This document shows positions 1 through 32,000 of a DNA stretch of 32,000 nucleotides, piece by piece. The notes beneath the pieces are model-generated. The model searched no databases, was not told the origin of the DNA, and saw nothing but the letters and a program-made list of their open reading frames with translations. The translations under genes and the position numbers were made by a program. This DNA comes from Lachnospiraceae bacterium (GTDB lineage Bacteria > Bacillota > Clostridia > Lachnospirales > Lachnospiraceae): NCBI GenBank assembly GCA_015057115.1, contig SVEZ01000002.1, positions 203,456 to 235,455 of the forward strand. The letters are read 5' to 3'. The number at the start of each line of letters is the position of its first letter. Positions within the stretch are counted from its first letter, which is position 1.

Positions 1-1054
1 CTTCTTCGTCGTATTCGTCTAAAATATTTCCAACAATCTCTTCCAGAATGTCTTCCATTGTAACCAGACCACTGGTCTGTCCATATTCATCCACCACAAT
101 AGCCATGTGATTCTTTTCTTCCTGCATGCTGTGGAAAAGATCGTTTAAGTTTCTTGTTTCCGGAATAAAGGATACCTCTCGAATTAATCCTTCAATATCA
201 CAGATTCTCATCTGTTCAATATTCTTATCCTTCATTCTTTCCATACAATCTCTGATATGTACCACACCGATTACATTATCCATATCATCCATGTAAACCG
301 GGAATCTGGAAATACTGTTCTCCAGCATAACATCCAGTGCTTCCGAAAAGGTGGATTCTCCGGATATCATAATCATATTCTTCCGATGCGTCATAATATC
401 CTGAGCATCCTTATTGGTAAACTCAAAAATATTATGAATCATTTCCGCTTCACTGCTTTCAATCAGCCCCTGCTCATGACCCTCATTAACCATAGAGATA
501 ATTTCCTCTTCAGAAACTTCATCCAGATTCTTGGATGGATCCACGCCGAAAATACGCACAAGAACCCGTGACACCAGAGCAATCAAGCCACGTATTGGTG
601 TCAAAATAACAATCATGCCACCACAAACAGCGGCTAGTCGATAGGCCGCCTTTTCTTCCTTGGCACCACCAATCTTCACTGCCGCAAATCCTATACTTAC
701 AAGCAGAAAATAGCCGACAAAGGCAACCAGTGCAACCAACACATAGTACCGATAGTCAGCAAACATGTCTGCCTCAAATTGAAGCAGGTTCTTTGCAATC
801 ACAGGTACACAGTACGCACCTGTCAACAAATACACAAGTCCCGTAGTCAAATGCAACGAACTGGTTACCAGGCCCATATGATCCAGATAATTCCGAATCC
901 GCTCCGCCTTCTTATTTCCATCCTCTGCATCTTCTATAACCTCGGTTTCATTCAGATTATCAAGGGCGCTGTAAAATGCAATCATTAGCCCATTCACAAT
1001 CAATAAAACAATAAAAACCAAAATACTTATAAGGGGACTCCCTCCACTTTCCAT
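1..1054 (-). CDS. Hemolysin-family / CNNM membrane protein (DUF21 TM region + CBS pair + CorC_HlyC-type C-terminus); 3' end cut by the window edge
   Basis: Absent from the ORF track because it runs off the window. Manual minus-strand translation from the ATG at 1054 gives MESGGSPLISILVFIVLLIVNG... (hydrophobic N-terminus) and ends ...HMAIVVDEYGQTSGLVTMEDILEEIVGNILDEYDEE. That stretch is characteristic of TlyC/CorC-type CBS proteins. Confidence 0.85.
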   Translation of the reverse strand, partial: MESGGSPLISILVFIVLLIVNGLMIAFYSALDNLNETEVIEDAEDGNKKAERIRNYLDHMGLVTSSLHLTTGLVYLLTGAYCVPVIAKNLLQFEADMFADYRYYVLVALVAFVGYFLLVSIGFAAVKIGGAKEEKAAYRLAAVCGGMIVILTPIRGLIALVSRVLVRIFGVDPSKNLDEVSEEEIISMVNEGHEQGLIESSEAEMIHNIFEFTNKDAQDIMTHRKNMIMISGESTFSEALDVMLENSISRFPVYMDDMDNVIGVVHIRDCMERMKDKNIEQMRICDIEGLIREVSFIPETRNLNDLFHSMQEEKNHMAIVVDEYGQTSGLVTMEDILEEIVGNILDEYDEE

Positions 1055-1136
1055 AGTAAATGAATTACTTCCTTTCTCGTAAATTTTGTCAAAGACCTCC
1101 TTGCAATATATCACATTTCCTGTGGTATCGTCAAGT

Positions 1137-1490
1137 TCATGAAGGAAGGTCCAAACTGATCTTCAGTGCTTTTTCTACTTTTTGAAGAATGGGAGTATCC
1201 AAATGACACACCTTATCCTTCAATCTCGCTTTATCAATGGTACGAACCTGTTCCAGCAAAATAACAGAATCCCGTTCCATTCCGTAATCCTTACTGCTCA
1301 CCTCTACATGGGTAGGCAGCTTTGCTTTTTTCATTTTTGAAGTTACCGCAGCACAGATCACCGTAGGGCTGTGCCGGTTTCCCACATTATTCTGCAATAT
1401 CAAAACCGGTCGTATCCCGCCCTGTTCAGAGCCTACCACCGGTCTTAAATCTGCGTAAAAAATATCGCCTCGCTTAACGGTCACAATCAT
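1137..1490 (-). CDS. mazF: Type II toxin MazF/PemK family endoribonuclease (EndoA-like)
   Basis: 117 aa. MIVTVKRGDIFYADLRPVVGSEQGGIRPVLILQNNVGNRHSPTVI...KLPTHVEV...ERDSVILLEQVRTIDKARL is near-colinear with Bacillus subtilis EndoA (NdoA) as I recall it. A GGGAGGG Shine-Dalgarno sits directly upstream. Confidence 0.9.
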   Translation of the reverse strand: MIVTVKRGDIFYADLRPVVGSEQGGIRPVLILQNNVGNRHSPTVICAAVTSKMKKAKLPTHVEVSSKDYGMERDSVILLEQVRTIDKARLKDKVCHLDTPILQKVEKALKISLDLPS

Positions 1491-1573
1491 CCCTCCCGGT
1501 TGCCTTTCTACCGGAAGTATTGACCAAACAGAACAATATTATACACTATCACACAGATTCAAACCCCTTAACC

Positions 1574-2218
1574 CTAAGTATCCAAAACTTCGCCGTCTTC
1601 TTCATACTTCAGGTCAAATACGTCAAGCATCTTCGGGCCAAGAATAGCATGCATATATGTATAAATTTCTTCATTCTTCTGCTCATCAGCCTGCTTGATG
1701 ATAATATTCTTCTTTAATTCCACGCGAATTCGTTTAATCCATGTACCGATTTCCTCAATTTCTGCTGCATTGGTCCGAAGTTTCTTATAGCAAAGATCCA
1801 TGCTATAGATCATCAGCATCTTATTGGCCTCATCAAGACTTCTTGGAATATCCAAAAGCTGGTCTTCGGCTTCTTCCATCTTCACATTAATTTCGTCAAT
1901 CAGCCGTTTATTCTCTTCCATTTTCTTCTGTCGAAGAGCGTCATTACCGTCAGAAGAGCCATCATCCATGTTATCCACAATGCTGTTCATCAAATTGGTC
2001 TTCAGCTTCTTTAAATCCTTTAAATCCTGATTCAGCTTGCCCTGCAACTTCAAAAGATCATTCACCTTGGTTTCCCATTCAGCTACCTCTTTTGATTTGC
2101 CGACACCCACAAACAAATGATGCCACTTTTCGTCCAATACAAGCAAAGGCACTTTTACATTTTCAAGTGCCTTTACAAATTCGCCGTTTTCAAGTTTACT
2201 CGTTTTTTTATCACTCAT
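1574..2218 (-). CDS. Hypothetical highly charged, probably coiled-coil protein (214 aa) with an acidic C-terminal tail
   Basis: Long ORF. Its ATG overlaps the rex stop codon by 8 nt (ATGAGTGA), suggesting translational coupling. It is K/E/D/L-rich with heptad-like stretches. I recognise no family. Confidence 0.7.
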   Translation of the reverse strand: MSDKKTSKLENGEFVKALENVKVPLLVLDEKWHHLFVGVGKSKEVAEWETKVNDLLKLQGKLNQDLKDLKKLKTNLMNSIVDNMDDGSSDGNDALRQKKMEENKRLIDEINVKMEEAEDQLLDIPRSLDEANKMLMIYSMDLCYKKLRTNAAEIEEIGTWIKRIRVELKKNIIIKQADEQKNEEIYTYMHAILGPKMLDVFDLKYEEDGEVLDT

Positions 2219-2858
2219 TTTCCTGATTTCTTGCCTGATTCTGAATCATGTTCAAAGTCAAACGCATTAAACTGTCGGATAAATGTACATCCTGTACCAC
2301 AACATCCTCACGTACAGTAAGGTCTACGTTTGCAAAATTCCACAGGGCTTTAATTCCCAAATCCTGCAGATGATTTGCGATTTCCTGAACATGTTCCTTT
2401 GGAATCGTAAGTGCTGCAATATCAATCTTATTGCTCTTTACAAAAGTATCCAACTCGGACATCATCATAATCTTCGCGCCGTTTACTTCCTGTCCTGCAA
2501 GTTTCTCATTAACATCGAAAATTCCTTTTACAAAAAATCCGTGCTTGTGGAAAGTCTGATGGCTTGCAAGGGCATGTCCCAGATTACCTCCACCGATAAT
2601 AATCAGATTATGAACCTGGTCAAGACCGAGAATCTTTCCAATCTCATCATGTAAGTACTGTACGTTATATCCATATCCCTGCTGTCCAAATCCTCCGAAA
2701 TTATTCAAGTCCTGTCGGATCTGTGACGCTGTCACATTCATTATTTCGCTTAACTCTGCGGAAGATATCCTTTCCGTCCCCTTCTCTAAAAGTTCACTCA
2801 GATATCTATAGTATCTTGGCATTCTCTTGATTACAACCTGAGAAATCTTTTTTTTCAT
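2211..2858 (-). CDS. rex: Redox-sensing transcriptional repressor Rex
   Basis: 215 aa. The N-terminal winged helix reads IKRMPRYYRYL...SSAELSE...TASQIRQDLNNFGGFGQQGYGYNV. The Rossmann motif reads IIIGGGNLGHAL. These are typical Rex features. Confidence 0.92.
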   Translation of the reverse strand: MKKKISQVVIKRMPRYYRYLSELLEKGTERISSAELSEIMNVTASQIRQDLNNFGGFGQQGYGYNVQYLHDEIGKILGLDQVHNLIIIGGGNLGHALASHQTFHKHGFFVKGIFDVNEKLAGQEVNGAKIMMMSELDTFVKSNKIDIAALTIPKEHVQEIANHLQDLGIKALWNFANVDLTVREDVVVQDVHLSDSLMRLTLNMIQNQARNQENE

Positions 2859-2906
2859 GGAATCGTCCTCCTAGAATAATATATATACTTGCATATTATA
2901 ATGCAA

Positions 2907-4814
2907 TTAAACCTGATTTGTCAATTCATCCCACTCATTATATAATGGTTCCAACTTCTGAGATATATCAAAATGTTTGGTCGCCAATTCATTTAATTTT
3001 GCGGAATTTGTTGCGATTGCCGGATCTGCCTGTTTTTCTTCAATCACAGAAAGTTCATCCTCCAACCGTCCTATTTCTTCTTCCACCTTGGAAATGGCAT
3101 TCTGCAATTTACGTTTTGCAGCGGCTTGTTTCTTCTGCTCCTGCCAATCTAACTGACCTTCCGAAACAGAATTGTCTGCTTTTTCCTGTTCTGCTTGGGT
3201 CTGTTGTCTTTCCGCTACCTTTTCCAGATAATAATCATAATTTCCTAGATAATTATATAACTTTTGGTCTCTTAATTCCAGTATTCTGGTTGCTGTACGA
3301 TTAATAAAATAACGGTCATGGGATACAAAAAGCACTGTTCCCGTATAATCGTTTAATGCACTTTCCAGAATCTCTTTGGACACAATATCCAAATGGTTGG
3401 TAGGCTCGTCCAAAAGCAAGAAATTGGCTTTGGAAAGCATAAGCTTCGCCAAAGACATTCGTCCGCGTTCTCCACCGCTTAAATCCTTGATTCGTTTAAA
3501 AACATCATCCTCGGTGAAAAGAAAGGCCCCCAAAACCGTACGAATACGGGTATTGGTCATGTCCGCATATTCATCTCCGATTTCATCAAAAAGAGTTTTA
3601 TCTTCGGATAAAAGCTGTTGCTCCTGATCGTAATATCCCGGGTTTACCTTTGTTCCAAATTTTACAGTTCCGGTCTCCGCTGCAAGAAGACCGTTTAAAA
3701 TTTTTAACAAGGTGGTTTTTCCGGTTCCGTTGGCTCCGATAATCGCCACCCGCTCCCCCTTTTTAATGTCCAAATCCACATGGGAGAAAAGATGCTTTTC
3801 GCCAAAGGACTTGCTTAAGTCCTCTGCATACAGCACATCCTTACCGCTTTCAATCCCCGGTTCCAATCGAAGGTGCATGTCCTGCCGTAATTCCACCGGT
3901 TTATCCAGTTTCTCCATCTTCTCAAGCTGTTTTTCACGGCTCTTGGCCTTTATAATGGCTGCTTCTGTCTTAAAGCTGCGGAAGGTTTTGATAACATTTT
4001 CCTGATGTTTAATTTCCGCCTGCTGTTCCAGATAATGCTTAATATAGACCGCTCTCGCTTCTTCCTTCTTTCGGGAATAATCGGAATAAGTCCCCTTATA
4101 TACCTTACTGACCTTATTCTCAATTTCTATTACCTTAGTAACAATGCGATCCAAAAAATATCGGTCATGAGATACGATTAATACCGCACCCTTATACCCT
4201 TTTAAATAGCCTTCCAGCCATTCAATAGATGCAATGTCCAAATGGTTGGTAGGCTCATCTAAAAGCAAGATATCCGGTTTACTAACCAAAAGCCTTGCAA
4301 GACCAACTCGGGTCTTCTGGCCTCCGGAAAGCTGTGATAAAGGCTTTTCAAATTCATCGTCCGTAAATCCAAGGCCTCGAATTACCGCTGTTGCCTCACC
4401 CCTAAAAGTAAAGCCGCCCTTCTCCTCAAATTCCTTCTGAAGCTGATGATAGTCCTCCATAAAGGCTTCCAACCTTTCATGGGGTATATCTTGCATCTGC
4501 TGTTCCATCTTACGGAGTCTGCCCTCCATTTCCAGAAGGTCTTCCCTTGCATGTAAAACCGCTCCATGGATGGTATCATTTAAATCCTTATCCTCGTGCT
4601 GTGCCAGATAGCCTACCGTCACGTCCTTACCGACAGTCACCTCTCCGGCATCCATGGAAATTTCTCCCATGATAATCTTTAATACCGTGCTCTTTCCGGC
4701 ACCATTCATTCCTACAATAGCAGCCTTCTCCTGCTCATTGATAAAGAATGAAACATCCTTTAAAATCACGTCTACGCCATACGCTTTTTCAATATGGTTA
4801 CATGATAAAATCAT
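2907..4814 (-). CDS. ABC-F family ATPase (two ABC cassettes plus a charged C-terminal coiled coil, no transmembrane domain)
   Basis: 635 aa. Two Walker A motifs (GMNGAGKST, GANGTGKTT). Two signature motifs (LSGGQKTRV, LSGGERGRM). Two Walker B motifs (LLLDEPTNHLD twice). There is an inter-domain linker, and a GGAG ribosome-binding site upstream. Confidence 0.9.
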   Translation of the reverse strand: MILSCNHIEKAYGVDVILKDVSFFINEQEKAAIVGMNGAGKSTVLKIIMGEISMDAGEVTVGKDVTVGYLAQHEDKDLNDTIHGAVLHAREDLLEMEGRLRKMEQQMQDIPHERLEAFMEDYHQLQKEFEEKGGFTFRGEATAVIRGLGFTDDEFEKPLSQLSGGQKTRVGLARLLVSKPDILLLDEPTNHLDIASIEWLEGYLKGYKGAVLIVSHDRYFLDRIVTKVIEIENKVSKVYKGTYSDYSRKKEEARAVYIKHYLEQQAEIKHQENVIKTFRSFKTEAAIIKAKSREKQLEKMEKLDKPVELRQDMHLRLEPGIESGKDVLYAEDLSKSFGEKHLFSHVDLDIKKGERVAIIGANGTGKTTLLKILNGLLAAETGTVKFGTKVNPGYYDQEQQLLSEDKTLFDEIGDEYADMTNTRIRTVLGAFLFTEDDVFKRIKDLSGGERGRMSLAKLMLSKANFLLLDEPTNHLDIVSKEILESALNDYTGTVLFVSHDRYFINRTATRILELRDQKLYNYLGNYDYYLEKVAERQQTQAEQEKADNSVSEGQLDWQEQKKQAAAKRKLQNAISKVEEEIGRLEDELSVIEEKQADPAIATNSAKLNELATKHFDISQKLEPLYNEWDELTNQV

Positions 4815-4826
4815 TGTTTCTCCTAA

Positions 4827-5876
4827 CTAATCCGTTATTACCGTAGTAGCTACTGCCACAAACGGATTCTCATTATATCCCTTCATAGACTTTACAAATA
4901 CCTTCTTCAGGCACACTTCTACAACCTCATGCATCAATCCCCGGATAAGCGGATTCTGCTCCGCATACACCATTTTGCCATTTAAGGCACTGTATGACGG
5001 ATCACATTGAAATCGAATTACATAACAACCTTCCGCCTGATCCACATTGGCAACCAGCTGATATCTTGCCAAAATAAATTTACATAAATGCGCCATCAGG
5101 AAAATGAAGAAAAAGATATCCTGTACCTTGGTCTGTGGAATATCCGCCTTTACATTCTTCTGAATAATCAAACTACTCTTGTTAGCTTCATTAAAAAACG
5201 CATCCTCCACTGCCTTCTTTCGTTCGGAAAACTCTTTCTGAGAAAAAACATATCCATTAATGTATTCCCTTACAATCTCCTGAACAAAATATTTCACACG
5301 AATATATTCTTCTTCCTTCAGTCCCTTCTGTTCACCCCAGGTCTTCAAATTGCCATGAACAATACCGCTAAAAACAGCATAAAGATTGGTATAGTCACGT
5401 CCGCGTTTAAAATTCTCACTTCGAAGTTTGTCAAATTCCTCAGCCAGATTCGTAGCTGAACCGTGAATACTTCCAACAAGTCCGTTGGCCAGTTTTCTTC
5501 TTTCATACTCTTTCATTCCACGCTCAATGGGCAAAATCAAATCCTCTGCCAATTTGAATGGTTTTAAAATAATCTCGAAAATATTGGCCTCATTCAGAAT
5601 CTCCAAAATCAGGTTAATATCAATAACCTCTGTCATCAGCACATGAACAAGGTTGGGGTGTGACAACCGATACATATCCGAAAATTCACTGGCATTGATG
5701 ATTCCCATTTCATCCTCGGTAATCACCACAGCAACCTCTTTCTCCGAAATCCATTCCATTGCCTGTTCGGGGAAGCTGGTATACCAGATTGTATATTTCT
5801 GTTCCAACCCATGCAACATATTTTTATATTTCTCCAGGGAGCCTTGATTCGGTTCCAAAATTACCACATCAGCCAT
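4827..5876 (-). CDS. Atypical receiver (REC)-like domain protein with an uncharacterised C-terminal domain of about 220 aa
   Basis: 349 aa. The N-terminus has a REC-like layout (VVILEP..., VVITEDEMG, HVLMTE, ILKPF). The usual N-terminal DD acidic pair is absent (EPNQ instead). A strong AGGAGG ribosome-binding site is present. The gene lies 12 nt upstream of the ABC-F gene. Confidence 0.65.
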   Translation of the reverse strand: MADVVILEPNQGSLEKYKNMLHGLEQKYTIWYTSFPEQAMEWISEKEVAVVITEDEMGIINASEFSDMYRLSHPNLVHVLMTEVIDINLILEILNEANIFEIILKPFKLAEDLILPIERGMKEYERRKLANGLVGSIHGSATNLAEEFDKLRSENFKRGRDYTNLYAVFSGIVHGNLKTWGEQKGLKEEEYIRVKYFVQEIVREYINGYVFSQKEFSERKKAVEDAFFNEANKSSLIIQKNVKADIPQTKVQDIFFFIFLMAHLCKFILARYQLVANVDQAEGCYVIRFQCDPSYSALNGKMVYAEQNPLIRGLMHEVVEVCLKKVFVKSMKGYNENPFVAVATTVITD

Positions 5877-5995
5877 ACTTTCCTCCTGTTATGAAAATAA
5901 AAAACGCAACAAAAGTCCATAAATCTGTTTCCATTATAGCACACTTTCCTCTCCGCTGCATACTATGAATTGTAAGAAACTTCAGGAGGCCTGTT

Positions 5996-6187
5996 ATGGG
6001 TGAATTAGCTGCTACAAATTGTGGATGTGGATGTGAAAACAACAATTCTTTATTGTGGGTAATCCTTCTGTTATCCTGCTGCAATAACGGAAATAATTCT
6101 ATTTCCTGCGGCACAGACGGTAACAACTGCGTATGGCTGATCCTGTTGTTGCTTCTTTGCAACAACGGCTGCAATTCCATTTTCTAG
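5996..6187 (+). CDS. Small Cys/Asn-rich peptide with two short hydrophobic segments (63 aa)
   Basis: AGGAGG at 5984-5989 lies 6 nt before the ATG. A strong hairpin with a T-run follows at 6202-6229. By my count the peptide has 9 Cys and 13 Asn. There is an internal duplication: LLWVILLLSCCNNGNNS versus CVWLILLLLLCNNGCNS. Confidence 0.6.
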   Translation: MGELAATNCGCGCENNNSLLWVILLLSCCNNGNNSISCGTDGNNCVWLILLLLLCNNGCNSIF

Positions 6188-6199
6188 CAGATGCAAATG

Positions 6200-6231
6200 A
6201 AAAAAAGGGGTGTTATTACCCCTTTTTTTCA
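6200..6231. terminator. Bidirectional rho-independent terminator
   Basis: AAAAAGGGG (6202-6210), then an 8-nt loop, then CCCCTTTTT (6219-6227). A-runs and T-runs flank both sides. It sits between convergent small genes. Confidence 0.7.
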
Positions 6232-6344
6232 TTTTTCTTTCCGCTTTTTTCCTGTGTTTTTCTTTTCTTATGTTTTGTAAAACGTTGCATACTCTCTTCA
6301 TCAATTTCGTACACACTGTTTCCCTTAACAACCAATTTTCCCAT
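6216..6344 (-). CDS. Possible small Lys-rich protein (42 aa), below the ORF-track length cutoff
   Basis: Manual translation gives MGKLVVKGNSVYEIDEESMQRFTKHKKRKTQEKSGKKNEKKG. An AAAAAGGAG ribosome-binding site lies 7 nt upstream of the ATG at 6344. The stop codon lies in the loop of the 6202-6227 terminator. Confidence 0.35.
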   Translation of the reverse strand: MGKLVVKGNSVYEIDEESMQRFTKHKKRKTQEKSGKKNEKKG

Positions 6345-6419
6345 ACTAAAACTCCTTTTTGTTATTCTATGAATAAATCAGTATTATCGTTCATATACTG
6401 AAAGAAAAATGGTTTATTC

Positions 6420-6767
6420 ATGGATGATACAACATTAAAAACAATGACTACCTTTGACAGTCTCATACAAAGCCGACACCTAATGATGTTAAAGGCTGCC
6501 ATTCCCTATCTTTCCGGTAGCGCAAAGAAAACCGTTTCCATCATCTGTAAATTTGTGGAATTACAAAAAACCGTAAAAATGAGTGGTGATGAAACCTCTG
6601 CCCTAAGCATGTGCAGCGCTCCCGCCGACGACGGAAATTCCGGCACGGTTATGATGTTAAAAGAAATCCGTCCCTATTGTTCTAAACAGGAACAGGAAAG
6701 CGTTGATTTTTTTATTGATGTATTCCAGATGTACGAAACCTACAGCAGTATGTTGAATGAAACATAG
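6420..6767 (+). CDS. Hypothetical small protein (115 aa)
   Basis: The ORF is followed 12 nt later by a second small ORF. The ribosome-binding site is weak. No family is recognised. Confidence 0.55.
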   Translation: MDDTTLKTMTTFDSLIQSRHLMMLKAAIPYLSGSAKKTVSIICKFVELQKTVKMSGDETSALSMCSAPADDGNSGTVMMLKEIRPYCSKQEQESVDFFIDVFQMYETYSSMLNET

Positions 6768-6779
6768 GAAAGGAGACAA

Positions 6780-7061
6780 ATGGACGATTCATTTTTTCAA
6801 AACAATCCGGCTTTGAAGGGCATATCTCCGCAAAAGCTGTCTTTCCTGACTGAATTTGCTAAAAAAAACGGTCAGACTAATCGCCAAGACTTACTCCCTT
6901 TACTTTTTGCAACATCCTCTGCTGCAAAAGAAAAAGGAATCCACTTTAGCGACGAAGAACGGTCGCTTATTATTTCCCTAATTCGGCAGCAATTATCCGA
7001 TTCCGAAGAACAAAAGCTTGACCGGATGCTGTCGATATTAAAAAGAGCAGGTGGCATTTAG
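6780..7061 (+). CDS. Hypothetical small helical protein (93 aa)
   Basis: A good ribosome-binding site is present (GGAAAGGAG, 4 nt before the ATG). A hairpin overlaps the 3' end. The C-terminal SxxEEQxxD stretch faintly resembles the preceding ORF. Confidence 0.62.
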   Translation: MDDSFFQNNPALKGISPQKLSFLTEFAKKNGQTNRQDLLPLLFATSSAAKEKGIHFSDEERSLIISLIRQQLSDSEEQKLDRMLSILKRAGGI

Positions 7062-7076
7062 CCTCCTGCTCTTTCA
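7040..7076. terminator. Hairpin terminator shared by the convergent 93-aa gene (+) and the EF-G paralog (-)
   Basis: AGAGCAGG (7044-7051) pairs with CCTGCTCT (7065-7072). The U-tract is better on the minus strand (TTTTTAATAT). Confidence 0.6.
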
Positions 7077-7088
7077 ATATTATCATTT

Positions 7089-9173
7089 CTATTCTTCTGC
7101 AGCTTCTTTACTTCTGGCTGCTACTTCCTTTTCCTGAACATCAGACGGTGCCTGCTCATATCTTGCAAACTCGTAAGAATACTCGCCGCTTCCACCGGTC
7201 ATGGAACGAAGGGCTGTAGAATAACCGTAAAGCTCAGCCTGTGGAATATCAGCAAGAATCTCCTGCTTACCACCCGGAAGCGGATTCATTCCAAGCACAC
7301 GACCACGTTTCTTATTCAGGTCACCCATAATATCTCCGGTATATTTGTCATCCACAACAACCTTCAATGATTCAATAGGCTCAAGAAGAATTGGTCCTGC
7401 CTCCATAAAGCCTTTCTTAAATGCCTGACTGGAAGCTGTCTTAAACGCCATTTCAGAGGAGTCTACCGGATGATATGATCCATCATATAAAACGGCTTTT
7501 ACACCTACTACCGGATAGCCGGCCAAAGGTCCTGCCAGAGTACATTCTGCAACACCTTTTTCAACTGCCGGGAAGTAGTTTTTCGGAACTGCTCCACCAA
7601 CTACAATCTGGTCAAACTCATATGCCTCATTCAAATCACCGGAAGGTTCAAAGGTCATCTTAACGTGACCATACTGACCATGTCCACCGGACTGTTTCTT
7701 ATATTTAAACTCAACATCCGCTTTTTTCTTAATCGTCTCTTTAAAAGCAACTTTCGGTCTATCCAGGGAAACTTCTACTTTGTAACGTTCTTTTAATTTA
7801 CTTACCAAAACCTCCAGCTGCTGATCGCCAATACCGTAAACCAAGGTCTGGCGATTCTTGGCATCATTTTCTGTACGAAGGGTAAGATCCTCCGCAAGGG
7901 CTTTTGCCATTGCCTGAGCAACCTTATCATCATCTCCCTTATTTACAGCCTTATATGCCATACAGGTATAAGGAGTGGACATACTGCATCTTCCGTATGC
8001 TACCGGCGTAGCCTTGGTAGATAAGGTATCACCTGTTGCAGTCTTGGTTAATTTTGCAAGGGCTCCGATATCACCGGCATGCAGCTCGGAAATCTCGGTT
8101 GGCTTATTACCTTTCAAAACATAAAGCTTACCAATCTTTTCTTCGCTGTCCTGATCCTTATTAAACATCAAATCATCCGTTTTCAATACACCGGAACAAA
8201 TCTTAATCAGGGAGTATTTTCCAATGAACGGATCCATTAAAGTCTTAAAGACATAAGCACTCTTTGCTTTGGAAAAATCATAATTTCCTTCAAAGCGCTC
8301 GTTGGTCTTTACATTCACCCCAAGGCATTCTCTTTCTGTTGGTGAGGGAAGATATTTTACAATATCCACCATCAAGGTATACATACCTCTCGCCAAGGTA
8401 TTGGATCCCATCAACACAGGGACAGTAGAACCATCTAAAACATTTACGCGCAATGCCTGACGAATTTCGTCTTCAGAGAACTCATCACCGTTAAAATAGC
8501 GATCCATAAACTCTTCACTGGTTTCTGCCACTGCTTCCAACAACGCTTCTCTAAAAATACCAAGATTCTCTAAAGAGTACTCCGGAAGGTTACATTTATC
8601 AATGGTTCCTTTTTCATTCCAGCGTTTTGCTTTCTGCTGGATGATATTCACGTATCCTACAAATTCCTCATTCTCACGAATCGGCATATGGAATGGAGCT
8701 ATCTTCTTTCCGTACAGTTCCTGAAGGTTGGTTACTACCTCACGATAGGACGCATTATTGTCATCCATCTGGGTTACAAATACCATTCTCGGAAGATTGT
8801 ATTTATCACAAAGCTCCCATGCCTTCTTCGTTCCTACTTCAACGCCATTCTTTCCGGACACAACGATAATAGCCGCATCCGCAACAGATACAGCTTCTTC
8901 TACTTCACCGACGAAATCAAAATATCCCGGTGTATCCAAAAAATTGATCTTGGTATCGCCCCAAACAATTGGGATTACAGACGTTTGAATAGAAAATAGA
9001 CGTTTGATTTCTTCTTTATCGTAATCACTGATGGTATTACCATCTTCCACTTTTCCCATACGGGAAATGTCCCCTGCCAGATAGGCCATGGCCTCAATCA
9101 GTGATGTTTTACCACATCCTCCATGACCTAAAATGACAACATTTCTGATCTTGTCTGTTGTAAATACGTTCAT
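7089..9173 (-). CDS. Elongation factor G paralog (EF-G II-like translational GTPase)
   Basis: 694 aa with full five-domain EF-G colinearity. G1 reads GHGGCGKTS and G3 reads DTPGYFDF. G4 is TQMD in place of NKxD. A GGGGGA ribosome-binding site is present. Confidence 0.9.
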   Translation of the reverse strand: MNVFTTDKIRNVVILGHGGCGKTSLIEAMAYLAGDISRMGKVEDGNTISDYDKEEIKRLFSIQTSVIPIVWGDTKINFLDTPGYFDFVGEVEEAVSVADAAIIVVSGKNGVEVGTKKAWELCDKYNLPRMVFVTQMDDNNASYREVVTNLQELYGKKIAPFHMPIRENEEFVGYVNIIQQKAKRWNEKGTIDKCNLPEYSLENLGIFREALLEAVAETSEEFMDRYFNGDEFSEDEIRQALRVNVLDGSTVPVLMGSNTLARGMYTLMVDIVKYLPSPTERECLGVNVKTNERFEGNYDFSKAKSAYVFKTLMDPFIGKYSLIKICSGVLKTDDLMFNKDQDSEEKIGKLYVLKGNKPTEISELHAGDIGALAKLTKTATGDTLSTKATPVAYGRCSMSTPYTCMAYKAVNKGDDDKVAQAMAKALAEDLTLRTENDAKNRQTLVYGIGDQQLEVLVSKLKERYKVEVSLDRPKVAFKETIKKKADVEFKYKKQSGGHGQYGHVKMTFEPSGDLNEAYEFDQIVVGGAVPKNYFPAVEKGVAECTLAGPLAGYPVVGVKAVLYDGSYHPVDSSEMAFKTASSQAFKKGFMEAGPILLEPIESLKVVVDDKYTGDIMGDLNKKRGRVLGMNPLPGGKQEILADIPQAELYGYSTALRSMTGGSGEYSYEFARYEQAPSDVQEKEVAARSKEAAEE

Positions 9174-9236
9174 AGTTTTGTCCCCCTGACTTAGTAGTTT
9201 ATTAAGATATCTATATTTTTCAAAATATTAGATTAC

Positions 9237-9608
9237 TTAAACCTTTTCATCTGCCCCATAGCTCTCGTCACCATCATAAAAGATTTGATAGATTTCAATC
9301 TTCAAGGAATCTGTTTCCGTCATTCCGATAAACATTGCACCGTAAGTAAAGGTTCCGTCCTCATTATCCTTTACTCGAACGATTTCGATTACCGTTTCAA
9401 TAATTTCCTTCGTCCATATCTGAAGCTTCATATCGTAGTAGGAATGGTTCTCCAATACCTGAGAACTACGGAATCCAATACCGGTCTTGGAAAGATCAAA
9501 TACATCCACCTTACCGTATTTTACAGTAGTTGTATCATCAACATCCAACCGTTCGATCTGAACTTGAACATCCAAATCCAGTCGCTTACTTCTTCTTCTT
9601 TCTTCCAT
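9237..9608 (-). CDS. Stand-alone PilZ domain protein (putative c-di-GMP receptor)
   Basis: 123 aa. An RxxxR-type motif at the N-terminus (RRRSKR) and a DxSxxG motif (DLSKTG) are spaced as expected for PilZ. Confidence 0.85.
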   Translation of the reverse strand: MEERRRSKRLDLDVQVQIERLDVDDTTTVKYGKVDVFDLSKTGIGFRSSQVLENHSYYDMKLQIWTKEIIETVIEIVRVKDNEDGTFTYGAMFIGMTETDSLKIEIYQIFYDGDESYGADEKV

Positions 9609-9651
9609 CCTCTTCTCCTCTTCGTCGAACTTAGACTACATCTTCTTTTTC

Positions 9652-9680
9652 ATTGTATTACAACACATCACGTCACGCAA
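9652..9680 (-). promoter_or_regulatory. Candidate sigma-A promoter for the PilZ gene
   Basis: On the minus strand: TTGCGT, 17 nt, TACAAT. Confidence 0.35.
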
Positions 9681-9759
9681 GTGCTTTTTGTCAAAAAATT
9701 TTAAAAATTACGTCTATTTGCATTTACAACAGTCAATCATTCTTTATACTATCTCTATC

Positions 9760-10797
9760 TTAACCATGAATAAACATGGCGTCGCCAAAGGAAAAGAACC
9801 GATATCCTTCCTTTACCGCAGTATTGTAAGCTTCCAGAACATGCTCTCTACCGGCCAGGGCAGAAACCAGCATAATAAGAGTAGATTCCGGCAAATGGAA
9901 GTTTGTAATCAGGGCATCCAACACTTTAAATCGATATCCGGGGTAGATAAAGATTTCAGTCCAGCCACTGCATTCCTTTAATCTTCCATTTTCATCTGCA
10001 GCAGATTCCACCGTTCGACAACTAGTGGTTCCAACACAAATCACACGATGTCCTTCTTCTTTCGTCCGATTAATCAGTTCTGCCGCTTCTTCAGTAATCC
10101 TGTAAAATTCTGAATGCATATGGTGTTCCAATACATTTTCTTCTTTTACCGGCCGGAAGGTTCCCAAGCCCACATGAAGGGTTACTTCCGCAATCCGTAT
10201 GCCTTTTTCGCGAATCTTTTCCAGTAATTCCGGCGTCATATGCAAACCTGCGGTAGGGGCAGCTGCAGATCCGTCATACTTCGCATATACGGTCTGGTAA
10301 CGGTTTTTATCCTGTAATTTATGGGTAATATATGGCGGCAAAGGCATCTGTCCCAGTTTATCCAGAATTTCTTCAAAAATTCCTTCATAGGAAAACTGAA
10401 TCAATCGATTTCCTTCCTCCACAATATCCACAACCGTTCCCACCAAAAGTCCGTCACCAAAGGATATTTTGGTTCCGATTTTTGCTTTTTTTCCGGGCTT
10501 TACCAGGGTCTCCCAAACATCGTTTTCCATTCTTTTCAGTAAAAGAATTTCGATTTTCGCCTCGGTTCCTTCCTTCACGCCAAAAAGTCTGGCAGGGATT
10601 ACCTTGGTATTGTTCAATACCAGGCAGTCCCCCGGCTCAAGGTAGTCTATAATGTCCCGAAAAATTTTGTGTTCCACTTCTCCGGTATCCTTATTCAATA
10701 CCATTAATCTGGAAGAGGAACGATCCGTAAGAGGATCCTGGGCGATCTGCTCCTGTGGCAGATCAAACCAGTAATCCTTTACACTCATACTTTCCAT
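9760..10797 (-). CDS. queA: S-adenosylmethionine:tRNA ribosyltransferase-isomerase
   Basis: 345 aa. Shows [29 protein letters not shown] and AAPTAGLH...GTFRPV, all typical QueA blocks. The gene starts 2 nt after the pheT stop. Confidence 0.95.
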
Positions 10798-10799
10798 AA

Positions 10800-13220
10800 C
10801 TATTGCCTCAATTCTACATTCATTTTCGCAAGTGCTTTAATGATGCGATTCATAATCTGTGTAATCTCTTCTTCCTCCATAGTCTTATCCTTTGCACGGA
10901 AGGACAAAGAGTATGCTAAAGATTTATAGCCTGCAGCAATCTGGGTTCCTTCGTAAACATCGAACAATTCCAGGTTTTCCAAATGTTCTCCTGCATTTTC
11001 GCGGATGCAGTTTTCGATTTCTCCTGCAAGAATTCCCTTGCTGCACATCATGGACAGGTCACGGTTTACCGCCGGATACTTCGGAATCTCCTCAAACTTA
11101 TAATCGTAATTGGAACATTCCACCAGATTCAGAATGTCAATAACAGCTATATATACTTTTTCTTTAATATCATAGTTTGCAGCCACCAACGGATGAATCT
11201 GTCCCAACTCCGCAAGCTTCACGCCATTTAAATATACCTCTGCGCAACGTCCCGGATGGAAATATAAAATATCCGCTTTTGGAACAAATTCTACTTTCTT
11301 TTTCACACCACATTCGGAAAGGATATCTTCCACAACACCCTTTAACTCAAAGAAGTCACCTGCTCCATACATACCCAGGGTCATTCTCATTCTCTCTTCC
11401 GGAAGTTCGGTTAAGGGAAGCTGTTTCGGTAGGTATACATTACCCAGTTCAAACAAACGAACATCCTTGTTTCTGCGGTTATAATTGGTAGATAATGATG
11501 TCAACATACCGTTTAGGGATACGGTACGCATAATACTGAAATCTTCACCCAACGGATTTAAAATAGTAACCGCCTTACGTAATTTTGAATCCTTTGGAAT
11601 GCGAAGCTTATCAAACACCTTCGGGCTTTCAAAGGAATAGGTCATTGCCTGGGAGAATCCGTTATAATGAGCAGTTACTCTCGCATTCTCCTCCACAATC
11701 ATCTTTTTGCTCTTTCCACCGGTAGTAGAACGTCCGCTGGGAAGGGTTGTCGGGATCTTGTCGTATCCGTAGAAGCGAACAACCTCCTCGGCTAAATCAG
11801 CCATTACATGAATATCCTGACGCCAGGAAGGCACTACAATCTCGCCGGTATTGTCATCATAAGTAAGGTCTACGCGTGCCAGATAATCAATCATATCTTC
11901 CTTGGAGATATCGGTTCCCAAAAGCTGATTAATCTTTCCCGGTTCTAAAACCACACGATTTCCTTCTCTCACACCCGGATACACGTCTACGCAACCGCCA
12001 ACCACTTCGCCGGCACCAAACTCTTCCATAAACTGACAGCAACGGTTGATTGCAAGCATAGCCTGATTTGGATCAAGGCCCTTTTCAAACTTGCCGGAAG
12101 CATCGGTACGCATACCCAACTTTTTACTGGAAAGACGGATATTGGTTCCGTCAAAACATGCTGCTTCAAAAAGAACAGTTTGTACATTTTCTGTAATCAT
12201 GGAATTTTCACCGCCCATGATTCCCGCAATACCGATTGGTTTCTTTCCATCGCAAATCATGAGAGTTTTATCATCCAATGTTCTTTCCTGTCCATCCAAG
12301 GTAGTGAATTTGTCCCCTGCCTTTGCAGTCTTGACAACAATCTTATTATCTTCAATTGTAGAAATGTCATACGCATGCATTGGCTGTCCAAACTCTTCCA
12401 TTACATAATTAGTAATATCTACAATGTTGTTAATCGGGCGAATTCCCACGCTGGCAAGACGTCTCTGCATCCATACCGGTGACGGTCCGATTTTAACATT
12501 TTTAACAACACGGGCTACATAACGGGAGCAAAGTTCCTCATTCTCAATGGATACAGAAATGTAGTCTTTAGCCTTCTCGTCATTTCCGGTGGCTTTAATT
12601 TCCGGATAATGGAATTCTTTGCCAAAAGTAGCTGCCGCTTCTCTTGCAATTCCTATTACAGCAAAGCAATCTACACGGTTACTGGTTACTTCGTACTCTA
12701 CCACAATATCATCCAGTCCCAGTACTTTCGCTACATCTTCTCCTACTTTTACATCCTGACCAAAAATGAAGATTCCATATTCCGGCGCTTCCGGATACAT
12801 CTCCCTGGAAGAACCAAGTTCTTCAATTGAGCACATCATGCCCTCACTCGGCACGCCGCGAAGCTTTCCGCTGGTAATCTGTACGCCGCCTTTTACACGT
12901 TCTCCATCATGGTTTCCAGCGACTTTTCCGCCTGACAATACCACCGGAACCTTATCCATTTCTTTTACATTCGGCGCACCTGTTACAATCTGAATCGGGG
13001 CATCTTTTCCGATATCCACCTGACAAACCACAAGTTTATCCGCATCCGGATGTTTTTCAATCTTCAGAATCTGACCAACCACAACCTTGTCCAAATCCTC
13101 ACCGATACACTCATAACCTTCTACCTTGGTTCCGCTTAAGGTCATGGCATCCACATATTCCTGTGCTGTCACTTCAAGTTCCGGCACATATTCTTTTATC
13201 CACTCTAACGATGTATTCAT
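10800..13220 (-). CDS. pheT: Phenylalanine--tRNA ligase beta subunit
   Basis: 806 aa. It has an N-terminal tRNA-binding domain, B3/4 and B5 regions and a C-terminal FDX-ACB-like end. It lies immediately downstream of pheS. Confidence 0.96.
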
Positions 13221-13237
13221 AAATCTATTTCCTCCTG

Positions 13238-14257
13238 CTAGAACTGCTTCAAAAATCTGTCATCATTTTCGTATAACAGACGCATATCATCAATTTCATA
13301 CTTCAATAACGCAATACGTTCCAAGCCCATACCAAAAGCAAAACCGGAATACTCTTCCGTATCGATATTACATTTTTCCAATACATTCGGATGTACCATA
13401 CCGCAGCCTAAAATTTCAATCCATCCGGATCCTTTACAGAAACGACATCCTTTTCCACCGCACTTAAAGCAGCTTACATCCATCTCCGCACTAGGCTCGG
13501 TAAACGGGAAATGATGGGGACGGAATTTAACTTTTGTTTCCTCACCAAACATCTTCTTTGCAAATTCTTCCAAAGTTCCCTTCAAATCAGAGAAGGTAAC
13601 ACCACGATCCACAACCAGTCCCTCAATCTGATGGAAGGACGGAGAATGGGTTGCATCCACTTCATCGGAACGAAATACTCTTCCCGGTGCAAGCATACGC
13701 AACGGCAGTTTTCCCTGTTCCATAGCGTGAATCTGAATTGGAGAAGTCTGGGTACGAAGCACAATCTTATCATTTACATAAAATGTATCCTGCTCGTCCT
13801 TTGCCGGATGATTTGGCGGAATATTTAATGCCTCAAAATTGTAATAATCATATTCTATTTCCGGGCCATCCATAATTTCGTATCCCATTCCAATAAAGAT
13901 ACGCTCCACTTCCTCCACTGCAAGAGTATTTGGATGAGAATGACCTACATGATGTTTCTTTGCAGGAAGCGTAACATCAATTACCTCTTTCTTCAGCTGA
14001 AGATCAAGCTCCGCTGCCTCCAGTTTCTTTTTTGTTTCATCCAGTAATGCTTCAATTGCCTGACGGGTCTCATTCACCATCTGACCAAAAGCAGGTCTTT
14101 CTTCCGCGCTTAGGTTCTTCATGTTCTTCATCATCTGGGTAAGTTCCCCTTTTTTTCCAAGAACATTGACACGAACCTCATTTAATTTGCCCAGTCCATC
14201 GGATTCCTGAATCTGCCTGGTCGCATCTTCACGAATCTGCTGCAGTTTTTCTTTCAT
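13238..14257 (-). CDS. pheS: Phenylalanine--tRNA ligase alpha subunit
   Basis: 339 aa with class II motifs: ...[22 protein letters not shown]... and ...[14 protein letters not shown].... A Phe T-box leader precedes it. Confidence 0.97.
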
Positions 14258-14261
14258 AATC

Positions 14262-14556
14262 TTATATCCTCCATTTTTCTATTTTCGCAAGTCGTGTTGC
14301 CGCTTAAAATGCACAAAAAAAGCTCCATCCCAAAAGGGACGAAGCATACTCCGCGGTACCACCCTAGTTTCCATACATATATGGACACCTCAATCTTACG
14401 TAACGTGCAAGTGCCGTCCTGACCTACTGCCTTCAATCAGGAAGCTCCGGTGTGAAATTCGCCATCTTATCAGTGCCTGACAGGACTTGCAGCCGATGAT
14501 CCCGTCTCTCTAATGGATAATAAAATGCTACTGTGCACCATCATTGCTTTTCACTG
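14262..14556 (-). promoter_or_regulatory. T-box riboswitch leader, probable Phe (UUC) specifier
   Basis: The minus strand carries the conserved T-box sequence AACTAGGGTGGTACCGCGG (plus-strand coordinates 14351-14369). A Stem I start AGAGAGACGGGA is present. A GAAUUUCAC loop has UUC followed by A (UUC = plus 14454-14456). A downstream terminator hairpin follows. Confidence 0.9.
14314..14347 (-). terminator. T-box attenuator (intrinsic terminator)
   Basis: The minus strand reads GCTTCGTCCC-TTTT-GGGATGGAGC followed by TTTTTTT. Confidence 0.8.
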
Positions 14557-14562
14557 GTGACT

Positions 14563-14591
14563 ATGATACCACATTTTCAAGGAAAACTCAA
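14563..14591 (-). promoter_or_regulatory. Candidate sigma-A promoter of the pheST leader
   Basis: On the minus strand: TTGAGT, 17 nt, TATCAT, with an extended TGn element (TGGTATCAT). It overlaps the stop codon of the upstream yihY-like gene. Confidence 0.5.
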
Positions 14592-15433
14592 GACTTTCTT
14601 TTTTGCCGGCGTCTGCCGAACCACATACGAAGTACCCCTTGGTACATGGAATCCAGTTCCGCACATATCAAGAGAATATACATACCGAAATATATATATA
14701 TCAGAATCAGCATAATGGTTGTCATACTGCCGTACATGGAAAATCCATCAAAGTAATTAACATAAACAGAAATGATAAAGGACATAACCACCCAGGCAAA
14801 TGCTGCAGCGCTTGCCGCCGGAAGCTGGCTCTTAAAAGACGCCTTCCGGTTCGGTAAAAATTTCAAAATAATCAAGAATAAAAGCAGCAACGACAAAAAC
14901 AAAATCAAATACCGCAAATTTAACAGCACCCGAAAGGCATGGCTTACTATGGGATACTTTTCCAATATGCGTCGACGAAATACATCCCCGAATACCAACG
15001 TTAAAACACTCAACAAAACACTTACCGTAAAAATCAACGTGTAAAAAATAGCCCTTATACGAAGTACCAACCATTGACGACTTTCCTCTATGTTGTAAAT
15101 CACATTCAGCCCGTTTGAAAGCACCTGCACTCCATTGCCAGAAGACCACAAAGCACCCACCAACGCAATGGATAAAGCGCCCGTTGAATTCCGGTACATC
15201 TCATGTACAATGGATACCAAAAACGGTGTTACCTGTTCCGGAAAAGATGCGGTAATCAGCGTCAAAAGCTGATACTCGCTTAAAGCCGTGTGCTGGAAGA
15301 TAAATAAAAACAAAATCAGAATCGGAATACCGGAAACCATCATGAAAAACGTGGTTTGCGCAGCAATTGCCCCCACGTTATCATTTCGCAGTTCCTGTAA
15401 AACATCCTTAAAAATTGCTATTATCTTCCACAT
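14588..15433 (-). CDS. YihY/BrkB family integral membrane protein
   Basis: 281 aa, multi-pass hydrophobic. The N-terminus ...LRNDNVGAIAAQTTFFMMVSGIP... is typical of the YihY/virulence factor BrkB family. Confidence 0.82.
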   Translation of the reverse strand: MWKIIAIFKDVLQELRNDNVGAIAAQTTFFMMVSGIPILILFLFIFQHTALSEYQLLTLITASFPEQVTPFLVSIVHEMYRNSTGALSIALVGALWSSGNGVQVLSNGLNVIYNIEESRQWLVLRIRAIFYTLIFTVSVLLSVLTLVFGDVFRRRILEKYPIVSHAFRVLLNLRYLILFLSLLLLFLIILKFLPNRKASFKSQLPAASAAAFAWVVMSFIISVYVNYFDGFSMYGSMTTIMLILIYIYFGMYILLICAELDSMYQGVLRMWFGRRRQKRKS

Positions 15434-17235
15434 TAAAACGTTACCTCCTGATAGAAGAAATTCAGGATTTTCTTATAATCATATCCACTTTTGGCCAATT
15501 CATTCGCACCATTCTGGCTCATTCCAAGTCCATGGCCAAAACCGCCGCCCCGAAGTTCCAAATTCTTTTTCTTCTGGCTTTTAATATAAAAGCATGCGCT
15601 CGGAAGCATTTGACTGCTTAATTTTGTTCCGTCCTTCAAGGTAATTTCCGGTTTCAGTGCAGCCAAACACAAGCGGATGGTATATTCGTTTTTCAATTTC
15701 ACCTTTCCCTTTTGATAGGTCAGAGTAACCTCTTCAATAGCACCACATTCATAGCGTCCCGTTACTTTTATGGATTTCAGACTTCCCAACCCGGAAAGGT
15801 CTGTAATCTCCTTTCCCTTTTCATTCAGGCAGGTTACGCTGGAAACAGATGCCTTTTTCCTTGCTAAAATCGCCTTATTTAAAGCATCTTCTTTGTCTTT
15901 GTAGGAAATCTTTACCGTCCAGCGGAAATAAGGGTAGTCTTTTTCATAAAATCCCTTCTCATCCATTTCCATAAATTCTTTAAATGCTTTTTCTTTGGAA
16001 AGATTCTTTGCATTTGTTTTCGTCTTATGAATCATGCCCGCCTGCAAATATCCTGCATTTGTCTTATCCATACTCCATATTTCATATCCCTGACGCATTC
16101 CGCAGGAAGTGGAGTAATAATAGGTTGTGGCAATCTTTCCCTTGTATTTCAAAACCACATTCTTTGTATCATCCACCGCCTTATTGGTACGGCTGGATTC
16201 TGCAGACTTATTATATACTTGATAGGTCGTACTATCATCAATCTGCGCATAAAATTTCTTTAAATTATTGGACTGATCCATGTGTCTATACACATAGCTT
16301 CTCGCGCATACCGCCTGAGCTTTCAACGCCTCTTCATCATAAGAAGATGGCATTTCACTTGGGATTACACCATATAAATATTGCCCCACAGGCAATTCAT
16401 TTATCAGCACATAGCCGGAAGTATAGCGATAAACTTTCAATGTTCCCCGGTAGCCCTTGGAAATAACATTTCCGTTCCTATCTGCTAAATAAATGCGTCC
16501 TGTTTTTGTTTTCGGAACCAGGGTTACACATTCCTTTTTCTTTGGCGAAGATACTTTTCCTGTTTTTGTAAAGGACAAAAGCCCATCCTTCTTAACAGTT
16601 TTCTCCTTCTGCTTTTCCGAAATTCTTGTATAAGCACTGTTTACCTTCAAATAACAGGACTTACGATAAAAGGAAACTCCGTTTTTTAAAAGGACGGTAA
16701 TGTTTTCTTTATCCGTATGTGTAGACTCTTTGGCAATTACCTTGGAAATCAAACTCTTCTTAACATAACTCTTAAAGCCAATAATCTTATCCTCTACACA
16801 ATATACCTGACACTGTTTCCCATCCAGCTTCATTTCTTTCAGATTAACCTGATGATCCGTATCAAGCAGAGTTAACAGCTGTTCATACACCGGCAAAAAT
16901 TCATCATATGGCACAATCTCTCCCTTTGAGATTGTCTCTAAATCCATATAGTCGGTTACTCCCAAAGTATGGCAAAACTCTGTAAGCTCTCGGCCGCTGA
17001 TTTTCTTTCCGTATCCTTTTTCCTCAAAATATCCCATCCATTGGGGCTTATTATATTCATAAAAACTCATAAAAGAGCTTAGCTCTTCTGTTGTAAGTTG
17101 GCGATTTTCCAGTTCTCGTCTTTGTTGCATACTGAATACACCGCAGAAAATCAAAAAAGCCAGTCCAAGCAAGGTACTAAGTCTTAACAATTGCTTTTTC
17201 TGACGTCTGGTAAATATCCCTTTGCTATATTTCAT
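15433..17235 (-). CDS. SpoIID/LytB domain-containing protein (cell-wall lytic transglycosylase-like), membrane anchored
   Basis: 600 aa with an N-terminal TM segment. The C-terminal blocks are AQAVCARSY, YYYSTSCG and GHGLGMSQNGANELAKSGYDYKKILNFFY, which are SpoIID signatures. Confidence 0.88.
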   Translation of the reverse strand: MKYSKGIFTRRQKKQLLRLSTLLGLAFLIFCGVFSMQQRRELENRQLTTEELSSFMSFYEYNKPQWMGYFEEKGYGKKISGRELTEFCHTLGVTDYMDLETISKGEIVPYDEFLPVYEQLLTLLDTDHQVNLKEMKLDGKQCQVYCVEDKIIGFKSYVKKSLISKVIAKESTHTDKENITVLLKNGVSFYRKSCYLKVNSAYTRISEKQKEKTVKKDGLLSFTKTGKVSSPKKKECVTLVPKTKTGRIYLADRNGNVISKGYRGTLKVYRYTSGYVLINELPVGQYLYGVIPSEMPSSYDEEALKAQAVCARSYVYRHMDQSNNLKKFYAQIDDSTTYQVYNKSAESSRTNKAVDDTKNVVLKYKGKIATTYYYSTSCGMRQGYEIWSMDKTNAGYLQAGMIHKTKTNAKNLSKEKAFKEFMEMDEKGFYEKDYPYFRWTVKISYKDKEDALNKAILARKKASVSSVTCLNEKGKEITDLSGLGSLKSIKVTGRYECGAIEEVTLTYQKGKVKLKNEYTIRLCLAALKPEITLKDGTKLSSQMLPSACFYIKSQKKKNLELRGGGFGHGLGMSQNGANELAKSGYDYKKILNFFYQEVTF

Positions 17236-17512
17236 CCTACTCTCCTGCTAATCCCAAAGAAGCTGCATAGAATTCTATGCAGCTTCTTAACTCTTCATTC
17301 TTTCGTATCGTAAATATAGTATCTTATGTAATTCCCCAAGGTGCCGTTCCTATATTTTTGACTCCTAGCCAGGGCTAGGTGGGTGTCCGCAACATAATCT
17401 TCTGCCTTCCGCCGATAGGTAGCGCGGCCTGACATCCAATCAGTAATGTAGGAGTCCCATAAAAGTAGATGTAGGTTCAAAAATTATAGGGGTGTCGAAC
17501 ATCTCAGGTGAT
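17236..17512 (-). ncRNA. Long structured 5' leader or unclassified cis-regulatory RNA upstream of the spoIID-like gene
   Basis: It is bounded upstream by a near-consensus promoter. It contains an 8-bp long-range helix (17449-17456 with 17360-17367) that competes with a local hairpin (17364-17379). An 8-bp helix joins 17350-17357 with 17312-17319. A 32-nt perfect palindrome sits just before the ribosome-binding site. I could not assign a family. Confidence 0.4.
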
Positions 17513-17518
17513 GGTTAT

Positions 17519-17547
17519 ATTATAGTATGCTTTGTTCCATTTTGCAA
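17519..17547 (-). promoter_or_regulatory. Sigma-A type promoter
   Basis: On the minus strand: TTGCAA, 17 nt, TATAAT. Confidence 0.6.
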
Positions 17548-17631
17548 GCGTTCCCTTAAATTTCCTTTTTTTATTAACAGATTGAACTTACTTTGGTTTT
17601 TCGATCACACTTCCGTTAAACTTTGGGAATT

Positions 17632-19155
17632 TTACACATCCTCTCCACGGTAATCAATCTGTAATTCGAACCAAAATGTACTGCCTTTTCCAATTTCACT
17701 TTCCACACCATATTGGGCACGATGAAGAATCAGAATGTTTTTAACAATGGAAAGTCCGAGACCGGTACCCTGAACCGAGCGTTTATGGTTCTTATCCACC
17801 TTATAATACCGCTCCCAAACATTATCAAGTTCTGTCTTGGGAATTCCTTCTCCGGAATCAATAATCTCAATGCGCACAACATCACCCTTCAGAATCTGTC
17901 GAACCTGAACCAGTTTGTCCGCCCCGGTATAGTTAATGGCATTATTTATCAGGTTATAAACCACCTGATAAATCTTATACTCATCTGCCACCACGTATAC
18001 ATCCTGCTCTGCCTCAAAAGTTATTACATAACCTTCCTGTTCTCGCAGTTTATTATACCGGTCAAACACCTGACGGATACTTTCCGTCAAATTATAGCGA
18101 ATAAGCTTTAATTCCTCTACTCCTCCTTGGAGTTTAGATAAATCCAGCACGTCATTAACCAACGTTGTAAGACGATTCGCTTCATCAATAATAACCTGCA
18201 CATTCTCCGGCGTATTTTCACCCGGGATGTCACGCATTACCTCTGCATACCCGGTAATCATGGTAAGTGGGGTTCTAAGATCATGGGACACATTTGCCAC
18301 AATTTCATGTTGATACTGCTCCGTCTTACCCAACTCCGAAGCTGCAAAATTCAAGGTATCCGATAATTCGTCAAACTCCCGATAATGTTCCGCCCGGAAA
18401 TTCGGTGAAAAGTCTCCTTTTGCCAGCCGTTTCGCCGCCTCATTCATACGAATCAACGGTCGTGCCACCATGTTGGAAATAAAAACAGCAAATATAATTC
18501 CAAGAACCAGAAGTACACCCGTTATTACCAACAGCTGAATCTTAATGGTTTCCACGGTTGAAGTAACGGGTGTTACCGTTATATTTACCAATAGAACCGG
18601 CGAACCATATGCCTCCGGATTAATTATTTTTGTTAAAATAATACTTTCGCCACGTTCCAATCCTTCGTTCTGTCGGAATTTCTTTTCTGAATCCTTTTTT
18701 CCTCCGGGAGCCAGGCTGTCTCCACCAATTCCGGAAGAATCATCTCCCCCCATTTCACTATCATTTCCGATAACGGTATAACTGTACTCACCGTTATGCA
18801 TTCTCGCTTTTTCAAGAAGCTGTCGAAACATTTCGGTCGGCATATATAAAAGCGAGGACACTGGATTATGATCTGACAAATACAAATAGGACAGATTCTC
18901 ATTAGTCAGCATCACCGAATAATTGTGTTCTCCAGCAATATCACTGATTTTCGTTTCCAAATCAGGATCTTCTGCTTCAATCAACTCCGCAAGCTGCTCA
19001 TAAACCTTCTTTGCCTCAACCCGCTTAATATACTTATAAAACTCATTCAGGTATACTACCTGAAAAACCCAAAGTAAAATAATCAATATCGCACAAAAAA
19101 GCAGCATATAGCCACATAGCTGCCATTTTGCACTCAGTTTTCTTTTACGCCTCAA
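17632..19155 (-). CDS. Sensor histidine kinase (2 TM, HAMP, HisKA, HATPase_c)
   Basis: H-box SHDLRTPLT, N-box NLINNAINYT and G-boxes DSGEGI / GTGLGLSI are present. I prefer the TTG start at 19155 (GAGGAG upstream, overlapping the regulator's stop). The ATG at 19212 would overlap the regulator gene by 68 nt. Confidence 0.86.
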   Translation of the reverse strand: MRRKRKLSAKWQLCGYMLLFCAILIILLWVFQVVYLNEFYKYIKRVEAKKVYEQLAELIEAEDPDLETKISDIAGEHNYSVMLTNENLSYLYLSDHNPVSSLLYMPTEMFRQLLEKARMHNGEYSYTVIGNDSEMGGDDSSGIGGDSLAPGGKKDSEKKFRQNEGLERGESIILTKIINPEAYGSPVLLVNITVTPVTSTVETIKIQLLVITGVLLVLGIIFAVFISNMVARPLIRMNEAAKRLAKGDFSPNFRAEHYREFDELSDTLNFAASELGKTEQYQHEIVANVSHDLRTPLTMITGYAEVMRDIPGENTPENVQVIIDEANRLTTLVNDVLDLSKLQGGVEELKLIRYNLTESIRQVFDRYNKLREQEGYVITFEAEQDVYVVADEYKIYQVVYNLINNAINYTGADKLVQVRQILKGDVVRIEIIDSGEGIPKTELDNVWERYYKVDKNHKRSVQGTGLGLSIVKNILILHRAQYGVESEIGKGSTFWFELQIDYRGEDV

Positions 19156-19825
19156 ATTTATACCCCACTCCTCGCAATGTAACCAGATGATTTCGATACT
19201 CACCAAGAGCATTTCTCAAAAGCTTGATGTGCGTATCCAAAGTACGGTCATCACCATAATAATCATATCCCCAGACCTGGGTAATAAGCTGCTCTCTGGA
19301 AAGAGCAATATTTCGATTCTCAACCAGGTAAAACAAAAGGGCATACTCCTTAGGCGAAAGTTCAACACGCTGTCCGTCTACAGAAACCGTTCGTGCCGTA
19401 AAATCAATACTCAACCCTTCAGTAGTAAATACTTTGTGTTCCATCACCGCATCCTGATGTTTCTCATGCCGCTGAATAATAACTTTGGCACGCATCATTA
19501 GCTCCTTGGGAGAAAAGGGTTTTACCACATAATCGTCTATACCTATTTCAAAACCGTGGATTTTATCATATTCTTCACCTCTGGCAGAAAGCATCAGCAC
19601 TGGGATATCCTTCTTTTCCATAATGGATCTGGCAGCGGAAAAGCCGTCCAGTTCCGGCATCATCACATCCATAATGATTAAATCGAAGTCTTCTTTTTCA
19701 CACATTGCAATGGCATCCATACCATTTTCCGCCTCGGAAATAACGTAGCCTTCGAATTCAGCATATTTTTTTATAATTTCGCGAATTTTTCTTTCATCAT
19801 CAACAACTAAAATCCGATTACCCAT
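19145..19825 (-). CDS. OmpR/PhoB-family response regulator
   Basis: The REC domain shows ILVVDDE, IMDVMMPELDG and VVKPF. A winged-helix C-terminus follows (LSPKEYALLFYL...TLDTHIKLLRNAL...TLRGVGYKF). The ATG at 19825 (MGNRILVVDD) is preceded by GGAGG. The upstream ATG at 19861 lacks a ribosome-binding site. Confidence 0.9.
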   Translation of the reverse strand: MGNRILVVDDERKIREIIKKYAEFEGYVISEAENGMDAIAMCEKEDFDLIIMDVMMPELDGFSAARSIMEKKDIPVLMLSARGEEYDKIHGFEIGIDDYVVKPFSPKELMMRAKVIIQRHEKHQDAVMEHKVFTTEGLSIDFTARTVSVDGQRVELSPKEYALLFYLVENRNIALSREQLITQVWGYDYYGDDRTLDTHIKLLRNALGEYRNHLVTLRGVGYKFEA

Positions 19826-19905
19826 ACAACCTCCGTTTTCAATTCTTTTCTCATTTATCATACTTTCGTCAAGTGACAGTCCTGTGACGGCTATCTGATG
19901 GTTCC

Positions 19906-19934
19906 ATTATAATTTACCGAAAAAGATTTTGCAA
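19906..19934 (-). promoter_or_regulatory. Sigma-A type promoter of the two-component operon
   Basis: On the minus strand: TTGCAA, 17 nt, TATAAT. Confidence 0.55.
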
Positions 19935-19980
19935 CTTTACAAAAAATTCACCTTATTTTCACACGTTCACGAAAATTACA

Positions 19981-20009
19981 TTGAAAATTATCAAAATATG
20001 TTGTAGAAT
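19981..20009 (+). promoter_or_regulatory. Sigma-A type promoter of the cheY-like operon
   Basis: TTGAAA, 17 nt, TAGAAT, about 34 nt before the ATG at 20043. Confidence 0.55.
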
Positions 20010-20042
20010 TAAGTTATTATTAAGAAATTGCGAGGTATTCCG

Positions 20043-20420
20043 ATGGACATTAAAGATTGTAAAATTTTGATTTGCGATGACTCCATTTTGGCGCGCAAAC
20101 AATTGAAAGACGTACTGACCTCCGCTGGATGTTGTAATTTTTTAGAAGCAAGAGATGGTCAGGCTGCCATTGACATCTACAAAGCAGAAAAGCCAACTCT
20201 GGTCTTTCTGGATATTGTTATGCCAAATGTAGATGGTATTGAAGCTGTAAAACAAATTATGGCTTTCGATAAAGATGCTGTTATCATTATGGTTTCCTCT
20301 GTCGGTACACAGAATCAGATTAAAGCTTCTCTCTTGGAGGGTGCTAAAGATTTTATTCAGAAGCCATTTGTTGCAACTCAAATTACGAATGTACTGAAGA
20401 AAAGAGTGGAGGGAATCTAA
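20043..20420 (+). CDS. Single-domain CheY-like response regulator
   Basis: Shows KILICDDS, FLDIVMPNVDG, MVSS and IQKPF, and has no output domain. The ATG at 20043 has a GAGG ribosome-binding site 7 nt upstream. The track's start at 20028 is a TTG upstream of that site. Confidence 0.9.
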   Translation: MDIKDCKILICDDSILARKQLKDVLTSAGCCNFLEARDGQAAIDIYKAEKPTLVFLDIVMPNVDGIEAVKQIMAFDKDAVIIMVSSVGTQNQIKASLLEGAKDFIQKPFVATQITNVLKKRVEGI

Positions 20421-20423
20421 ACT

Positions 20424-21311
20424 ATGTTTACACAATTATTTGGAAATTTCCTTTTAAGAAAAGGGGTTGTTACCCCGGAACAGCTTTTATCCGTTATTAA
20501 AGCCGCTTCCACTTCTCATGTAAAACTCGGAACCCTCTGTATGCATGCCGGTCTTATGAGCCCTGCTGAGGTTGAGAAGGTTTATGTTATGCAGACACAG
20601 GTGGACAAGCGTTTCGGAGAAATCGCTGTGGATGAAGGTTACCTGACCGCTTCCCAGGTTGAAGAATTAATGGAGAATCAGGGACCGCACTATCTTGTTC
20701 TTGCGCAGGAATTAGCAGAACAAGGCATCTTAAATCACGAAGAAGTTGAGCGTCTTCTTTACGATTACCAAACCGAAACAGAACTTTTTGATTTAGATAT
20801 GATGGAGGATCACAAAGCGAAGTTAAAGAAGTTGGTTTTAAACTTCTGCAATTTCGGCGACATTCGCAATGCGGATACTGCAGTCGCTTACTTGCAACTT
20901 CTGTTTAACAACGTGATTCGTTTCATCGGAGATGATTTTACACCAATGGACTTGGTTCCTTTCCAGGAATACGTTACAAAGGTTGCAACTTCTCAGGCTG
21001 TTTCCGGTGAATTCACCCTTTGCACTGCAGTGGAAATGGACGAGAACACAGCCGTAGCTTTTGCTTCCCGTTATGCAGGCGAAGAATTTAGTGAGTTCAA
21101 CGAGTATTCCATCGCAGCCTTAGAGGATTTCTTAAATTTACATAACGGACTATTCGTAGTGAATATGTCTAACACGTCTTCCATCGAATTGAATTTGGAA
21201 GCGCCAATGGAAATCAGCAATGACCTCTACGCGCCGGAAGGTTCTACCTATCTTTTGCCACTTGCTTATACCTTCGGTACCGTAAACTTTTTAATTACAA
21301 TCTATAACTAA
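20424..21311 (+). CDS. Fusion protein: N-terminal tandem MshEN/T2SSE_N-like 29-residue repeats plus a C-terminal CheX/CheC-like domain
   Basis: 295 aa. The gene starts 3 nt after the cheY-like stop, with GGAGGG upstream. Details of the repeat periodicity and of the N-x22-P spacing of the CheC/CheX motif are given in the findings. Confidence 0.72.
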   Translation: MFTQLFGNFLLRKGVVTPEQLLSVIKAASTSHVKLGTLCMHAGLMSPAEVEKVYVMQTQVDKRFGEIAVDEGYLTASQVEELMENQGPHYLVLAQELAEQGILNHEEVERLLYDYQTETELFDLDMMEDHKAKLKKLVLNFCNFGDIRNADTAVAYLQLLFNNVIRFIGDDFTPMDLVPFQEYVTKVATSQAVSGEFTLCTAVEMDENTAVAFASRYAGEEFSEFNEYSIAALEDFLNLHNGLFVVNMSNTSSIELNLEAPMEISNDLYAPEGSTYLLPLAYTFGTVNFLITIYN

Positions 21312-21325
21312 GGAATGTTTTTTAC

Positions 21326-21359
21326 GGGCTGCATTTCATTGCAGCCCTTATTTATTTTT
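21326..21359 (+). terminator. Rho-independent terminator
   Basis: GGGCTGCA-TTTCAT-TGCAGCCC followed by TTATTTATTTTT. Confidence 0.8.
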
Positions 21360-21374
21360 AAAGGAGACTACTCA

Positions 21375-22193
21375 ATGCTGCCCGGCGTATATACTGAAAC
21401 AAAAAAAGATGGCACACTCTACTACCGTTCCAGTTTTACCTACAAAAACAAACATATCAGTCTTGGAAGCTACAGTTCGGAAGAATTGGCCTTCAAGGCA
21501 TATTTGGATGCCCGCAAATTGATACGGGACGATACATTTCATCTTTACGATGATTTTAGTGGATTTACGTTAGATTTTTCCAGAATCATTAGCATTTTAA
21601 ACTTCCGGGATAACGGACTATACATGAAAACCCCTATCTATGTTCGACAGAACTACTTTTTATACTTTTTGTCTCCATCCCAAGACTTAAAGTTTGATAT
21701 GGATGACCTATTCTATTTCAGCACCCGTACCATTTCCGTTCGCAAAGGTCACTATTTTGTGGCAGACTATGGCATGCAGGTTACATTAACTTCCCGCTAC
21801 GGAATTCGAAACCACGCAGTGAAAGGACGGGATTATCGCTTTGTAAACGGAGACGAAACCGACTTTCGTTCCGCCAATATTTTAGTCATCAACAAGTATT
21901 ACGGTGTCAACCGTTGTATTCATCGTAAAAAGGAAGCCTTTCGCGTTCAAATTCACCTGAAAGGAAATTATGTCATCGGATATTACGAAGAGGAACATCG
22001 GGCTGCCATTGCTTATAACAAGGCTGTAGACGAAGCAAAAAAAGCAGGTATCACGAAGAACTTTCCCATAAACTTTGTGGATGAATGTTCAAACCGACAA
22101 TATGCCCAAATCTATTCCCAGATTACCCTTCCAACCAAATATATGCATGCCCTCGTTCAACATAAAGAATCGAGTGCGCTTACAAAAATGTGA
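21375..22193 (+). CDS. Protein with two AP2/ERF-like DNA-binding domains
   Basis: I prefer the ATG at 21375 (AAAGGAG ribosome-binding site), because the longer track ORF would translate through the terminator hairpin. The N-terminal domain reads LPGVYTE..GTLYYRSSFTYKNKHISLGSYSSEELAFKAYLDA. The C-terminal domain reads YYGVNRC...EAFRVQIHLKGNYVIGYYEEEHRAAIAYNKAV. Both fit the AP2 pattern G(V)Y...Y.a.i..kgk...LG.f.t.eeAa.aYn.A. Confidence 0.72.
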   Translation: MLPGVYTETKKDGTLYYRSSFTYKNKHISLGSYSSEELAFKAYLDARKLIRDDTFHLYDDFSGFTLDFSRIISILNFRDNGLYMKTPIYVRQNYFLYFLSPSQDLKFDMDDLFYFSTRTISVRKGHYFVADYGMQVTLTSRYGIRNHAVKGRDYRFVNGDETDFRSANILVINKYYGVNRCIHRKKEAFRVQIHLKGNYVIGYYEEEHRAAIAYNKAVDEAKKAGITKNFPINFVDECSNRQYAQIYSQITLPTKYMHALVQHKESSALTKM

Positions 22194-22227
22194 AAAAAGC
22201 ACCTGCAAATCAGCAGATGCTTTTTTC
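22194..22227. terminator. Bidirectional terminator between the AP2 gene and the metG-like gene
   Basis: AAAAAA-GCACCTGC-AAATCA-GCAGATGC-TTTTTT, with one mismatch in the stem. Confidence 0.7.
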
Positions 22228-22254
22228 TATAAGTAAAATAATGAATTACCTTTT

Positions 22255-24249
22255 CTATGCTTCCTGTTCAAACTGGCAAGCCGGTTTCTTGAAAAAGTCA
22301 ACTTTCGGCTCCAAGAATTTCAATTCATGGTTCTCTTCCGTCAAAACGGTAATCGGTTCGAAGATATAGTCCCAGTTAAAGAGTCTATCATCTACTTTCA
22401 AATACTCCTGAACCATTTCACATCCGGATGGTGCAATAGGATGAAGTAAGGTTGTGATGACCTTTACGCCGTAGAAACAGTCTACTAAAAGCTGTTTACG
22501 CATTGCTTCATCATCATTTTTCTCTGCAACCTTAATATTATTTACCCAATGCTTGTTAATATCACGGATCAGACTATCCAACACATAGGTTACACGATGG
22601 AATTCGTGATTATACATATGGCGCTCATATTCTAAAATCGCATCCTTGCAAATGTTTAAAATCTTCTCGTCCACCTGACCGGTAGGCATAATGCCATTGT
22701 AATACTGCTGTGTTGAATAGAAGCAGGAACGAACCAGACGGTTAAATACATTGGTAAGAAGGTTTCCTTCTTTTAATACCGGATCCGCGCCTTCCCGTTC
22801 TTCCTTCGGTAAATAAACCTGCGGTTTAAATCCAACACTCTTGCTGGCAAGGCCAAGACTCAAGAAATGAATACGAAGCTGCTCTGCAGAATAGTAATCC
22901 AAAAGCTCATCTGCCATTGGTGGTTTCAATGCAGAACTACTGCTGGCCTTTTTATCCATAAACAAAATATGATTATTAGCTACAATATGCGGCAGAACTT
23001 CTTTTTCCATATCGACCTGCTCACCCTTCTTATGATTCAGACCGACAAACATTCCCATCTCTGCCAAACCGTAGAAGTAAATGTTGTCCTGACCGATAAA
23101 CTGATAAACGCAAGCGTCCTCGTCCAGCCACCATCTCTTCCACTCATCATCATCAAATCCATGCTCTTTGAAGTATGTTCTTGAAAAAGACACCGGCGCC
23201 CACAAGGATTCCGGCCATACCCAGAAAGTAAGTCCTTCAACATCCTCTTTATCAGGTACAGGCACACCCCAATCAATATTGCCGGAAAGTCGGAACGGAA
23301 CAAGTGTCTTACCTGTACGGTAATGAATTCCTTTCTCATCCAAAATTTCTCTGGCTTTATCACGACCATCCAGGTTCTTAAAAATGAAAGTAACGGATGG
23401 TTTCTTTTCTTCATTAATAGTTTCATGCTCAGGGAAGGCAGCCTCTAAGCTTTCCATATCATCCATCTGTTTCTTCTGAACATAGATGCACGGATCCTTT
23501 AAAAACTCTTCCATTGCCTTAATTTCAAACTTTCTGGTATTGCTGTTTCTTGTAAGGAACTGCATTCTTTCGCTCAACATATCCATACAATCTTCCAAAG
23601 TAAAATACCAGTTGGTAACAGGTCTGATTTCCGGCTTCACACCGGACAAAGTACTAATTGGATCAATCAACTCTGACGGAGAATACTGATGTCCCAAATC
23701 ACACTCATCCGCATATCCTTTTTCAGAACAACATCCTTCAATAGGACATTTTCCTACTACCTGACGTCCATTAACGAACATCTTCTTAACCGGATCATAA
23801 AACTGCGGTGTAGACATTTTTGCAAGATGTCCATTCTCATACAGTTTATCAAAAACCTCTTTGGAAACCTGCTTATGCATCTTACCGGTTTCTCCGAATG
23901 CCGAGGCGCCAAAGATATCTAAACTAATCTCATAATCCTTTAATGTCTTCTTCTGCTTTTCATGGTTGCCCATAACATAATCTTCCATGGACTTGGAATA
24001 TCCCTCGTCACACAGCTTACGATAAGCTTCAACAATGGGAGAGCCATAGCAATCGGTACCGGAAACAAACAAAACATTTTCCTTACCGATGCGATCTCTT
24101 AAAAAACGAGCAAAAGTATCCGCATGAACAAACATACCACCTACATGTCCAAAATGTAAGGTCTTGTTGCCATAAGGCATACCTCCTGTAATCAATGCTC
24201 TTTTAGGAAATACCGGACGTTCGTCATTCCGAATTCTTTTATTAACCAT
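22255..24249 (-). CDS. metG: Methionyl-tRNA synthetase-like class I aminoacyl-tRNA ligase
   Basis: 664 aa. Shows PYGNKTLHFGHVGG (HIGH-type), SGTDCYGSPI and a Zn knuckle CPIEGC...CDLGH. Also shows DWGVPVP and FWVWPESLWAP, which are MetRS-like blocks. The KMSKS position reads KASSS. Confidence 0.82.
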   Translation of the reverse strand: MVNKRIRNDERPVFPKRALITGGMPYGNKTLHFGHVGGMFVHADTFARFLRDRIGKENVLFVSGTDCYGSPIVEAYRKLCDEGYSKSMEDYVMGNHEKQKKTLKDYEISLDIFGASAFGETGKMHKQVSKEVFDKLYENGHLAKMSTPQFYDPVKKMFVNGRQVVGKCPIEGCCSEKGYADECDLGHQYSPSELIDPISTLSGVKPEIRPVTNWYFTLEDCMDMLSERMQFLTRNSNTRKFEIKAMEEFLKDPCIYVQKKQMDDMESLEAAFPEHETINEEKKPSVTFIFKNLDGRDKAREILDEKGIHYRTGKTLVPFRLSGNIDWGVPVPDKEDVEGLTFWVWPESLWAPVSFSRTYFKEHGFDDDEWKRWWLDEDACVYQFIGQDNIYFYGLAEMGMFVGLNHKKGEQVDMEKEVLPHIVANNHILFMDKKASSSSALKPPMADELLDYYSAEQLRIHFLSLGLASKSVGFKPQVYLPKEEREGADPVLKEGNLLTNVFNRLVRSCFYSTQQYYNGIMPTGQVDEKILNICKDAILEYERHMYNHEFHRVTYVLDSLIRDINKHWVNNIKVAEKNDDEAMRKQLLVDCFYGVKVITTLLHPIAPSGCEMVQEYLKVDDRLFNWDYIFEPITVLTEENHELKFLEPKVDFFKKPACQFEQEA

Positions 24250-24282
24250 CTTTTCTGCTCCAATCTAAAAATTCTCCCTATT

Positions 24283-24311
24283 ATTTTACATCCCCCATGT
24301 TGTAAAATCAA
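24283..24311 (-). promoter_or_regulatory. Candidate sigma-A promoter of the metG-like gene
   Basis: On the minus strand: TTGATT, 17 nt, TAAAAT. Confidence 0.45.
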
Positions 24312-24326
24312 GAACTGTTATATCTC

Positions 24327-25496
24327 TTACTTTATCGTTCTATCAAAAATATCCTTTCCTCGTTCAAATTGAACATATACAACAAAAGGATCCGTCACAT
24401 TTCCGGCTTCATCTTTTGCTCGAATCTCAACTGCTTTCTTTCCGGGCTCAACCGACAAATACGCCTTCAGTAATTCTTCCGCGTTTACTATAATATAGGA
24501 AGAATCCAGTTTCTTTCCTTGATCCTTGGCTGTAACGTACTGCTTCAGATACTCAGCAATCTCTCGATGCGTTATTTCTTTTCCTTCTTCAGTAAGCTTC
24601 GCCAGATCCTCGTCAGTAATTACCAGGTTCTCAATCTTTTTAGTGTTCAAAACCGGTGCAATGGTATCCTGTACCCGAATTTCAATCTGACGTGTTGCAC
24701 GATTTCCCAACCGGTCGATTGCTGAAAATGTTACGGTATATTCGCCGATTTTCTTAAGATTATAGGTTCCTTTTATGGATACCTTCAATGAATTACCACG
24801 AAAGTCTTTTGCCGTGGCCATTTTTAACAAATCTGCTTTCTTTGTTTCCCCAACCTCAAAAGCTTTCTGCCCTTGTACACGAATGGTGGGTAAAACCTTT
24901 AACCAAGGATTCTTCTTATTAAGATCCGTTGGATCCCATTTCCGTTTTGCATCCTTTTTGGAGATTTTCATTGTCTCCGGTTTATTCAACGGCTCTTTCT
25001 TATTACTATCATATATGTGTACCGGGGTTCCGGCTTTACAATGATCGTAAATCCACTTTGCATCTTCTACTGACAAGCGAACACATCCATGGGATGCCGA
25101 AGTTCCTAATTTATTAAATTCTTCAAATTGTAAGGTAGAAGGGTCTTTTTTATTATAACCGACAGAATGGAAAAGGATGGAACCGCATATACGAGTAGCA
25201 TACTGACCGTATGTTCCATAAAAGAGTTGTCTCCAGCGATAGCGATTGGACGTTTTAAAATTCCCCTTTGGCGTACGATTATCCACGCCAACAGAGCATA
25301 CCATAGCCTTTACGGGCTGGGTATACTTGCCGTTCTTTCCTTTCTTATACACAATCACTACGTTCTGCTTGCGATTAACATCGATTGAATACTTAAATTT
25401 TGCTGCTTCTACGCGGCCTGCAGGCATACATAACAGCAAGCAAAGTACCAGAAATACCATACTGATTACATAATTTTTCAAACTCATTTTTTCCAT
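24327..25496 (-). CDS. Secreted L,D-transpeptidase (YkuD domain) with C-terminal Ig-like domain(s)
   Basis: 389 aa. A signal peptide is present (MSLKNYVISMVFLVLCLLLCMPAGRVEA). The YkuD catalytic block reads ILFHSV...GTSASHGCVRLSVEDAKWIY. A C-terminal ...DTIAPVL... beta-rich region follows. Confidence 0.9.
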   Translation of the reverse strand: MEKMSLKNYVISMVFLVLCLLLCMPAGRVEAAKFKYSIDVNRKQNVVIVYKKGKNGKYTQPVKAMVCSVGVDNRTPKGNFKTSNRYRWRQLFYGTYGQYATRICGSILFHSVGYNKKDPSTLQFEEFNKLGTSASHGCVRLSVEDAKWIYDHCKAGTPVHIYDSNKKEPLNKPETMKISKKDAKRKWDPTDLNKKNPWLKVLPTIRVQGQKAFEVGETKKADLLKMATAKDFRGNSLKVSIKGTYNLKKIGEYTVTFSAIDRLGNRATRQIEIRVQDTIAPVLNTKKIENLVITDEDLAKLTEEGKEITHREIAEYLKQYVTAKDQGKKLDSSYIIVNAEELLKAYLSVEPGKKAVEIRAKDEAGNVTDPFVVYVQFERGKDIFDRTIK

Positions 25497-25722
25497 ACTG
25501 CCTTCTCCTCAAAAATTCAAGTTAAAATTTCTTATATACAAATATTATAATGCCATTTTGTCTGTAAGTAAACCAAAAATTTCTCCAAATCTGACAATTT
25601 AAACATCTTTTCAAGGCTGAATTGTATGGAATTGTATATGAAATTTTCAAAATTTAATTTTCTTAAATCGTATTTATAACGTGCAGTCCTAGCCGTCTTA
25701 TATCAGAGGATATTTTAAAATC

Positions 25723-25752
25723 AAAAGCCGACATTTTTGTTTGTCGGCTTTT
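25723..25752. terminator. Hairpin terminator downstream of the DUF11-like gene
   Basis: AAAAGCCGACA, an 8-nt loop, then TGTCGGCTTTT. U-rich flanks are present on both strands. Confidence 0.7.
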
Positions 25753-25830
25753 CTTTTTGCTTGTGTCATTTTTGTGAAAACCAGCCTTAGTCAATTTCCA
25801 AAAAAGCCAGTTTTTTTTACATTTAATTTT

Positions 25831-26682
25831 TCAGATGGTTCCGGTGACAGAAATTGTTGTCACTCCAGGAGTAATTTGCCACTCTCCGGTGTCGCTTTGT
25901 GCAAAAGACGCCGCAGGCACTGTAATGACCCCATTATTGGTACTAAAGAGCCCGGTTTCCTCATCATAAGAATAGGATGTCGTCGGCAAAGTCCCTGTAT
26001 TATAAGTAACCACGATATTATTTAATACAGGGTTAAATAAATCGGAAACTACAACATTCGCCTGTTCATCCGCCTCGATATTACCTGTATTTTGAATTGT
26101 AAAGGTATAGGTCACCTGTCCATTCTCTGTTACGGTTGTTGGTGAAAGCGCTTTACTAATTGAAAGCACCGGTGTTTCTTCTATTGTAATCGTTTCAGAC
26201 GCGCTCACAGGCGTAATTCTGTTTGTATCACTTAATACAGCTGTATTGGTAATTAAAGATCCAACCTCCAAGGGAGCATAGGTGTTAATGTCCGCTTCAT
26301 AAATCAACATTGCATTCCCGTTTGCCGGAACACTGATTCCCGATACTTGTAAAGGATTCGTTGCAGTTATCTGTGGAACCGGCTGCAAAACGCCATTTAC
26401 ATAGTATTGTAACGAGTCTTCCACATACGTAAGAGGAACAACATCTAATCCGGATGCAAGGGCATAGGCTCCAAGATCATCCTCCCATTGCAAGTTGTTA
26501 TAAGCTGTCGCTCCCGAATTATTCATACTATAAACGTACGTTACTTTTCCCGCTGCATCATATGTATCTCGTAATGCGGTTTTTGTTGCAGATAAAACCT
26601 CTACAATTTCTCCGGTAGTAATGTTAGATGTGGTAGTCTGACCATTATAGGTCAAAACCGCCTGGTTTTGAAAGGATGCCAT
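25831..26682 (-). CDS. DUF11-like 'conserved repeat domain' beta-rich protein without a signal peptide
   Basis: 283 aa. The N-terminus reads MASFQNQAVLTYNGQTT. An internal ...VLSISKALSPTTVTENGQVTYTFTIQNTGNIEA... block is typical of DUF11/CARDB-like repeats. It is T/N/V-rich with no N-terminal hydrophobic leader. A GGAGGA ribosome-binding site is present. Confidence 0.72.
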   Translation of the reverse strand: MASFQNQAVLTYNGQTTTSNITTGEIVEVLSATKTALRDTYDAAGKVTYVYSMNNSGATAYNNLQWEDDLGAYALASGLDVVPLTYVEDSLQYYVNGVLQPVPQITATNPLQVSGISVPANGNAMLIYEADINTYAPLEVGSLITNTAVLSDTNRITPVSASETITIEETPVLSISKALSPTTVTENGQVTYTFTIQNTGNIEADEQANVVVSDLFNPVLNNIVVTYNTGTLPTTSYSYDEETGLFSTNNGVITVPAASFAQSDTGEWQITPGVTTISVTGTI

Positions 26683-26710
26683 TTCTTATCCTCCATTCTT
26701 TTTTACATAA

Positions 26711-26738
26711 TATTGTATGCCACTTACCGTATTTCAGT
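26711..26738 (-). promoter_or_regulatory. Mother-cell sigma (sigma-K/sigma-E)-like promoter match
   Basis: The minus strand reads AC, 17 nt, CATACAATA, which fits AC-N16-17-CATAnnnTA and CATACAnT. It lies about 30 nt upstream of the DUF11-like ATG. This is a pattern match only. Confidence 0.35.
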
Positions 26739-26787
26739 GCATGAACGGCAAACTACATTCTATGCAAAAATTCCATAAATAATTCCA

Positions 26788-26820
26788 TAAAAAAAGAGCA
26801 CTGCAGCTAGGCAGCGCTCT
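26788..26820 (-). terminator. Rho-independent terminator of the soluble MCP gene
   Basis: The minus strand reads AGAGCGCTGC-CTAGCT-GCAGTGCTCT followed by TTTTTTT. Confidence 0.8.
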
Positions 26821-26831
26821 TTCAAAGATTC

Positions 26832-27809
26832 TTATCGAATTTCTTTGGCAATAACATCCAATATGGGATTAATTTTTTCCAAAGCATTACTCATTTCATT
26901 CATCATACCATCTTTTCGTTCCAGTTTATCCTGCAAATTTCGAACATTATTCGCAACATCATCGAAATAATCCTGTGATCCGCCAATATTCTGAGAAATC
27001 TCCATAATCTCACTATCACAACGATTGATTACCAATCCAATCTGATCGCCTTCATCACGAACATTATCCGCAACCGCACGAATATTATCAATGATGCCTT
27101 CTGTTTCTGTAATATTCTGGTGGGATGTTTCAATAGCTGCCTTCGTATCTTCCAGGGAATCCACCAGTCGGCTGTTGTTATCGTCCAATTCCTGCATACT
27201 ATCGCCAATTTCAGAAACCAAATCTTTAATTTCCTGAGAAAGCTTATTAACTTCCGTAGCAACTACCGCAAATCCTCTTCCGGCCTCTCCTGCACGTGCA
27301 GCCTCAATGGAAGCATTTAAAGCAAGAAGATTGGTCTGGTTTGCAAAATTGTTAATCTGATTTACTTTTTCCTGGATATCATCAAAACTCTTCTGGAACT
27401 CAGCAAACACCTTCTGCATTGTATCAATCGTATCAGAAACAGAATTGGAACTTTCATCTACCTTATGCATACTCGCATTGGAATCATCTGCTGTTTTCAT
27501 TAATTCTTTAATAATATCTTCAAAGTGATCCGTGACTGCGTGAATTGTATTAAACTCCTGCTGAAAGCTACTAATACTCTCTGAAATATTACTGTATTTG
27601 TCTTGTACCAGGCTAAAGGATTGCTGAATAGTATCAATTCCTTCCTTTGTGACCATTTCCTCTTTCTGAAGCTTCTTCTGCTGTTCCACAGCAAAACGAC
27701 CGGCTTCCCTTAACGGAGCAATATGTCTTCCAATATTACCTACGTCCGTCTTCTGTTGCATTGTACCTGCGTTGTTTTCTTCTTGGCCCTTCTTTTTAAA
27801 CATGTCCAT
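26832..27809 (-). CDS. Soluble methyl-accepting chemotaxis protein (signalling domain only, no TM segments)
   Basis: 325 aa. The highly conserved MCP hairpin tip reads [32 protein letters not shown]. There is no hydrophobic segment. A GGAGGA ribosome-binding site is present. Confidence 0.9.
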
Positions 27810-28605
27810 TCCTCCGTTTTCTTCTCATTAAGCATTCTTTCACTTTCTTGCTTCGAAAACTCATGAATGTATTATACAGCGCAATTATTAAATTTGTTTG
27901 AATTCCAATACAATTTTCTAACTTTTTATTCTGAGCTCGTGGATTTTCGATATATCTTTTGATTTAATTTTATGTAATAACGCTTTATTTTACGTGGATT
28001 CTATTCTCAGTTTCCATTGCAACAGCATCCCAAAATTCAATATTTTCTTACCCCTATACATAGATAATTTTCCTCGCCAAAAGGCGTTTTTTCTACGAAT
28101 TCACTTATTACATGCCGCACCAGTCATAACAACAATAAATTTTTCCTTATCCCCCCCATTCTAATTTGATTACATTCAATAAATCAGCAAAAAACATATT
28201 ATTATCCACCACTTCCTTCTCAAAATTCGAAAATCCCTTCCTAACTCTTTCATTACTCCAGGCCTGGTTCAGCTCACATTTCAATGTTATTTACCGATTT
28301 CCATTTCTTCTATATTCCTCGTTTTCCTACGCACTATTAGTGTATCATTGCATATAATTATATTTCCTTTTTATCCTGTCATTTACATAATTATTATTTT
28401 TTTCAGTTCTTTTTCCATGTGTTTTTTACACATTTTTCCGAAAAAAATCGACTTTGCAAGTTTTCCTTCACAGTCTTTTGTCATTTCGTTTTCAAAGTAT
28501 GTTGTTTTCTATTGGTGGTGTATTTTATATTAATTCAAATTATAATTTTCCATCATTTAATATTTCCTCCACAAAATCACCATTTTGCATTTTTTGATTC
28601 GTTTT

Positions 28606-28887
28606 CTATTCTGCATCAAACTTAGATAGATTTACTCCATCCGGGAAATTCTCCTGTATTATTTTTATCTTTTGTGCTCTAGTAAGCTGCTTAATCTGCC
28701 ATTCTCTGCTCATGGCCTCTTCTTTGCTAAAATGCTCCTCATAATACACTAAGGTAACCGGATGTCTGGAGCGGGTATATTTAGCTCCTTTTCCACTGTT
28801 ATGAGCTTCCAATCGTTTTATCAAATCATTGGTCCAGCCCGTATAGTAACTTCCGTCCTTACAACAGACAATATACGTATAATTCAT
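28606..28887 (-). CDS. GIY-YIG nuclease family protein (UPF0213/YhbQ-like)
   Basis: 93 aa. Reads YTYIVCCKDGSYYTGWTNDLIKRLEAHNSGKGAKYTRSR.PV.LVYYE.F....AM.RE.QIK, a classic short GIY-YIG protein. Confidence 0.9.
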   Translation of the reverse strand: MNYTYIVCCKDGSYYTGWTNDLIKRLEAHNSGKGAKYTRSRHPVTLVYYEEHFSKEEAMSREWQIKQLTRAQKIKIIQENFPDGVNLSKFDAE

Positions 28888-28934
28888 ACTTGCACTCTGC
28901 CCTTCATTTTTCCTTAAATAGTAATAGCTTTATC

Positions 28935-28990
28935 GCAAAAGAAAGCCTTGTTTCAGATTCATAACTCCAAAACAAGGCCTTTTTCTTTGC
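28935..28990. terminator. Hairpin terminator downstream of the Cache-MCP gene
   Basis: GCCTTGTTT (28945-28953) pairs with AAACAAGGC (28970-28978) across a 16-nt loop. T-rich flanks are present on both strands. Confidence 0.55.
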
Positions 28991-28999
28991 TATAGAACT

Positions 29000-30706
29000 T
29001 TAAATCTTGAAGAAATCGATTAGTTCTGCCAAGTGATTTGACAACTTCTTCAGTTCATCCGACATATCGCTCACTTCATAAACTGCATTGGAAATCTGTT
29101 CAACGGAGGCCGCAGTCTCTTGCGAGGAAGCTGCATTCTCTTCACTAATTGCTGAAAGATTTGATACATTATCGTTCAATGAAGCACATAAATTCTTAAC
29201 TTCATCGGAACTGTTCTTAATATCGGTAACCATATTCTTGGTTTGTTCAATATTCTCAACCAATCCTTCAATGGAATCTCTGGACTCGCTACTGGATGCC
29301 TTCTGTCTATCCATAATATCATTCAGCTCCCTAACCATTTCCACCGCTTCTGCTGTTTCAATCTTAAGGTTACCCATAATCTGGTTAATCTTATCTGAAC
29401 TTTGTCTGGACTGATCTGCCAACTGTCTAATTTCTCCTGCAACTACCGCAAATCCCTGGCCAGCCTCACCGGCTCTGGCTGCCTCAATAGAAGCATTTAA
29501 TGATAAAAGATTGGTTTGTTCTGCAATTCCGTTAATATCATCCGCAGCCACCGTAACATCGTTAACCGCATTGGCAACCGCTTCCATTTTTTCTACAATC
29601 ACATCCAGATTTGAGATACTGGATTCAATATCACTAATCAAATGACTAAAGCTATCAATTACACTCTTGGATGCCTTGGTCATTTCAACGGTATTCTCTT
29701 CTGTGCTGTCCACATTCTGATTAACCATTTCCATCTTGGCTAAAATATCAGATACATGATCCGCTGCAGTGGTAACTTCCTGTGCCTGAGATGTTGCACC
29801 GTCTGCAATTCCGGTCACCGCATTGGAAAGATCACCCATGGTATCCGAGGTTGTAGTTGCCGTCTTTGTGAGTCCATCGGCATCCTTTAACAACATATCG
29901 ATGTTATCCCGTATACCAACAATGGCTTCTCCCACCTTTAACTTAACGGTATTTACACCCCTTGCCATTTCTCCGAGTTCATCTTTACGCTTGGTTCCCA
30001 TGGATACTTCTTCTCTGGAGAAATTTCCATCCGCAAGATCCAAACAAACTCTCTGAGATGCAATAATAACTCGTGCCAGTCTTGATGAAAAAATAATAGC
30101 AAATACGATAACCAATGCCATAATACCAATACCAATAGCAATAATACTGATTATCGTGGTTCGAATCTGGCTTTCCATGGTGGACTGATTCATACCGGTA
30201 AACACAGCTCCGATTACTTCATCCGTCTTGGGCTGATACAATGGAACGTAACAAACAACACATTTCTTTCCACCGACTACAACACCTGTCGCCAAATGTT
30301 CTTCTCCACCCATTACCTTACTTGCTATCCCCGGATCAATCTGTGTACCCACAGCTCTTTCACCGTTGTTCTTCACAGAGGTAAGCATTCGCGTATCATT
30401 AATAATGATGGTCGAGTACATCTGTGTCTGTTCATATAGCTCATCCAAAACAGTATTAACATAGCTAAGATCTGTCGGTCCCAACCATAGCGCATCTCCC
30501 TCTACATGATAGGTACCGTCATCAATTTCCTGCAGAATATTTCTTACGGAACATGCTGCCGTACGTAACGATGTTTTGTAGGATGATGTCATGGCATTGT
30601 CCATTCTAATTGCAGTTGCAACGCCAAACACTATGGTAATGATCAATGTCGGCAGGATAGCCAATAACATCAGCTTACCCTTTAGTCCGAATTTCTTCAT
30701 TTTCAT
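29000..30706 (-). CDS. Transmembrane methyl-accepting chemotaxis protein with an extracytoplasmic Cache-type sensor and HAMP
   Basis: 568 aa. It has two TM segments flanking a sensor of about 150 aa, then a HAMP domain. The MCP tip reads [32 protein letters not shown]. Confidence 0.92.
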
Positions 30707-30882
30707 GCCTCCATTTGTATGAAATTGTTGTTGCTCATGCCATCATGCCACTACATCTTGTGCCTAGCAACTGCTTTCATTCTAATTCAAATTTGTGTCT
30801 AAATTAAGAACAATCCAATAAGTTATTATTAATTTATCATTTTCGTAGTTTTTCGTCAGACCATCCTCTATATTTTAGAAAT

Positions 30883-32000
30883 TTACCATTTAATTTTTTC
30901 TTTACAAGCAAAAAATTCGCGAATTTTTCCGGCAATCAAATCTACTCCTCCCGCTTCTCTTGTTTCGATATTGAGTGGTAATAAAGGATCATGTAAAGAC
31001 ATTCGAAGCAAAATCCAACCATGAATATTGTCATCCTGATAGGAAACACGTACACCTTCATAATTATTTGGTAAAACCCTAAATCCTTTCTGTTTTTCAC
31101 AGAAATACTGAAACTCATCAATAATCTGATTTCCGTACTCAGAATAATTTTCAGCAAGGATTTTTAGACGATACTCAGCTGCATCCTGGGGATATTTCAG
31201 CTTATTTATAAGTGTTTCCATTCTCTGTCCTTTTGCATGACGTCTGGCAAGTTCAATAACCATTTTTACACAAAGATACGCTCCATCATCCAAAAAATAG
31301 TTTTCTTTTAACGCACCATGGCCGGAGGTCTCCATCGCAAGACAAGTTTCTTCTCCCTCTTTATTTAATCGAATTGCCTCATTAATTACATTCTTATATC
31401 CACGTTTAAATCGGTGGTGCTTCATTTTAACCTCATTCGTCAAAAACTCCGTCAATTCGTCTGAGGTAACGGAATCCGTAACAACGGTTGTTCCCGGCTT
31501 TTCCTGCGCAATAATGGCTGCCATCAGCGCAATAAATGCATTTCTGCTTACTTCAGTTCCATCAGCAAACACTGCGGCGGCACGATCCACATCTGTATCA
31601 AAGATAAGACCGAAATCTCCCTGGTTGGCAACTGTTGCTTTTCGAATCGCCTCCATAGCTTCCTTATTTTCCGGGTTCGGAATATGGTTTGGAAAAGTTC
31701 CATCCGGTTCTAAGAACTGGCTTCCGGTGATATCTGCCCCTAAAGGCTGCAAAACTTTTGTCGCAAAAAAGCCCCCTGCACCGTTACCTGCATCTACTAC
31801 AATGCGAAGTCCCGACAGCGGTCTATCATAATCTTTTGCTTTAACTCCTTCTTTTATCAAACCACATAAATGCTCACTATACCGAGATAAAAGGTCATAT
31901 TCTTCATCAGCCCCAGAACAGATTGTATATTTTCCATTTAATAAAGCATCTTTTTCATATGCCAGTGTGAGTAATTCTGTGATTTCTTTTTTTTCCAGCC
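30883..32000 (-). CDS. Alpha-D-phosphohexomutase (phosphoglucomutase/phosphomannomutase family); 5' end outside the window
   Basis: The reading frame stays open to the window edge (...LEKKEITELLTLAYEKDALLNGKYTICSG...). Motifs seen are DAGNGAGG, FDTDVDR (metal-binding loop) and ETSGHGA. Confidence 0.85.
   Translation of the reverse strand, partial: LEKKEITELLTLAYEKDALLNGKYTICSGADEEYDLLSRYSEHLCGLIKEGVKAKDYDRPLSGLRIVVDAGNGAGGFFATKVLQPLGADITGSQFLEPDGTFPNHIPNPENKEAMEAIRKATVANQGDFGLIFDTDVDRAAAVFADGTEVSRNAFIALMAAIIAQEKPGTTVVTDSVTSDELTEFLTNEVKMKHHRFKRGYKNVINEAIRLNKEGEETCLAMETSGHGALKENYFLDDGAYLCVKMVIELARRHAKGQRMETLINKLKYPQDAAEYRLKILAENYSEYGNQIIDEFQYFCEKQKGFRVLPNNYEGVRVSYQDDNIHGWILLRMSLHDPLLPLNIETREAGGVDLIAGKIREFFACKEKIKW

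Follow-up and report, generated by a model that had tools for sequence, protein, structure and literature searches.

The ways in which c-di-GMP influences chemotaxis are under active study. Two papers of 2026 place Vibrio PilZ proteins and CheX in one pathway: in the PlzC-CheX and PlzD/CheX systems, a c-di-GMP receptor and CheX together set CheY-P and swimming reversals (PMC12799141, PMC12887009). In these bacteria, a PilZ protein distinct from CheX serves as the receptor and acts in trans, and the effect of PlzC on motility is independent of c-di-GMP binding. A different type of receptor is found in the N-domains of MshE, PilF-GSPII and PilB (5htl, 8pdk), in which two 24-residue RLGxxhhxxGhhxxxxLxxxLxxQ motifs are placed five residues apart to give a unit of 53 residues, and the output is a secretion or pilus ATPase. 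[quoted passage not shown] 2016); here, the target is a kinase, there is a single MshEN_N domain, and this type occurs in Proteobacteria and Actinobacteria.

The combination of MshEN_N with a CheX domain is not new: Wang et al. listed (MshEN_N)2-CheX for Deltaproteobacteria and Firmicutes as early as 2016 (PMC5013675, main text and Suppl. Table 4), but they did not assay such a fusion, which is absent from their Suppl. Table 6, and we found no binding or activity data for members of this group in the literature, neither in Wang et al. 2016 nor later. The sequence-only reading of the locus studied here knew of no characterised MshEN-CheX fusion; the architecture as such had been catalogued. In Geobacter lovleyi Glov_2742 (PMC5013675, Suppl. 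Table 4, Fig. 3c), the domains follow each other as in the protein described below, and in proteins of this type, four 24-residue units, again spaced by 5 residues, are colinear with those of our protein over residues 1-115, with no indel. The Geobacter type has a textbook D-x3-E-x2-N motif, a shorter linker and a Gln at position 24 of unit 1, whereas our protein carries Asp in place of the Glu. It differs from the Vibrio systems in that the predicted sensor and the CheX domain form one polypeptide and a dedicated CheY is encoded by the adjacent gene, from the A. veronii CheA in having a phosphatase-type domain, and from MshE, PilF and PilB in lacking MshEN_C, in having four consecutive hairpins rather than two, and in using a CheX domain as the output. 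Stand-alone CheX proteins lack its 148-residue N-terminal extension, the predicted sensor.

Organization of the two-gene unit

The window, i. e. the whole stretch of 32,000 nucleotides of Lachnospiraceae DNA that was analysed, contains a CheY-like receiver gene and the gene of a 295-aa fusion protein as a two-gene unit at positions 20043-21311 of the + strand, to which all coordinates in this work refer. The receiver gene (20043..20420; open reading frame and Pfam Response_reg) encodes a single-domain protein of 125 aa counted from the ATG, which is preceded by GAGG at a distance of 7 nt, and ends with a TAA stop codon at 20418-20420. The gene of the (MshEN_N)2-CheX fusion protein (20424..21311; open reading frame, NCBIfam and Foldseek) starts after a gap of exactly 3 nt (ACT), and its ribosome-binding site (GGAGG) is embedded in the 3' end of cheY. 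Both reading frames and their close spacing had been noticed from the sequence, and the coordinates bear this out. A consensus scan returned TTGAAA-17-TAGAAT upstream of cheY (19981..20009); promoter-like sites are no more numerous in this region than in shuffled sequences, and this one is a candidate only. Downstream of the fusion gene, a hairpin (GGGCTGCA...TGCAGCCC) with a T-rich tail that resembles an intrinsic terminator closes the bicistron (21326..21357).

The receiver matches Pfam Response_reg with 89.3 bits (2.5e-25), and its phospho-acceptor residues are all intact: D12, D13, D57, S85, F104 and K107 are invariant among 81 partner sequences. Its nine top matches in the PDB are all CheY or CheY3 proteins with 78-90 bits, among them the CheY of T. 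maritima (89 bits) and CheY3 of B. burgdorferi (78 bits), and the next class, Spo0F, follows at 58 bits. By this ranking, the receiver is nearer to the chemotaxis CheYs than to other receivers. The curated CheY equivalog models were not passed (NF041367 CheY_Halo, 86.8 bits with a cut-off of 200; PRK10610, 53.1 bits with a cut-off of 189); the protein is best called CheY-like.

An array of four MshEN_N-type hairpins

The N-terminus of the fusion protein consists of four helical hairpins of the MshEN_N type, each a unit of 29 residues. As read off the translation, the 24-residue units occupy residues 5-28, 34-57, 63-86 and 92-115 and are separated by 5-residue spacers (29-33, 58-62 and 87-91). 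The glycine of motif position 10 is present in all four (G14, G43, G72 and G101), and that of position 3 in the first three (G7, G36 and G65), with A94 in its place in unit 4. The sequence-only reading had described this periodicity as well as the central stretch KLGTLCMHAGLMSPAEVEKVYVMQ / TQVDK / RFGEIAVDEGYLTASQVEELMENQ formed by units 2 and 3, and both are found exactly so. Unit 2 (20523..20594) carries the canonical motif K34-L-G36 ... G43 ... V50 ... Q57, and unit 3 (20610..20681) the canonical motif R63-F-G65 ... G72 ... V79 ... Q86. In 187 homologs, K34 is conserved to 97% and both G36 and Q57 to 100%; in unit 3, the corresponding values are 76% for R/K63 and 100% for F64, G65 and Q86. 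The flanking units have neither the basic residue nor the Gln. In unit 1 (20436..20507), Leu or Phe stands in place of the Arg at position 1, the residue at position 24 varies (Ala in the window protein), and F6, G7 and L21 are invariant; in unit 4 (20697..20768), position 1 is Val or Leu, position 3 is Ala in the window protein and Gly in 85% of the sequences, and a Tyr is invariant at position 24. The array thus follows a degenerate-canonical-canonical-degenerate pattern. That units 1 and 4 are degenerate and the central pair fits best had been proposed before, and conservation as well as the best ungapped match to residues 9-61 of VcMshE, which falls on units 2 and 3, put this on a quantitative footing.

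The assignment to MshEN is supported at the level of profiles and of structure. The NCBIfam model NF053729 for the MshE-related c-di-GMP motif scores 64.9 bits, with a curated cut-off of 38, and a profile of the family finds PilF (3.2e-7) and MshE (5htl, 3.7e-4; query residues 32-87 on MshE 7-62) in the PDB. The AlphaFold2 model of residues 1-125, for which the input alignment was assembled from fragments of proteins returned by homolog searches, has a pLDDT of 84 and comprises eight helices. Its top Foldseek matches are all c-di-GMP-bound MshE or PilF-GSPII structures; on 5htl_A, the MshE-type four-helix bundle superimposes over 56 columns with an rmsd of 0.9 A and a probability of 0.99, at a Foldseek E value of about 1 that is due to the small size of the query. 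Pfam T2SSE_N (PF05157) did not match the fusion protein at E values up to 10, which can be attributed to the missing MshEN_C subdomain. Since, in addition, residues 116-148 are a linker rather than an alpha/beta subdomain, we regard the fusion as an MshEN_N-only protein, the class to which Wang et al. assigned this architecture as well. Weak matches of the helical repeats to Pfam FumaraseC_C and DUF4388 were below the cut-offs and were disregarded.

The residues kept in units 2 and 3 correspond to the demonstrated c-di-GMP contacts of MshE (PMC5013675). All ligand-contact residue classes are present (K34/L35/G36/G43/V50/Y54/Q57 and R63/F64/G65/G72/V79/M83/Q86), with a conservation of 76-100%. 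The six key polar and Gly positions are kept completely in 94 and to at least five in 115 of 128 representatives of the wider family, and not a single indel occurs within residues 1-120 among the 187 unique close homologs. From these residues, we infer that units 2 and 3 form the canonical c-di-GMP site. The number and geometry of the ligand sites are ambiguous, since the Arg/Gln pair is missing from units 1 and 4 and there is more than one way to pair the hairpins: by a hand count, the 25% identity over 56 columns in the Foldseek alignment is compatible both with register 32-87 and with register 61-116. The dips in pLDDT are inconsistent between the full-length and the N-terminal AlphaFold2 models. 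A comparison of the units with each other favours a relation between 2 and 3 and does not follow the pattern of a simple duplication.

The CheX-fold domain

In the AlphaFold2 model, the linker (residues 116-148; 20769..20867) contains a low-confidence segment (120-133) and one predicted helix (128-141). It leads to a domain with a predicted CheX fold (residues ~149-295; 20868..21308; AlphaFold2 model and Foldseek) that is modelled with pLDDT values of 80-95. The resemblance of this part to CheX had been suggested earlier, and it holds by fold more clearly than by sequence. All of the top 13 Foldseek matches are CheX or CheX-like proteins (E values of 4e-10 to 9e-8, and of 4e-10 to 2e-8 for CheX structures), with target-normalised TM scores of 0.69-0.82 over whole CheX chains, and they include the CheX of the CheX-CheY3 complex (3hzh_B). 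The fold is common to the domain and to the CheX phosphatases of T. maritima (1xko/1squ), B. burgdorferi (3hzh) and V. vulnificus (6vpw), the substrate class of which is CheY, over the whole chain of ~150 residues, whereas the identity is only 11-17%. At the sequence level, the support is weak: the family profile finds the CheX of B. burgdorferi with an E value of 0.0062, and the window protein scores 16.5 bits (E 0.0088) with Pfam CheX (PF13690), below the gathering cut-off of 27. For some family members, a precomputed PF13690 match is present. The computational checks that had been proposed all turned out in support of the first description, and none of the refuting results named there for such checks was obtained; among the profiles, NF053729 was passed clearly, T2SSE_N gave no match, and CheX scored below the cut-off.

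The CheX phosphatases have an Asn and, three positions earlier, an acidic residue, and both are also found on the putative active-site helix of the window protein. The HMMER alignment to 3hzh_B defines the string A231-x3-D235-x2-N238-x22-P261 (21114..21206), in which D235 falls on the Glu and N238 on the Asn of CheX. As compared to the active-site consensus D/S-x3-E-x2-N-x21/22-P, Asn and Pro are present and Asp replaces Glu; a Glu, E234, directly adjoins D235 (E234-D235-F-L-N238). The N-x22-P spacing and the D-x2-N with the Glu one residue out of register are as originally noticed. In CheX, the Asn positions the water, and the main role of the Glu is to contact CheY (PMC12887009). Both D235 and N238 are present in 100% of the 187 close homologs, and N241 and G242 are invariant. 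Among the 128 representatives of the wider family, by contrast, the acidic position is Glu in 96 and Asp in 29, with the Asn in 124 and a Pro at N+22 in 99. The replacement of Glu by Asp, as judged from these alignments, is thus a trait of the subclade to which the window protein belongs and not of the family as a whole.

Conservation of the pair

The family of fusion proteins, which are named CheX by PGAP, is abundant and comprises 291 clusters at 50% identity. Its hosts include motile gut and rumen Lachnospiraceae (Roseburia, Agathobacter) and soil Bacilli. A comparison of the gene pair across genomes, as had been suggested along with the first description, revealed a receiver gene immediately upstream of the fusion gene in 82 of 82 Lachnospiraceae loci; in the Bacilli, the cheY-like gene overlaps the fusion gene by 8 nt (three of three loci), and a stand-alone receiver gene is located upstream of the fusion gene on a Geobacter-type scaffold (one locus). 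The pairing is thus strict across two classes of Bacillota and one Geobacter-type locus. Another Geobacter-type gene (L085/L086), truncated beside a transposase-like fragment, was left out of this comparison. In the five loci for which neighbours were listed, no che or fla genes are located beside the bicistron, and the neighbours differ between all these lineages. What connects the pair to flagellar chemotaxis is therefore the assignment of the receiver to the CheY class, together with taxonomy.

A possible c-di-GMP input into CheY signalling

Our analysis leads us to consider it somewhat probable, based on sequence and structural models, that the fusion protein acts on its partner CheY as a phosphatase or binder under the control of c-di-GMP, and the two-gene unit probably links c-di-GMP directly to chemotaxis signalling. 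The locus could then be seen as a self-contained signalling module: the first gene would provide a phosphorylatable receiver of the CheY class and the second its dedicated partner. The CheX-fold domain would dock on the phosphorylated receiver and most likely speed up its dephosphorylation, with Asn238 positioning the attacking water and the acidic residue 235 contacting CheY. [quoted passage not shown] In this way, the c-di-GMP level may set the lifetime of one CheY-P pool, and this control may couple the messenger of the motile/sessile decision to the chemotaxis output or to a phosphate sink for CheA. We infer c-di-GMP binding, the phosphatase activity, the direction of the regulation and the phosphodonor, which is presumably CheA.

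The Asp found in all of the 187 close homologs might be taken to indicate that the CheX-like domain of this subclade has no phosphatase activity and serves as an adaptor, which would bind phospho-CheY or, by its FliM/FliY-like fold, a component of the flagellar switch, so that the protein acts as a scaffold or motor brake that depends on c-di-GMP and CheY-P. The Pfam CheX score below the threshold and the fold shared by CheX with CheC, FliY and FliM (these three gave weaker Foldseek matches) agree with this idea, and V. cholerae PlzC provides an example of a c-di-GMP receptor that acts on CheX by protein-protein contact with no catalysis of its own (PMC12799141). However, the water-positioning Asn238 is invariant in the subclade, as are N241 and G242, the exchange to Asp is conservative, and Glu234 is only one residue away on the same helix. 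Moreover, the full E-x2-N motif in 96 of the 128 representatives identifies the canonical active site as the ancestral state, and the TM scores for CheX (0.77-0.82) are far ahead of those for FliM and FliY (0.31-0.51). We therefore regard a purely non-catalytic role as unlikely. The N-terminal repeats, in turn, might share the MshEN fold but not bind c-di-GMP, and instead mediate protein contacts or dimerisation as do the N-domains of XpsE/GspE or the PilZ-binding N-terminus of PilB; in that case, the fusion would be no more than a CheX with an N-terminal extension. There are precedents for MshEN/GSPII domains that do not bind the nucleotide (XpsE, D. geothermalis PilB_3 and the PilF GSPII-A type), complexes of the PilB N-terminus with PilZ are among the weaker structural matches, units 1 and 4 are degenerate, and 11 of the 128 representatives lack the key residues of units 2 and 3 while keeping the CheX motif. 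Yet these two units hold, nearly invariant, every residue class found to be important by Wang et al. (basic residue at position 1, Leu/Phe at 2, Gly at 3 and 10, hydrophobic residues at 17 and 21, Gln at 24, and a spacer of exactly five residues), the substitutions of the non-binder XpsE (G11V, R38G, G40L, Q61V and others) are absent, and the NCBIfam model of the binding motif is passed by a wide margin, which makes a loss of binding quite unlikely in our view.

Finally, the pair might have nothing to do with flagellar chemotaxis and combine a generic receiver with an auxiliary phosphatase module in the service of another histidine kinase and another output. The lineage-specific surroundings devoid of a che/fla cluster in the loci with listed neighbours, the receiver scores under the CheY equivalog cut-offs (86.8 and 53 as compared to 200 and 189), and the divergent genes for an OmpR-type regulator and a histidine kinase that adjoin the bicistron in the window speak for such a scenario. 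Nevertheless, the closest solved relatives of the receiver are all chemotaxis CheYs, with a gap of 30 bits to the next class, the neighbouring kinase/regulator pair does not accompany the bicistron in other genomes, and there are two MCP genes in the window. Moreover, flagellated genera such as Roseburia, Agathobacter, Lachnospira, Cytobacillus and Lysinibacillus make up the named hosts. Every CheX protein that has been characterised acts on CheY (PMC12799141, PMC12887009). We consider this last scenario very unlikely.

Within the preferred reading of a c-di-GMP-regulated partner of CheY, a bolder version can be formulated, although we think it doubtful: the bicistron could work on its own as a phosphate sink, tuned by c-di-GMP, through which chemotaxis signalling is reset in flagellated Bacillota and the Geobacter-type lineage, with the central site of units 2 and 3 capped by hairpins 1 and 4, and with these caps relaying ligand binding to the CheX active site. 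The array would then be a new arrangement rather than two ordinary MshEN_N domains, and the phosphate sink, if true, would be without precedent in placing a CheY-P phosphatase under direct second-messenger control within one polypeptide. More generally, if our preferred reading is true, no wiring could be more direct than that of this family, in which a single chain would combine the sensor with the CheY-P phosphatase and the neighbouring gene would encode the substrate CheY. To our knowledge, few c-di-GMP effectors acting on motility have been described in the Lachnospiraceae and the soil Bacilli concerned. To the catalogue of 2016, our analysis adds that the fusion is obligately paired with a receiver of the CheY class in different lineages, that the operon is free-standing, that one subclade has exchanged Glu for Asp, and how degenerate and canonical units are arranged in the array.

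Other genes in the window

We rejected the idea that the operon extends to ORF3 as its third gene: the fusion gene is followed by the terminator hairpin, homology to ORF3 begins at about its residue 21, the ATG at 21375, in most genomes other genes intervene, and ORF3 is absent beside the bicistrons of the Bacilli. The OmpR-type regulator and the histidine kinase next to the bicistron were rejected as the source of the cognate kinase, given their lack of conservation with the pair elsewhere. In addition to the MCP genes, the window encodes a canonical PilZ protein.

The receiver and fusion genes form an obligate pair

The cheY-like receiver gene and the fusion gene downstream of it are an obligate pair and form a self-standing bicistron. 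The sequence-only reading had placed both reading frames correctly: the receiver gene (20043-20420) starts at an ATG with GAGG upstream, and the 295-aa ORF of the fusion gene (20424-21311) starts at the ATG that follows the receiver stop codon and ACT. Its proposal to check the conservation of the pair gave a clear answer: a receiver gene lies directly upstream on the same strand in 82/82 Lachnospiraceae genome loci, across which the identity of the fusion ranges from 44 to 88%. In three of three Bacilli loci, the receiver and fusion genes share 8 nt, and a Geobacter-type metagenomic scaffold has the same receiver-to-fusion gene order as the window. In the five loci with the neighbourhood listed, the neighbours of the bicistron vary between lineages, and none of them has che or fla genes beside it. 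In the window, a terminator-like hairpin (21326-21347) lies downstream of the fusion gene. ORF3, the next gene, was considered as part of the bicistron; since it has its own RBS and a start at 21375, and since its adjacency is limited to the Lachnospiraceae, it is a separate gene.

The solved structures closest to the receiver are chemotaxis CheYs, i. e. those of T. maritima (89 bits) and B. burgdorferi CheY3 (78 bits), and Spo0F trails these matches by a 30-bit gap. Both CheYs are known CheX substrates. All 81 unique partner sequences have the residues D12, D13, D57, S85, F104 and K107; judged from these residues, the phospho-acceptor site is intact. The receiver falls short of the NCBIfam CheY equivalog cut-offs, and "CheY-like" is therefore its accurate name.

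A four-unit MshEN_N array with predicted ligand-contact positions in units 2 and 3

Residues 5-115 of the fusion protein consist of four 24-residue units with a five-residue stretch after each. The Gly pattern described earlier was recovered in full, with position 10 occupied in all four units (G14, G43, G72, G101) and position 3 in units 1-3 (G7, G36, G65), and the sequences quoted for units 2 and 3 match the translation exactly. The repeat is not due to chance, since the protein reaches 64.9 bits with NCBIfam NF053729, the model for the MshE-related c-di-GMP motif (curated cut-off 38), and since residues 1-120 are free of indels in 187 unique close homologs. Pfam T2SSE_N has no match in the protein. 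In a search of PDB sequences, a profile built from 30 homologs picked out PilF of Thermus (E 3.2e-7) and MshE of V. cholerae (5htl, E 3.7e-4), with MshE residues 7-62 aligned to units 2 and 3; the suggested MshEN profile search was thus positive. So was the suggested structure prediction: the AF2 model of residues 1-125 has eight helices (pLDDT 84), and every one of its best matches in the PDB is an MshE or PilF-GSPII domain with c-di-GMP bound; 5htl_A is the nearest (56 columns, rmsd 0.9 Å, probability 0.99; Foldseek E ~1, the query being so small). The fusion protein contains only the MshEN_N subdomain and not the alpha/beta MshEN_C.

In MshE, each 24-residue motif binds one half of c-di-GMP: the Arg at position 1 stacks on guanine, the pocket consists of Leu-Gly at positions 2-3 and hydrophobic residues at 17 and 21, and the Gln at position 24 contacts ribose and phosphate (PMC5013675). 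Among the 187 close homologs, these contact positions are conserved in unit 2 (K34 97%, G36 100%, Q57 100%) and unit 3 (R/K63 76%; F64, G65 and Q86 each 100%). Units 1 and 4 retain positions 2, 3, 17 and 21; position 1 is Leu/Phe in unit 1 and Leu/Val in unit 4, and position 24 is variable in unit 1 and an invariant Tyr in unit 4. The basic/Gln pair is thus confined to units 2 and 3, as expected from the earlier view that these fit the motif and that units 1 and 4 are degenerate. In the wider family, 94 of 128 full-length representatives have the complete set of six polar/Gly positions in units 2 and 3, and 115 have at least five. Eleven of the 128, among them P0149, P0158, P0159, P0182, P0190 and P0196, lack the Lys/Gly/Gln of these units and keep the D/E-x2-N CheX motif; by sequence, they look like natural 'ligand-blind' forms that may serve as controls.

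Two ways of pairing the units have to be weighed. The colinear Geobacter protein was parsed as (1+2)(3+4) by Wang et al. 2016 (PMC5013675), and this parse, together with the best NCBIfam stretch (residues 6-53), speaks for (1+2)(3+4), whereas the restriction of the basic/Gln pair to units 2 and 3 speaks against it. No other two units resemble each other nearly as closely as 2 and 3 (BLOSUM sum 37, other pairs 13-23), and VcMshE 9-61 is matched best by units 2+3 (71 versus 49 and 60).

The C-terminal domain has a CheX fold

Pfam CheX is sub-threshold on the fusion protein (16.5 bits versus 27), but the CheX/CheC resemblance noticed in the sequence is borne out by the fold. Residues ~149-295 are confident in the full-length AF2 model (pLDDT 80-95), and the top 13 Foldseek matches are exclusively CheX or CheX-like (E 4e-10 to 9e-8, TM 0.69-0.82 over whole CheX chains), including T. 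maritima CheX and the B. burgdorferi CheX-CheY3 complex; CheC, FliY and FliM rank far below. The motif E234-D235-F-L-N238 ... P261 reads D-x2-N-x22-P, as had been described, and HMMER places D235 on the CheX Glu and N238 on the CheX Asn. A conserved Pro at N+22 agrees with the consensus in its X21-P form, as cited in PMC12887009. The concern about Asp in place of Glu was resolved by a broader sample of the family: across the 128 representatives (50% clustering) the acidic residue is Glu in 96 and Asp in 29, and the Asn is kept in 124. Asp is fixed in the Lachnospiraceae subclade of the window (100% of 187, with the adjacent Glu234 in 86%), and Geobacter-type relatives have the textbook D-x3-E-x2-N. 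Since the CheX Asn places the hydrolytic water and the Glu chiefly contacts CheY (PMC12887009), the Asp variant may well be active. In L085 and L086, two loci with a Geobacter-type (MshEN_N)2-CheX gene, this gene is cut to 196 aa (486-1076 and 191-781, respectively) with a transposase-like ORF fragment directly upstream, and is probably a disrupted copy.

A possible c-di-GMP-dependent CheX module and its alternatives

The domain assignments and the gene linkage support the earlier interpretation, and the function predicted from them is plausible. On balance, we lean towards the idea that the pair is a self-contained module in which the CheX domain would have the co-encoded CheY-P as its target and would depend on c-di-GMP through the MshEN_N array. 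For the bicistron, we infer ligand binding by the array and catalysis by the CheX domain, as well as the direction of regulation and CheA as the phosphodonor. It is rather unlikely that the fusion protein is a non-catalytic adaptor or brake; the Asp at the acidic position and the retained catalytic Asn both bear on this reading. That the N-terminal repeats do not bind a ligand seems less likely again, with the degenerate units 1 and 4 to be set beside the conserved contact positions of units 2 and 3. A role outside chemotaxis, on which the neighbourhoods and the CheY matches bear, is improbable.

The architecture will not surprise specialists familiar with the 2016 MshEN paper. Fusion of MshEN to "phosphatase CheX" was already stated by Wang et al. 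2016, whose Suppl. Table 4 carries an entry for (MshEN_N)2-CheX from Deltaproteobacteria and Firmicutes and whose alignment includes Glov_2742, colinear with the window protein; among chemotaxis proteins, they assayed only a CheA from Aeromonas that carries an inserted MshEN_N (KD 2.6 uM) (PMC5013675). Full-text literature searches found no characterisation of MshEN-CheX fusions after 2016. The earlier statement that no characterised fusion was known agrees with this; the architecture itself has been on record since 2016. The window protein belongs to this catalogued architecture known from sequence, the combination is not new, and many family members carry the PGAP name "chemotaxis protein CheX". 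Our work adds that the pairing with a CheY-class receiver is strict in several lineages and that the bicistron stands free; it also adds the Asp subclade, the family size (291 clusters at 50% identity, E <= 1e-30) and the extension into Bacilli. The hypothesis of a c-di-GMP-gated CheX is sharp, cheaply testable and relevant to a current question.

Other genes in the window

A single-domain PilZ protein of 123 aa (9237-9608, minus strand) with canonical RxxxR (RRSKR) and DxSxxG (DLSKTG) motifs is a second predicted c-di-GMP receptor within 32 kb. Two MCP genes lie at 26832-27809 and 29000-30706 (both minus strand); one encodes a short, apparently soluble form, the second a form with sCache_3 and HAMP domains. 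Given the PilZ protein and the two MCP genes, the organism has c-di-GMP signalling and chemoreceptors. No Pfam or NCBIfam family covers the 272-aa product of ORF3 (21375-22193, plus strand; listed as an ORF from 21315). The product matches the plant WRI1 double AP2 domain weakly, in two stretches (7wq5, E 0.0035), and may be a bacterial DNA-binding protein of the tandem AP2-like kind. An ORF3 homolog adjoins the bicistron in 12 Lachnospiraceae loci, lies 2-5 kb downstream in 57, and is missing from 7 loci with room and from the Bacilli loci. A response regulator of the OmpR type and a HAMP histidine kinase are encoded divergently from the bicistron (17632-19861, minus strand), and their listed ORFs share 68 nt; this pair is not conserved beside the bicistron in other genomes. 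The N-terminal part of a 349-aa protein (4827-5876, minus strand) matches a Pfam receiver weakly, at a sub-threshold 25.6 bits. The protein also matches the NosR-family 'response regulator c-di-GMP phosphodiesterase' model in part, with 42 bits versus a cut-off of 400, and its C-terminal ~210 residues carry no domain assignment. A MazF/PemK-type toxin gene lies at 1137-1490 (minus strand; Pfam 124.8 bits).
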